A stretch of 64,000 nucleotides of DNA from Fistulifera solaris (taxonomy: Eukaryota). The position numbers and the translations under genes are program-made. The stretch is from positions 186,001-250,000 of the forward strand of contig AP026152.1 of assembly GCA_030295235.1 (NCBI GenBank), written 5' to 3'. Shown one piece after another: positions 1-64,000 of this stretch; within the stretch, counting starts at the first letter, position 1, and each line of letters begins with the position of its first letter. The notes beneath the pieces are model-generated. The model did not search any database and had not been told where the DNA came from. It saw only the letters and a list, made by a program, of their open reading frames with translations.

Positions 1-1314
<1,314 letters not shown>

Positions 1315-1573
1315 GAGTAGAAACAAAAAAGAATACTTGAACCTTAGCTTCTTTCTCGATGCTCGATTACGGTTGTGTCCGTCAGTCGTCAGTCTTCAGT
1401 CGTCTGTCCTTGACTACGCACCGTGCGTCTTCCACCGTCCAAAAAATAAACCAACGGCATCATCGGCAGACACGCGAAGAAGCGCTCTTCGTTTGCTTCT
1501 TTACTTTTGCAACGGATCGAAAAAGACACAAACGACCAACGAACGTCTCTTTGTTGTTCTTGTGTCGTTCATC

Positions 1574-2876
1574 ATGAAGTTTAGTGCATCCGCTGTAGCC
1601 ACTGCCCTTATATTTGGTGCTACTTCTTCCTTTGCTTTTACACCGATTGCGAATTCGCTGCAATCACGCAGCGCCGTCGTTGTCAACTCATCTTCCTTCA
1701 CTCCCTCTAGCCAGAACAATAACAAAATGCCCATTCGTGCTCCTCCGGCTTTACAAATGTCGTATACGGTCGGTATTGTCGGTGCCACGGGTGCTGTCGG
1801 AAAAGAAATCAAGGATTGTTTGGAGAAACGAAATTTTCCCGTTTCGCAATTGCGCATCTTTGGGAGTGCCCGATCGGCCGGCACGACCGTCCAAACCGAA
1901 AAATATGGCAGTGTGACGGTCGAATTGTTCGATCGGGCCGCGGCCCGTGAATGCGATGTCGTCTTTTTGGCCGTCAGTGGTGATTTTGCCTTGGAACACG
2001 CGAAAGCGTTGGTCGAAGGAGACGATGGTTGTGTCGTGATTGACAATTCGGTGTGTGTGTGTGTGTTGCTGTACGAGTTGATGTGAGTGATTCTTTTCCG
2101 TTCTCATTTACCTTTTATTATTTGAACAGTCCGCATTTCGCTACGAGAAAGACATTCCCTTGGTCGTTCCGGAAATCAACGGCGCCGAAACCAAAAAGTG
2201 CAAATTGATTGCCAATCCCAACTGTACGACCGCCATTGGTCTCATGGCCATTTGGCCGTTGCATCAATTGTATGGCTTGAAGAAGATTATCATGTCAACC
2301 TACCAAGCTTCCTCGGGAGCCGGTCAAGAAGGGATGGATGAATTGCAACAAGGCACTCAAAAGTGGTTGCAAGGCGACAAGGTTGAAAACAAAATCTTTG
2401 CGCATCCATTACCCTTTAACGTCATTCCACAAATTGACAAATTCATGGACAATGGTTATACCAAGGAAGAAATGAAAGTTGCTTGGGAATCGCGTAAGAT
2501 TTGCAGTCTGCCGGACGATTTCCCCGTCAGTTGTTCGGCCGTCCGTATTCCGACCATTCGGGCGCATTCCGAAGTCATCATTGTGGAGACGGAAAAGCCC
2601 GTCAATGTCGAAGAAGCCCGTCGCGTGTTAGCGGAAAGTCCTGGTGTCAAGTTGGTTGATGATCCATCGCAGTTGCAATATCCCATGCCATTGACAGCCA
2701 CGGGACAATACGATATCGAAGTGGGACGGATCCGCAAAAGTTTGATTTTTGGGGATTATGGTTTGGAATTCTTTGTGTGTGGGGATCAATTGTTGCGCGG
2801 AGCGGCCTTGAATGCCGTGTTGGTGGCGGAAGAAATGGCCAACAATGGTTCTTTGAAGGCCAAGGCGAAGGCTTGA
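1574..2876 (+). CDS. asd: Aspartate-semialdehyde dehydrogenase, plastid-targeted; 2 exons (intron 2051-2129)
   Basis: [19 protein letters not shown] joined across a GT-AG intron, [29 protein letters not shown]; signal peptide followed by SSFAFTP. Confidence 0.93.
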
Positions 2877-3296
2877 GATAATTGAATGGAAGAATAAATA
2901 CTACGTAAAATATTTAAAGACTCTATGATAGGAATGGATTCCGAATATGAGGATCTCCAGCTAGAATCGAACTCTTGCCCTCTCTAGCTATTCGGTGTGG
3001 GGATCTACTATCTGCTGGAAAGTGAGTGGACCGGCATTTCTCCTAATAAGACAGATTGTGTTACATAGAGGTACCATAAGTGGCGCGAAAACAAATAGTA
3101 TCGATTAGCTAGTATCAACGGACAAGTTCTACGCCGGCCGTACTTGGTACTTTGAAGCTCATAGCAAGGAACGAATGGCGGATGTTCGATGCGATGAACG
3201 GCGCAGCCATGTTTTTCTCATCGCCATTCTTTACCTCTCCCGTAAAAAAGCAAGGCCAAGGAGAGCAAATAAAAAGTATTGACTATCGTAACAATC

Positions 3297-4979
3297 ATGT
3301 CGGACGTGCTAGAACCGCAATCATTGGCGCAATTGTTGCGTCTGCACGCGGAAGATCCAGCACTCGTCAGCGCAAAGAAGACGCAATTTTATGGATGGGT
3401 CCGTCGCACACGCGTCGGTGGTGGAGGAACGATTGTCTTTTGGATGTCTACGATGGAACGGCGGTCGGCAATTTGAATTGCCTGGCGTCGGAACAGGATT
3501 ATGCTCTTATTAGTGAAGACGAATCCGAGTCATTTCGTGCGTTAACGTTTGCACAATTGTCGCAAATTGAACATTTGAGTATGGGATGTGCCGTTGTTGT
3601 GGAAGGCACTTTAGTGTTGAGTCCCCCGACGGCCACACAAGCCTTTGAATTGAATGTGCGTACGGTCCGATTGATTGGAGCCGTCGAAGATCCCATCAAC
3701 TATCCCCTCCAAAAAGGAACGGAAAAGAAAATGACCGCGTTGCGGCAATTGCCCTTCTTGCGCTTTCGGGCGCAAGTCATGCAATGCATTTTTCGGGTTC
3801 GCTCCAAATTGAATTTGGCCGTGCATCAATTCATGGATATGGAAGATGTCATTCAGACCGATCCCAATATTATGACCATCAGTGATTGTGAAGGGGCGGG
3901 AGAAACCTTCACGGTATCACCCAGTATGTTTTCGAAACATGCCGTTACGGGCGAAGACATTCCCGTCGGATTGACCGTATCGAGTCAATTGCCCTTAGAG
4001 GCGACCATTTTGGGATTCAAACAAGTGTATACCTGTCAGAAATCCTTTCGAGCCGAAAAGTCGGATACGAACAAACATTTGGCCGAATTCTTGCACGTCG
4101 AATACGAAGCCGCTTTCATTACATTGGAAGATTTGTTGCAACAAGCGGAACGCTTTGTGAAGTACGTCATTCGGTACGGTTTCGAACGTTGTGCGGCCGA
4201 CTTTGATTGGTTGGAAAGTAAATTCCGTCCGACGGATGTCACGCCGACGCGGGCCTTGTTGATGGAAGCCCTCGACAAACCCTTTGTCCGCATCAAACAT
4301 CGGGAAGCGGTCGATTTGATTCAACAATTGCTCAAAGACAAGACGGAATTGCCGGGAGACGATGGAAAACTCAAACGTGTCAAAGTCAAGAAATTTCCAT
4401 CGCACGACGAAGATTTGGGTTCGGAACATGAAAAGTTACTCGTCACGTACTTTGGATATCAAGCCATTCCGGAAGAGCAACGCGCCGAATGGTTGGCGCA
4501 GGGCAAAGAAGTTGGTGCCTTTGTCTTTGTTTCGCACTGGCCTCTCAAAATCAAATCGTTTTATATGAAACAGTGCGATGATGGCAGTGGGGAATGTGAA
4601 TCCTTTGATTTGTTGTGTCCCCGGGTCGGAGAACTCTTTGGTGGTTCCATGCGTGAATATCGTTACGAGAAATTGCAGTCCGAAATTGAACGGCGGGCCA
4701 TGGATGTGTCGCCCATTCAGTGGTATTTGGATTTGCGCAAAAGTGGTTCGCAACCGCACGGTGGTTGGGGTGAGTTTCGTTTTGAATTTGCTGAGCTGTT
4801 TGTTTTGTTTGTGATTTTTGTTGGATGTGCACGGCTGAGTGAAACGAATTAACTAACTGACGCTGTTTTCGTTGTTGGCAGGTATGGGCTTTGATCGATT
4901 GGTCATGTTGGTGTGTGGGGTCCAGTCGGTTCGTGATGTCGTGCCGTTCCCGGTGTATTACACGCATTGTCCGTATTAA
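3297..4979 (+). CDS. Asparaginyl-tRNA synthetase; 1-nt indel near 3438-3441; intron 4770-4881
   Basis: OB-fold GWVRRTRVGGGGTIVF|LDVYDGT is restored by adding one T; SDCEGAGETF, SFRAEKS..KHLAEF, GELFGGSMRE, PHGGWG|MGFDRL..VRDVVPFP. Confidence 0.9.
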
Positions 4980-5139
4980 CCAAGCAAGAGATGAATCAAT
5001 AAAGGAAAGGAAGAATTATGGATATTTTAAAAACAAGAGTTGGGTGATAATGAAGGATAAGTCTAGCTTGTTGCTTTATTGACGTTTAGACTACAATAAG
5101 AACCACGTAAAGTTATCGACGGCTCATCGTTTATAGGTT

Positions 5140-7170
5140 TCACCCCCACGCTTCGACACTGAACAATCCAGACGCTTGTTGTTGCGCCAAGAATCGTTGA
5201 ACTTGCTTCTCGTCCCCCAAAACTGCCACGAGGCTTTCCGCGAGTACTTCCTTGACGGCCTTGGCCATTCTCGGACTACCCGCCACGTAGATAGCCCCAT
5301 CTTGGTGCAACACATGTTGCGAGAGCAATTGGTGTTCACGTTCGGCCTTTGTAGTACTTGTTGTACGTATACTTTGTGCCATTGATCGCGACTAAATGCC
5401 GTCAACTGCTTCCAACTCGGGCCACCATTCATTTTTGTAATAGTAATCACAAGACTCTTTGCGACAACCAAACACTAGAATGTCGTTTTGGCAACCCAGG
5501 GCACGACGCTCCCGTAACAGACCTCGCAAAGGAGCGATGCCTGTCCCTGCACCAATACAAAGAACAGGACGTGGGCCGTTTAACGGAAGTTGATGAAAGC
5601 TACCGGGACGAATCCATAGACGCACTATACTCCCTGGTCGGCTCAATGTCGACAAATAATCCGAACACAGTCCATGATAATTCCGACCCAGCGGAGTTGT
5701 CCCTTGAACACGAGCAACACATAATTCGATGGCCGACTCTTCTTTCTGCCATTCTTCGGTAGGAGAACCGGCAATGCTAAATTCGCGAGGTCGAATGGGA
5801 GACAGCAATGCCAACAACGCCTCCAACGTCAACAACGAACCAGGCGCTCGCAAGGAATCAAAATCATAAATCACATCCGCCCAACTCCTCTTTTCTCTCA
5901 AGCAGAAATCCGCATAGAGGGAAGATCCACGCGTTTCACTCAACGAAAGCAATTTGTCCCGCTGTTCCGCTCCCAAGGGATGCTCCAACGAACAGTACAA
6001 ACTCAATGCGCGTAAATCTTCACGTTCGGGTATGGCATGAATATCCGCACAGTAGGTCAACCAACCCCGTAAGGTGCAATGGTTCGGCCAATGGGGATAG
6101 GAAATACCAATCGTCGCCACCGTCTGGTCGGTAGCATCCAGAGCGATATCGAGCTCGACATCGGCAACTTCTTGAATGGAGTTGGGGAGGACTCGCACGA
6201 AACGATCGACTTCTTTGACCGAATTACTCGGTAAGATACAAGCAATATCCCCCGCTTGATACGGCAGTGCCAACAAACTCCATTCTTTTGGTTTGGGAAA
6301 GGAAGGTACGTGGAACCGAATGTGCCGCGTATCTTGTTCTCCCGTTGTCAATCGTACATTGCTTTCTACAAAGGCCACCAGTGGTCGTGTCTGTTCATGA
6401 ACAAGTGTTCGTTCCCCGTTGTCGTAACTGTAACTCATCCTGGGACTGACGCTGTGAAAAAAGGATTGATACGACTCTCGAAAGATTTCGTGTTGCCATT
6501 CCTCGTCGGGCTGTTCCGTGCCGTTCCCTTTTTTCGACTCGAGCCCTGTCGTTGACGAAAGCAACGACAGTCGATACGGATTGTGTCCTATTTCGGGTGC
6601 ACTGGTTGTTCGCTTTGTGGCGAATTGTTTCAATAAGACGTGTTCGAGCCACACATCCAAATCGGCCCAGACACCCCCATTGGGTGTCCCATCGTCGCCA
6701 TATCCGGCCTCACATTGCAACACCGCGCCCAATTGCAACAGTCGAACCGCCCATTTCCGTCCCGCGGCACAAAACAACGGTCCGTACGCTCGATCTCCCA
6801 AATTAAAGATGCAAAAGGGAATGTTTTGCAAGAAAGTGGAGGGTAAGGATGTTTGAAGACTGCGAGAAAGTGTCAGACGATAACCGAAATATGCCAACGG
6901 TTTATAGCAAGACTCGCAATAGAACGTACAGCAACGACCACGTCTGACGAATGGTATCCGTCTGTTCTCCTTCTCCCGTGGTACTGATGAAAAGACAAAC
7001 AATGTATCCTTTACAGTCAGTCGTTGCAAATCCCCCTGCACATAATCATCGACGGAACTTGTCTGTAAGACGGTCACGTAATCTTCTAACAGTCGAGCGG
7101 CACGACGCGCACACGCCCGAGCTCGTCCCGATTGGGTCGAATACAGAATAATACACGACGATGGGATCAT
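5140..7170 (-). CDS. NDOR1: NADPH-dependent diflavin oxidoreductase 1 (Tah18-like); intron 6929-6860; three apparent indels (~6990, ~5420, ~5345)
   Basis: Flavodoxin LYSTQSGRA and ISTTGEGE (after frame repair), RLLQLGA, PREFSIA, IGAGTGIAPLRG, FGCR, TAFSRDQ..KVYVQ, YVAGS, C-terminal EAWG. Confidence 0.85.
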
Positions 7171-7615
7171 GGTGGTCGAATGTGTTGCGTATAGAACGAA
7201 AGAGGAAAAGGAAAAATAAGAAAAAGGCGAGGGGCAAAACTTTTTTCGTTTCTCTTCGGCATCCGACGGACGAGTGCAAGACGCTGCAAATGGACCGCAC
7301 CGGCACGACGCGCGTGCAGTAAGAATCCTACGAAATTTTACTGCGGCCGAAAGTAACACTTGCTTTACTTAGAGTCACAAATGTCGCAGTTGTTTAAGTA
7401 AACTTTCTATCTTCTAATAATTCTGTATACTTCTATAAGGGTAACTCCTATCGAGGGTGGCGCGCCTTCCCCATCTTTTCCACACATCACCGTTTTGTCA
7501 ACCCCACAATCCTTTTTCAATCAACAACAAGGATCTTTCACAAGAAAAAGGAGACAAAGACAAATCATTGATTGTCATTCCTTCAACAAGCAAGTCAATA
7601 ACAACACAAAGCATC

Positions 7616-10600
7616 ATGAGCAGCAGTGACGAAGAAATGTACGATTCGGACGTGGAAAACGTGAAGCCCGTCACGAAGAAGAATCCCGCCGGCAAAGCCA
7701 AGACGGTCGAAGAGATTTATCAGAAAAAGACGCAATTGGAGCACATTCTTGCTCGTCCCGATACTTACAGTACGTACAAATCGTATGCAAGAGTATGTCG
7801 AAACAAAACAGCACACTCACTCTTCTCAACACACAGTCGGATCGACGGAACCGCAAACACAGACCATGTACGTGTTGCAGGGTGAACGCATTGTCGAACG
7901 CGACATTACCTACACACCGGGATTGTATAAAATCTTTGATGAAATTGTGGTGAACGCCGCCGATAACAAACAGCGCGACCCGAACATGGACCGCATGGAC
8001 ATTACGATTGATGCCGACGCCAATCAATTGTCGGTCCTCAACAACGGAGCGGGAATCCCGATTGTCATGCACAAAGAACACAATTGTTACGTTCCGACTC
8101 TTATTTTCGGTCACCTTTTGACGGGATCGAACTTTGATGATGATGAGAAAAAGACGACGGGAGGACGGAACGGGTACGGAGCCAAATTGGCCAATGTCTT
8201 TAGTACACAGTTCATCGTCGAGTGTGCGCATGTCGAGACGGGATTGTATTTCCGTCAAGTCTTTCGGAACAATATGAGTCAAGCGGAAACACCAACCGTC
8301 CAGAAATTGAGCAAGGCACAGGAAAAGCAGGGCGATTTTGTCAAAATTACCTTTTCACCCGACCTGGCCAAGTTCAAAATGACGCACCTCGATGCCGATA
8401 CCGTGGGTTTGTTCGCCAAGCGCGCCTACGATATTGCCGGTGCCATGTCGAGTGCGCACGGCAAGAAACTCAATGTTTCGTTGAATGGAAACAAGCTCGC
8501 CATTAAGAACTTCAAGGATTATCTGGATGCGTTTGATGGGATTGAAAAGCCCGTGGCGTACGAAAAGAATGAACGCTGGGAAGTCGGTGTCGGACCCTCG
8601 CCCGATCAAACCCCCAAACAAATTTCGTTTGTCAACTCGATTTGTACCTCGAAAGGTGGTCAGCATGTTTCGTACATTGCCGATCAAGTCGCCGCGCATT
8701 TGCAAAAAGTCCTCAAAAAGAAAAACAAGGGCACCGAGTTCAAGCCGGCACAAATCAAGAACAACATGATGATCTTTGTCAATTGTTTGATTGAGAATCC
8801 GGCGTTTGACAGTCAGACGAAGGAATTTATGACGACACGCCCGAAACAATTTGGCTCGGAATTCAAAGTATCGGAAAAGTTCTTGAAGGCCGTCGAAAAG
8901 AGTGAAATCGTGGACATGATCTTGATTCAAAATGAAAAGAAGGAAGCCGTCAAATTGAAGCGCAAGGGTGGTGTCAAGAAGAGCAAATTGACGGGCATTC
9001 CCAAATTGGACGATGCCAACCACGCGGGGACGGCCAAATCGAGGGATTGTACGCTCATTATTACCGAAGGTGACTCGGCCAAGTCGCTGGCCATGTCGGG
9101 CCTTTCGGTGGTGGGACGCGACTATTATGGAGTCTTTCCGTTGCGCGGGAAATTGTTGAATGTCCGCGATGTGACCAAAACTGTGGTCGGCAAGAATGTG
9201 GAAATTCAACACCTCGTGGATATTTTGGGTCTCAAGTACGAAACCGTGTACGACGAGAACAGCATCAAGACGCTCCGTTACGGACACCTTATGATCATGA
9301 CGGATCAGGATGTGGATGGATCGCATATCAAGGGTCTGGTCATTAACTTTATTCACAGTACGTAGTTGTTTCAATTGTGTTAAATGTGTTGGCGGGCGTC
9401 CTATACTCACTCTTTTCTTTCTTACAGAGTTCTGGCCGAGTTTGCTCAACATTCCGGGGTTCTTGCAGCAATTCATTACACCGATTGTCAAAGTCTCCAA
9501 GGGAAAGAAATCGCAGGCGTTCTACAACTTGCGAGAATACGAGAATTGGATGAAAGCGACGGGCAACAATGGCAAAGGATACACCATCAAGTACTACAAA
9601 GGTCTTGGGACATCTACCAGCGCGGAAGCCAAAGAGTATTTCTCGAATCTGCCGCAGCACAAAATTTGGTTCCAAGAAATGAAGAACGACGAGGGCATAG
9701 ACGATGACGCGATGGAAGATATCGTGCCCGATGTCCTACGCTCCAGTGGCTCCGATCTGATTGACATGGTCTTCCGTAAGGATCGTGTCGAAGAACGCAA
9801 GACGTGGTTGATGGCGGTCGACCGTGAATCCTACTTGGACTTCTCCGTGGCATCAAACAAGGGTGGTGTCAAATACTCGGAATTCATCAACAAGGAATAT
9901 TGTCACTTTTCTTTGTACGACAATGAGCGTTCCATTCCTTGTCTCGTGGACGGATTCAAGCCTTCGCAACGCAAGGTCTTGTATGCATGTTTCAAGCGTA
10001 AGCTGAAAGGTGAAGTCAAAGTGGCTCAGCTGACTGGTTACATTGCCGAGCATTCCGCGTATCACCACGGTGAAGCATCTTTACAGGGAACGATCGTGAA
10101 CATGGCTCAGGATTTTGTCGGGTCCAACAATATCAACTTGTTGACGCCAGCGGGTCAATTCGGTACGCGCTTGATGGGAGGAAAGGATGCTGCCTCGCCT
10201 CGTTACATCTTCACGCGACTTGAGCCGATTACACGCACCATTTTCCATCCCGACGACGATGAGTTGCTCAACTACCGTTTGGACGATGGCATGACGATCG
10301 AACCGGACTTTTACGTTCCTGTCATTCCCATGGTTCTCGTGAACGGTGCGGATGGTATTGGAACTGGCTGGTCCACAAATGTTGCGAACTACAATCCCCG
10401 TGATATCATCGACAATCTTCGCCGATACATTGCCGGGGAGGAAATGGAAGAGATGGCTCCCTTCTACAGCGGCTTTTCTGGAGAGGTAAGTGATCGCCGT
10501 ATCGGAAGGACCTCAACTGACGATCTCTATTCAACCTGACCATTGCTTTTTGATTGTCGGACAATCAGATTGCTCCAAAGGGAACCAACGGCTATGAAGT

Positions 10601-12253
10601 CCGAGGCAAGGTTGAACGCATCGACGATACTACGATCTTGATCACTGAGTTGCCGGTAAAGAAATGGACCCAAGACTATAAGGTGTTTGTCGAAGGATTG
10701 CTCACAGGGGACGGAAAGACGCCCGCCGAGATCAAGGACTTCCGAGAAAACCACACCGACACGACTGTCTCGTTCACTATCATTGCCGAGAAGGCTACGA
10801 TTGACAAGTGGGAGTCTGAGAAAGGCGGCTTAATGAACAAGTTCAAGCTTACGGCAAGCCTTTCTACAAATAACATGAATCTGTTCGACGAAACTGGCAA
10901 AATCACCAAGTACGAAAGTCCTCTGAGTATCATGCGTGCGTTTGTGCCCATCCGCCTCGAGTACTATGAGAAGCGAAAGGAAAATCTCGTGAGCAAGCTC
11001 GAAGAAGAGCGAAGATCCTTTCGAACAAAGCACGATTTGTGGAGGAAGTGTGCTCTGGTAAGCTTGTTGTCAGCAACCGCAAGCGCAACGACATTCTCAA
11101 CAACTTGAAGGCAAGCGGATACGACTTGGTCTTGAAGCACGCTGCACCAAAGGACGATGAGGATTCTCAAGATGAAGAGGTCGAGGAAGAATCCACTGTC
11201 GGTGAATTGGCCAAAGGCTACGAATATCTCTTGGGAATGAAGATTTGGAGTTTGACCTATGAAAAGGCTATGGCATTGCGGGCTCAACTTGCTGAAAAGA
11301 CCCAGGAACTTGAAATTTTGAAGGAAACCGCACCGGCTCAGATCTGGTTGAACGACCTCGACGCCATTGAAGCCGCCCTTGACGAACGCGATGGAGAGAT
11401 CAGCAAGGCGTTAGCCACGGAAAAGAAAGCGCAACAGAAAAGCCGACAGATTCAAGCGAAGGCTGTGAAGAAGTCGGCTGCGAAAGCCAAGGGCCGCTCC
11501 AAGAAGAATGAATGGGATTCGGATATGGAAAGTTCGGATGAAGAAGTCGCTGAGTCCGACTCCGATGTCGAGATGGTGCAGCCAAAGAAGCCTTTCAAGC
11601 CGGTCACAGTTGCAAAGAAACCAGCTGCTTCATTGAAGCAAACGAAAATCTCAGCCGCGCTTCTTTCGAAGCCGTCAGCGCCGTTGCAAAAGCCTGTTTC
11701 AGTTGCCACTGAACCCAAGAAGATCGACATTGACGACGATAGCGATGACGACTTTGTAACACTTTCTCTGGCAGAGCGCATGGCAAAGAAGCTCACCGTC
11801 TCTCCACCAAAAAAGCCCAGTGCGTCCGCTCAACTGAAAGTTGTGACGAAGCCTTCGGTGCTTGAAGTCGAGAAGGAGGACACCGAGCCAGATAGTCCCC
11901 TTGCTTACCTTGATCATATGAAACAACGTCCTTCGGTCCCAAAGATTACCAAGGTGGTGCAAGTTTCCAAGAAGCAAGAGACTGCATTGAAGCCACACAA
12001 CCGCCCGACAAAAAACGCTGTACCGGCGAAAAAGCCTGCCGTCACCAAGAAAGCTGCTCCGCCCAAACGCAAGATTGTCGAGAGTGATTCGGAATCGGAA
12101 GATGATTTTGCCTTTGATGAATCGGACGAGGAAGTTGTCGTGGAAAAAGTGAAGGCGGCACCGGCGGCCCGCAACCGTCGGGCTCGTGCGGCGGTGACTT
12201 ATCAGGTCGACAGCGATGATGATGATGATGATGATGATGCTAGTTTTGCGTAG
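7616..12253 (+). CDS. TOP2: DNA topoisomerase II; introns 7770-7836, 9358-9427, 10486-10568; 1-nt indel near 11012
   Basis: RPDTY|IGS, KIFDEIVVNAADN, GGRNGYGAKL, TEGDSAK, PLRGK, IMTDQDVDGSHIKGL, YYKGLGTS, AASPRYIFT, acidic/basic C-terminal tail. Confidence 0.97.
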
Positions 12254-12575
12254 ACGATTCGGTAATAGTTCAATTTAGTTTTTACTTTGTGACTAGTACA
12301 CGAGCTTAGCGATTGTAGCCTTAGCGATAGCGGAGAAGCGGAACGAATGCCTGCTGACGTCAAAGTCACGCACAGCTTCTCCACTCTTCACGATTGGTTA
12401 TGGTTCGTACCGGTACTCTTTTATACAGCCACGACGATACAGCAGACAGAAGCATCATCATCATCATTACGCCGCTGCTGCTTTCGCCTTTCGCTGCAGT
12501 GCATCACCACAAGATTGCTAAAAACAGCAACAACAACTCGTTTATAACCTTTCCGAATCACTTTTACATTTAACA

Positions 12576-13174
12576 ATGGCTGTAAGTGCATTTGAATGAT
12601 GTGCGTGGCTGTACGACAAGGCGCAGCGGAATCGCGGCAACTTGAATTTGTATCATCGGCATTCGTGCACATCCGTTACATTTGTTAGCCTTACCTTTTG
12701 CTGATCCTGCGCAACTGTCTCATCTAACTTTCTCTTTCTTTCTTGTAGCGTTCTCGTCGTGGAGGAAGCAGTGGCATGAGCCGTTCGGCGGCTCCTAGTC
12801 GTCCGGCGTATTCCAAGCCCGCAACAACTCCAGCTCCGGCTCCTTCTTCGGTCCCCGCTCCCATGCAACCAAGCAGTGGCGGTGGCATGCTTTCGGGCAT
12901 CGGTAGCACCATTGCCCAAGGTATGGCGTTTGGTACCGGTTCCGCGATTGCCCACCGTGCCGTCGGTGCGGTCGCGGGCAGTTTCGGTGGCGGCAGCAAT
13001 GAAGTCGCCGCCGCGGTCGAGCAACCGATGCAGCAGCAGCAAGGAGGTGTGTGCGCCATGGACAAGCAAATGTTCTTTGATTGTTTGCAGCAAAACAAGG
13101 GTGATCAAGAGTCGTGCCGTTTCTTGTACGATCAACTTCAGCAGTGCCAACAAAATCAGACGCAATTTGGTTAA
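12576..13174 (+). CDS. CHCHD2: Mitochondrial CHCHD2/CHCHD10 (Mix17)-like protein; 6-nt first coding exon, intron 12582-12748
   Basis: ATG GCT|gtaagt...ttgtag|CGT TCT CGT is in frame; AQGMAFGTGSAIAHRAVG segment and twin CX9C motif. Confidence 0.85.
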
Positions 13175-13340
13175 GAAAGGAGTTGTGACTGCGTAGTCGT
13201 AGTCGTAGTAGTAGTAGAGAGACCCATTATTATTTTAGGATGAGAAGGATGAATGTGTTGAACATTATTTAGTTGCCAATCATATTGTTTTGAATATGGC
13301 ACCCCAATATAGAAGAACCAAAATTGCTATTTCGTTATGA

Positions 13341-14212
13341 TTACATGGCAAACATGCGCATACTCGTTCGTTTTACAGGCAAAATCGATCTGAGTTCCGG
13401 ATCCCGCGTCGGATCAATCGAGTTCCGCCTGGCTCGATTCACCTCCTCATGTATTTCTGGGTGCCTTCGTTCCCCAAAATACCGCGCCAAATAGTCATCA
13501 TACAATTGGTAGCATATTTCTTTGGGCCCTGGACCAAATTGCCCCGGATGCGCTTGCCGCAAGATATGGACTTCATATGCCAACCAGGCTCCCGCCATTC
13601 CCGCTGCTCCAAAACTGGCCGCAAAAAAGACATTGGTCCAAATATTTCCTGGAAAAGTATTTTGTTGTGTAAAGGAATGATAGATGATGCGTGTGATTTG
13701 ATTCGCGAATTGCGTCGCGCAATTCAATAACAACAAGAGAATGATCCCCAATCGTTTTAAGAGAGGAATATGAAACCAGGCGTCGTTTTTGACAGGAATT
13801 CCGTACAAATCGTAGCCGACGGCGTTGTTGCGGTGGGGACAACTGGCGCCCGTAATGTGCAAAAATGCGTCGATCGCCACGGCATCGACACCAGAGCCAT
13901 GTACGTGAATAAGACATTGAGGATTTGTATAGATGCATTGTACCACCAATTGCGTGGTTCACAATCCATACGGGGTCGACATATGCCGTGCCAACCCACT
14001 AACAGGAAGAAAAAGAAGGCGCCGTCAATAATGACCAAGAAAATGACCACAATACCCAGGATTTGAAAGAAGGGATGATCCAAATGTCGTAAGAGGGCAT
14101 CACGGAATTGTTCACCGCGTGATACCGGAGGAATGAGTTGATTGAAGGATTCGTCGTCCTGCGAAACGATTTCGGAGGAGAGTGTTTCGGGTTCTTCGGG
14201 TGGTTGTGTCAT
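13341..14212 (-). CDS. Multi-pass membrane protein, DUF2985-like; 1-nt indel near 13862
   Basis: ASIQILNVLFTYMALVSMPWR resembles the DUF2985 QILNALF..PWR motif; two overlapping hydrophobic ORFs join with one added T. Confidence 0.6.
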
Positions 14213-15144
14213 GATACGTTTAATTTCCGTCAAGAGAAAGACTTGTAAGACAAGGCTAGTAGACGCAGCTAATGCCGTTGCGCTAAAAAGCGATAGAGAG
14301 TCAAAGCTTTGTCCAGGACCCAGGACACTATTAGGTTCGCTGGAATAGAATAACAACATGCAATTTCTGCTGCAACACTACAATAAAATAATGTCATTGT
14401 CATACGAAATACGAAATAGCGCGATGTTCGAAAATCGAGAACCTGGGAAAGCGACCCGGAGGCAAAACCCGGTGAGACGCGACTTGATAATACCTCTGGC
14501 AATTACGTATTACGTATCATAATTTTTTTAATTTTCTGTTCATTAATAACATGTACAATACAGTAAAAAATATCTATTTCCAATTAGTTCGCTGATATTA
14601 TTCTCTTTCTTTTTTGTTTTTATACGATGAGCAATAATTTATTTGTCAAAACTGCTCCATTTTCTGGTCATTCGATGAACCTGTCGTTTGTCGTTTTTCT
14701 GTTAATCGCATAAAAAAATGGTCTTAACGGATTTATGTGTGTCTTCCTACTATAAGCGTTGGATGTACTAACTTCCTAATGGGATTTAGCCTATGAGTTT
14801 ACTATTTGTATGAATGTAGGAACTTTCTCAGAAATGTCTCTGTGACCCACTGGAGACAGGGAAGATAGGAGGAAGGAAACAATTTTATGACCAGAGGGCC
14901 GAATTTTGGGATACTCGAAGTACACATCAGTTTCCGACTACACCTACAGAAGAACAAGAAGGATTATTATCAAAATGACCCACGCCCCCTTTTTACGTTC
15001 AACCACCGATTAAACGTCTAAAATGCCTCGCGAAACGGACGCCATAAGGCGGCGCGGAAAAAAAGAGCGTTGAACGATTGCAACAACCACAAACCATCAA
15101 AGATAGAGCGTTTTCTGTTATTCTTTTTAATTTCTCTTTCAAAC

Positions 15145-15706
15145 ATGACAACCATTCCTTGGGATACACATCCCCAAGTGTATTCGTCGCCTTATATTAC
15201 TTCGCGGAAAGAGAGCGGAAGAGTGCATCGACTGGATCCGGATGACAGGATAGAGTACGCCGTGCGGCCTGGAAGGCGGGTCAATTTCAGCTCCATCATC
15301 AAAACCGACTCTACCACACACTTTATTACGGAAGAAGAAGGACAAGCCATCTGGTATAGCTCGAAAGAATTGCGCGAATTGTCTTCTCAAGATCGAGATT
15401 TAGTATTGACCGCCAAGCAACTTGGACACAACGACGAAGAATTTTGTCTCCGTGGATTGGAAACCATACTGTCACGTCGGGCGGCGCTTGAACAACGGTC
15501 CCGACGTATTTCCATTGTCAAGGCCGTATTATTTGAACAAAGTGACGGTGATCCGGCCCGTATTCGAAAAAAAGTCGTTGGCCATTTCCAAAGAAGCTCG
15601 ACATTTGGCGGCCTTGCATGGTCAACAAGATGCAGAAGCCGTATCGGTAACTGCTTCCAACGCATCGATTGTGATTGATCACAAGACACGGACCATTTGT
15701 CTGTGA
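15145..15706 (+). CDS. Diatom-type hypothetical protein (V.F...WYS..E...CLRGLE family); indel in the A-run near 15567
   Basis: RRVNFS, ITEEEGQAIWYSSKEL, FCLRGLE, VLFEQ, then SKEARHLAALHGQQDAEAV in the next frame. Confidence 0.65.
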
Positions 15707-15846
15707 TGTACAGCCTCTGTCTCCAACATTGATTCATTTCACGTTCATAACTATTGCACCGACCCCGCTTGTACCGAAATTCGGAGCTTCCCCTTTTTGT
15801 ACATTACACAAATTTTAAAAAAATAGGCTAAAACTTGGGATTAATG

Positions 15847-16791
15847 TTATTGATTATAGATGCGTTCCGACGGTTCTTGCGAGTGATAAAGACGATCCCG
15901 GGCTTTCAACAGGTCGATGACGTACGGAATGTAATCACGGTCATTCGATAGATCAGACGAATCATCGTGCCAGCAGCACAGCAAAGGATACTCGGTGCGT
16001 TCAATGATCCACGAGGTGGGTAACCGCCACGATGACGGAGCGCGTCGTTTACTAACAATACGGACATCGAGGGAATCGAACGATTGATATCCCGACGGAA
16101 CGGCGACTTGATGGGTTTCCTCCAAATGTCGTATGACAGGGCGAAGTATAGCCGTATCGTCTTCGGTCAAACCCCGCACGTGTCCCCAGGGCGGTACCGG
16201 AATGAGATTGTACGGCTCACATCGAAAATTACTGCACGGAACGTGATGTTTTAACAGCGAGGCACCACTTGGAAGGAGACTGGGACGTTGCATCGGTGCC
16301 GTGAGAATGATCCGGGCATTGTGGCGTCGTCGTGATCCTTCGTGAAAGGATTCAATGGTCAATTGACCGCACCACATGGGCCATTCGAATTGGCCTTCCT
16401 GAGAATAGTGAGTGAGACTTTCGTGCAGGAAGTCCGAAACGGCCAAGTTTTCGGAAATATATCGTATTTGTCGTGTTATATTTTGGATGGACGATGATGA
16501 TGAATCCTCCTCCTCCTCCTCCGCCGAAATTTGAGCAATGGACCGTATCCACGCAGTGGCACCGCCCAAGTGGGGTTGATTCGTCTCGTGCGCTTGAATG
16601 CGACGTGCCATGCCGGTCAGTCGTCGCGTCAGGATTTCTCGGATCTCACGCTCTACGGGAACGAAAAGATCCGGACAACCGCAGGCTGCCAATAGCAGCG
16701 TCGATAAGGATTTTCCGTCACAAAATTCAAGTATTGATTCGAGAACATCGTGAGGTAATTTGTGGAAAGAAACCTGGGCTAGTACCGCCAT
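15847..16791 (-). CDS. Hypothetical protein with a possible N-terminal F-box-like motif
   Basis: Uninterrupted ORF over 300 aa; FHKLPHDVLESILEFCD resembles an F-box; start codon uncertain. Confidence 0.55.
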   Translation of the reverse strand: MAVLAQVSFHKLPHDVLESILEFCDGKSLSTLLLAACGCPDLFVPVEREIREILTRRLTGMARRIQAHETNQPHLGGATAWIRSIAQISAEEEEEDSSSSSIQNITRQIRYISENLAVSDFLHESLTHYSQEGQFEWPMWCGQLTIESFHEGSRRRHNARIILTAPMQRPSLLPSGASLLKHHVPCSNFRCEPYNLIPVPPWGHVRGLTEDDTAILRPVIRHLEETHQVAVPSGYQSFDSLDVRIVSKRRAPSSWRLPTSWIIERTEYPLLCCWHDDSSDLSNDRDYIPYVIDLLKARDRLYHSQEPSERIYNQ

Positions 16792-17161
16792 CCACCAGTT
16801 GGGGGTCGTTATTGATAGAAAAGCAAGAAGAGAAGTAATGGAAATGAAGAAAGAGCTCACAAGCAATTATTCGCACTCGTTCGGAAGCAACATGCCTGGT
16901 AACATGTGTGCGCTTCTTTTGTGTTTTCTTTTGGGAAAAGAATGAGGAACGCACAAATGGCGCTCCGGTTTTAAAATCAGTTTGAAGTAAATGTACCGTA
17001 TTACTCTTTGTGTACTCGACTGACGTGGCGGCTTGTGTCGTGATTCGTGATGATCTACTACAGTAGTAATACGGAGTATTAACATAATATTATCAAGTCG
17101 ACATGCCTATTATTAGTAATATTTTAAATTTGTTGACCTCTTTTTTAAAACGACAAGCCGT

Positions 17162-18180
17162 TCAGGGATGAGATGCAAAGGACGTAGGTCGCTCCCACGA
17201 CACTTGATTGGTCACCGTGTTCCAGTAATAATCTTTTCCACGCAACGTAATATTCTTCGCCCACGGCTCAGGCAAGACGTCTTCCGGATGTACCGGATTC
17301 TCTTCCATCACATTCCCCTGTTCATCGAGCAGATTGGAAAAATCCGGCAAATTCACCCACGCCACGCGTCCTTGCTGATAATACTCGTTCGGCCAGTGCA
17401 ACATAATGTTTTGATAGTTGGCTTCCACGTACCACGCCAATCGATTCAAATGATCCGTTCGGTGCTCGGCTTCTTCGTCACGGACCAAGACATGTTGCCA
17501 AATGACTTTGCGCAATTCTTTCAAACGTTCTTCGGGTTTGTTGAGAAATTCCGTAAAGGCGTGATCGTAATGCGTCAAATGCAAAAAGGTGTATTGCTGG
17601 ACTTTGAGTAAGCTGCGATTTTCCAACAACGGTGTCACGCCTTCCGCCCGAATCCGACACAGTGTATCTTCCCATAAAATGTTGAACAATTCTTCTTGAA
17701 TCATGAGCGCCCGATCGCGATCTATATCATCATGAATCAATCGTTTGTGCAAAAACCACACGTGCATAGTTAGTAGAGCGTGTCGGGATCGAAAGTCACG
17801 AGCAATCCGGCCGGGACCGAACCAGCGTCTGCACGCAAAAAGAAAGGTGTGTGAGTTTCTTCGAACGAGAAACACATCATCATTATTCGGAAACGAAGAA
17901 GTACTCACGGATCACTGGCTTGACGTGTCGCAGCCAAATAAAACAATTCGGCAATCCGAATACGATCACGTTGACTTGTCGGAGAATATCGTTCGAAGAA
18001 TCGAGTGAAAAAGCTCTTTGGACTGGACGAAGAGGCATTCGGGTCCGCGGGGGCCGGTATCGGGAGAATTGGAGGTAACTGATTCGGTAAGTTGCTGTAT
18101 TCTCGTATTGCCGATATCACACGTGCATGGCCTCGTAAAATCGCATTGCGACTGTACAATAGTGCTTTTGCTGGTATCAT
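17162..18180 (-). CDS. Ubiquinol-cytochrome c chaperone Cbp3/UQCC1 with a C-terminal WW-like domain; intron 17908-17829
   Basis: DFRSRHALLTMHVWFLHKRL..QEELFNILWED..YD.A Cbp3-like pattern; mitochondrial-type N-terminus; LPEPW..YYWN.VT.QVSWERP. Confidence 0.75.
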
Positions 18181-18659
18181 TGTTGCAGTAATTCACTGAA
18201 TGAACGATAATGACAATGATAATTCTTCAGTTATGCTTATTTATATGCGAATGCCGAAAGATGATGACGAGATGCGATGTGGGCGATATTTTTCGAGGCG
18301 CTTATTTCATTTCGGCGCTATTATACACGAGCGAAGGCCAGAAATATGAGTCCCGTTCCGCTGACTCACATTGGAAATGAGTCATTTCTTCACGTTTTCT
18401 ACTTAATTAAGCCGGTACGGGACGAAACCAAAGCGAACCGCCTCCATCCACGTCACACGTCACACACACCGCGAAACTCGCATTGACGCGTTTCCCATTA
18501 TTCGTCGTCGGTCTCCCTGACTCGAGTTGTTGACAACATCTTTAGAAAGGTATAATCGAACCATCGTGCGAGAGAATCACAACTCTTGCTTTCTTCTTTC
18601 CCACCTCAAACATCTTAGACTTCTCGAAACCCTATTGTTCTCTTTTATATACAATCATC

Positions 18660-19060
18660 ATGAACCGTATTCTGCCGTTCCTCTTGGCTCTCCTTTTCTG
18701 TTGGACCAGCCATGCCTTCACGACGGCTCCCACACAAAGAAAACTGCAACGCACCACTACTTCTACCAAACTCTATTTCTTTGGGCAACCGAAAGATGAT
18801 GGCAGTCCGGGAGATTACGTGTGCAAGGTGCGTAGTTCGAAATTCGGATGTTTTTTGGATGGAAGTGTGTTGTTGGCTAACGTTTTTCTTTCAAGGACTG
18901 TGGCTATATCTTTACCAAAGGACCTCAGGCGTGGGCCGCGTTAGATGATCGAACGTACAAATGTCCTCCGTGTGGGGCCCCGAAATTTCGTTTCAAAAAA
19001 GTTCCCAAAGGTTCGGCTTCTGGAAAAGTCGAAGTCAAGAAGAGTTGGTTTGGAAAATAG
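18660..19060 (+). CDS. Plastid-targeted rubredoxin-like protein; intron 18828-18895
   Basis: Signal peptide followed by SHAFTT; spliced YVCK|DCGYIF...YKCPPCGAPKFRF gives two CxxC motifs. Confidence 0.85.
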
Positions 19061-19218
19061 ATAATTTGTGCAGGATGCGCTATTTCAATTGAGCTATATT
19101 CGATCAGGAAAATTGCATCGCATTGCACCCTATCGCTAAAAGAATTATATTTGATTTTGAAAATCTATTCTTTACTATGAATGTAATCCGCGTCTGTCTC
19201 ATCTCATTTGAATTCCAT

Positions 19219-20313
19219 TTACCGAGAGGATCGGACCACTTCACGGATGGCTTCGAGATTTCGCGTTTCATCCGGTAGATAATACTTTTCGAATACCAAC
19301 GGAAATGGTGTATCAAAGCCACACACTCGTTTGATGGGAGCTTCCAGTGCCCAAAAGCACCGCTCTTGAAGTTCGGCTACCACTTCGGCTCCAAAACCAC
19401 AAGTGATGGGTGCTTCGTGACTCACCACCAGTTTTCCCGTCTTGAGCACCGACTGTTCCACAGCTTCGGCGTCCCACGGAACTATCGTCTGTAAATCAAT
19501 CAGCTCGCAGTCAATGCCATCCATCTCCTTCGCCAAATCGCAGGCTTTCTGCAATCGTTGAATTTGTGCACCCCATCCCACCAGAGTCACATCACTACCT
19601 TCACGTAATATACGTGCCTTTCCCAATTCGACTTCATAATCTCCCAGAGGCACTGACTCGACAGCCGAACGATACAACGCCTTCGGTTCCAAGAAAATGA
19701 CCGGGTCTTTCGAACGAATCGACGCCAGCAACAATCCTTTCGCGGCTTTCGGACTGCTCGGCATGACGACCGTCAATCCGGCCGTGTGTGCCAAATACGC
19801 TTCCGGTGACTGCGAATGATAGTGTCCCCCGTGTCCGACGGCCCCCGCCGGCATGCGCAACGTCGCGCCTCCGGCTTGCCACTGATTGCCACTGCGGTAC
19901 CGAAATTTCGCCATTTCGTTGACGAGTTGATCCATGGCCGGATAGATGTAATCCGCGAATTGAATTTCACCAATCGCCGTTCCGCCGGTCGCCGCGTAGC
20001 CGATCGCAAAGCCGGCAATGCCATTTTCCGAAATGGGGGTATTGAAGACGCGGTCCTTCCCGAAGCGTTCTTGCAGACCTTGCGAACAGCGAAAGACACC
20101 ACCGAATGCGACGTCTTCGCCGAAAACAATGGCTGTGGGATCTGTTTCGAGTGCTATCTTCATGGCGTCATTGACGGCTTGAAACATGTTCATTCCTTGT
20201 GCGGATGATGTCACCGACATGATCGTAGGGTCAGTCGCCATTGTCAAGTGTGAAAGAGGGCGTCGAGCCGTCAGCCAACTTCGTCTTGGCAGCGAATGAA
20301 GAAGTATCTTCAT
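19219..20313 (-). CDS. BCKDHB: Branched-chain 2-oxoacid dehydrogenase E1 beta subunit
   Basis: [65 protein letters not shown]. Confidence 0.95.
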
Positions 20314-21967
20314 TGTGATTTTTATGAGTCAGCCTTTACAAGAAAGATGGATTGTTATTGTCAACAAAGGCAATGATGGAAACTTCGAAAGTGAAATTGT
20401 TCTGTGTTCTCATCTCGCGTCGACGAGAAGACCGCGTCGATGTCACGAATGAAACGAGACGAAATGACGAGATTAAAACTCCACATTCCGGATTCCATGA
20501 GGCCAGCTCGACTATAAGCCAGGAACTTCAATGATTGAAAGGTGCGGCACTTTTTTCTGCAGAGTAAAAAGACGGTTCCTTCAACGTCCGGATTAGGAAC
20601 TATGAACAATCAACAATCTGTAAATATTACTTACAGCCCCTCAAGCCAGCAATGGTAACTTCAATGAGACTGTCTTGAATACGTTACAAATGCGAACAGC
20701 TACCACATTTCACCGAATACTAAGAGAATTTAATTCCGAAGTTACGTATGTCTCAAGATTCCAAATCAACTTTAACGTCCACATCAATCATTAATTCTTT
20801 AAAATTTAAAGTAAGAGGTAAAGACTTCAAGACAGCGGAAAGCCTACAGCGCTTAAATCCTTTGGACATGGGACAAAGGGCATTAGATTCATGAAAAGGG
20901 GACCGAATTGGGAACATTACAACATTACACAAGGCGCATAGATTTACGGTTTATGACTGAAAGCTAACGTGGTAAGGTTTAAGCCTCGAATCTCGAATCA
21001 ATGCCTTTCCCCTACAACAACTGTTATACGTTATACGGAGTAAATAATTTTAAGTCGCAATCTACACCTTGTATCTTTGGCGTAGTATCTAATCAAGATT
21101 TGGAAGGCTTTTTCATGCATCATGTTACAAGGTTCGCCGCCATTTCGCCGCCTGTGGCAAACTGGTCTTAGTTCAACATACGGAGAATTCTTGGCCCGTC
21201 TGACTAATTCTTACACTGTGATCCGAACTCTTGGAATATTGTCGGCTGTCGGCAGTCATCAATCTTATTTAACGCTTTACGACGATTTTTAGTCAACAGA
21301 GCGTCGGAAAACAGGTACCCGTGAGATTTCAGGTAATATGGCCTTCAATGCTTACGAGAATTCAGTGAAAGGTGAAAGACATCAGACAGAAGATTTGAGT
21401 CATAATTTGAGTCACCGCTATCATCTTTTGTGTATAAATCGGCTGTGTAGTTTTCGATGGAATATTGAATTTCAAGCGTTGCAAATTGCAATGTCATACC
21501 GTAGTAATCATTACTGGATACTGCACTGGGTGCTTGGCGCTTGGCGAACGGAGAAGATCTCATTAGAACTTGAAACTTGAAACTGAGAATTGAGAATTTC
21601 GATACTTTATACTCCATACTAGTGTCTAAAAGTATCTCGTATCTCGCACTAGTATCTCGTAATGCAACATATGTACACTGGAGCGTGTTCCATGATTTTT
21701 TCCGTTCTCCGGACCCGAGAGCAATTTCGTTGTTTTTCTCTACTTCGTGTGCGGTACTATTTTTACGCATCATTTGTGGTAGGATCGGAACAACAAATGA
21801 CACCATTTGACTCGGTGAAAAGGCCTCAATCGAGCGGTTTGCCGCGGCCAGCGAGTGTTGGCGAATTATTCCAAAATCCTAACGCAATCATTTACTTCTT
21901 CACCCCCAAACGATTACGACGTAAGAAAGATCCAGCGTAGCACCTATTAATACCAGAAACAATCAAG

Positions 21968-22579
21968 ATGATCAGTATGAAGCAAGTGCAAACGGAAAAC
22001 AACGACGGCGGTTCGGCCGAAGAGAGCAGCGTCACCAGCACCGGTGAAGAGAACAAAAGACGTTCCGCCAAGCGTCGAATCATTGATGAAACACTCCTCG
22101 ATGAAGACGAAGCTCGCAAGCTCGAATCTCGAAGGGCCTACAATCGCAAGTGCGCCGCCAAGGCCCGCAAGCGCTCCAAGGACCTCATTTCGCAGCTACA
22201 AGACGAAGTGAACAAGCTCAACCAGGACAAGGCTACGCTGGAACGTACGAACGAAGTGATGCAAGCGCGTCTCAAGCTGCTCGAGCAACAGAATCAAACA
22301 TTGATGTTAAATCAGAGACAAACTGAGAGTCTTTTGCTGTCGGGAATGCCGAGTAGTGTTCCGGGGAGTCTTTTGGGGAGCAACATTCCCCGGAGCGGTC
22401 TAGTGCGAGCTCAAGGTGATGTGAATCTATCTGCCGCTGCTCTCCTCGAGTCTCTCTCTCAACGCGAACGCATCCTCGCCAGTCAACTCGTCGGCAATGG
22501 ATTGCTTTCCCAGCAATTCCAAGGTGTCGCCGGGGATCAATTGTATAATGGGGCTGACCTCAACAAGCGTCTTCTATAG
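21968..22579 (+). CDS. bZIP transcription factor
   Basis: Basic region RRAYNRKCAAKARKRSK followed by Leu heptads. Confidence 0.85.
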   Translation: MISMKQVQTENNDGGSAEESSVTSTGEENKRRSAKRRIIDETLLDEDEARKLESRRAYNRKCAAKARKRSKDLISQLQDEVNKLNQDKATLERTNEVMQARLKLLEQQNQTLMLNQRQTESLLLSGMPSSVPGSLLGSNIPRSGLVRAQGDVNLSAAALLESLSQRERILASQLVGNGLLSQQFQGVAGDQLYNGADLNKRLL

Positions 22580-22892
22580 TATAGCTGAAATGTAAGCGAA
22601 TATCACTACGACTCAATGAGTGTAAGAACCTCTTCCATGCAGCGACTTTCCTTCGTGGCGTGGGTGATTTAATGTACCGAACCCAAAATAATAAAGTCTG
22701 TTTTACAAAGTCATAATCTTTACTTCTCAAAAACTATCGCATTTAAACTAGGATGTAGAGAAAGGTTCGCTTTCATTGCTGTTTCAATAATCTGTCTAAA
22801 AAGAAGAAGCGTAAATTGGAAAGAGTTTGATTAATCGAAGCAGTTTACTTAAAGCGTATCGTGATGACGCTCTAGCTCCCTCTATCTTTTAC

Positions 22893-23890
22893 CCTAGTGC
22901 AATAAAAAATTAAGCGCGTTAATTTTCTCGCGTTGAAGATTTTCGCAAAAGCGAAAACGGAGACGACGCAATGGGAAATGTTAGACAAGACAACCTTGTT
23001 ATCGCATACTTTAAGCTTTCCATTTGAATTATAAGTTCGTTTTCCTATCTCACTGCACACGTCAAAGGGAATTGGCGTTAATCTGCCGAGTATATAGCCG
23101 ACGCGACACGAAAGACCCTCGTGCCTTTCACAAAAATGATGCGCGCTCTCGCGTGGGTAGTCTGTGCTTTCGTTCTATCACAACAATCCACTGCTTTCTC
23201 ATCTAGACCGTGCTTTTCTCGAGTCGAAACACGGATCTTTGCTACTGCCGACGAAGATGGCAATGAACTCTTGACGAAAGAGGCCGCCTTGCGTGAAAAA
23301 GCCAATAGATTGGAAGAGTCTCTCAAGGCGAATCGACCCTCTGACCTGGACTTTGACGTATCTATTCGCCGATCGACCAGGGTCACACCCGATGTCACCT
23401 CTCCTTCCGAGCGAAGTCCGTACTACGGCAAGTTGACCGCATCTTTTTGAACGATGGCTACAGCGAAGTCGTTCGTCACACAAGTACGATCGAGCGACGA
23501 TGATAACGAATATTTGTTGCTTTCGATGAAATTTGTGTTGCCATCGATTGAACAAATTCGTAGGATTTTGTTCGCTGAAGAAACTATCACCGCTAAGGAG
23601 GTCTAGTAGATTTGCAAGCATCGACATGGAGAAGTCTCTGTTCTCGGCGAGGTTTTCGGCTGGGTTTCGTGCCGTCGGTCGAGCGACGACGATAACGAAT
23701 ACTTGTACTTGGCTCGGTCGATCTTGTGTTGCTCTATTTCAGCCCTGAAAAAGTGTCGATGGTACAGGTGCACTTCGATATTAGAAGGAAGGACAGCAGT
23801 AATGGAAGAAAGCGAGTTGAAGTCGTTTTCTTGAAACAGTTTATAGCTGTTTTTCTTGCTGTCGGCGAACTCATTGGGAAGCCTAGAGTA
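22893..23890 (+). pseudogene. Degenerate, internally deleted and rearranged duplicate of the gene at 25678-26400 and its upstream region
   Basis: Near-identical upstream DNA and N-terminus MMRALAWVVCA..LKANRP; then multi-base deletions, frame loss and a repeated block (CGAGCGACGAtGATAACGAATA near 23490 and 23680). Confidence 0.8.
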
Positions 23891-24176
23891 CTGCACTAGA
23901 AGACAATCACAAAAAGGTGAAACGAACGAAAAGCAAAAAGATCTGTATGTACTTTACGGAAAGAAAAGAATCTTCTCATGTTGGGAATTCCGTGAGGCTG
24001 ATTGAATTAACATGCTTTCCTGTCAGGTTCCACTTCCGACCGAGCCACAAATAATTCCTATGCAACAAACACCCGATAATTGACGAGCGTAGCCGCAGTT
24101 TTTTGTTTTTCGTGATGATTGTCACCGTGGCCTATCTTCTTGTCCATCTTTTCTTTCTTTGCCTTCTCGGCGCAGT

Positions 24177-25144
24177 CTACCTTGTGGTGAGAATTTCCCT
24201 TTTGACGTCGCCATAACCATCTCCACCGTCATTGTTCTTTTCTTCAACTACATTTAAAAAAAGTGCCAGTGCATCCTGCTTTGCATGCCTTTTAATGAAT
24301 TCATCAACCTGATTGAGACAGTAAAGGTCAAGGTCGATCTTGCTACGTACAATGTGGTCAAATTCTTGCCAAGTCTCACGGTGTCTGTGACAAGCAGAGT
24401 AGAACAGCGAATGGCAAGCGCTCATCAGAGAAGTGAAAGCGCCGATAGAAAGGGCACATCATCTCTACGCCACTTACCGGATATCAAAGCAATATTCTTT
24501 GTATTTTTTTCAATCGTAACTGTATGCGCCGCGAACGTCGTCACGGGATACCACTCCGTGGAGTTCTCGCTTGCAAATCGCTTGATTGCATCATGAAGTT
24601 CTCGCAGAAACAAAAGGCCGTCAGCTGCATCTGCAGCGACCTGCATCATGACGTGAAATACCGCTGGAACTCGGGTCCACACCAGTGTTCGTCTCTCGGC
24701 GAGACGCTTGTTGGACGGAAACAACAGCCTGCCGGTTCTTAGAGATACGATTTCGGTGTAATACGCGTGCAAATTCACGACACGCCAAATTCTTTCTGGC
24801 CTGAATCTAGTGCACGTCTCGGACGGAGGGTCGAATTCGAATTCGATCAAATCACCAACTTCAAATGGTCGCGCGTAATAGAAGAAGATGTCGTCGAAAT
24901 GCTTCCTGTACACATGAAAGCTATGACGAACAGAGACGACGATGGAAGTGCATGTTACGAGGTAAGGAGCCGTAGAAACAAAGTCAAGGAGCCAAGCAAT
25001 CGAAAGCGTGACGAAGAAATAGTAAAGGTCGCCCATCCCCACGAAAACGCAAAAACAATCCAGCGACTTTCGAGAGCCAAGTTCACCACGTTCTGACGTT
25101 ACAAGGCGGGGCAGTAAGTCATTTGTAGTGAATGAGTCTGTCAT
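24177..25144 (-). CDS. Miniature MscS-like protein, copy 1 (membrane-anchored type); intron 24477-24385; indel in the A-run near 24505
   Basis: YYARPFEVGDLIE..WRV..YTEI..SNKRLA..VWTRVP MscS beta-domain pattern; exon 2 HRETWQEFDHIVRSK. Confidence 0.75.
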
Positions 25145-25677
25145 CTTTACTTCCGCTTGCGCAACGAGGAAAGATAAATGCCTTGCTGCTTGTTGCAAGA
25201 ACTGTGAGATTGTGAAACATTTTTTCTTCAAACGTGATTAATTACGAAACGAAGAGTATCGTTTTGAAAAAGATTTTGATGTGAATGGATTGCTTTATTA
25301 TTTACTTTGTTCGTCGTCGCACGACGACGTCTCGTCTGCGCGTGCGTGCGCGGTGCGGTGCTGGTGCGCGCAAATGTGTGATGCGTTACCCCTAACCTTA
25401 CCGTAAATACGAGTCTAGTGCGAAAATAATATTCTCGCGTTGAACATACCAATAGGTACCTGGTACTGTGCTGTCGTACCGACAAAAAAGCGGAAACGGA
25501 GACGACGCAATGCGGGCAATGGGAAATGTTGGACAAAACAACCTTGTTATCGCATAGTTGAAGCTTTCCATTTGAATTATAAGTTCGTTTTCCTTTCTCA
25601 CTGCACACGTGGAATTGGCGTAAATCTGCCGAGAATTAACCGACACGACACGAAAGACCCTCGTGCCTTTCACAAAA

Positions 25678-26400
25678 ATGATGCGCGCTCTCGCGTGGGT
25701 AGTCTGTGCTATCGTTCTATCACAACAATCTACTGCTTTCTCATCTAGACCGTGCTTTTCTCGAGTCGAAACACGGATCTTTGCTACTGCCGACGATGAT
25801 GGCAATGAAGTCTTGAAGAAAGCGGCTGCCTTGCGTGAAGAAGCCAATCGACTGGAGGAGTCTCTCAAGGCGAATCGACCCGCTAAGGGTTCCAACATCC
25901 GTCCACAACCCAAAGCACCTCCAATGACATCGTACAAGTCCATGAAAGATTCGACCTGGACCTTGACGTATCGATTTGCGGATCGACCAGAGTCGCGCGA
26001 TGTCACGTCTCCTTCCGAACGAAACCTTTACAATGGCAAGTTGACCGTCATCTTTTTGAACGATGGCTACAGCGAAGTCGTTCGCCACGAAAGTACAAAT
26101 GTGAAAGTCCAGAAAGTATGGGGATGGGATGTGGAACGATCGAGCGACGATGATAACGAGTATTTATTGTTTTCGGTGGATTTTGTGTTGCCATCGATCG
26201 GCAAAGAGCGTTTCTATTTTCAAGCCCGAAAAAGTGTCGATGGCATAGGGAACATTTCGCTCGCGGAAGGAACTATAACAGTCAAGCAAGACGTAGTGGA
26301 TTCGAAAGCATCAAGATGGAGTCTCTTTTCTCCACGAGGAATTTTGGCCGAATTTCGGGCTGTCGGCGAATTCATTGGGAAACCGAGTACAGCGTTTTGA
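25678..26400 (+). CDS. Probably plastid-targeted protein of unknown function
   Basis: Intact ORF of about 240 aa; signal peptide followed by STAFSS, short coiled coil, beta-rich domain (VQKVWGWDVE, YLLFSVD). Confidence 0.75.
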   Translation: MMRALAWVVCAIVLSQQSTAFSSRPCFSRVETRIFATADDDGNEVLKKAAALREEANRLEESLKANRPAKGSNIRPQPKAPPMTSYKSMKDSTWTLTYRFADRPESRDVTSPSERNLYNGKLTVIFLNDGYSEVVRHESTNVKVQKVWGWDVERSSDDDNEYLLFSVDFVLPSIGKERFYFQARKSVDGIGNISLAEGTITVKQDVVDSKASRWSLFSPRGILAEFRAVGEFIGKPSTAF

Positions 26401-27304
26401 TCAAAAGAACATACAGAGCTTACGTTTTAAAACTGCGTTGCAGCTATGGAAGTGCCAAGCGTGAAAATCACAAAGTCAAATCACTGAATTATTAATGATA
26501 TGTAGACTATATATTTTTCACAAAAGTAGGAGGACTCGTATGGATGTTTTGGCGCGACCCTCAGAAGTCGACGTGCATCTGCGGTTGCTGTTCACTTCTG
26601 ACCAACAGCAAACCTACTGAACGAGGACTTTACATCTGCTCAGATCATTGAAAGCCTTCATTTTTGCTCCACTGTCACCTTGCTCCTTGTCTTCCTCGAT
26701 ACTTGACTTTTCCCACTTATCATAGAGTTCGAGCTTCATTCGTTTTAACAAGCGCTCATCATGCACCAACCGGAAACCCTTTGTTTTTTTTATCGAAGAG
26801 CTTCGAGTAAGACGCATCTGATTTTGCCTTCGATTTTGCAAAATATTGAATTGCCTGTACAAGTCGCACTTTGCTGCTCAAGACAAGAGCATACTCTTTC
26901 CATGACTGGCGGTGCCTGTCAAAGAGCAGAATGGAAGAGCGATGAAGCGTGACGTGTGAGAAATGTCATTTAGCAACTCAAGAAAGTCCAGGTTCATCGC
27001 TTATTCACGTACCGAATATTTATGCAATACTCCTTGTTTTCTTTAACAGCATGTTTGTCAAACGGTTCCACAGCAAACCATTCACTACTGGTACGTTCAG
27101 CATAACGAGAAATTATATCATTTGCTACAGGTAGCAATGAACAAAGTTTTAATTCGCACAAACACAAAACAACAAGGAAGTCTAACGAGGAATGCGAGTG
27201 AGGGTGACTCTAGTATTATTCAGCAATTAATTTGCGTGCATCTTCGTTTTCATGCGTCGAAGGCATATACATCAGGATTGTAGTTATCCGTACGAACGGA
27301 TACT

Positions 27305-28062
27305 TTACTCCGACTCGGGAAACAGATCGACCAATTCAGCAAATCCCGGCGGCAAAATGAGGTCGGCTCCGTTTTGTTGCATGGTTTGACTCAAAATCGC
27401 TTCGGTATGCGGTTTACCCAACGCCGCTTGCGCGGCCGCCGCTTCCGGTGTCGTGACTCCGACACCACTGCATCCCGCCGCGACCGCCGCCGTAATGTCA
27501 TCGGGGTATCGCCCACCAACACGACCGACCGCGACGGTTTGACACCGAGTAATGCGCAGACGCGCAATACGGGCGTCGGATCCGGTTTGCTGGGTCCATC
27601 TTCCATACAATAAGTAGCCGAAATCAGTGATTCCAATCCATGTTCGTGAAGAAATTTCATACAATCCGCACGCGGCCGTCCCGTGACAATGCCAATGCCC
27701 GGTTTCGATCGTTGGTGCAATGCGAGCAGAGTCTCTTTGTGTGGAATCAGTGTTTCCAGCGTACACAATCCCGGTGTATCCCCGTGTCCTTGATAGTATT
27801 GTTCAAACGTTTCTGTCACTTGTTCCAGCGTAATCTCTTGCTTGTTGGGTAATGTACTATACTCTTGAATGAGTCGATGCGACAGTTGCCAATCATCGTT
27901 GGCGTTGCCGCGTCGTTTCATTTCCGTGACAATGTCGTCATCGACGGCCGTCGCACCGTACGTGTGACACGTCTTGACAATGGCGGCCCGGTAGGATTGG
28001 GAAACTTCCGCAAGGACGCCGTCCATGTCTAATAAGAGTGTTGTGTATTTCGGAGACGACAT
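27305..28062 (-). CDS. HAD-superfamily subfamily IA hydrolase (TIGR01548-like); indel near 27503
   Basis: LLLDMDGVLAEVSQSY, ANDDW, IVTGRPR, KPDPTP, VGDTP|DDI after frame repair. Confidence 0.8.
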
Positions 28063-28564
28063 TGTGTGTTGATTGTTCTTGCTGGCTGTCACGCTAACGC
28101 AGAGACTCGACCCGAAAATAAAGAGAAGGAAATACAAGGAACAAGTAACGAGAGGTGTTGACTGGAAAGACATGAAATTCTTTCACCGCTTTATTGCAAC
28201 GAAATGAGCCGATCGGCGTGTCCGTGGCCGTCCATCATCGTCGTCGCGTCGAAATAAGAAAAAAAAAAAACTCGTGCCGACGATGTCGTTGTGACGCATG
28301 ACGTTTTCAGTCTAAACCATTTCTGTCGTACCGATTAATTATTCCGCGTGGAAGTTCACTTTTTTATGAAGTAGATTATGTACGATATTAGTCTGTCTTC
28401 GTCCGTATTGGTAGATGCGAAGCACGCAAACATCCATCAAAACACGACAACATCAACAAGACTTCAACATAGAAAAAGCAACCCTTGCTACTTTCTTATT
28501 ATTTGCAATCGTCTATAATCCTATCAACTCTTTCTTTCATCAACTTCACAATACTCTCGTCAGA

Positions 28565-29044
28565 ATGATGTCAAATACGCGCTTCGTTCTGTTCCTGATG
28601 ATGACATGGCATTTCGGACACTCCTTTCTCGTCGCTCCTCAACAGCCGACAACGACACGACTCTTCGGAATGGCGCAACCGGAAACACAAATCAAGACCA
28701 AAACTACGGTCAAGACAGCGAGCAAACAAAAGGTCGAAATCAAAAAGACATTCAAGACGGACGATCCCGTCCAAAATCGCGACGATGACTTTCAAGATGC
28801 GCCCATGTACAAGGTCATGTTGTTGCGCGATGACGATTACGATCAAGAACATGTTGTGACGCGATTGTGTGCCATCTTGGATGATATGGATGAAGATCAG
28901 GCGGCGACAGTATGGAAACAGGCCATGGCGGCCGGACAAGCCATGTGTGGCAAGTATCCGTTTGAGCGGGCGGAATTGTTCAAGGAACAGTTGTTGCGAT
29001 CGGATCCCATGATTTTTTGTGATCTGGTAGAAGAGAATGCTTGA
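28565..29044 (+). CDS. clpS: Plastid-targeted ClpS-like Clp protease adaptor
   Basis: PMYKVMLLRDD..EHVV..L..A..GQAMCGKYPFERAE; signal peptide followed by GHSFLV. Confidence 0.75.
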   Translation: MMSNTRFVLFLMMTWHFGHSFLVAPQQPTTTRLFGMAQPETQIKTKTTVKTASKQKVEIKKTFKTDDPVQNRDDDFQDAPMYKVMLLRDDDYDQEHVVTRLCAILDDMDEDQAATVWKQAMAAGQAMCGKYPFERAELFKEQLLRSDPMIFCDLVEENA

Positions 29045-29189
29045 GGGAGAAGGGGTTGGCGAGAATATTGCACTCCTTTTTTCTGGTGTTACCGCAACCG
29101 TGCCGCAATCTACATTATTAGCGTGTGTAAGTTTATTTGATAAAGAAGAAACAAACAAAAGATTAAACAAACAGTACAGGGAATGATCA

Positions 29190-30726
29190 TTAGTCGCTGC
29201 TTTTCGTCGACGAGATATCCAATGTCAGCAAGTCGTTGCTAAACACATCACCCGGAAGGCGTCCTCCAAACACGAGCAGACGCGAACCATCCAACACGGC
29301 CCGATGTCCGACGCGTGCCTCTTCACTGCCTATCTTGGGTCCTTTCGTCCACTCCCACGTTTCCGTATTCAATAAGAACGAATCCCCAAACACCACATCG
29401 TTCTCGTCGTTGGGATCCCATCCACCGTAGATACAGATCGTGTCATCGTGCCACACGAATGCCACATGGCCCGTCCGAGGACACGGCGGCGACCCCTTGG
29501 TTTGCACATTGCTCCATTCCCACGTCGTACGTTCCAAGACGTGCACACTATTGAAGCATTGTTCGGCATCGTTGCCGCCAAATACTACCATTTTGGTTCC
29601 ACACGCCGTGGCCGTGTGATACGACCGCGGACGGGGGCCGTTCCTTGAATCGTCGGTGTATGCCAGACCCAACGGAGGGTATCCAAGACGACAACTTTTT
29701 GTAAAAACTTGTTGCCGGAAACACCGCCCCACACGACGAGTTCGTGGCCCAGCAAGGTGGCCGTGTGACCACTCCGACCTTTGGGAATGTCGCCCGACAC
29801 CGACGGTGGATACCATACCATGATTTCGGTATCCAAGACCATGACGGGATGGACGATGTGGGATTTGCCGGTTTTGTCGTTGGTGCATTCACCGCCAAAG
29901 GCAATCAACAACTGACGTTCCGGCAAATACGTGGCGGTGTGCCACTGTCGTTTCCAGCCATCGCCATTGCTGAGTGGTTGGATCCAGCGGGTGCCATTGA
30001 AGAGATGCAAATCGTCCAGTGTCAAAGGTGTTGACGTCTCGGGGGACAGCGTTTGTCCTCCGTACACGAGAATGCGATTCGGGCCCAAGCACGTCATCGT
30101 ATGTCCCCAGCGTGGACACGGTGGCGGATACGAAGGTGGTAACAATAAGTCGTCGCCGAGTGAAACGCGCGTCGGAATGGGAGGTTGCGGCGAATGATCC
30201 GATTGCACCGACGTGTCGGGACTGGGTTGCTGTTGCAACAGTTCTTGGACGGGTTGTTTCGGGTGTGACGGTGTGGAGACGAAGTTCTGTGAAGGTGATG
30301 GCTCTTCCTCATCGCCCGTCAGTGTCGCCTGAGTTTGCGAAAGATCCGGTTGTCCTAGTAGAGTGTTGCTCGGATGAGTCGTTGCATTCGAGAAACGATG
30401 ATTCGAGACTTCTTCGATGCTATTGTTGGAGGAAGAAGACGAGTCTTCGAGGCGCACGCGCTTGTTACAACTGTCAATGTCATCCTGTAAAGGACGTTGT
30501 TTCGGAGTAATCTGGTTGATCTTCGTCGTAATCTCCACTGTCTCTTTGGAAGCGACAGCAGAATTCGAATCGATGGTATGCACACGCAAAGTACCCGAAA
30601 AGTTGGTCAATTGCAAAAGAATCGTTTCCTTGCTTTGTTGCGAAAAGAAACGGCTCCGGTCGGATCGTTCGGAACCAGCGTAAAGGCCACGCCGCCTAGA
30701 GAAAGCTGCAGCGTCGGAGAAGTCAT
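29190..30726 (-). CDS. Kelch-repeat protein; indels near 30643 and 29635
   Basis: Repeated PRWGHT/RSGHTA/RSYHTA/RTGHVA..GG..W Kelch blades spread over overlapping ORFs; start inferred. Confidence 0.8.
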
Positions 30727-31004
30727 GTCGTTCTCTGTGATGCTTGTTTTTCGATGAAACAATGACTCGAAGAGCAATGAGAGGAATGGCAACGAAAAGG
30801 AATGACACTCGTCATTCGACGGAGTTTGAATGGAATGAATTTGAGTGCGCGCACGCCACGCTTTATTACTTGGGGAAATTTGAAAATAATAGCGCGCCGG
30901 AATGGCCGCGAATGGTTTCGCGCCTTTTTATTTGTGACGCAGATGTCCGAAGTCCGAAATCATCATTATCCGACAGTTTGGAAACGCCCATCCCAGAACA
31001 AAAT

Positions 31005-31016
31005 CCATTCACATCA
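31005..31016 (+). promoter_or_regulatory. CCATTCACATCA element shared by the MscS-like genes (also 25277-25288 on minus, 32173-32184, 33597-33608, 38194-38205)
   Basis: Exact 12-mer in sense orientation 121-149 nt upstream of the ATG of five paralogs. Confidence 0.6.
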
Positions 31017-31137
31017 TTCCTTCTTTGAATCATCGGCAAATATCACGATTGGAGATTTCTTTTCAATATGTCTCACAAGTTCACGCCAGCAACAATCGTC
31101 AACGCACGCGATTGTTCATTTTATAGCGGAATTCAAG

Positions 31138-31807
31138 ATGACAGACAAGCTCGCCGCAATCAAACGCCCGTGGCCCGTCCTTCGTTTTCTCAAGGAAACT
31201 CTCGACGCCGCATTCACTTATCCCACCATAATGCATGTATGTGAGGTCGGCGATCTGATCGGAATCAACACTCCTGGACTTGTTCTCAGCACGCAACACG
31301 CCTACCGTGTCGAGTGCATCACCTGGATGCACACATCCCTCGTGTGCTTGGCCACTGGTGAGCGGCAACGTCGCCACAATTCCCGTATTTTCAATATTAA
31401 TGGCGTGAACAAGTGGAGTCGATCTCCAGCAACGTTTGAAGTCGTGCTGCCTGTGGGTGACAATGGCGGCGTTTCATTGGAATTTTTCAAGGAAAAGATT
31501 GAGCAATTTGCCAACGACAACCCCGGCGAATGGCGTGAAGTGAACACGTTCGATTGGTACCAATTGCCGGAAGGGCATCGCGTTTTGATTCAGTAAGTCG
31601 GATAGACAGTGGGGATTTGCGATGGCGTACATACTTGCCTGACTCTTTCTTTTATTCTTCTCTTTCGCTAGACACCACGAAAAGTGGGGACAACTTAAGC
31701 TCGTCTTGAAGAGCAGAGAAAAGCTGATTGCTTACTGCAAGCAGCTCACTGAAGAGCTTCGCCCGGAAGATGCTTCTCAAGACTTTGCAGTCACTGTTAG
31801 TCCCTAG
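31138..31807 (+). CDS. Miniature MscS-like protein, copy 2 (no transmembrane segment); intron 31593-31671
   Basis: HVCEVGDLI..YRVECITWMHTSL..TGE..HNSRI..WSRSPATF..IEQFANDNPGEW; exon 2 HHEKWGQLKLVLKSREKL; intact after splicing. Confidence 0.72.
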
Positions 31808-32321
31808 AGTTTAGGCTTGACGATGGTTCTCGTCTACGGGCTCTAAATTTCCGCTCATCTATAAAATAGGACTCATGGAATCCATTATACCTAACTTAAC
31901 TACTAGAGTACACGTAAGCCATTGTTCTTGTCTAAAGTAGGCTTTAATGCATCTTTAACAACTCGAACGATTGGAATGGGACGGAGGGTTCCACGTTCCA
32001 CCGAAAACACTGCTGATCCGGCTAAATCTATCTATGCTTGACGATGGTGCCCATGACGTCTTTAAGGTTAAGGGAACGCATCAAATATTCGCGCGCACCA
32101 TCGCGCACCGCAGCACGCAGCGTGCGCCGCACAGACGTCGTCGTTCGACACGCACTCCGTTCACATCAAAATCCATTCACATCAAAATCGTTTCATATAA
32201 TGATACTCTTCGTTTCGTAATTCATCACGTTTGAAGATGCGAACAATGTTTCACAAACTCACACTTCTTTTAACAAGCAGCAATGCAGTAATCTATCTTC
32301 CTTGCGCAAACGGAAGTAAAG

Positions 32322-33338
32322 ATGACAGATTCATTCACTGCACATGACTTACTGCCCCGCCTCGTAACGTCAGAACGTGGTGAACTTGGCTCTCGAAAGT
32401 CGCTGGATTGTTTTTGCGTTTTCGTGGGGATGGGCGACATTTACTATTTCTTCGTCACGCTTTCGATTGCCTGGCTACTTGACTTTGTTCCTACGACTCC
32501 TTACCTCGGAATATGCACTGTCATCGTCGGGTGGGTACAGGGTAACATTTCTTTGTACAAGGAGTGTTTCAACAAGATCTTTTTTTATTACGCGCCGCCA
32601 TATGAAGTTGGTGACTTGATCGAAGTCTGTTACGGATCCAATCCTCCGACCGAGACGTGTACTAGATTCAGGCCAGAACGAATCATGCGTGTCGAAATAA
32701 TTCGAACGCTGACCACCTGGGTCAGCTCTTTGGAAGACGGCAGGTGGACGTGTCTGTCCAACGAGCTTCTCACCGATAGACAAACACTGGTGTGGTCTCG
32801 AGTACCTGCGGTATTTCGAGTCATGATGCAGGCCATTGCGGATGCAGCTGACGGCCTCTTGTTTCTGCGAGAACTCCATGCGGCGATCAAGCGATTTGCA
32901 AGCGAGAACTCCACGGAATGGTATCCGGTAAAGACGTTCGCGGAGGACGCAGTTATAATTGAAACTGGGTACAAAGAATATTGCTTTGATATCCGGTAAG
33001 TGGCTTAGAGGTGGTGTGCCTTTTGTAACGGCACTTTCGCTTCTCTGATCTGCGCTTGCCATTCGCTGTTGTACTCTGGCTTTCACAGATACCGAGAGAC
33101 TTGGCGAGAATTTGACCACATTATACGTAGCAAGATCGACCTTGACGTTGACTGTAGTAATCAAGCGGAAAAGTTTTACAGAAGTCGTGCAAAGCGGGAT
33201 GCAGTGGCACTTCCTAATGTAGTCGAGGAAAAGAACAATGGCAGTGAAGATGGTAATGGCGAAATGACGGACAACACCGAGGGGAACAATGAGATGGAGG
33301 GTCATCGCCTGCTTTATTATCGCATTTTGGTTAAATAG
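32322..33338 (+). CDS. Miniature MscS-like protein, copy 3 (membrane-anchored type); intron 32996-33088
   Basis: YYAPPYEVGDLIE..MRVE..TT..SNELL..VWSRVP; exon 2 YRETWREFDHIIRSK; intact after splicing; inverted paralog of copy 1. Confidence 0.78.
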
Positions 33339-33717
33339 ACTCGCTTGATTTGTTGATGGCTGCAAGTATTAGCAACAAAATCCCCCAACATAAAAATCAA
33401 TTTTGTTAAATATTTTTCCTTTTGAAGTTGGACGCAATAGCCGAATCTTGATTTTTGCACTTTTGTTTCGTAAATCGTTACTGTTCGGTTAGCGGAATGT
33501 CTTACATTGATACTTGTCAACATAGCTTCTTCACGACTCCTCACGTCGAGGAGTCACGTTTCACGTATTTTCGCTCGCTCACAAAAAAAAACCGATCCAT
33601 TCACATCATTATCATTAGTTACTCCGTATCATTTCAAAATAATGTTTCACAGACTCACTCTTCCTGTAACAAGCAGCAAGTCAGTTGTCTTTCCGCGTTG
33701 CGAAAGCGGAAGTAAGG

Positions 33718-34713
33718 ATGACAGAGTCATTCGCTGCAAATGACGACGACTCACTGCCCCGCTTACTGACGCCACGACGTGGTGAAGTTTCCTTCGACAA
33801 TTTTTTGCTTGTTTCTGCGCTTTTATGGGGATCGACACCATCTTTTATTCCATCTTCATTTTGTGGATTGCCTGTCTACTTGACTTTGTTCCTCCGGATT
33901 TCTTCTTCGCAGTATGCGCGGCAATTGTCGCCTTGGCACATCGTAGAATCCCCGGATACCAGGAGCATTTTTACGACATCTTCTTCTATTACTCGAGACC
34001 TTACGAAGTTGACGATGTGATTGAATTCAATCCTCTGTCTGTGACGAGTTCTAGACCCCAGAAGAAAAGACTGTGGCGTGTCGTGAGAGTCCACGTGTTT
34101 TTCACCGAAATCACAACCCTCTGTGGCCTCGACGCGAACCATTATTTTCCGTCCAATAAGAGTCTCGCCACGAGACATATACTTGTTTGGACTCGAGTTC
34201 CAGCGATATTTCAGGTTGCAATACAGGTCGATGTCGATGCAATTGACGGCCTCTTGTTGCTACGAGAACTCCACGAAGCAATTGAGTGGTTTGCGAATTT
34301 CAACTCGAACAAATGGCATCCCGTGAAGTCGTTTGTAGAGGATGCAGTAACAACTGAAAATGATTACTATGATTATCGCATTGATATGGAGTAAGTGACA
34401 AGGAGATGATGTGTCTTTTGTCTTTGCACTCTACCGTCTCTGATATGATATTGTTGGGCCTCTCCTCTCTTGGGGTTAACACAGACACCGAAAGACGTGG
34501 GGAGAATACGAGTGCGCTAGCTTAGTTGAGCTTATCCTTTACTGTCGCAAACTAAAGGAAAAGTTCATTAAAAGTCCTGTAGGACGGGATGCAGTGGCAC
34601 CCTTCAACGGTGCTAGACACAATAACGAGAAATGTGGAGATGACACGAAAGAAGTGAAGAGTCTTGAGATCAGAAAGTATCATGACCTTGACTTTCGCAT
34701 CTTTGTTGTATAG
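33718..34713 (+). CDS. Miniature MscS-like protein, copy 4; indel near 33795; intron 34391-34484
   Basis: MTESF..LPRLLTPRRGE N-terminus; YYSRPYEVDDVIE..WRVV..FTEI..PSNKSLA..VWTRVP; exon 2 HRKTWGEY. Confidence 0.72.
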
Positions 34714-35018
34714 AGCTACAACGTATTGGATTATTTTGAGATGATAAGCGGTAGGCTTTGTAATCGGTATAACATCAAGTGCTATGTAAATGTTGAAGTA
34801 TAGAAACAATGGTCAAATGCTGAACGTTAAAGTCTTCGATTTATTGAAGAGTAAGTATATTCCTACGAAACGACTTTTGTTCCGCGTACCATTACTGTCT
34901 GGTTTACACAATTTATCATACCGGGATTAGTCAAACTAGTTTGTGCAAGACTCACGACGGGTCACGATTCCTTCATGCATTCTCTGCGTTTGAAATATTT
35001 AGAAACTCTAGACTAGAC

Positions 35019-35691
35019 CTACGGGAACACAGTGATTGCAAAGTCATCAGAAGCATCTACCGGGCGAAGCTCTTCCGTAAGCTCCTTGCAGTAAGCAATC
35101 AACTTTTCTCTGCTCTTCAAGACTAGATCCAGCTGTCCCCACTTTTCGCGGTGTCTATAGCAAAGGAAGAAACGAAAGGAGTCAGGGAAGCATGCACGCC
35201 ATCACAGATCATCATCTCTCGACTTACTGAATCATAACACGATACCCATCAGGCGTTGGATCACAATAAGACGTGCACGCCACGAACCATTCGCCAGGGT
35301 TGTCGTTGGAAAATTGCCGAATCTTGCTCTTCAGCAAAGAATCCCAGAAAATACCGTCGGTAGTATTCACCGGCACCGGAAGCATGATTTGAAACCTTAC
35401 TGGGCAATAACTCCAGCAAGTCATCGATCTGTAGCGGCAAAGACTCGAATTGTGCCAACGAACCCGCTCACCGTTGGCCAAGCAAGTGACCTCCGTGTAC
35501 ATCCAGGCGATCTTGTCGACGCGGTACACGTTTAGCGTGTTGAGGAAAACGCTATCGTTAGGCTGATCGAACTCGATAAATTCGCCAACCTTGCAAGGAT
35601 GTCCGTTATAGAAGTCAATGGCGTCGAGACTATCCCGGAAAAAGCGAAGAATGAGCCGGGGAAAAGTGATTGCGGCGGACTTGTCTGTCAT
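35019..35691 (-). CDS. Miniature MscS-like protein, copy 5 (no transmembrane segment); intron 35227-35155
   Basis: HPCKVGEFIE..YRVDKIAWMYTEV..NGE..HNSSL..IRQFSNDNPGEW; exon 2 HREKWGQLDLVLKSREKL, nearly identical to copy 2. Confidence 0.72.
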
Positions 35692-36096
35692 CTTTACTTC
35701 GATTTGTTCTGAGAAATGAACGTGCGTTCGCGGTGATGATTGTTGCTGGGGTAAATTTGTGAGACATTTTGCAAAGAAACCGTAAGTTTTAGTTTTATTC
35801 GTGATATGTTTCGTTTCAAAGCAAGATGAATGCGTTTTGCGACGCGACGAGCAGTTTTTTTATACTGTATTTGCCGAAAACCTTTGAGTCCCGTGAAATA
35901 GACGCACGACTCGTCGTCCTCGAAGAAACTGCACCGCAAAAACGCAAAAAAAAAACAATCCATTCATGTCGTTTTCATTTGCAAACAGCACTCTTGCCTT
36001 CCAATAATAGTCTTTCAAAATGTCTTATAATCTTTCCCCAGCGATCATTCACATCGCCAGCGCTAGTTCGTTTTTTCAGCGTCAACGAAAGCGACG

Positions 36097-37341
36097 ATGA
36101 TGACCGACACTTTGCCCGCTGCAAATAACTCTACGAGCCGTCCAGAAGTTCCCTTCGGACGAAAACTGGCTGCTTTCTTCTTTCAGCTGATCTATTTGGA
36201 CTATTTCTTTCTCCTCACATGGATCTTTCTCTATTGCGCCTTTGGCATTATTCCGTCTGCCGTGTTTTGGACCATTTTCATCATCTTTGCGATTCTCCTC
36301 TATGCCTTGCTGATCGGTGTATACTACGCCAACCATTACGATCGCCATCCCTTCTATTACCAGCTGCTTCCTTACGAGATTGGAGATTTGGTGGAAATTG
36401 ACCCGACCGAAGACAGTGTCTATCTCAAGATGGAGAACGTTTACCGTGTCAAATATATCGATTTCGTGTGCACGCATTTCGAATTCTTGAATCGCCCCGG
36501 GGTGATGAATTGGCCCAATGAAGCTCATCTGAACAGTCGCTTTATTATCTGGAGTAAGCGGGCGGCGATATTTCACATCATTCTACCGATTTCCCGTGGA
36601 AGTACGTGATGTCTCCGTGTTGCTGGCTCGTCTTTACGAGAAAGTTGTGCAGTACGCCAACGACAATTCTCGCGAATGGCGGAGCGTGACTTTGCCTATC
36701 ATCGATGCCATTACGGAGGACGGGAAGTACGCGGATTATTGCATTGAGATTCAGGAAGTCGAGTAAAGATATCGTACTTGTTGCGTATGCCCTCTTCCTT
36801 CTCTGACGTGTGATATCTCGCTTCGGTAATTCACAGACATTGCGAGTTGTGGCGTCAATATGACTGCGTCGTGGAAAGCAAAGATAAGTTGAGCAAATAT
36901 TTAGAAGGTCTAGAGCAAGAAGGAGTTTTCAAGAGCGGAAGCACTTTTGAAAACGAGAAAGATAGTAGCGACGATATTGAGAAAAGTCGTGACAACGAAG
37001 GCCGAAAGAGCAGTTACAACCACGATGCCTACATAGTTGATGAGGACGAATTTATAAAGATAGCCGATGACGAAGCAGACGTAGAAAACCAAATTGGCGG
37101 AACATCTTTGAAAACCATTGCTCAAGCTGAAAGTGTTGATGGCGAAGGACAGTATGATGGCAAGAGCCACTGCAATGGCGTTAGCTGCAACGACGATTAC
37201 AACATTGACTACACCGAACACGATACACTAAAGAAGCAGGAGATCTTGAGAACCAAATGGGTGATGAAGCATCAACTATCAAATTTTCATTCGATCTTAG
37301 ACAAGAAGTCTTTTTTGTGCGGTTGCAGTTGGTCGATCTAG
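36097..37341 (+). CDS. Miniature MscS-like protein, copy 6, with a long acidic tail; indel near 36590; intron about 36763-36836
   Basis: Strongly hydrophobic N-terminus; LPYEIGDLVEI..YRVKYIDFVCTHF..WPNEAHL..WSK; NDNSREW..YCIEIQ in the shifted frame; exon 2 HCELWRQYDCVVESK. Confidence 0.68.
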
Positions 37342-38339
37342 CCATCTAATCGCATAATTTTTCACATAGTTTGATTTTGTTTGTTGAAGTTTTGTTACAT
37401 CTTTTAGGATTATTAGTTGTAGCTGGAGGAGTCCGAACGTGTGAGCAGTTCGAGCTATTCTGCTAATGTTACGTTGGCCATTAACCAAATTCGATCTTCG
37501 AGATTCATATTCTTATTAGAAGGGCACTTGGCAAATTGGTAAGATACTGCGAGGAGTTTGTAGGGCGCAGTGAGACTCTTGTCGAACGTATAACATTCGG
37601 CATCTAACCAAAATGTTCATTAAGGAGGTCAGGTGCGTCCCCATATTCCCATGCGAAAGACTCAAAAAGCGATAATTCGTGAACCAGGTGCTGGAGTAAA
37701 TGACTTTTTCCTTTGCACATTTGTGTGGGTGACCGTTACTGCATGGTGGTGTACGACGGCATCAATAGTTTATTCTGCACGACTCACAACTTGTCACGAC
37801 TCATCCAAGTACAGATTTTCCTTGTTGCGATCGAAATAATGCAACCCAATTCCCATTCACATTAATATCGCATTACAAGCAGAGGCGCTCGACTTCTACC
37901 AATTCATTCCGTTCGAAAATGAATAGATGTTGCAAATTTAAGACGGCAACAATGACAAGCGTTTGTTCCTTATCGTTAGCGCCATCCAAAGTGAAGTTGA
38001 CTGACAAGTTTCCGCAATTAAGCTTCCCTGCTCCCTCTTTCGCTTCCTCGAAAATAGTCTCAACGCCAACTTTTGTTACATGAATTCTCGTTTCAAGCAT
38101 GGCGACTTATTGTACGTGTTTTCGGCGTTCAACTAACTGAGTCCCGCAACAACGGGGCCACGATACGGGTGCTAACTGCGCACAATAAAATGCCCATTCA
38201 CATCAAAATCTCTTTGTTGACAGCGCACTTCTTCTCTTTACTCTTTGAAATCAACAATATTCACAAAAACTTGCAAACAACAATCTACATCGTGAATTGC
38301 AAGCTCATCTCTCGAACGGGTAGTGGGACGAGAAAAAGA

Positions 38340-39332
38340 ATGACTGAAACATCCGCCGCAAGCTCACCGTGCCCGCCGATGTTGCCCGAACGTTGTGAAA
38401 TTTCCTTCCGACAATCGTTTGCTTGTTTGTGCACTTCCGCGGGGATAGACGACATGTTTTACTTCAGCGTCACGTTCACCATTGCCTTTTTACTTGGCTT
38501 TGTTCCACCGGATCTCTACTTTTCCGCGTGCTGTCCCGTTGTCACCCTTTTATGGTTGAAAGTCCGTCGTTACAGGGAACATTCCGACGCTTTCATCTTT
38601 TACTACCTGCGACACCCTTATGAAAAAGGTGATCTGGTTGAATTTGACTGCCCGCCTGTGACAATGGAAGGTCCGCATGAGGAACACACTTGGGGGTGTT
38701 GTGGATTTCGACTTGTATTATACGGAACTGGTCTCAGTGAGATTCAGCTTGAGAAAATATACATCCAACAAAAGCCTCGCCAAGAAACGAATCAAGAACT
38801 GGAGTCAAGTGCCAGTAATTTTTAAGGTCTTTTTCGAGGTCCCTGTGGACACCGTTGACAGCCTCTTATTACTGAAAGAATTACATGCAGATATTGGGCG
38901 GTTTGCGAAAAATAGCCCTCTCGAATGGTTTCCCGTAAAAACATTTGTTGAAGAGGCAGTTAAAATTGAAAATGAATACAATGCATATTGTATTGAGATC
39001 CAATAAGTCGCGTAACGATGGAAACATGCCTCGAGTGTTTGAGATTCAAATCTGAAATTTGTGACGCTTCTTTCCTCTTCCATTACTCCACATCTTACAG
39101 ACATCGCGAGACATGGAATGAGTTCAATCTCGTTTTGTGCAGCAAAGCCCAGCTAGTCCTAGAATGCATGGAGCTGAATGAGAATCTTCGCGAAGGACTT
39201 GCAAAGCGGTATGCAACGCCCACAGCTGACGAGGACGTCAGCATGGATCGTGATATTGGCGATATCAACAACGAGGAGGGCGTCCAAAAGAGGGAGGATA
39301 AGCATCACAGTTGTTATATCTTTGTTGGATAG
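38340..39332 (+). CDS. Miniature MscS-like protein, copy 7 (possible pseudogene: donor reads AT rather than GT at 39003); indel near 38692
   Basis: YLRHPYEKGDLVEF..VV..YYTELV..SNKSLA..NWSQVP..KNSPLEW..YCIEIQ; exon 2 from 39101 HRETWNEFNLVLCSK. Confidence 0.68.
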
Positions 39333-39449
39333 ACTTGGTGACAATTGATAATTGAGCAACAAAGTTTCCTTCTGTTGTCACGTTATGATACTTGTAATGG
39401 TCATGAACCCAGGCGCAAAAGTACAATTCTCCACAGCCAATTATTACCG

Positions 39450-40922
39450 CTACCCCTCTTCTCGCGTATTATCGGAGTCCAACAGTTGCAGTATCTTTGT
39501 CCGTCGAGCGTCTCCTTCTTGCCATTGCACAAAACTCTTCGCCAATTCTAGCGCGGCCGTCCCATCTTCGTCATCATCCGTTACTCGTATGCTGCTCAAC
39601 CATTTTACAACTTCTGATCGTCCAAAGGCTACCGCATGTGTCAATGGCGTGTTCCCACCGTGGTTGGAAACAGAAAAGTCGACTCGTAATACTTCGTGCA
39701 AATAGCGACATACGTCGACATTGCCTCCGGACGCCGCCCAATGCGCGACCGTACAACCGTTTCGATTCGTGACATTCTGGGCTTGCGCACCATACGACGC
39801 CAACAGCTTGACAGTCTTCAATGTCCCCGACCAACTCGCCCACATGAGTGGCGAATTGCCATCTTTCGTGCATTGATTGACGTACGCTAATTGTTGCTGT
39901 TCGGGGATTCGTTGGATCAAATAGTCACACACGTCAGGATGACCAAAGGTCCCAAATTCCCGAGCCGTCGTTCCTGCTGCAGACCAATGCAAAGGCGTAG
40001 CCCCATCCCGTGCCGCCGTATCCTGCACCGACAATCCCAACCGTATTAACATCTCTACGCCTTCGAAATACCCCGTCCCACTTGCCCAGTGCAACAAAGT
40101 CGCCCCCTGGTAGTCACGTTCGTGTAAATTGGCGCCATGCTGATACAACAGATCGATGAGTTGTGCGGCAGTCGGTGCATTGTGCTGAAGTGCCCACGTA
40201 GTCGAATTGTTGTAACAGTTTTGATGCCATTCATTCCGTGCCGCCGCCATGAGACCTCTACCAAATAACGTATCAAAAGCTTCCACTTTTTGATGTGTAA
40301 ATTGAGCTTGCGTGGTCGTATATTGTTGTTGCCAGCGTTGACAGAGTGCCGCAAAGGATTTGGCATTGCGTGCGTGCAACATAAAGTCGAGAAACAAGGT
40401 GCTGTTGGCTCGAAAGAGCTCCGGACCGTGCGGCAATCGATGATGCACCAAAAAGGCGTGCCGCGGGGCCAGTATTTTTTCCAGTCGAGCACCCCAGTAA
40501 TAGGGTGGTAAATCGACCTGGGATGGGTCTGAAATGCCCAAGGTATGACGCAGAAATTCCATCTTGGGATGCACTTGTTGTTGCACCGATAATGTCAACA
40601 GAGGAGGAAAGGATTGATTCATTTGAAAAATTTGTTCTGTCGTATAGCCACCGTAGTCTTTCAAATAGGTAACAGGATCAGCTGTATGAATTGTTGCATT
40701 GTAGGTATGTCGATAGAGATATTTGAAGACATGGTTGAGGCGTCGAGCGGGCCGAGGTTGTGTGACGCGTTGTATGTGCGGCTTATTTTTACTGTCAGCC
40801 GCTGGCACTGAAAACCGTGTCGTGCATTGTTGACGAGCCGAAAACGATGAGATCCATGATCGAACGTATTTTACGGAAACGAATGAATATAAGAGCCATT
40901 TCAAGCGCAACAACTTCATCAT
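39450..40922 (-). CDS. Ankyrin-repeat protein with an N-terminal mTERF-like segment, probably organelle-targeted
   Basis: GATLLHWAS, GATPLHWSA, GNSPLMWAS, GCTVAHWAA, GNTPLTHAV; FPPLLTLSV..HPKMEFL..LEKILAPRHAFL. Confidence 0.8.
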   Translation of the reverse strand: MMKLLRLKWLLYSFVSVKYVRSWISSFSARQQCTTRFSVPAADSKNKPHIQRVTQPRPARRLNHVFKYLYRHTYNATIHTADPVTYLKDYGGYTTEQIFQMNQSFPPLLTLSVQQQVHPKMEFLRHTLGISDPSQVDLPPYYWGARLEKILAPRHAFLVHHRLPHGPELFRANSTLFLDFMLHARNAKSFAALCQRWQQQYTTTQAQFTHQKVEAFDTLFGRGLMAAARNEWHQNCYNNSTTWALQHNAPTAAQLIDLLYQHGANLHERDYQGATLLHWASGTGYFEGVEMLIRLGLSVQDTAARDGATPLHWSAAGTTAREFGTFGHPDVCDYLIQRIPEQQQLAYVNQCTKDGNSPLMWASWSGTLKTVKLLASYGAQAQNVTNRNGCTVAHWAASGGNVDVCRYLHEVLRVDFSVSNHGGNTPLTHAVAFGRSEVVKWLSSIRVTDDDEDGTAALELAKSFVQWQEGDARRTKILQLLDSDNTREEG

Positions 40923-41326
40923 CGTCGAGTAAAAATAATAATGAAAGATGATGGACATTGCAAGGCTGAGTCACGCGACGGAAGAAAGTGTCAGTCGTAT
41001 TATTGACGTCAGTTCACGGATAGTGCAGAGTGCCGCTACGATACAAAGCATGCTAAGTAGTGGGTACCGGTGCCGCACAGGCAGCGGAGTGCAACGGTAA
41101 AAACCGCAAGCACGCGACGAAATAATACGCGGCACTTCGTCATTATAGTCTAGTAATAGCACTTTCTATTTCTTATACCAGTAAGTTTATTATCAAAAGA
41201 GCATTGAATTGAATCTAAGCTAACACTACAGACCAAACGAAACCCAATCTCATCATTTCTTTTACAAAGCAAAACTCCCTTGCTAGTTCGTTTATTTCGT
41301 TCGTTTGATTCACGCACAATAAGGCC

Positions 41327-44325
41327 ATGATGAACGACCCTACGGATGCTGCGATTTGTATCAAGAATCATTCTTCGAATCAACTAGTCGATCCCCCGCA
41401 CGTTGATTGTCAGCACAGCGACCCTATTAGTATTTCTCCACGTATAACGAGCCATCGTTATCGATGTAGTCAACGGATTTTCCTCTTTTGGTGGCTTCTT
41501 TCTTTCTCGCTTTTTTCTTCTACAATACCTACCCACGAACATTTTATAAAACGAAAGACAACGACAACACACACGACAATGATAGCCTTCTTTACGGACC
41601 GCCAGTGGATTTACCGCAGGGTGAAACGCTCGTATCGCGTCATCGTCGTCGAGCCGCCGCAGCTAAGCCGACGAACAACAAGAAGAAAAATATTTCGCAG
41701 CAGCAGCACGCCAAGAAATCGGCGGCCGAACGAGCTCCCATTCCGGTCGTGCAATTCGAAGACAGTCAATTACCCGGTTTCTTTTTCGACAATACACCCC
41801 AGACGGCGGCGGAAGTACTCGCGTGCAAAGATTCTGTACTCAATTATGTCATCAACGCGACCGACACGAAAGATGAATGTGATGGTTTGACGAAAGCCTT
41901 TGAAAAGACGTGCCATGCGTCGAACAAGAAACCAGAAGAACGACGACGATTGAGGGATAAATTAATGACACGGCAGCGTATTTCGTACTGGATGTTGTCC
42001 CGATATCAGCAATGGGTGTCTGCTTGGACGTCATCCTCGTCGTTCTTTTTTGCCGATGAAGCGGTGGTGGATGCCTGGGAACATGCTGCGTATCTCGTGG
42101 ATTATAAATTGGATGATACCATCGATACACAGTCAATACAGCGGCGTATTTTGCAACAAAAGGGTGGGAAGAACAAGACTTTGTTCGTCATTGACATGGA
42201 AGAAGACGAACCAGAACCTGAGCTACCGGTCGCCACGGAGCCTCCGAAGGTGCCTGCTAAGCCTATTTCCCTGCAAGTGCCCTTGGGAGGTGTTACGGAA
42301 GAAACCTTGGATATCATTCACACCGACGCCGCTGAAATACAGGAAGAATCTATGAATCAAACGGTTGCGAAAGTTGAAGTATCGCCACCAAAAATGTCAA
42401 ACCCGTAGTAACACCGCCCGAACTCAAATCGCGGTCCAAAGATGCCGCTGTCCCAACGAAGAAAACAACCGCAGATCCCCCCTACGAACCCAATTCACGA
42501 GAAGGACGAATTTGCTGTGTTTCGATTCTCAACGTCTATCAAGAAAATTGCTCGCCCGTCCCCGAAGATGATGTGTCGGATCGGCGGTTACTCTTCGTCG
42601 TCTTTGTCATGGCTATGTGCTGTATTGTGAAGAGTCTCATTCGGCATTTCAAAATTTTGTGGTTGCCCGAAGCGGCCGGGTGTATTCTAGTGGGAGGTGC
42701 GTTCTGTTCTGAGAGTTTACTTCGTAAAAATGGTAGTGGACGGACCCTTTCTCACGGTTGTTTTGATTTTTCTTCTCATTGCAGTCATGAGTGGATACAT
42801 TCTCATGATTTTCCCTCATCATGATGTCAGTTTCGATGGCAACTGGTTTCTACGTATTCTAGTACCGCCCATTATCTTTGAAGCTGCCTTGGGTATTGAC
42901 AAACGATCCTTTCACCGGCACCTGGTTCCTATTCTGCTCTACGCTATTGCCGGAACATTGATGGCAACCGTGCTGACGGCTTTCATAGTGCACCGTGGGA
43001 CTTTTATGATGGGATCGTGGTGTCCTACTATCCCGTACGTCGAAGCGCTGGTGTTTGGATCGTTGATTTCTTCGATTGATCCAATAGCTGTGCTCAGTGT
43101 CCTCAGCAATATGGGTATGACGGACACAGATACGGTCTATGTGATCATTTTCGGTGAATCACTCCTCAATGATGGTGTGGCTATCGTCCTATTCCATACT
43201 CTTGAACATTTTCTGGATGAAACGTTGGTTATTGATAGTGAGGCTCTTACCGATGCCGCCATTCACTTCTTCGTTGTGGCCTTTGGTTCCTTGCTCGTAG
43301 GTGTCGTTTCGGGAATGATGGCGACCATTTATTTCTGGCAATTTTATCAATGTCAAACGCCTTTGGTGGAAGTGCTCATGTTCCTTTGCTGGGCTTTGGT
43401 GCCCTACTACATTTGCGATGGGATTGGGTGGTCGGGTATTGTCTGTACTGTCGCGACGGGTTTCTTCATGGATATGCACATTGTAGGCCAAAAGCGATAC
43501 GAGCAATCTAATAATGAGTCATCCGAAAACAGTGAAGAGGATGATGATATTGTAATGACAGGCGACACAAACTTTGGGCGCCGGCCCATTTTCTCATCGT
43601 TCGGGCATTTGTCCGAAAAGGCAAAGGAGCACATTGGCTTTGTGGCCGAGCTTATAGCGGCAACCATGGAAACCGCCATTTTCGCATATCTCGGACTCTT
43701 TCTGTTTAGTCACCGATATCACTGGAATGTATTTCACGCTTTCATTGCCATAATTGCGTGCTGTGCGAGTCGCGGTATAATGATCCCTTTTCTGAGTTTA
43801 ATGGCCAATTGGATAACGAGAGCTCAACAACTTCGATCTTCGTGTCAGCGCCGGGGAACGCGCGGAGCAGCTGTCACGAATGCAGCTGGAGTAATCATTG
43901 ATCGTCGAATGCAAATGGCACTGTGGTTTGCCGGTCTCCGGGGCGCCATGTCGTTTGCGTTAGTAGAGCACATTCCCTTATTTGATGAAGAAACCAGAGA
44001 AGGCTCTCGATTAAAACCGGAACTCAAGGCCATGACATCAGCTTCTATCCTATTCTCTGTATTTCTTCTCGGTGGCTCCACGTACTATGTCATGGAGCAT
44101 TTGGGAATCGCCCCTCAAAAACGAAAGCAACTAAGATCCGGAGAAGGTCTACAGGAAATGGTAGAGTTAATATCGACGAAAGGACCCAATCAAACGGACG
44201 GTAGTCCTCGCAAACCTGGAACCTTGTCGACTGAATCCAGCATGGAGCAAGCGCCGGGGACAAACACCACGTTTCGTCGTGCTCGGCATGGCAAGTCACC
44301 GTTGGAGCAGGTTCGAGTTGTCTAG
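41327..44325 (+). CDS. Na+/H+ exchanger (CPA1/NHX-NHE family) with a long N-terminal extension; indels near 41486 and 42389; intron 42697-42784
   Basis: LVPPIIFEA, FGSLISSIDPIAVL, IFGESLLNDGVAIVLF, WFAGLRGAMSFAL. Confidence 0.9.
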
Positions 44326-44621
44326 CGGGAGTTTCTGCGCAAGGCAGTTGAACCAAATGTACATAACATTAACGACTCTTTTAGATACTAAACTAAGGCG
44401 ATAGCTTTGCGAAATGGAGCATGAGAACTATGATTACTCCGTATTTTTTCTCCAGGTCGTTCTAAGTCGCGCTCTAATTCATTCCCGATTCTACCTCTCG
44501 TAAAGAATCTTTTTCGCGACGATGACACACGCATCATAATAAAAAAAGGCAGTGAAAAGGACGTTCAAACATCATCGAATATTATCATTGCAATTATTTC
44601 CTTTTTATTTTAACTTACATC

Positions 44622-47600
44622 ATGGAAATAAACGAGAGACCCGAGCCTTTATCATGGAAGGAAGCTCGACGGATTCTTCGCAATGTCCTCGAATCCTATC
44701 TCGATCATCCGCCTCCTACGCAGCGTCGTGATGATTCTACAAAAGATAGTTCTTGGCTCTCGTTCTTGATCCGCCACGATATCGATCTGTATTTCGGAGC
44801 ATTCTTGTTTTCGATCGCGCTATTTGTGCTTTCGTTATTTTCCTTACTGGCGAGACTCGGATACGTTTCGGATTCGGAGCTGCGACCTTCCGCGACACAA
44901 GGCGTTTACAAGTCGCAGCTCTGTGCTTCGATCTTTCTGGCCATTGGGGCTTGCGGAAGCCTCTGGATGGTGCGCAGACGTCGTTTCTTGAGCTTGAACG
45001 ATAGTGTCAACGCCAAAAGAAGAGAAGTGATGAGATTTCTCCGTGTTGTGAAAGCCTTCGATGAGAACGATGGATGCGATCTACCCGAGAAGCCGCACAT
45101 CAATGGCACATCCCTGACGGATATATACCGTGTCTATCGAAAAGCTGGATCTGCTGAGCAGTGGAACCGAATACCCAGTCTACTACTGGTGGAGGGGGAT
45201 TTCATTGCCTTGCAATGTGGTGACATCGCCCCAGCGGATTGTGTCATGCTGCGAAATGGATTGATCTCGGACATTCAAATTAAGCTCGGTACCCGGTTAT
45301 CACTGCAAAATATGGGCCTTACTAAGGAGAACGTATTAAGTGATCTTCCGAAAGGGCGTACTACTTTACAGCCCGGGTCAACACACCTGCTGACACTTTG
45401 CAATCGCACGCAAATGTTTCTCGTGCTAGATACACCAATCAATGAGTTCATAAATAGACCACCAGGTAAGTCGTTCAGCAAGTGGATGTATTTTTATGTG
45501 AATCATCCTTAATAAACAGTTTCGCTCTTACAACGAATGAAAGTGACAACAAGACCATCTCAATCGTCCCGACAGATCAAAGCTGTGCGACAGTCGCTTT
45601 CCATTCTTGCGATCATGTTGCTTGTCGTCACCGGCGGTATATTATTGATAAGAGTTGATCTTTTATCGAGCGATCTTTCATTGTTACTGACCATTCCGTT
45701 GATGGCTGCTCTGAGTGTCTTGCCGACTGTGGGTCCGGCCTTTTTGTTCTTTCTCGAAGCCCTGGCCACCGCACGTATTTTGGCAACAGTCCATCCGTAT
45801 GCGAGTTTGACCGCTAATCAGACCAAAGAGGAAAAGAGTTTTACAAGATCTAAGCTGGTTCTTCGCTACATGGTCGCTACCTGTCTTTCTCGCTTGTCAT
45901 TGTGGCGAGTTGCTGACCAGATACGGCGTATCTTGGCTAAGATTTTTCCAGGTTTACCACCCGCTTGGTTCAACTCCAGGTTGATCCGTATCCCTCCAGC
46001 TTCGCTCAATTTAGTAGAAAAGCTCGGAGTCGCTACCGCTTTTGCACTGGTGGACGATGAGCTCGCTTGTGAGCCACATTCTATCCCACAACAGCTGCTG
46101 ATTCCATCCGGGCAAGGTTTGAAGCTCTTAGATCTGTGTCCGAAGTTTGCGGACGATAGTGACGACGAGAGTACTGCGTCGATACGGAAAAAGGCAGCTA
46201 AATCCTTTGACTCTGACTCTGAATCAGAAGATGGTTCCTCGGTGGTTTTTCATTCTAGTCTGAAGCGCAAGATCTTGCGTCGGAAAATATTTCGGAGGGC
46301 ATTGAGAAAGAATGCTTCGGATGATAGTACCGCTGCCGACAGTGATAGTCCTTTTGATGTTCAATTCGAGGAACCCACCTGGTGGCAGTTCTTACCATCC
46401 TTGAAGTGCATCGGACTCGCTAGCCTTTTACTCGATGAAAATCGCCATGAAGAAAACGATAAAGATCTTATTCATTGCTGCATCAAAGAAGAATCGGACG
46501 GTGAGAGTGTAGCGCACGACAAGGGTTTGGTAGAAAAGAGACGGGCGCTCTTGGTGAAAACAGTTTGTCACGAACGTCGCAGTAAGCAATATCATTCTTT
46601 AGCGAATTGTATTGGCTTCTCAACCAGCGAAAATGCGCATGGTAAGAACGGAGATGTTACACCATTCGAAGAGCGGCTTCGTTTGCATATTGTCTCTTCG
46701 TCCCTAGTTAGTGAGCGCATGGATCTCGATGAGCATGAACGAAGTTCTGAACAATCCAAATGGTGGGGATTGTTGCGCACAGATTCAACGTCCATTGTTG
46801 TGCAGGACTCTCGGTCGAAAGCATATCAGTTACTGACTGTTGGAGATCCATCCGTGGTGGTCGATTTATGTCATGAAGCCTGGCAAGGTGAAATATCGAC
46901 GATTCTTCCTCTTCGAATGGGGGACAGAGAAACTATTCTGGAAACTTCTGACAATTGGAAACTTGGAGACCTTGATGTTGCAGCATTTAGTTATACCCCG
47001 ATGCCCCGCTCTTTCGAAGCAATGTTTGGCTCAAACACTGAATCACAGGTATGAAGCTTAGAGATTGTTTGGCATCTTTTCTAACGCGTTTGTCTGATGA
47101 CATGTCTTCTTCAGATATACCTCCTTAACAATCCCGCGAGCGGAGAGACTCAACATCTATTGTCTAAAAGCAAATCCCTCTCCCCAGAATGGTCTCTGAT
47201 GAAGAATCAGATATTCTTGGGTCTTTTAGCGTCCTTGGTCGTCCCCCATAGTGAAATTCAGAGTCTTCTGTCGACCTTAAGTGATGCCGGAGTTCGGTTT
47301 GTATATTTCTCGCCTAGAAACATGCGCCGTCAAAAGAGTTGGCCTCCCAAATGGGCATTGATGTGGCATGGAACTGTGCCATATCATTAAGGCCTTTAGA
47401 AACGGGAAAGGAAGACAAATATAGAATGACTTCGAATTATGCTGACTGGGATGTAAACGCAAAGCTCCCGCATGGTGTAGAAGATGTCAAGAAGCATTTG
47501 GAAGAAGTTGATAACGTTCCGTTGCTTGTTAGCTTGTACACTGACGTCACAAAAGAGACGACGAAAGAAATGGTACGTTTTGTTTCGTGTTGCCTTGTGT

Positions 47601-48734
47601 CTGCTTTTGTAAGCTTAAAGACTTTGCTGTCGCACACAGGTTGAAGTCTTTCAAGATTATAGCGACACCGTTATATCCGTCGGCTTGTCGCACTTCCCAC
47701 GAAATGACGGAATATTTTCAGCTGCAGATATATCCGTGGGGGTTGATGTTCTTACCGACGACCAGGACCGATTGAACGAACAGAAAGGTTCTTTCAGCTG
47801 CCCCCATGTATTCCAGGCGGAAATAGATTTCGTTTCTGCTATTGCATCCCATTCTTGCGCCTTCAGAGTCCGAGGTATTCCTGGCATCGCTCAGCTCACA
47901 CTCGTCATTGAGCAAGGGCGAGCTTCATTGGAAGCTGCCGTGAACGCTTCCGTGTTTTTCATATTCGGCTTCTTGACGCTTTCGTTGTTTGTCCTTTTTC
48001 CATTTGCACGCCTTCTACCAATATTCCGTACACGCCCGTTCTAGGCGTGGTTCTCTTCTCTGCAAATCGTCTTACCTGGACTGGGCTTTACTCTGGCGAT
48101 GAGTGATGGTGATTCTGAAACAATGAAACGCGTACCTCCTAAAAATGACCAAACCGTCACTTTTTCGAGACGGGAAGGCTGGAAGTTGTACAGGAATATT
48201 GTCATCAAGTCGGTTATTCCTGCACTGTTGCCTCAAGTATTACATCTGATTGTGTTTGGCGAAATGATGATAGCATTTGAGCCTTCGTTATCGGGAGAGA
48301 TGTGTGGGGGAGCGAACACGTGGGTCGATATCGTCCGGTGCGAGGGTTTAAAGAGCTACACTGGACCAGTTCGGATCTCCTCTGGCGTTCTTGTTTTAGT
48401 TGAGCTCGCTGTTTGCGTGATATTTGCTTCTGCAGGCTTTCTGAGTCGCTTGGATTATCTCATAAATGATCCACCTTGGCGGCGCAACCGCACGTGGTTA
48501 CTGGCAATGTGTCTGATGGTAATTCTTACTTTCGTGTACTGCTACTACGCTCTTCAACTTCGTGTTACGGCAGCGCTCCCGTGGTATTATTATGTTCTTG
48601 CTACGGTTATGCCTCTGATTTGCTTGGCCTGGGTAGAATTCTGCAAAAAGTCGGAGATTTATATGGAGAAAAGAGCTGAAAAGTTACGACGTCTACAATT
48701 TGAAACGCGTCTTGGGGCTTGGAGCCCCAAATAA
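44622..48734 (+). CDS. TMEM94: TMEM94 (KIAA0195)-like, P-type-ATPase-related membrane protein; introns 45466-45543, 47049-47114, 47573-47639; indels near 47332, 47995, 48058
   Basis: IPSLLLVEGDFIAL..GDIAP, QIFLG, GVRFVYFS, WNCAISL, AKLPHG..HLEEVDNVPLLVSLYTD, C-terminal LQFETRLG..SP. Confidence 0.82.
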
Positions 48735-48856
48735 CCGGTCTGAGAAGCTACACGTGTCTCTATTCGAAAATTCCGTTGTCGATACTACATGAATTATCTT
48801 GCAGCAAACATCTATATTGTTTCATCCGACTTGACCAGTGTTCGTTCATTCTGGTC

Positions 48857-50479
48857 TTACGTTCGTGCTCGTTTTGATGGGCCTTCCGTCGAACGTCGAG
48901 GACAAGAGGGAAGTAGCTCGATCGCTTCCGACGCGACCAGTGACTCATGCGATTCCCCATCGTCCTCATGCTTATTTTGAATGAAGTCACACAGCGAATC
49001 CACATGCTGAAACAAGAGTACGGCCGTACGTTGGTAATTTTGTGAGGCACTCTCCACTAATGCCATCGTCATTAGAGAGAGTCGCAATGATGTAAGGGAC
49101 TCCTTGACTAGCTCATCCGAGCCATTATAGAACCGGTTCAGCGCATAAATCTTGTCGATACTTGTTCCGTTCGAGATTTGATTGCCGGAACGATCAAGAA
49201 CAGTAATTTTTCGATTCCGCGAGAGTAATCGGCTCAGCCACGCATACGTGGGGCCCTTCGGTGAATAGTCCCCCACAACAACCGTTCGGAGGCCCTTGTG
49301 TGCTTCAAATGCTTGGAATAGCTTTTGTAAATGAAGTGCCCATGTTGCACTTGGATCTTCGACACCCGTATAGTCCACCAAATTCAGATAATGCAACTTT
49401 TTGTTGGCTTTGATCGCGCGAATCAAGGCTTCCACAATGAGGGCAACATTTTCAACATTGTATGTTCGTCGACGGCCAACGAAAAAGCGAAATCTTTCAA
49501 AGTGACCCAAAATTGCCATCCGATTCAATAATGCAATAGGAAGCTCATGCCAATTTCGACCTGCGCCGCGCACATATATTCTCAAATGAAGATCGCTGGT
49601 GGATACATTAAGAGAATCGAAATCATTCAGCTGAAACATTTCTGACTTGAGTTCATAGCACAGGGTCTTTGCTTTGGCGGCGAACGGAAGAAGGACTAAT
49701 TCCTTTTCAAGAACGCCAACTTCTAGCGTTTCAAAGGTATCAAGTCCGAGAAGACGTTCAAAATTGGTTTTGCTGAAAGGAATCTTGTTTCCATAGCAGT
49801 CAATTCGAAGTAAACCGAAAGAAGACTTTCGAGTCTCGAACGCATCGAGAAACGCTTTCCCCTCATCATCAAAAGCAAAATAGCTGTTCATACAAGCCCC
49901 CGCAAGGGTCAGATGCATGGTGTGTTTCCGCGTTGCTAGGACTAACGACAGCTCTGCATTCCAAACTCCTGTTCCAAAGGCAAATTTTCGCGTCGGATTT
50001 GCGTCCAACATATGAGCAAGTTGCTCCGGTTGAAGTGTCGCAAAATCAAAGACAAAATCTTGGGTGTCGACCGTTGTATAGGACGGAGACAGACTAGTCT
50101 TGCTTTCGGGATAATGCTTGAGCGACCACAAGAATGTTACCGTCTCAACAATTCTAGCTTCGGATTCGCCGTAAATGACGCACTCTAAAAAGTATTTTTT
50201 GAGATTTCCGGTATGAGAAATCATAAAGCAGGCCGTGTGATCTGCAATGAAGGCGCCTGCTTTATGTAGACCGATGACCGTTTCATTTTCGCACCAAATG
50301 GAAATATCTTTACATGCTTCCCAGTCGATATCATCGAGATGCGTCGGTTCCCGCAGCCATCGATGCATGGGCAATACGCCTCTGAACTTTGTGGGTCGGA
50401 GCTCCTTTTGCCGCGACGAAAGCTCTTCGTCCGGAATCAGTTCCAGTAAAGGATTGTTGTTTGCCTCCAGCGGATCCAT
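48857..50479 (-). CDS. Hypothetical protein of a diatom lineage-expanded RNI/LRR-like family
   Basis: Intact intronless ORF of about 540 aa; AIKANKKLHYLNL, LLSRNRKITV..YALNRFY type C-terminus (family recognition from memory). Confidence 0.65.
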   Translation of the reverse strand: MDPLEANNNPLLELIPDEELSSRQKELRPTKFRGVLPMHRWLREPTHLDDIDWEACKDISIWCENETVIGLHKAGAFIADHTACFMISHTGNLKKYFLECVIYGESEARIVETVTFLWSLKHYPESKTSLSPSYTTVDTQDFVFDFATLQPEQLAHMLDANPTRKFAFGTGVWNAELSLVLATRKHTMHLTLAGACMNSYFAFDDEGKAFLDAFETRKSSFGLLRIDCYGNKIPFSKTNFERLLGLDTFETLEVGVLEKELVLLPFAAKAKTLCYELKSEMFQLNDFDSLNVSTSDLHLRIYVRGAGRNWHELPIALLNRMAILGHFERFRFFVGRRRTYNVENVALIVEALIRAIKANKKLHYLNLVDYTGVEDPSATWALHLQKLFQAFEAHKGLRTVVVGDYSPKGPTYAWLSRLLSRNRKITVLDRSGNQISNGTSIDKIYALNRFYNGSDELVKESLTSLRLSLMTMALVESASQNYQRTAVLLFQHVDSLCDFIQNKHEDDGESHESLVASEAIELLPSCPRRSTEGPSKRART

Positions 50480-51082
50480 TTTATTTGCGGGTTGCTGTAA
50501 AATATGATAGCAAGGTTTGTGTGTTCTCAGGGCGACCGACAACTTCTTGTTCACAGATCGATTGACGTGCATGCGTGCGATCCTTGAATGAGATGGATGT
50601 GTGTTCTGTAAAACTGTGAAAGCGAACTGAGAGCGACTTTGGCATTTACTTAGCAAGACAAATAACGGTAAGTCCTAGTCTGGTAGTAGAGCTACTATTT
50701 TCTTTATAGCAAGCTATAATTATGGAAGCGCAAAAAAATCCGCAGGATCACGATTACCGGATAGGACCGGGTCCCGGTCTGCTACTTTACAAACGTATAC
50801 TTTAGATTACTGTGAAACATGTAGTGGTCCTTGAATCTCGAAGACTTTCAATCGTACTTTTTACTTCAGTGTAGCGAGAATTATTGAAAATTGAAACGCA
50901 GAAACCAGAACCCAAAAACCAAAAACGCATTATTTAGCAACAACTCGTTGATGACTTTGACATTCCGTGAGAGGAATGAAAGAATTGATCGGAAAGGCTC
51001 AGAGGATCAAGAAATCTAACCACAAAGTTACTTTAGCAAATCAGCAGCAATAGTATCAACAAGTTGAGAGAGAGAAAGGGGA

Positions 51083-52184
51083 ATGTCGATACGATACCTA
51101 ACAATTGCTTTGCTTTCACTGCTTCAATGCCAACCTCTCCTCTGTCACCGACTTGGCGGCACTCTTGACGAAGGCCACCATGATGCTTACGATGAACACC
51201 CACATCCATTTCATAGTCATCGGTCCCTGCAGGAGGAATTTCGTAATGAGGATGGAATTCCTATTTGCGGATTTCCAGAACCTTCCGACGCCGATTTGCG
51301 AGAGATCGAAGCTGCACAGAACATCTCCATTTTGGGGCGATTTGCGAAATTCGCCACCAGATTTTGGCGCAGCCTCCGACAGCGTAGAAAAAGCATTCCA
51401 ACCTACTATCACATTATTCAAAGTGCTACTATCGCGGGTCCTTCTGAGGAGCAGGTCCGCGCACAACACGATCATCTTGTGGAAGCATTCGCCCCATATG
51501 GCTTTTTCTTTCACGTTGAAGGACATTACGTTTACTAAAAATGACGATTGGTTTGGTTATAAAGAATACAATACCGATGAGGAAAGGGACATGAAGAAAA
51601 CTCTGAGGAGAGGAGGGCCAGAATCATTGAACGTTTATGTCAACAACGGAAAAGGCGTATGTGGATACGCTTATCTTCCCAAATTTTACAGCCAATTTCC
51701 TTGGAACGATGGTATAGTTATCAACTTTCGGTGTTTTGGAGGAGCTAGTGAGTCACAAGAGGGTGATGTCGTCGTACACGAAGTGGTACGTCTCTGATTT
51801 GTTAGTTATCGCCCATCCATCATCATGTGTGAAATTTCTAAGTTTTGCATTATGATTTGTTTACAGGGACACTGGCTCGGATTACTTCACCCAGTAAGTT
51901 CAATCACCTTTGATAATCTACTGAAAATTTCGGCAAATCTAGTCTAACAATTGCATTGCGTTCCAAAGTTCTCTAATTGCGCTGAACCCGGGGACGGTAT
52001 TTCCGACACGCCTCTCCAAGGCCTCCCTACTCGCGGGTGTCCAGCAGAACCCGTGAACTCGTGCGGAAAAGGTTTCGATTCGGCAGATAATTATATGGAT
52101 TACTCTTCGGATGCTTGCAAAACAAGGTTCACCGCCGGGCAAGCAGAGCGCATGGAGGAGGAATGGAATAAATATCGCCTGTAA
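51083..52184 (+). CDS. Secreted M43 (pappalysin/ulilysin-like) zinc metalloprotease, copy A; +1 frameshift at 51503-51507; introns 51786-51866 and 51894-51968
   Basis: Signal peptide, His-rich propeptide, ICG cysteine switch, MK..LRRGG..LNVY, GYAYLP, HEV|GHWLGLLH, DGISDTP, Met-turn NYMDYS. Confidence 0.88.
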
Positions 52185-52851
52185 AGCGTAATAGCATCAT
52201 CAACTTCATAAATTTCCTCGAGCTTTGATACTCTCGATTCTTTGTATTTATCAAGCGCTGAGGTTCCTAGATGCCCGTTTTGTCCTTGTCTGGTAGAAAA
52301 CTTAAGGTTTACGACTTACACGAAACGATCAATCGCCTAGACGATGTATCCAAAAGCAGTAGAGCAGAAGATTAGCTCTTGAGAGCAACGCTAGTTTCTG
52401 TAAGCCTAGCAATAGGCGCCTCGGAGCGTGTGATTATCTTCTATAGCGTCTCGCGTCTCGCGTCTCTCTCTCTCTAGAGAGCGTCAGTCGTCCTGAGTCC
52501 TGAGATCTGAGAACTGAGGACTGTGCAGTATAAAGTAGAAAGTACGGAATAGAAAATTCAAATTCACATTGACATAAAGTGGAGTACCGGGTATCCTGCG
52601 GACTACTTTTTACTTAGCAGATGAAGTTGTACTTTTGCTATTAGTAAAACGTCCTGCTAATTGCAAGAAAACTTTCAAATTTTTATAGTGTCTTTCAGTA
52701 GACCTCGATAGGCAACACCTTCTCAAAAATACCGGTAACATCGCGCATTGCTCATGCAGATTGCAAAAATTTATGCGAAGGTGATAGGAAAACCCATCAT
52801 CATCAAATCATTCGAAATTCAACAAGACGACGCGTATCTTTACAGAAAAAG

Positions 52852-53968
52852 ATGTCGAACGTTATCACATTGGCAGTTCGCTATCATGCAATTATTCTGT
52901 TCTTATTGCTCCGACACGATTTTCCCCAATGCCGCGGACACGAACTGACTCTGAGAGGAGGCAATTTTGATCCGCATGACAATCACTATCACTCACACTC
53001 CTTTCATAATCATCGATCTTTGGGGGAAGAACATGTTAATGAAGATGGAATTCCTATTTGCGGCTTTCCGGACCCTCCGGAAGGTAATCTGCAGATTCTC
53101 GGTGCTTCGCATGATTCTGCTCTCCTTCGGAAAATCGCCAAGTTCTTGAAACGTCTTTGGCACGCTGATAGACATCACGACAAGAACAGAATAATTGTTC
53201 CGACTTTCTATCATATCATTCAAAGTGACACAGTTGCCGGTCCTTCTGCTGCGCGTGTCCAAGAGCAACACGATCATCTTGTGGAAGCATTCGCCCCTTA
53301 TGGTTTTTTCTTTTATTTTGAAGAACGTAACATTTACACGAAACAATGAATGGTTCGGGTACAAGGGATACAACACAATTCAAGAAAGGAGAATGAAGAC
53401 AGCCCTACGCAAAGGAGGCCCGGAATCATTAAATATCTACGTCAACAATGGGAATGGAGTCTGCGGTTATGCTTATCTTCCAAGATTCTACGCAAGCTTT
53501 CCCTGGAATGACGGGATAGTCATAAATTTTCGATGTTTCGCAGGACATACTCCATCACAAGAGGGCGATGTCGTCGTACATGAAACGGTAGGTTGTTTAT
53601 TTCTCGCTGTGTTTTCGTTGACCGTTCTCAACACAAATTCGAACATACAGGGGCACTGGTTGGGATTACTCCACACGGTAAGTTTCATTTGTACAAGCAT
53701 TCTACCGCATTGAAGCCATCTAAAATGTTTTCGTCGGTTTTTGCGCCTGAAGTATTCCGGTTGCTCTGAACCCGGCGACGGAATATCGGACACACCACTA
53801 CAAGATGGGCCCACGTTGGGCTGCCCATCAGCTCCGAAGAACTCTTGTGGCAAAGGAAATGATCTTGTAGATAACTTCATGGACTTGTCGTCGGATGTTT
53901 GTAGATCATCGTTCACTCCAGGACAGACGAAGCGAATGGTGGAGGAATGGGTCCGGTATCGCTCTTGA
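52852..53968 (+). CDS. Secreted M43 zinc metalloprotease, copy B (tandem paralog); +1 frameshift at 53304-53309; introns 53588-53650 and 53678-53752
   Basis: Same architecture as copy A: HET|GHWLGLLHT, DGISDTP, NFMDLS. Confidence 0.88.
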
Positions 53969-54397
53969 TGAAAATATATGGCGAATGTGCACAATTGCCC
54001 TACTCTCTTCATTCACTAAGTGGATCATAAAAATGTTCGTCGACATGCCAATGTATTTTCTAGAGTCTCTAGCTTGTATCTAGCGAGTCTTTAGGGCGTC
54101 CCCACTTCACTCGTGACTCGCTACGCCGACTGGATCAATAGCAAGCAGCTCTTACTGGTACCCACTTTACTTTCTCTGCATAGCACATATCGGTTGAGCG
54201 GTACTGAACGTCATGGTACAAAAACACTCAAATCGCAAACTTCGAACGTCACATTTTCGGCGGCAGCAGAAAATAACGAGATGTAGGACGATACGAAGAA
54301 AAGTAATGACAATGGAGGTGTTAACATTTCGCACTTGGTGTTCGGTTGGTGTGAGCGACATTGGCGTCCGGAACTTACGAAACAGTTGTAATCCCTG

Positions 54398-55159
54398 ATG
54401 CGAAACTCCCTGTCAACAACACTTTTCTTGGCATTTATTGCCGCAGCTACAGCTTTCCATGCCTCATCACTCAAGAGAAAATTGAAGTATTCAGCGCACT
54501 TTTCATCGTCACGTGAATTAGAACTAGCACTGGAGCATGATGACGACGACACGGCTCGCTCATCCTTTGGCACAAAGTCATATTGGGACGATGTTTATAG
54601 CGGCCGTGGTGACTTTCCTGCTGACGAATATTCTTGGTACTTCGGGTGGGAAACATTGGGACGACACGTTCAACGATATCTGCCTCTAATGACTCCCAAA
54701 GGAGAGCTGACAGACATTCTGATTCCAGGTATTGGAAATGACCCAATTTTGATCGATCTAATTCGTGCCGGTTATCGTAATATTACGGCACAAGATTATT
54801 CCACGGCAGCAATAGATCGACAACATGATCTTTTATGGTCCGAGCCCCAGTCAATGACGCAAGATATCGACTTGTGCGTTGGGAACGTGAAACGTCTGCC
54901 GCCAGAATGGGCTGGTAGGTTTGACGGTGTGATCGAAAAAGGTTTGTTGGATGCAGTTTATCTCTCTGGAGACGGGCAAGTGGAAATAGCTGCCGAAGAA
55001 CTGCATCGGGTAATGTCAGCGGGCGCTATCCTTATCAGCGTTTCTGGTGTAGTTCCACACGATTTGAGAACGCGCATGTTTTCAGGGGATCGGTGGATTT
55101 GGTTGCGCAACGGAAACGATGATCTAAAGGCCGGATGCTTCGTTTTACAAAAGAAATAG
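54398..55159 (+). CDS. Class I SAM-dependent methyltransferase (EEF1AKMT4/METTL13-like), probably plastid-targeted
   Basis: FGTKSYWDDVY, YSWY, ILIPGIGN, DYS..AI, FDGVIEKGLLDAV; signal peptide followed by ATAFHA. Confidence 0.8.
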   Translation: MRNSLSTTLFLAFIAAATAFHASSLKRKLKYSAHFSSSRELELALEHDDDDTARSSFGTKSYWDDVYSGRGDFPADEYSWYFGWETLGRHVQRYLPLMTPKGELTDILIPGIGNDPILIDLIRAGYRNITAQDYSTAAIDRQHDLLWSEPQSMTQDIDLCVGNVKRLPPEWAGRFDGVIEKGLLDAVYLSGDGQVEIAAEELHRVMSAGAILISVSGVVPHDLRTRMFSGDRWIWLRNGNDDLKAGCFVLQKK

Positions 55160-56100
55160 ATTCGTTCCTTTCCTAGCTACACGACTTCGAACGTGGATAG
55201 CTCGACCCATGATCCGTGATATCAGCTTAAACGCAAGCTTGCACAAACTGTTATCCCTGCAACCCTAACATTGTTCTATGCACACAAGTAATCCGCTTGT
55301 TGAATAAAAAAGTCGCTAAGAAAGACTACTTCTCTAACTAGATATCCACGGATAATCTACGATGCACTCGTTCCTTTCTTGTCAATTAGTATCGATGGTT
55401 GTACTGCTCTTTGTGATCCTCATGATCAGCCCACGACAACACGTAGTAAGTGCCCGCAGCGGTGCCGATCGGCCAGAGCCAAGTAGCAAAACGATCGACA
55501 ACCTTTTTGGGGAAAGTAGGGATCCAGGGCGAAATAGTGTTCAATAAATAAGGAGAAACGTGCATGGTGACCTATTTAATCAGCAATTAAACATAGAAGT
55601 CATTAGAATAAGTTTCGCAGCAGACCAACGTCAACGTAAAAAACCCTTACCTCCGCTTCGGCGTGACGTTTCTTTCCCCACCATTTGGTCATAGCCATTG
55701 GGTGCGCCTCCTTGAGAGCGAGGAGTGTTCGAGTTCGTGAAAACGCAGCCGACATGATGAATAACAAAGCAAACACAAAGGATTTCCAATAGATGCTTCA
55801 ACCACAAACCGCTTTTGTTGCTATCGTTCGCTTTTCGCTGTTTTGCTGTTTATATAACAACTCGCGTCGACGCGGTGAGTACTCCCTTGGTTATATAACT
55901 GATCGTAGCGGTTCTCATACCGTCTCTTACGTAGTAGAAAGTACGGGGCACGTGGTCAATCATTCAATGATGAAAATGATGACGTAATGACACAATCTAC
56001 GGAACGACGGTCAGTCCTCTCACGCAAAACGCAAACAGCCGCAAGAAGTAAAAAAATGCAACAAAAATACAAAGTCGATGTTTCTTTTTTGCCAGCTACG

Positions 56101-56964
56101 ATGTCACATAGATCTTGTTTCCGAGACGATTTATTCAAAGATAAAGTGGCTTTGGTTACTGGCGGCGGAACAGGGATTGGGAAGGCCATTGCGTGGGAGC
56201 TCGCATCGCTCGGTGCGAAAGTTGTGATAGCAAGTCGGAGTGTTGAAAAGTGTCAAGCTGCTGCGGAAGAATTAAACAATCGACGACCATCTGGGCAAGT
56301 CATAGTAGGCCCGTCCACAAGTATTCGGAATGGGGATGAAATAGCTCAACTTGTGGCGTTCGTAATACAGAAATTCGGGTCGATTCACCTGCTAGTGAAT
56401 AATGCAGGAGGACAGTTTCTATCACCGGCGGAAAATTTAAGTCAGAAGGGATTTTCAGCTGTCGTTGAAACAAACTTGACCGGCACATTCCTTTGTTGTC
56501 GGGAAGCTTATAACCAGTATATGGCTGAACACGGGGGCTCGATTGTCAATATTACTTTGGGGAATCGCAATGGCATGCCCTTAATGAGCCATTCAGGAGC
56601 TTCTCGCGCCGGCGTTGAAAATCTGACAGCTACACTCTGCACTGAATGGATCGAATCTGGCGTAAGGATTAACTGCGTTCGGCCGGGTATCATTTACACA
56701 GAATCAGGTTTTGAAAACTATGGCGACGCCGCTGAAGAGTTTATGGCCAAGATACTACCATCCATTCCTGCCAAGCGATTAGGAACAGCTGAAGAGATAA
56801 GCTCTGCTGTAGTTTGGCTACTCAGTGAAGGTGCGAGTTACGTCACTGGTATGACAATAGCGGTCGATGGTGGTAGCGCTTACACGTTCTTGCCGTTGGT
56901 GGAGACATCTAACAAGTCTCACCTGTCTGTGTACGGGCTTCTACCTCCTAAAGCTAAGCTTTGA
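56101..56964 (+). CDS. PECR: Peroxisomal trans-2-enoyl-CoA reductase-like short-chain dehydrogenase
   Basis: TGGGTGIG, LVNNAGGQF, HSGASRAGVENL, INCVRPG; C-terminal PTS1 AKL. Confidence 0.82.
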   Translation: MSHRSCFRDDLFKDKVALVTGGGTGIGKAIAWELASLGAKVVIASRSVEKCQAAAEELNNRRPSGQVIVGPSTSIRNGDEIAQLVAFVIQKFGSIHLLVNNAGGQFLSPAENLSQKGFSAVVETNLTGTFLCCREAYNQYMAEHGGSIVNITLGNRNGMPLMSHSGASRAGVENLTATLCTEWIESGVRINCVRPGIIYTESGFENYGDAAEEFMAKILPSIPAKRLGTAEEISSAVVWLLSEGASYVTGMTIAVDGGSAYTFLPLVETSNKSHLSVYGLLPPKAKL

Positions 56965-57037
56965 GCCTTATTGAATCTTGCTCATTTAGTTACAAACCAA
57001 GCGTTTGACAAACAAAACATAACATTGTACGATGGAA

Positions 57038-58201
57038 TTACTCTTTAAGCTTCACTACCTTGAATCCATTGTGAAACTGTGTCGTTTCTTTCTTGTAAGT
57101 CGGCCATTGTTCTTCTGGTCGTATCAACCGTTGACTATACTCCTTCTTTGTTGCTTCGATAGACTTGCCGGTCTTGGGATCTAGCTGGGCCTCTGGGTTA
57201 ACGCGGTCCTTGGGATTGTAATCACTGCGAAAAATCGATTCAGCATCGAGTTAAATAAAAAGCAAACATGCTTCATCAAACTTACCGAAACGTCCCAAAC
57301 ACTTTATCCCAGAACATTGTATACTGACCGTAGTTGCTTTGGGGAATTCGATGATGTACATCATGAACTTTCGAGTCATAGATCGTTACGCCCATGAATG
57401 AAATAACGATATCGTGTCTTGTATGATTTAGTGCAGCAAGCATTCCACCAATTCCCAAGAAAACAACACTGGTGATCCCGTGAACTGGAACCACAAAGGA
57501 TTGACAAAACCATAAAGCCAGTAAATGATTGTATTCGCCGAGTATGTACTCAATGGGGTGTACATTGATGGCATCAACAGCAGCACGACTCGGAGCTTTT
57601 TGATGATGATGGTGTTTATGAATGTATCCGTAGATTCTGGGTACATGTAGTGCCCAGTGCAGTAACGTGTAAACAAAGTCGAATGCGATAAACAAGGCAA
57701 TCAAAGCTAATAGTGTGTTTGTTGCAGAAACCTCCGTCAACTTCCACGGGCAACGACGTGCCGCGAATGAAAGGTAAAAGTAGGTAAAGGGGCAGTGTTG
57801 GCCTTGCTAAAGCCAATGTAAATGACATCGCGAGCTGTGAAATAGTCCAGATGCTTTCCACGGACAGGTATTTGTTTTGATTTCCACCAAACTGCAACAA
57901 CTTATCAGAAAGAAATGCGGCTGAAATCGGAACGCACACACGCCGCGCTTGACGTACCTCCCCAGTTTTTGGCGATATGATCCAGTCCTTCAAAAGCAGC
58001 AGTCACCGAGATACCTAATAACAGCAGATCGATCGTCGTCATGCCCTGTGGAAACTGAAGCAAGCGCTCGAAAAAATTTAGCGCATTACTGGCTGTCGCG
58101 CTCGTTTCTGCCCGAACATGATACGCCGTCACAAGCAAAAAACCGGCTAGAAATGATCCAGCAGACACTATTCTATAAACACGCCCTGATATGCTCGTCA
58201 T
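57038..58201 (-). CDS. Fatty acid hydroxylase/sterol desaturase family protein; introns 57957-57892 and 57285-57225; indel near 57786
   Basis: His boxes YTLLHWALH, IHKHHH, NVHP.E, NHT, HDVHH..NYGQY..WDKVFGT. Confidence 0.85.
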
Positions 58202-58562
58202 GATGTTTGAAGGAGCACGATAACGGAAGTCTAGTTAAAATTTCTTAGGTAGCAATAACAACCAATGATAACAACAACCAAGAGCATTTTTTTTCGTCTC
58301 GTCGTGCGCGGTTCTCGTTGCGGTACCTGCACAATCGTACTGGTAATCAAAAAATACCGTCTGACCTCTGACTCACACTTTTCGCTAGAGCTTAAAACCG
58401 CTCCGATAAAACCACATTTTGCATGCAACATTTTTGTTCGACGCGACTTTTGCTAGTCTAGTTTCCATTCAATAGCATCCTTTCCTCATCATTGTCTTGC
58501 TGGTCTCTTTCAACGAGATAAGGCAAGAAATAAAGACATATTTGTATACAGGAATACAAAGA

Positions 58563-60242
58563 ATGAGCGACAAAATACTAGATCATGATGACAGTGCTAA
58601 GGAGGAGACCGAAGAGGAAGAAGCCCTTGAAGACCTTTTCTTACGCCACAAATTTCAAAATTATGCGTTTCCATGGAATATTTTGAACGAAGCTGGATGG
58701 ATTTACCACAGCGATTCCGGTTACAAGGCACCAACTGGTCGATCTTTCAAGACAGGGAAAGACGTAGTGGATTTCCTAGATTATCACGCTATACCAGATG
58801 TGTACAGCAACCTCCAATCGATCGCGAAACCGGAATACGAAGCGTCGGAAGAGCAAATACAACTGCGGCGTGACTTGATCCAAATTATGTACCGCAAGAC
58901 TAAACGCAGAAGTTTAGGCGGGAAGGATCAAGGAAGTGACACCCATTCAATTTCTTCAGTTTCGCGAATGAGTGCAAGCGTCGACGACATGAGAGCCACT
59001 TCGCGACGGTCCACTCGAAACCGCGTCTCTGAACGTTCGACTGTTACAAGTCCTGTTGCCGACCAAAGCGCGGAACTGTATATGACTAAAAATTCAAAGC
59101 GTGGAAAAAAGCAAGCTTCGTATTCAGCGCTAAATTCGAACGAGCCAATCAATTTTCCTTCCCTCGAGAAATGTCGGCAAATCAGTCGCGAACACCAGGG
59201 ACTTGAACTAGATGCTATTCAATCGGAACTCGAACGAAATTTCGACGAGTGGCGGTTCTTGCTTACCACAAATCACAATCTACTTTTCTTCGGTGCCGGT
59301 TCGAAGGAGAAATTGCTGCACAGCTTTGGAGAAAAGTCATTGTCTGAGGAAGGTTACGTGTTACTGATTGATGGCTTTGCCAAAGATGTGTCCGTAACTG
59401 CGATTTTGGACTTATTTGTCAAGATATTTTTGAACGGCAAGGAACCGGGACCATCTAGCGCGGTGCCTAGAGACGACTGTGAAATCTTACTTGCTGACAT
59501 TTCCAACCCTTGGCAAGCGCATCCGCTAGTTGAGAGAGCAATCAACATATCGAGGGCCATTGCCTATGATGCCATGGAAACGCTCGAGCCGGTATTTCTG
59601 ATAATCCACAACATTGAAGGCGAAGGACTTCGGACGGATGTTTCGCAAGAAGCACTTGCTGCGCTGTCTGTCAATAGCCGAGTGGCAAATGGTACAGCAT
59701 CGATCCGTATAATTGCGAGTATTGATGATGTTGATTGCTCCTACAAGCTCTGGCGATTACCGGTGATGGCGAGTTTCTCGTGGATATGGAAGGAGGTGCA
59801 CGCGTACCGACCCTACGACAACGAATTTGTCATGCTAGAAACTGATGAACAGCAACAGAAAGCGAAAGGAAAGGCAGCCAAGACGGCGCAGGCGCAAATT
59901 GCTGAAACGAAAAAGGCGAGAGTATTAAGTATTATTGGTTCCATGGCACCCAAACATGCTGAGATATTGCAAATACTGGCTCAACTACAGCTGCAGCAAC
60001 TACACGTTGATCAAGACAAAGAAGGCTGGGTCGAATTCTCTTCGTTTCGTGATCAGTGTAAGAAAAAGTATATCATAACTAAGGATCACCAGCTTGACCC
60101 ATTCTTGACCGAGCTCGGTGACCATCGATTGATTCAGAAGAAAATCATCAAAGGGGTCAACTACATATCTATCCCGCATGGTCATGAGGAACTCAAAAGA
60201 TTGTTGCTTACGACGTCAAGAGTCGGAAAATGTAAATTGTAG
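58563..60242 (+). CDS. ORC2: Origin recognition complex subunit 2
   Basis: FDEW.FLL..NLLFFGAGSKEKLL, LIIHNIEG, IIASID, PY..E, L.ELGDH.LI. Confidence 0.85.
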   Translation: MSDKILDHDDSAKEETEEEEALEDLFLRHKFQNYAFPWNILNEAGWIYHSDSGYKAPTGRSFKTGKDVVDFLDYHAIPDVYSNLQSIAKPEYEASEEQIQLRRDLIQIMYRKTKRRSLGGKDQGSDTHSISSVSRMSASVDDMRATSRRSTRNRVSERSTVTSPVADQSAELYMTKNSKRGKKQASYSALNSNEPINFPSLEKCRQISREHQGLELDAIQSELERNFDEWRFLLTTNHNLLFFGAGSKEKLLHSFGEKSLSEEGYVLLIDGFAKDVSVTAILDLFVKIFLNGKEPGPSSAVPRDDCEILLADISNPWQAHPLVERAINISRAIAYDAMETLEPVFLIIHNIEGEGLRTDVSQEALAALSVNSRVANGTASIRIIASIDDVDCSYKLWRLPVMASFSWIWKEVHAYRPYDNEFVMLETDEQQQKAKGKAAKTAQAQIAETKKARVLSIIGSMAPKHAEILQILAQLQLQQLHVDQDKEGWVEFSSFRDQCKKKYIITKDHQLDPFLTELGDHRLIQKKIIKGVNYISIPHGHEELKRLLLTTSRVGKCKL

Positions 60243-62398
60243 CTATGGCAAACCTATTTCTATAGTGCAGCATAATTGGCCAGGATACAGAGAGGCACTT
60301 GATCAAAGCAAGCTTCTGCAATTTCGCATCCGATGCAATCTCTCGGATTGCATCTTACCAGGTAAATACTTTGTTTGTGTTGCTGAAAAGCACAAAACGC
60401 AAGGTAATAACGTAAGAAAATGACCTCTTAGCTGAGTGACATGATGCGGACAAACACCATATAAAACAAAGCAGCTTGAAGAGAAAGAACCAACGGCGGC
60501 CTTAGCAGCATCAGCGATATAACTGAACCAGCAGGCAGCGTACAAATTTTAAAGCAATACAATATATTTTCTAAAAGTCCACGGCATCGCTTCATCCACT
60601 CGATAGAAAATGACTTCCATCTGCTTAATAAGTTACATCCTACGCTTTTTTGTTGCAACTAACTTGCCCCTTCATCTTATTATCTAACTGAAAAGTGTAA
60701 CCCTTCAGGTATTTGACTTATTGATTTCAAAGCCCAAGAAGGCTCCCTATCAGTTTAGGGTGTACGAGTAATTATTATCAGATTTCTGACGTTAGAAGGT
60801 TGATCACTTCTGTCATTGAGCTCCCGTATTATAAACTCATAAAAGCTTGTTCTACACCGAGGAAGTTTTTCGCTTAATGCACAGCCAATTTTCCATCAAA
60901 AATCTGTGTAAGTTTCACCGATCATCCTTGTACTTTGTATCGTGTATCATAGTTGCCAATCTACAACTTGTTTAAAACAAAATGATACTGAGAGCCAGCT
61001 ACAAGAGATGCATATACTTTGAATGTCAAAAACGAAGCAATCTTTCGGCTAGATTGTTCTGAGATACTTTCCGATGCCCACCTTATTTTTTAAGATCAAC
61101 CGCAAACTATCGCTATCAATTAGAAAACGGCTATTGAATGTGCGATTCGCGACAAGTAAGGCTCGTCGAAGTGCCTTACTTGGAGGAAAAGGAAGCTAGA
61201 GTAAAATTTCAATTGAACCGATTTAAATGGCTCATTGTTCAATGTTTTAAACTCAAATCGGTGACGATGATTCTTGATCGACAGCTTCATCGCAATCTGT
61301 CACTTTAAACTTTTTCTGACCCTGGTAAGATGACAAGTGGAAAGCACTATAGTCAATATGTCCTTCAACGATTGCCTGGATTTTTAACGGAAAGATGGTC
61401 GGGTGGTAAATGTTACATAACGTTAAAAACTTTGATTGGTTTTCTAGAAATATCAATATGTTTGCAATCCTCTATTGAACGCTACACATCATTCTTTCTC
61501 ACAGACCGTTTCTTTTCTTCTTGTTCACTTGCACTAATATATTCATCGCCATCCAAAAGCCTGACAAACCTATCCACATTCTTCTGCTTCCATCAAAGTC
61601 TCCTGCGGTGCGAGCCTTTTTTTGCCTTGGTTTCCCCAAACAATCGCACAATAGGCTGACCTTGGATTTAATCGTCAGTTCCTGTGAGACGTTAAAGTCG
61701 GCAAGACAGAACAAGTTGTTGCAATGGGAGGATAAACATACTTTTGATTAAGCATATTCGACAAAATACTTTCACAACAGCAATGTAAGTAAAAAATAAA
61801 AATACATCATTTTGAAGGATCCTCGTGCTACGTTAAATTGAGAAAGAAATGAAACTCTATATAATTGAGCGAAGGTTGTTTCAATAATAGGTTGATTAAA
61901 CACGAATATACCGAGGACTGAACGGTTTTAACCAAGACTTTTTAGTTAAATCTGAGCACGCTTTCAAAAAAAATTGGACTGATCGCTCTGTTACCGTCGT
62001 GGAATTGATCGTGGTTTTCAAAGACATCTCTCCCGAGTTGGTAAGATCTATTTTTATCGTAAAATCGCCCTTGACAAATATTATCGAAAAATAGAATTTT
62101 GAGAAAACTATTCGTTGTTCTGTTGAAAATCTAGTTGACTTCCAAGCTCCAGATAATCGATGAAATACATGCTAAGGAAGTTATTAAGTCACAGGTAGAT
62201 TAATTGTTCTCATTTGAAAGTCTCCAAGAATGATTGTTATGCCAAAACGAAAATAAATGTTTTGCTCAAGTAGGAGAGACGTCCTTAGCTTATGGTGCTG
62301 CATGCGATTTATCATAATAAGATTGTAAACATGCGAGGCACAATCGTTAGTCAAATGAATGGGATCCTTGTTTATGAGTTTCACTTGTAGGTGATTTT

Positions 62399-62763
62399 AA
62401 TAGCTAACGTGGGTTAGCGAGCGGTTGTCTATACCGGAAATACCGTGAAAGTATTAAGCTAGATATTGATTATACGCGGTTACCTGCAACTCGCGTACTG
62501 CATTGGCTGTATCAGCCAGAAATCATTTAGCCAGTCATGTCGGACGGTAAGCTGGGAATGTATTTCAATTAAAGGGATTCCAATAGCTAATGTGGGTTAA
62601 TAACAGTTGTCTATACCGGAAAAACCATACGTGGTAACCTGTCACGCGAGTACTGCATCGGCTAAACCATCATCTTGAACGTGGGGGTGTAGCGAAGAAC
62701 CAGACATCATTAAGGCGATGATGTCGGACGGTTAGCTGGGAATGTAGTTCAATTAAAGAGATT
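62399..62763. repeat. Two imperfect tandem copies of a unit of about 185 bp
   Basis: Blocks TAGCTAAyGTGGGTTA, GTTGTCTATACCGGAAA, GTACTGCAT.GGCT and ATGTCGGACGGT.AGCTGGGAATGTA.TTCAATTAAAG.GATT each occur twice in the same order. Confidence 0.85.
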
Positions 62764-63395
62764 TAACTGTTGGAGGAAAAGGCGTCCTTGTCTACCTTTT
62801 CATCGGACAAGTCGTGGAATTTGCTGGACCTGTGGTTGAATATGCGGGACTTGCAGGCGGGCAAAAGGCGAAGTTGGGAAAAATCTCCTGGCCTAAAATG
62901 CAGGGTTTTCAGACGAGGTTTGCAGAAGTAGTAAAACAAGCAGGCTATGTTTGGCTGTATCCAAGGATTTTTCCTCGGTTGAGGGCCGGATTTTGAGCTT
63001 TCATTCGATTGTGTCCTCGAGCTGGAACAAGTCGTCGTGCAATAGGATATCGGCTTCTCTAGAGTTGAATTTTGAAAAGGGTGGCGTTGAGACACGTTAA
63101 ACCTTGCTGGAGATTATTACTACTACTTGTACAAGGAGCTTTTTGAAGGCTCTATTTTGCCGCCATGGCGACAAGGTTAAGGTTACTGCTTTTAAGACGG
63201 ACGAGGACACGGAGCGAGCGAGTGAGCGAGGCCGTGCGGCTTCATTCTTCACACGATGCGAAAACACATTTTGAACTATCCACGTTGGAGGGGGTTTTCA
63301 AGTAATCCTGTCGAAAAATAACACGATGCGAAAACACTCGATTGAAATTAAGTCATTTAAGCAACACAAGCGCAAAACAAAAATCATTTTCTTCG

Positions 63396-64000
63396 ATGAC
63401 AGAAACGTCCGCTGCAATGCCGCGTCGCCCCAACTCGCCCGGCCTTCTCCGCGATTACCACCGCCAGCTTGTGTCTTTCCTTTTTGATGTCGCCGTCATA
63501 CGTCATATCCGCATGTGTGTTCTTAGCGAAAAAGTCTACTTTTTCCGTCTCTGTAACCAGCAGTCTCTTCGCAGTTGCGATAGGTAGTTTTCTGTGGACG
63601 TTTACCGACGGCACTTTTTCGTGGTTCCCTTACTTTGCTCCGCAACGTCCTTATGACGAAGGTGATTTGATCGAAATAGACCCTATCGAGCCCTGTATTA
63701 GCCCCTGTAAAAGAAAAAACCTGGCGTGTTGTCCTCTGTAATTCCATTCGTACGGATCTCAGGAACATTTCCAGCGGTGTGTACGTAAGCTGGCCCAACG
63801 ATGGTCTTGCGAAGTGTCGATTAATTTATTGGAGTCGTCGAACCGAAACGAAATTTCAAATTGTTTTACTGGTTCCAGAACTTACATGCAACGATCGACT
63901 AAAGAAATTTCATGGAAAAATTATGCATTTTTTAAATGAGAACTCTTGCGAGTGGTTTCCGCTTGATACCGTTCACGGACAGTCTCGTCACGGTGAAAGA
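63396..64000 (+). CDS. Miniature MscS-like protein, copy 8, 3'-truncated by the window edge; indels near 63541 and 63718
   Basis: MTETSAA start as in copy 7; RPYDEGDLIEID..TWRVV..RTDL..SG..WPNDGLA..YWSR..FLNENSCEWFP across three frames. Confidence 0.68.

Follow-up and report, generated by a model that had tools for sequence, protein, structure and literature searches.

Uneven divergence of an inverted pair of putative MscS/MSL10-like genes in the diatom Fistulifera solaris: two replacement patches, apparently old, and a short tract of probable gene conversion

The closest fold matches of the proteins described here are the plasma-membrane MscS-like proteins MSL10 of Arabidopsis and Flycatcher1 of the Venus flytrap (PDB 8tdl, 8tdj, 8jwe and 7n5d), which ranked at the top for both structural models. 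What these proteins and the diatom proteins have in common is a core made up of the final pair of membrane helices plus the beta and alpha-beta domains. The PDB chains of MSL10 contain 734–741 residues, whereas the diatom family proteins contain 220–330 residues with only two membrane helices; the diatom proteins further differ in having an extra long C-terminal helix and no direct Pfam match. E. coli MscS and YnaI have the pore helix, beta and alpha-beta fold in common with them (Foldseek E values of 1e-5 to 1e-4). In comparisons of sequences and models only, identity with MscS and YnaI was 8–17%, the diatom proteins had a single outer helix where those channels have at least two, and no glycine/alanine-rich pore helix was present. 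TcMscS of Trypanosoma cruzi is a protist MscS-like channel cut down to two membrane helices, encoded by a single gene in contrast to the tandem cluster of the diatom. Tandem gene families commonly show asymmetric divergence after duplication together with short-tract ectopic gene conversion, and this locus appears to match that pattern, with an early burst of replacement followed by constraint and with short stretches homogenised between inverted neighbours.

Copies 1 and 3 belong to a clustered family of short MscS/MSL10-like genes in Fistulifera solaris, at least nine copies of which were located by tblastn inside the window, the whole 64-kb stretch of DNA that was analysed. Copy 1 (FisN_14Hh094) extends over 24177..25144 on the minus strand with its ATG at 25144, and the deposited protein P0003 matches its translation. 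In the conserved frame it consists of exon 1 (24478-25144), an intron (24385-24477) and exon 2 (24177-24384). Copy 3 (32322..33338, plus strand) has an intact 307-residue reading frame comprised of exon 1 (32322-32995), an intron of 93 nt (32996-33088, GTAAGT..CACAG) and exon 2 (33089-33338). The two copies are inverted. Fistulifera solaris is an allodiploid (hybrid) diatom with two subgenomes, H and L; the window copies are designated c1H and c3H, and their L homeologs are c1L (P0002) and c3L (P0001), the latter assigned to copy 3 by sequence and one metagenome contig, not by synteny. Some family members were without any membrane helix.

The identity of the family was evaluated by profile and by fold. 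The A1 family profile matched four distinct sequences in the PDB, all of them MSL10, with a best E value of 3.7e-5, and profile positions 39-204 aligned to MSL10 522-676, a region that takes in the pore helix and both the beta and the alpha-beta domains. PF00924 (MS_channel_2nd), the beta-domain signature of the MscS superfamily, gave no match in the four window proteins at E≤10 and none in P0002 at E≤0.01. The same family was detected in 19 of the 29 scanned profile relatives at E≤0.01, with 16 of those at or above the curated cut-off of 20.2 bits. AlphaFold (AF2) models with mean pLDDT of 79.6 and 80.6 both matched AtMSL10, Flycatcher1, YnaI, MSL1 and MscS in Foldseek; the top matches were all of the MscS family with probability 1.00, the best E values were 1.5e-9 and 1.5e-6, and each model had 52 matches at E≤0.001. 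The models show a pair of membrane helices together with a beta and an alpha-beta domain, and exon 2 encodes a long helix at the C terminus. Profile and fold together support the assignment of copies 1 and 3 as putative members of the MscS superfamily, in the MSL10/Flycatcher1-like branch.

Two segments in which the copies differ strongly were placed on this fold. Patch 1 of copy 1 (codons 56-85; 24890..24979, minus strand) lies in model helix 58-91 and aligns to MSL10 536-565. In copy 3 the same codons (32487..32576, plus strand; pLDDT 90-94) are modelled as helix 58-74, a break at residue 75 and helix 76-90, and residue 74 is a glycine. Patch 2 covers codons 119-150 of copy 1 (24695..24790, minus strand), the ancestral-like type, and codons 121-152 of copy 3 (32682..32777, plus strand; pLDDT 94-97), the derived version. 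An earlier note on this DNA had assigned the patches by position to the pore helix and the beta-domain strands, and the MSL10 profile match and Foldseek results bear this out, patch 1 being the predicted pore-lining helix and patch 2 predicted beta-domain strands. MSL10 F553 aligns with R73 of copy 1 or Q73 of copy 3, and MSL10 G556 with F76 or I76, the alignment being approximate in this helix. We take F553 and G556 to be the hydrophobic constriction and glycine kink of the MSL10 pore-lining helix. In the profile alignment neither the gate nor the kink residue was conserved in copies 1 and 3, so that channel function of the diatom proteins is unproven. Among the PDB titles, 'G556V' supports a role for G556 in MSL10.

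The copy 1 and copy 3 proteins were 70% identical over 218 residues (tblastn) and the repeat arms were 84-86% complementary, results which do not agree with the description of the pair in the earlier note as near-identical outside the patches. The patches themselves are real. Both quoted pairs of peptide strings were present, at residues 63-85 and 120-150 of copy 1 and in the same columns of copy 3. Among 203 aligned codons there were 56 amino acid differences, with a maximum of 21 in any 32-codon window (permutation P=0.0001) and a minimum of one in any 45-codon window (permutation P=0.0002). Mismatches at codon positions 1 and 2 were clustered to a degree reached in none of 5000 shuffles, while no clustering of third-position mismatches was detected by the same kind of scan (P=0.37). 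DNA identity was 0.878 upstream, 0.970 in codons 11-55, 0.700 in patch 1, 0.859 in the middle segment, 0.583 in patch 2, 0.874 in the C block, 0.849 in the intron and 0.816 in exon 2. Identity outside the patches was thus 82-88%, with near-identity confined to codons 11-55 (131/135 nt). The patches had also been described as almost wholly replaced, but their DNA is still homologous, with alignment z scores of 10.4 and 7.4 relative to shuffles.

The near-identical 5' block lies at 24980..25114 (minus strand) in copy 1 and at 32352..32486 (plus strand) in copy 3. Identical third positions run for 35 codons (permutation P=0.012), and third-position mismatches numbered 3/45 in the block compared to 35/158 elsewhere (P=0.017). 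Amino acid differences in the block were 1/45 between c1H and c3H, 5/45 between c1H and c1L, and 6/33 for both c3H–c3L and c1L–c3L. Residue 26 is K in c1H and c3H and Q in c1L, c4 and c7; residue 33 is V in c1H, c3H and c3L and D in c1L. Grouping of the sequences by subgenome was seen at only one residue of the block. From these sequence comparisons, ectopic conversion appears to account for the 5' block alone and not for the patches, with copy 3 probably the donor and copy 1 the recipient. Divergence along the gene was not uniform, and a recombination signal was present. The earlier note had proposed patchwork conversion; the signal agrees with that proposal for the block, but conversion is not suited as the cause of the patches since their silent divergence equals that of the flanks. 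Third-position divergence was 15/62 in the patches and 20/96 in the flanks (P=0.70), and synonymous differences were likewise similar (11/44 in the patches and 19/66 in the rest, P=0.83).

The same silent sites bear on the possibility that copies 1 and 3 are old paralogs homogenised by gene conversion along most of the gene, with the patches as the islands that escaped. The 5' block indicates that conversion takes place at this locus, and the amino acid distance between copies 1 and 3 in the patches (18/30 and 21/32) resembles that between copies 1 and 4 (22/30 and 16/32), as do third positions in patch 2 (10/32 and 11/32). However, silent divergence in the patches is no greater than in the flanks and falls below the level between copies 1 and 4 in the rest of the gene (31/84). 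Third positions in patch 1, of which 5/30 differ between copies 1 and 3, favour the pairing of these two copies (copy 4 odd at nine, copy 3 at three, copy 1 at two), and the flanks, intron and upstream DNA are 12-18% diverged, unlike the 3% of the fresh tract. Unconverted islands are considered improbable.

Replacement differences appeared to be in excess locally. By the NG86 method the patches had dN 0.56 and dS 0.30 whereas the rest had dN 0.09 and dS 0.37, and the ratio of replacement to silent differences (Nd:Sd) was 56:11 in the patches versus 21:22 in the rest (Fisher P=2e-4). Under a maximum likelihood codon model, omega was 0.32 outside the patches and 2.99 within them (LRT P=0.014), in line with a local replacement excess, although only nominally. 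Taken separately, patch 1 had omega of 6.2 (LRT P=0.014) and patch 2 had omega of 2.1, which was not significant (P=0.21). The replacement proportion of the patches showed no significant excess over the silent rate of the rest (56/142 vs 19/66, P=0.16). Because the patch boundaries were set after viewing the sequence, support for omega above 1 is no more than nominal, and these tests come to about P=0.1 when roughly corrected for some seven windows.

The polarity of the changes was examined with copy 4 as the outgroup. In patch 2, nine amino acid changes were derived in copy 3 and one in copy 1, and changes at nucleotide positions 1 and 2 numbered 18 and 4, respectively; at third positions copy 3 was odd at six, copy 1 at one and copy 4 at seven. 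The copy 1-type patch 2 was the nearer for 85 of 110 family representatives, and in this patch copy 1 is closer to copy 4 than to copy 3. The concentration of both third-position and replacement changes on the branch of copy 3, together with a somewhat raised dS in patch 2 (0.45), is compatible with a divergent paralog, now lost or located elsewhere, having donated the copy 3 patch 2 through ectopic conversion before the subgenome split. No donor was seen in the window, however, the best match to this patch among the other family proteins in the collection scored 37 compared to 157 for P0001, and the raised dS is not significantly different from the rest. Such an import seems unlikely.

An equally unlikely explanation is relaxed constraint or decay, with the genes drifting or dying and the patches their least constrained parts. 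The frame breaks in copies 1, 4, 6 and 7 are in its favour, as are the variability of the patch 1 segment across the family (2.47 bits) and the lack of a significant replacement excess over the silent rate. Patch 2, however, is the best-conserved segment of the family (1.97 bits, other segments 2.21-2.53), and copy 3 retains in it the family-invariant V124, T132 and N147 in addition to an intact frame and a confident model. Moreover, both patch types are kept between the subgenomes, and the omega estimates are above 1 rather than at 1.

The timing of the changes was evaluated with c1H, c1L, c3H and c3L, the homeologs being compared as protein only. Differences fixed between the paralogs were found at 29/62 sites in the patches, 8/86 in the rest and 0/33 in the 5' block. 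Differences between the H and L homeologs occurred in 12/124 site comparisons in the patches and 24/238 elsewhere (P=1.0), and in patch 2 they numbered 2/32 in each homeolog pair; continued turnover of patch sites between the subgenomes was sought, and change in the patches was no quicker than elsewhere. The ratio of fixed to post-split differences was 29:12 in the patches and 8:15 in the rest (P=0.008). The many patch sites fixed between paralogs and the lack of acceleration after the split point to an old episodic burst that is now constrained. Continuing diversifying selection of the kind found at recognition or conflict loci, to which the earlier note had likened these hypervariable patches, would fit a local omega above 1 and a clustered, multi-copy, fast-evolving family, but is made very unlikely by the equal H/L change inside and outside the patches. 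On balance we favour an old episodic burst under later constraint, that is, ordinary functional divergence after duplication.

The proposed history begins with an inverted duplication that would have given rise to copies 1 and 3 and would be approximately twice as old as the split of the parental subgenomes. Between these two events replacements would have piled up in two short stretches, in both lineages for the pore-lining helix of patch 1 and mainly in the lineage of copy 3 for the beta-domain strands of patch 2, which are usually best conserved. Replacement would have outrun silent change in the patches, with silent sites diverging no more than elsewhere. After the split, each patch version would have been constrained as strongly as the remaining protein, and in a later, separate event a tract of approximately 110-135 nt spanning codons 11-55 would have been copied between the copies inside the H subgenome. 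The mosaic may thus consist of two layers, old episodic functional divergence and recent short gene conversion, for which the allodiploid genome serves as a built-in clock that makes the burst older than the subgenome split and the conversion younger.

The fold, the placing of the patches on it, the clustering and timing of the replacements and the uniformity of silent divergence are direct results; we infer that selection lay behind the burst, and that its effect was to retune the pore or gating hinge along with the contacts between helix and beta domain or between subunits. If the burst was selected, the predicted channels of the two paralogs may differ in gating or conductance, or may no longer co-assemble. 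A more speculative and rather doubtful extension is that the two patches evolved together as a single redesign of how the pore helix meets the beta-domain ring. Channels of copy 3 would then be orthogonal to those of copy 1, with no co-assembly, a different gating hinge and a different pore lining. The cluster would be a birth-and-death family from which raphid diatoms obtain diverse two-helix MscS-type channels of miniature size, and the helix-less members possibly soluble modulators of the cytoplasmic cage.

It is scarcely credible that the patches are an artefact produced by a mistake in assembly or alignment or by a compensated frameshift: pyrosequencing was used for an earlier genome of Fistulifera solaris, according to a preprint (bioRxiv 10.1101/2021.11.10.468027), homopolymer trouble is evident in copy 1 and a +2 diagonal in patch 2 gives 10/15 matches, but that diagonal merely equals the 95th percentile of shuffles and the same two patch types are present in the independently deposited P0001 and P0002. 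Contigs of a DNA run matched copy 3 over 31712-32393, 32420-32870 and 32975-34800 with no other letters, although this run is probably from the source sample and hence not independent. The only contig that an environmental run contributed over copy 3 was of the L type.

The homopolymer in question is a run of seven A at 24504..24510 (minus strand) that shifts the frame of copy 1 by -1 just ahead of the intron, and exon 1 is 667 nt in copy 1 compared to 674 nt in copy 3. Every covering contig (n = 3; one each from X1, X3 and X4) had an extra letter in this run, and no read-derived contig reproduced the 1-nt frameshift of the window. The homeolog P0002 stays in frame across the site. In contigs of X3 and X4, RNA-like runs from one study, position 24384 was joined to 24478 with 93 nt skipped and GT..AG on the strand of the gene; this joint was absent from the contigs of the DNA run. 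The intron is genuine, at least in the copy 1 type.

Copy 1 (24177..25144, minus strand) and copy 3 (32322..33338, plus strand) of the inverted paralogs showed 70% amino acid identity by tblastn, and the arms of the repeat were 84-86% complementary. The DNA identity was 0.878 upstream, 0.970 over codons 11-55 (the 5' block), 0.700 in patch 1 (codons 56-85), 0.859 in the middle, 0.583 in patch 2 (codons 119-150 of copy 1, 121-152 of copy 3), 0.874 in the C block, 0.849 in the intron and 0.816 in exon 2. The 56 amino acid differences in 203 codons were clustered, with a 32-codon window maximum of 21 (P = 1e-4) and a 45-codon window minimum of 1 (P = 2e-4). Mismatches at codon positions 1 and 2 were also clustered, the observed value being reached in 0 of 5000 shuffles, and third-position mismatches showed no clustering (P = 0.37). 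These scans are independent of the patch boundaries drawn in the earlier note, and the unevenness described there holds. The quoted patch strings are present; the near-identity claimed for the rest of the genes does not agree with the overall identities. A compensated frameshift was rejected as the origin of patch 2, the best off-frame diagonal (10/15) merely equalling the 95th percentile of shuffles.

Estimates by NG86 were dN 0.56 (0.40-0.75) and dS 0.30 (0.13-0.57) for the patches, and dN 0.09 and dS 0.37 for the rest of the gene minus the 5' block. Replacement to silent differences were 56:11 in the patches versus 21:22 in the rest (Fisher P = 2e-4). Silent differences were alike (11/44 in the patches, 19/66 in the rest, P = 0.83), as were third positions (15/62 and 20/96, P = 0.70). 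A pairwise maximum likelihood codon model gave an omega of 2.99 for the patches (likelihood ratio test against 1, P = 0.014) and 0.32 for the rest, and by patch 6.2 for patch 1 (P = 0.014) and 2.1 for patch 2 (P = 0.21), all of these omega tests being nominal because the windows were chosen by eye. Replacement change in the patches nominally exceeds silent change. Equal silent divergence indicates that the patches are no older than their flanks, which opposes a reading of the patches as unconverted islands.

The best protein matches of the window were to the diatom Fistulifera solaris, and the window is eukaryotic. The species has been characterized as allopolyploid, its two subgenomes being Fso_h and Fso_l (H and L), with 9007 homoeologous gene pairs (PMC5935921). 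The stored protein P0003 (FisN_14Hh094) has the same translation as copy 1, and P0002 (FisN_14Lh094, 327 aa) is the copy 1 counterpart in the other subgenome, the common index 094 being read as that of an annotated homoeolog pair. P0001, an unnamed protein of 207 aa, showed 89% identity to copy 3.

With copy 4, another family member of the window, as outgroup, the amino acid changes in patch 2 comprised 9 derived in copy 3, 1 derived in copy 1 and 11 undecided, and nucleotide positions 1 and 2 gave 18 derived in copy 3 versus 4 in copy 1. The polarity of patch 1 was undecided (amino acids 3 versus 2, with 13 matching neither; positions 1 and 2, 9 versus 9). Among 110 other family representatives, the nearest type for patch 2 was copy 1 in 85 and copy 3 in 21, and for patch 1 copy 3 in 73 and copy 1 in 31. 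Across the family, conservation is highest in patch 2 (1.97 bits versus 2.21-2.53 for the remaining segments, in 69 relatives), and the invariant residues V124, T132 and N147 are retained in copy 3. Third positions in patch 2 also lean to the copy 3 branch (copy 3 odd at 6, copy 1 at 1, copy 4 at 7), so it is possible that patch 2 of copy 3 was imported from an unspecified donor before the subgenome split; no other stored family protein carries this patch, the next best score being 37 versus 157 for P0001.

The timing of the patch changes was obtained from a four-way alignment of c1H, c1L (P0002), c3H and c3L (P0001), in which all homeolog comparisons are at the protein level. Of the patch sites, 29/62 were fixed between paralogs, as against 8/86 for the rest and 0/33 for the 5' block. 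H and L differed in 12 of 124 site comparisons in the patches versus 24 of 238 elsewhere (P = 1.0), with 2/32 for patch 2 in each pair. The ratio of fixed to post-split changes was 29:12 in the patches versus 8:15 in the rest (P = 0.008), or versus 8:24 with the 5' block added to the rest (P = 1.4e-4). The 8:15 ratio indicates that the duplication has about double the age of the subgenome split, and the noncoding divergences agree with this, at 13-17% for copy 1 against copy 3 and 6-9% for H-type against L-type contigs (17/285, 14/193 and 85/979 letters). The excess change in the patches falls after the duplication and before the subgenome split, since when both versions have been retained. 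Continuing hypervariability of the patches, the tempting conflict-locus reading proposed in the earlier note on the strength of the replaced patches, is unlikely given that H and L differ no more in the patches than elsewhere.

Copies 1 and 3 differ at 4/135 nucleotides over codons 11-55. Identical third positions extended without interruption for up to 35 codons (15-49, permutation P = 0.012), and third-position mismatches were 3/45 in the 5' block versus 35/158 elsewhere (P = 0.017). Amino acid differences in the block were 1/45 between the H paralogs, 5/45 and 6/33 in the homeolog pairs, and 6/33 between the L paralogs. Such a pattern is characteristic of ectopic conversion over a short tract, here within the H subgenome and later than the split. 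Residue 26 is K in c1H and c3H and Q in c1L and copies 4 and 7, and residue 33 is V in c1H, c3H and c3L and D in c1L; the direction would be from copy 3 to copy 1, a weak hint because only these two sites bear on it. Of the two processes first offered for the patches, diversifying selection or patchwork gene conversion, conversion is seen in the 5' block, and selection has the nominal omega in its favor within the patches, where silent divergence opposes unconverted islands.

Scanned directly against Pfam, the window proteins gave no relevant match; the only one was a weak DUF7562 match (E 0.018), located on the 31135-31593 paralog. A family profile built from ten sequences retrieved 112 proteins (E ≤ 1e-3) from a set of 1.84 billion representatives. 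Many of these were long proteins matched in the C-terminal part, and PF00924, the MscS beta-domain family, was present in 19 of 29 scanned relatives. A further word-based search with the profile gave only six proteins, all or mostly from Fistulifera, and two metagenome contig scans with copy 3 and P0002 as queries returned no relative. The sole match of the profile among solved structures was Arabidopsis MSL10 (E 3.7e-5), with profile positions 39-204 corresponding to MSL10 522-676. AlphaFold models of P0002 and the copy 3 exon-1 protein (mean pLDDT 79.6 and 80.6) both matched AtMSL10, Flycatcher1, YnaI, MSL1 and MscS at probability 1.00. The family is thus predicted to comprise clustered, very short MscS/MSL10-like proteins, unrecognised by Pfam, that are putative channels. 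In agreement with the placement first made by position, patch 1 (aa 56-85) falls within model helix 58-91, the long helix that lines the pore, and patch 2 within strands of the beta domain (119-125 and 129-134 in P0002). The positions aligned with MSL10 F553 and G556 are R/F in copy 1 and Q/I in copy 3. Copy 3 has G74 and a model helix broken at residue 75, and the copy-1-type helix is unbroken. Judged from the patch positions in the MscS fold, the outcome may be altered gating, altered pore lining or insulation from co-assembly.

On balance we lean towards an old replacement burst in these duplicated mini MscS-like genes, localized to the pore helix and beta domain, probably adaptive and now constrained, with a recent short 5' conversion on top. 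The burst would have followed the duplication and preceded the split, both patch versions would have been under constraint since the split, and the conversion at the 5' end would be a later overlay. The mosaic, so read, corrects the conflict-locus interpretation. The hybrid genome dates both burst and conversion without any outgroup species, an approach reusable for other duplicated genes of F. solaris. Similarity-based counts of diatom mechanosensitive channels may miss these short proteins; one such survey reports the largest numbers in pennate diatoms (PMC11085791, section 2.7). The two natural patch variants are ready chimera material on the roles of the pore helix and beta domain in gating and assembly.

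Copy 3 consists of exon 1 (32322-32995), a 93-nt GTAAGT..CACAG intron and exon 2 (33089-33338), encoding an unbroken 307 aa, and the minus-strand copy 1 is built likewise (exon 1 25144-24478, intron 24477-24385). The 24384-24478 joint was present, with GT..AG ends on the gene's strand, in contigs of the RNA-like runs X3 and X4 of one study and absent from contigs of the DNA run X1. The joint-bearing contigs differed from the window by 14 and 17 letters (X3) and 35 and 17 letters (X4) in two aligned parts, and therefore probably derive from the L homeolog. One X3/X4 contig was unbroken across 24478-25148, which speaks, for that transcript type, against the extra intron inside exon 1 of the deposited model P0003. 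Copy 3 lies outside the coverage of the RNA-like contigs, and copy 1 outside that of the wetland metagenome run X2.

Exon 1 is 667 nt in copy 1 versus 674 nt in copy 3, a difference that includes an in-frame 6-nt gap. A run of seven A (24504-24510) throws the last 9 exon-1 codons and exon 2 of copy 1 out of the conserved frame, where P0002 reads through in frame. The contigs over this site, one each from X1, X3 and X4, all have one letter more than the window; each has L-like differences close by, and no H-type contig covers the site. At the A run 24200-24203 the deposited H model P0003 requires one A more than the window, and L-type contigs have an extra letter at 24193. The lengths of both A runs differ between window sequence, deposited protein models and contigs from the reads. 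Since the earlier F. solaris genome involved pyrosequencing analysis (bioRxiv 10.1101/2021.11.10.468027), homopolymer error is a live alternative to a true pseudogene.

In an X2 contig of L-type copy 3, 53 nt (window 32349-32401) are replaced by 21 other letters, in agreement with the short N-terminus of P0001 (MTNYCPALL...), indicating that the L homeolog lost most of the N-terminal tail before the first membrane helix. The upstream DNA of the H copies (25145-25310 and 32170-32321) is 88% identical. An L-type copy-1 transcript contig enters unlike sequence immediately upstream of the start codon, indicating that the promoter region of one homeolog was rearranged. Loose ends were seen at 25148 in X4 and, with the same letters, at 32318 in X1.

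With copy 3 as tblastn query, related sequence was found at nine window sites: copy 1 (25144-24204, minus), a relic (27113-26988, minus), copy 3 itself (32322-33338, plus), and family members at 31180-31551, 33718-34707, 36352-36775, 38340-39218 and 63625-63970 (all plus) and 35649-35284 (minus). Four of these plus-strand members were delimited at 33718-34707, 36097-37341, 38340-39332 and 63400-64000, the last truncated by the window end. Copies 4, 6 and 7 each have one apparent reading-frame change in the exon-1-homologous region (near 33790, 36600 and 38730). The inverted pair 31135-31596 (plus) and 35227-35694 (minus), stored as P0005 (196 aa) and P0008 (152 aa), is without both membrane helices and has an MTDK start directly before the beta domain; these proteins look like 'cage-only' MscS-like proteins. 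Downstream of both genes there is an exon-2-like stretch (repeat I5, 31655-31797 and 35029-35171, 87%).

A direct duplication (22968-23886 and 25516-26387, spacing ~2.5 kb, blocks 84-95% identical) carries a neighbouring gene without assigned function. The second unit is followed by copy 2, a truncated channel-like relic (26759-27209, minus) with the C-terminal part and exon-2-like frame only. Over 25528-33381, contigs of run X2, a 2020 wetland metagenome, include overlapping ones of two kinds, with identity to the window of at least 99% and of 90-95% (11 and 41 differences, for example, at 27580-28018), suggesting a close relative with both subgenomes in the wetland habitat.

Follow-up and report, generated by a model that had tools for sequence, protein, structure and literature searches.

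Work on the MscS family treats its proteins as membrane channels, and the cytoplasmic vestibule is mostly seen as an accessory of the pore. In MscS structures, the base of the ring is built from the last helix and strand. The two genes considered here, copies 2 and 5 of an MscS-like tandem family of the diatom Fistulifera solaris, find their best profile and structural matches in MSL10 of Arabidopsis and Flycatcher1 of the Venus flytrap (8tdj, 8tdm, 8jwe, 7n5d), with which they share a TM3b/TM6b-like helix, the beta domain, and the alpha/beta domain. MSL10, however, has more than 730 residues, a multi-helix membrane domain, and a pore-lining helix, whereas copies 2 and 5 have no membrane helix and their neighbours have two transmembrane (TM) helices; the structural alignment of copy 5 begins only at MSL10 residue 539. 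E. coli MscS (2oau, 6rld, and others) comprises TM1 to TM3 and a gated pore. Its residues ~95-268, which begin at the end of TM3 and include the vestibule, are matched by the copy 5 model (Z 9.0-9.3), but the diatom copies lack equivalents of TM1, TM2, and TM3a, and identity amounts to 8-14%. TcMscS of Trypanosoma cruzi (structure 9bgu; PMC8282336) is a short eukaryotic protein of the family and a membrane channel; its similarity to the copy 5 model concerns the N-terminal half of the latter (Z 8.0, 84 residues) and is limited to model residues 1-93. An engineered, soluble E. coli MscS fragment, "ABDOM" (alpha/beta domain, residues 175-265), is credited in the cited part of PMC4440785 with an activity of its own, namely FtsZ interaction and cell filamentation. 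ABDOM is a laboratory construct of one subdomain, whereas the diatom copies are natural genes that combine the TM3b-like helix with both the beta and the alpha/beta domain. The diatom proteins represent an extreme natural reduction of the MscS family in a eukaryote, in which the whole vestibule was kept and the pore helix lost.

The window analysed, a 64,000-nt stretch of F. solaris contig AP026152.1, contains copy 2 at 31138-31807 on the plus strand and copy 5 at 35691-35019 on the minus strand, both as intact two-exon genes with open frames that encode 196 and 199 amino acids, respectively. The initial annotation had described both copies as intact after splicing, which holds: each consists of two open exons, and the products are 100% identical to the GenBank hypothetical proteins FisN_14Hu099 (P0001) for copy 2 and FisN_14Hh104 (P0137) for copy 5. 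Exon 1 of copy 2 (31138-31592) is devoid of a TM segment and covers the MTDK start, the TM3b-like helix, the beta domain, and most of the alpha/beta domain. It is followed by a phase-2 intron of 79 nt with GT..AG borders (31593-31671), situated at the position of the family intron, and by exon 2 (31672-31807), whose 44 codons plus stop encode the last helix and the terminal strand. In case of copy 5, exon 1 (35228-35691), again without a TM segment, a 73-nt intron (35155-35227), exon 2 (35019-35154; 44 codons plus stop), and a short 3' untranslated stretch (34985-35018) succeed one another on the minus strand. The beta-domain motif had been placed about 30 residues past the MTDK start and was indeed found to begin at residue ~36 (EVGD) in copy 2 and at residue ~34 (KVGE) in copy 5. 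Both copies are best regarded as genuine protein-coding genes of F. solaris.

Both copies belong to a Fistulifera tandem family of 2-TM MscS-like genes (copies 1, 3, 4, 6, 7, and 8), as indicated by start context and upstream elements, by intron position and phase, and by the homologous soluble domain. A phase-2 intron after the alpha/beta domain is common to all family copies, and tblastn of copy 5 exon 1 matched copy 1 (E 8e-16) and copy 3 (E 6e-11). Copy 3 (32322-33340, plus strand; exons 32322-32995 and 33089-33340, intron 32996-33088) is an intact 2-TM paralog and served as the reference for the membrane-bearing form. The 2-TM paralogs copy 1 (FisN_14Hh094; 24177-25144, minus strand), copy 4 (33718-34713, plus strand), copy 6 (36097-37341, plus strand), and copy 7 (38340-39332, plus strand) are interrupted in this assembly, and the whole cluster is therefore in flux. 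The interruption of copy 1 is at an A7 run near 24505. The reading frame changes in copy 4 near 33797 (T6 run), in copy 6 near 36590, and in copy 7 near 38690 (G5 run), and copy 6 also lacks 31 nt at 37240 compared to another contig. Copies 5 and 6 lie head to head with 405 nt between their ATGs, and the TM-bearing copy 8 (P0018; 63393-64000, plus strand) is cut by the window end. Expanded MscS families are reported for pennate diatoms, with up to 18 homologues in the Naviculaceae in the cited part of PMC11085791.

The family copies have the start context ATGACAGA in common; ahead of it stands GTAAAG in three of them (copies 1, 3, and 5), and copy 4 has GTAAGG there. A function of the conserved GTAAAG as splice donor was ruled out, since copy 2 lacks it. 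The upstream element ATCCATTCACATC is located at 31003-31015 on the plus strand, 123-135 nt 5' of the copy 2 ATG; exact occurrences precede copies 1-4, and a version with 2 mismatches precedes each of copies 6 and 7. The search returned 11 matches compared to 2.27 expected, a number reached in 0 of 100 shuffles. Upstream of copy 5 no such element was found at up to 2 mismatches. Thus, of the start context and upstream element initially ascribed to both copies, the former is present in both and the latter, exact at copy 2, is absent at copy 5 within this limit. A second element, AATGTYTCACAR, lies ~70 nt 5' of both ATGs, with 1 mismatch in copy 2 (TATGTCTCACAA, 31067-31078, plus strand, containing an out-of-frame ATG) and exactly in copy 5 (AATGTCTCACAA, 35757-35768, minus strand).

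The predicted lack of any hydrophobic stretch in copies 2 and 5 was borne out. The usual TM threshold on the Kyte-Doolittle 19-residue mean is 1.6; the maxima are 1.10 for copy 2, 0.86 for copy 5, and 1.72 for copy 3, with no hydrophobic segment in copies 2 and 5 and two in copy 3. In the alignments, the ~60-65 residues that contain both TM helices of the paralogs are missing from copies 2 and 5. Due to the absence of membrane-spanning helices, including the pore-lining helix (TM3a equivalent), both copies are not classed as channels.

The relationship to MscS emerges from profiles and models rather than from direct scans. No MscS match was obtained in a Pfam scan of copies 2 and 5 even at E<=10, nor was an MscS chain found when the profile of the TM-less clade alone was compared to PDB sequences. 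The family profile A1, in turn, matched structures of Arabidopsis MSL10 (8tdm and others) with E 6e-9, profile positions 12-179 corresponding to residues 522-677. A deep search yielded 134 relatives; among 50 scanned, 36 matched PF00924 at E<=0.01 and 32 reached the gathering score. Comparison of the clade profile (A4) with 15 PF00924-positive proteins (A5) by hhalign gave a probability of 98.5% and E 3.5e-15 over 156 columns, and the beta-domain signature (PF00924, MS_channel_2nd) was accordingly recognised by profile methods and not by the direct Pfam scan. For the AlphaFold model of copy 2 (pLDDT 82.9), AtMSL10 was the best Foldseek match (E 7e-8); the top 50 rows listed were all MscS-family channels, with 52 matches at E<=1e-3. 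The model of copy 5 (pLDDT 86.8) aligned to AtMSL10 539-723 over 175 residues with VIA Z 13.1 and an rmsd of 3.9 A, to E. coli MscS (2oau) 95-268 with VIA Z 9.3, and to MscS, MscK, and YnaI with VIA Z 9.0-10.4. In the predicted models of both copies the fold of a vestibule subunit (TM3b helix, beta domain, alpha/beta domain) was found, the matches starting at the TM3b-like helix and taking in the beta and alpha/beta domains, and the pore-lining helix being absent. The identification as MscS cytoplasmic domains made in the initial annotation is hence supported by the family profile, the profile-profile comparison, and two AlphaFold models. Judged from sequence and predicted structure, both copies correspond to the cytoplasmic (vestibule) domains of the MscS family, have no TM helix, and are closest to plant MSL10. 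A three-chain complex prediction of copy 5, in which the alignment was unused, scored 0.00 against a mark of 0.32 and has no bearing on self-association.

Six distinct intact TM-less sequences were identified, which fall into two sublineages and occur in both subgenomes, FisN_14Lh104 and FisN_14Lu110 being those of the other subgenome. In the tree, the six TM-less rows form one clade (support 100/99, stem 0.88) nested among the 2-TM forms, which indicates that the membrane part was lost once. The deep search found the clade only in F. solaris and in one further record, and no relative was found in metagenome contigs searched with P0003 and with the clade alignment A4. Short deep-search matches starting at the beta domain (e.g., P0020, P0024, P0036, and P0058) were left out of the TM-less count, since they may be partial gene calls. 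Compared by eye, the N-terminus of copy 2 (MTDK..AA..RP.PVLR) resembles the N-tails of the TM-bearing P0008 and P0009. Copies 2 and 5 would descend from an MSL10-type, MscS-like channel of small size with 2 TM helices, which presumably lost its outer TM helix together with the pore-lining one (TM3a equivalent) in a single in-frame deletion of ~60-65 residues. Retained are a short tail at the N-terminus, the TM3b-like helix, which is amphipathic, both the beta and the alpha/beta domain, and the terminal strand, which together make up one subunit of a cytoplasmic vestibule, or "cage", without a pore. The exact borders of the deletion are uncertain due to the placement by MAFFT of the block IKRPWPVLRF under TM2 and not in the N-tail.

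Evidence of expression comes from contigs of runs X2-X4, which are not recorded as RNA and were read as such from spliced joints, poly(A)-type ends, and patchy cover. In contigs of these three RNA-like runs, copy 5 is spliced exactly as predicted: the intron is skipped with 0 mismatches in X3 and X4, with which a loose end in X2 is consistent. A loose end of 21 T before 34985, i.e., a poly(A)-type tail on the minus strand, is present in one X4 contig. No intron-skipping joint of copy 5 occurs in the DNA-like run X1. A ~91% relative, a mosaic matching FisN_14Lh104, is covered from ~51 nt 5' of the ATG through exon 2; it contains three gaps of one or two bases, which add up to 3 nt and therefore leave the frame intact. 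Lack of expression, named at the outset as an outcome that would speak against the two genes, thus seems not to apply to copy 5, whereas expression of copy 2 itself was not seen. RNA-like contigs were found neither over copy 2 exon 1 nor over copies 3, 4, and 7, which is no evidence on their expression, and the six locus tags looked for were not found in the 11 supplementary files of the homoeolog expression paper (PMC5935921). Copy 6 is covered by exact RNA-like contigs. The RNA-like runs in which copy 5 was seen contain neighbouring 2-TM paralogs as well.

Exon 2 of the two copies, initially called almost identical, shares 117 of 136 nt (86%) and 37 of 44 amino acids (84%), so that this wording was too strong; exon 1 is more diverged, as had been stated, with 313 of 444 aligned nt (70.5%) and 67 of 149 amino acids identical. 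The introns are identical at 80.6%, i.e., above exon 1, and the relatives of the other subgenome are mosaics. The better preservation of intron and exon 2 is attributed to gene conversion, which likewise confounds the comparison of dN/dS between copies 2 and 5 (exon 1 0.68, exon 2 0.25, overall 0.59). Due to the high values for exon 1 and overall, constraint on both copies is considered weak. A ratio near 1, which had been taken as a sign of decay, was not obtained, nor was strong constraint: the overall ratio differs from 1 (Fisher p 0.006) and lies inside the range of the TM-bearing paralog pairs (0.50-0.68).

Several explanations compete with that of maintained vestibule proteins. It is highly improbable that the gene models are wrong at the 5' end and that an unseen upstream exon or another start adds TM helices to otherwise ordinary channels. 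In favour of this, a hydrophobic ORF segment is located ~450 nt 5' of copy 2. Moreover, the RNA contigs shown do not extend to the 5' end of copy 5 of the window itself, and transcript starts cannot be read from contigs. However, the ORF (30417-30683) was rejected as a lost TM exon of copy 2, being without similarity to family proteins in tblastn and separated from the ATG by the conserved, promoter-like upstream elements, and similar hydrophobic windows are also present upstream of copy 5, where copy 6 occupies the opposite strand. The same start is found in 6 out of 6 clade members, start and DNA context are those of the family, and the GenBank models agree. In copy 5, an in-frame stop precedes the ATG at 35691, with no other in-frame ATG in between; in case of copy 2, a stop-free in-frame extension reaches to 30802 but lacks hydrophobicity (maximum 0.95). 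No support was obtained for a spliced exon further upstream that contributes TM helices, listed as a refutation in the initial annotation: the contig covering the ~91% relative stops ~51 nt 5' of the ATG and shows no joint.

Less remote, albeit still unlikely, are truncated relics of a fast birth-and-death cluster, transcribed without a selected function and held open in part by gene conversion from intact relatives. In agreement with such relics, exon 1 does not clearly depart from neutrality (omega 0.68, Fisher p 0.07), the mosaic relatives reveal ongoing conversion, copies 1, 4, 6, and 7 are interrupted in the assembly, and the clade is narrow. On the other hand, six distinct sequences in two sublineages and both subgenomes have remained intact, whereas in a substitution-only simulation 0.2-0.3% of ORFs were still open at 0.3 substitutions per site and lineage, the level of divergence observed (exon 1 dS between copies 2 and 5 is 0.64). 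Exon 2 departs from neutrality (omega 0.25, p 0.005), as does the overall ratio at a value usual for TM-bearing pairs, fold-defining motifs are retained, and the models are confident. Moreover, conversion by TM-bearing donors would have restored the TM region, which is not the case. A soluble protein with a new role that abandoned the MscS-type ring contacts, i.e., a monomeric or dimeric binding module for which "cage" is the wrong picture, is improbable to a somewhat greater degree. The clade is situated on the longest inner branch of the tree (0.88), its divergence is too great for Pfam or a direct PDB sequence match, and the copy 5 lineage is cysteine-rich (8 Cys in the 199 residues of copy 5), all of which would fit such a module. 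But the whole vestibule subunit is kept, including the TM3b-like helix and the terminal strand, and exon 2, encoding the last helix and strand, is the best-conserved part.

Taken together, copies 2 and 5 are rather probably real, maintained vestibule proteins without TM helices. Since they are without a pore helix, the TM-less proteins alone would not be expected to conduct ions. As maintained vestibule proteins they may still use the subunit contacts of the vestibule and form rings, either of their own or mixed with the adjacent 2-TM paralogs. In a mixed ring, each TM-less subunit would remove one pore helix, and the channel would be weakened or blocked. The initial annotation had suggested that the two proteins could act as regulatory or dominant-negative partners of the membrane-anchored copies, or as oligomeric cages by themselves. 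Within the reading as maintained vestibule proteins, mixed channel-modulating rings and a free soluble or peripheral ring with another role are given roughly equal, lower weight. It is only tentatively proposed, and is open to considerable doubt, that the clade represents a maintained, expressed lineage of natural pore-less MscS subunits, either soluble or peripheral to the membrane, which form free heptameric cytoplasmic cages or co-assemble with 2-TM paralogs and thereby set the number of pore helices.

Copies 2 and 5 represent an unusual natural "channel without a channel", in which only the inner, water-soluble part of a pressure-sensing channel is encoded. No description of a natural TM-less MscS protein was found in the literature, a weak negative with results swamped by "MSCs" (stem cells). 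CRISPR ribonucleoprotein editing is reported for F. solaris (PMC13276009), and therefore the idea of pore-less subunits is testable in this organism. If co-assembly with 2-TM paralogs holds true, the pore-less subunits would amount to a built-in stoichiometric regulator of mechanosensitive channels, undescribed for this family in the literature reached. The locus also provides a clean example of domain loss in a rapidly duplicating, gene-converting tandem family of an allodiploid diatom. A vestibule-only lineage would give a direct handle on the abilities of the vestibule itself, i.e., assembly, sensing of crowding, and partner binding, and would bear as well on the tuning of channel rings by pore-less subunits.

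Eight MscS-like paralogs of the diatom Fistulifera solaris were located by tblastn of the copies against the window and frame-by-frame reading, namely copies 1 (25144-24177, minus strand), 2 (31138-31807, plus), 3 (32322-33340, plus), 4 (33718-34713, plus), 5 (35691-35019, minus), 6 (36097-37341, plus), and 7 (38340-39332, plus), together with copy 8, which runs from 63393 and is incomplete at the window edge. The two-exon structure that the initial annotation gave for copies 2 and 5 was recovered, with exon 1, a GT..AG phase-2 intron (79 and 73 nt, respectively), and an exon 2 of 44 codons. The spliced products are 100% identical to the GenBank proteins FisN_14Hu099 (database handle P0001, 196 aa) and FisN_14Hh104 (P0137, 199 aa), which are labelled as hypothetical proteins only. 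Both were described as devoid of a transmembrane (TM) segment, and this observation was confirmed: the 19-residue hydropathy maximum is 1.10 for copy 2 and 0.86 for copy 5, compared to 1.72 for the first TM helix of the intact copy 3, and in the alignments approximately 60-65 residues with both paralog TM helices are missing. The helix at the N-terminus of copy 5 is strongly amphipathic, its hydrophobic moment reaching 0.75, so that peripheral membrane contact of this protein is possible.

Since Pfam detected the MscS domain in none of the window copies, even at E<=10, the assignment as MscS-like needed testing. A profile of nine family members matched Arabidopsis MSL10 structures (E 6e-9) over the last two TM helices, the beta domain, and the alpha/beta domain. 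A full HMMER scan of 1.84 billion representatives returned 134 relatives, of which 50 were scanned with Pfam; PF00924, the beta-domain signature of the MscS superfamily, was present in 36 of these at E<=0.01 and reached the gathering score in 32. A profile built solely from the six TM-less sequences reached no MscS chain in the PDB sequence set, and was aligned to 15 PF00924-positive proteins with an hhalign probability of 98.5% (E 3.5e-15). AlphaFold models of copies 2 and 5 (pLDDT 82.9 and 86.8) consist of a single N-terminal helix, the beta domain, the alpha/beta domain, a long last helix, and a terminal strand. Foldseek matches listed for copy 2 are exclusively MscS-family channels, including AtMSL10 (E 7e-8), Flycatcher1, YnaI, MscS, MscK, YbiO, and MSL1; with VIA, copy 5 was superimposed on AtMSL10 539-723 (Z 13.1, rmsd 3.9 A, 175 residues) and on E. 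coli MscS residues ~95-268 (Z about 9). Membership in the MscS family thus holds despite the silence of Pfam. Judged from sequence and model, copies 2 and 5 are MscS-family vestibule subunits, i.e., the soluble cytoplasmic part, beginning at about the position of the TM3a/TM3b junction in E. coli MscS. Although homologous to channels, they are not classed as such, because the membrane pore helix, the defining channel feature, is absent.

MscS families are expanded in pennate diatoms, according to PMC11085791, and a laboratory-made soluble part of E. coli MscS was reported to have its own activity (PMC4440785). A description of a natural TM-less MscS-family protein was not found in the literature, in search results that were noisy. 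The nearest published extreme is MscS2 of microsporidia, in which, according to PMC11262690, TMH3 and the beta domain are kept in a still heptameric membrane channel, a reduction opposite to that of copies 2 and 5.

With copies 2 and 5 as queries, six different TM-less sequences were retrieved: P0001 (copy 2), P0003 (76% identity to copy 2), P0137 (copy 5), and P0138 (FisN_14Lh104), P0139 (FisN_14Lu110), and P0140 with 83%, 72%, and 69% identity to copy 5, respectively. P0002 matches copy 2 at 99%, and its ORF extends further upstream. In a maximum-likelihood tree of the soluble domain (34 rows; P0017 and P0022 were left out as too short), the six TM-less rows fall into a single clade (support 100/99) with a long stem (0.88), nested among 2-TM forms. 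The membrane part was lost once, and the TM-less form kept in both subgenomes. The TM-less N-termini (MTDK-AA, followed by RP.PVLR or P.LILR) are similar to the tails at the N-terminus of TM-bearing relatives, P0008 and P0009 among them, in keeping with an internal in-frame deletion and not a new start as the probable origin; its exact borders are uncertain because MAFFT aligned the N-terminal block differently.

Four coded sequencing runs (X1-X4), none recorded as RNA, were compared with positions 23800-39800 of the window. X1 contigs cover everything and carry no intron joints. Contigs of X2-X4 are patchy, skip introns at GT..AG ends, and have poly(A)-type loose ends, and on these grounds the three runs were read as RNA; such contigs show neither transcript starts nor expression levels. 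In case of copy 5, 35154 is joined to 35228 without mismatch in X3 and X4 contigs, an X2 contig stops at 35154 with a loose end equal to the next exon, and a run of 21 T precedes 34985 in one X4 contig. Another contig, more abundant and of ~91% similarity, with indels summing to 3 nt, covers copy 5 exon 1, reaches back to about 51 nt before the ATG, and runs on into an exon 2 matching that of copy 2 better, which is the mosaic of FisN_14Lh104. Exon 1 of copy 2 has no contig cover in the RNA-like runs, which is uninformative on its expression. TM-bearing transcripts occur in the same runs, copy 1-like at about 95% identity and copy 6 exact. Copies 5 (minus) and 6 (plus) form a head-to-head pair whose ATGs are separated by 405 nt (35691-36097); the same RNA-like runs cover both, and a shared bidirectional promoter is possible. 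Unrelated neighboring ORFs occur at 28415-29044 (+), 27391-28173 (-), 29190-30097 (-), and 39450-40958 (-), in whose translations a ClpS-like stretch, a HAD-hydrolase-like, a Kelch-repeat-like, and an ankyrin-repeat protein were seen by eye; the gene at 28473-29068 is well covered in RNA-like runs.

The conserved motif ATCCATTCACATC is situated 110-150 nt upstream of the ATG, exact in copies 1-4 (25278-25290, 31003-31015, 32171-32183, 33595-33607) and with 2 mismatches in copies 6 and 7 (35958-35970, 38192-38204). It has 11 matches in the window versus 2.27 expected, and probably serves the family as a promoter or initiator element. A second conserved motif, AATGTYTCACAR, precedes the start by about 70 nt in copies 1-5 (31067-31078, 32245-32256, 33641-33652, and, on the minus strand, 25210-25221 and 35757-35768). 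It holds an ATG that in copy 2 is not in frame with the main ORF and would open an overlapping upstream ORF. Because the contig ~91% similar to copy 5 stops just downstream of this motif, AATGTYTCACAR may mark the transcription start instead.

A dN/dS near 1, proposed as the sign of decay, does not describe copy 2 versus copy 5 (Nei-Gojobori; Fisher tests on rounded counts) over the whole CDS (omega 0.59, p 0.006) or exon 2 (dN 0.10, dS 0.42, omega 0.25, p 0.005), but is less clearly departed from in exon 1 (dN 0.43, dS 0.64, omega 0.68, p 0.07). Pairs of TM-bearing paralogs range from 0.50 to 0.68; the whole family is fast-evolving, with the TM-less pair at the top of the range and not standing out. 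In a substitution-only simulation, 0.2-0.3% of such ORFs were still open at 0.3 changes per site, so that six open sequences argue for maintenance of the reading frames, an argument weakened by conversion among them. Intron (80.6% identity) and exon 2 (86%) are closer between copies 2 and 5 than exon 1 (70.5%). Taken with the mosaic relatives, this suggests that the 3' part underwent gene conversion, possibly alongside a tighter constraint on the helix and strand at the C-terminus. Two relatives are clear mosaics: of the first 100 residues of FisN_14Lh104, 98 are those of copy 5, and the remainder goes with copy 2; FisN_14Lu110 has a differing N-terminus and, in its C-terminal half, is almost the same as copy 5. 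These patterns point to gene conversion or recombination among TM-less paralogs and between subgenomes.

In this assembly, single-base frame changes interrupt four TM-bearing copies out of six. Three of the changes fall in homopolymer runs, in copy 1 (24505, A7), copy 4 (~33797, T6), and copy 7 (~38690, G5); the fourth copy affected is copy 6 (~36590 and 37240). As the genome was first analysed by pyrosequencing, according to bioRxiv 10.1101/2021.11.10.468027, these changes may be assembly errors. An X1 contig across copy 4 has one gap relative to the window, and contigs at copy 1 carry one additional base at 24503-24506. The frame change of copy 6 is reproduced exactly by RNA-like contigs, and compared with another X1 contig, this copy is missing 31 nt at 37240. 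The GenBank model of copy 1 (FisN_14Hh094, P0006, 24177-25144) treats precisely the TM-coding stretch as an intron and also bridges the frame changes; since spliced contigs of the ~95% relative keep this stretch contiguous, the model looks like an annotation artefact and not like a second TM-less form.

Copies 2 and 5 represent a retained pore-less vestibule subunit, spliced in case of copy 5. Their initial interpretation as soluble cage proteins, either partners of the membrane-anchored copies or stand-alone cages, is partly supported. The conserved subunit contacts would be used for rings, formed by the TM-less proteins alone or mixed with their 2-TM paralogs.
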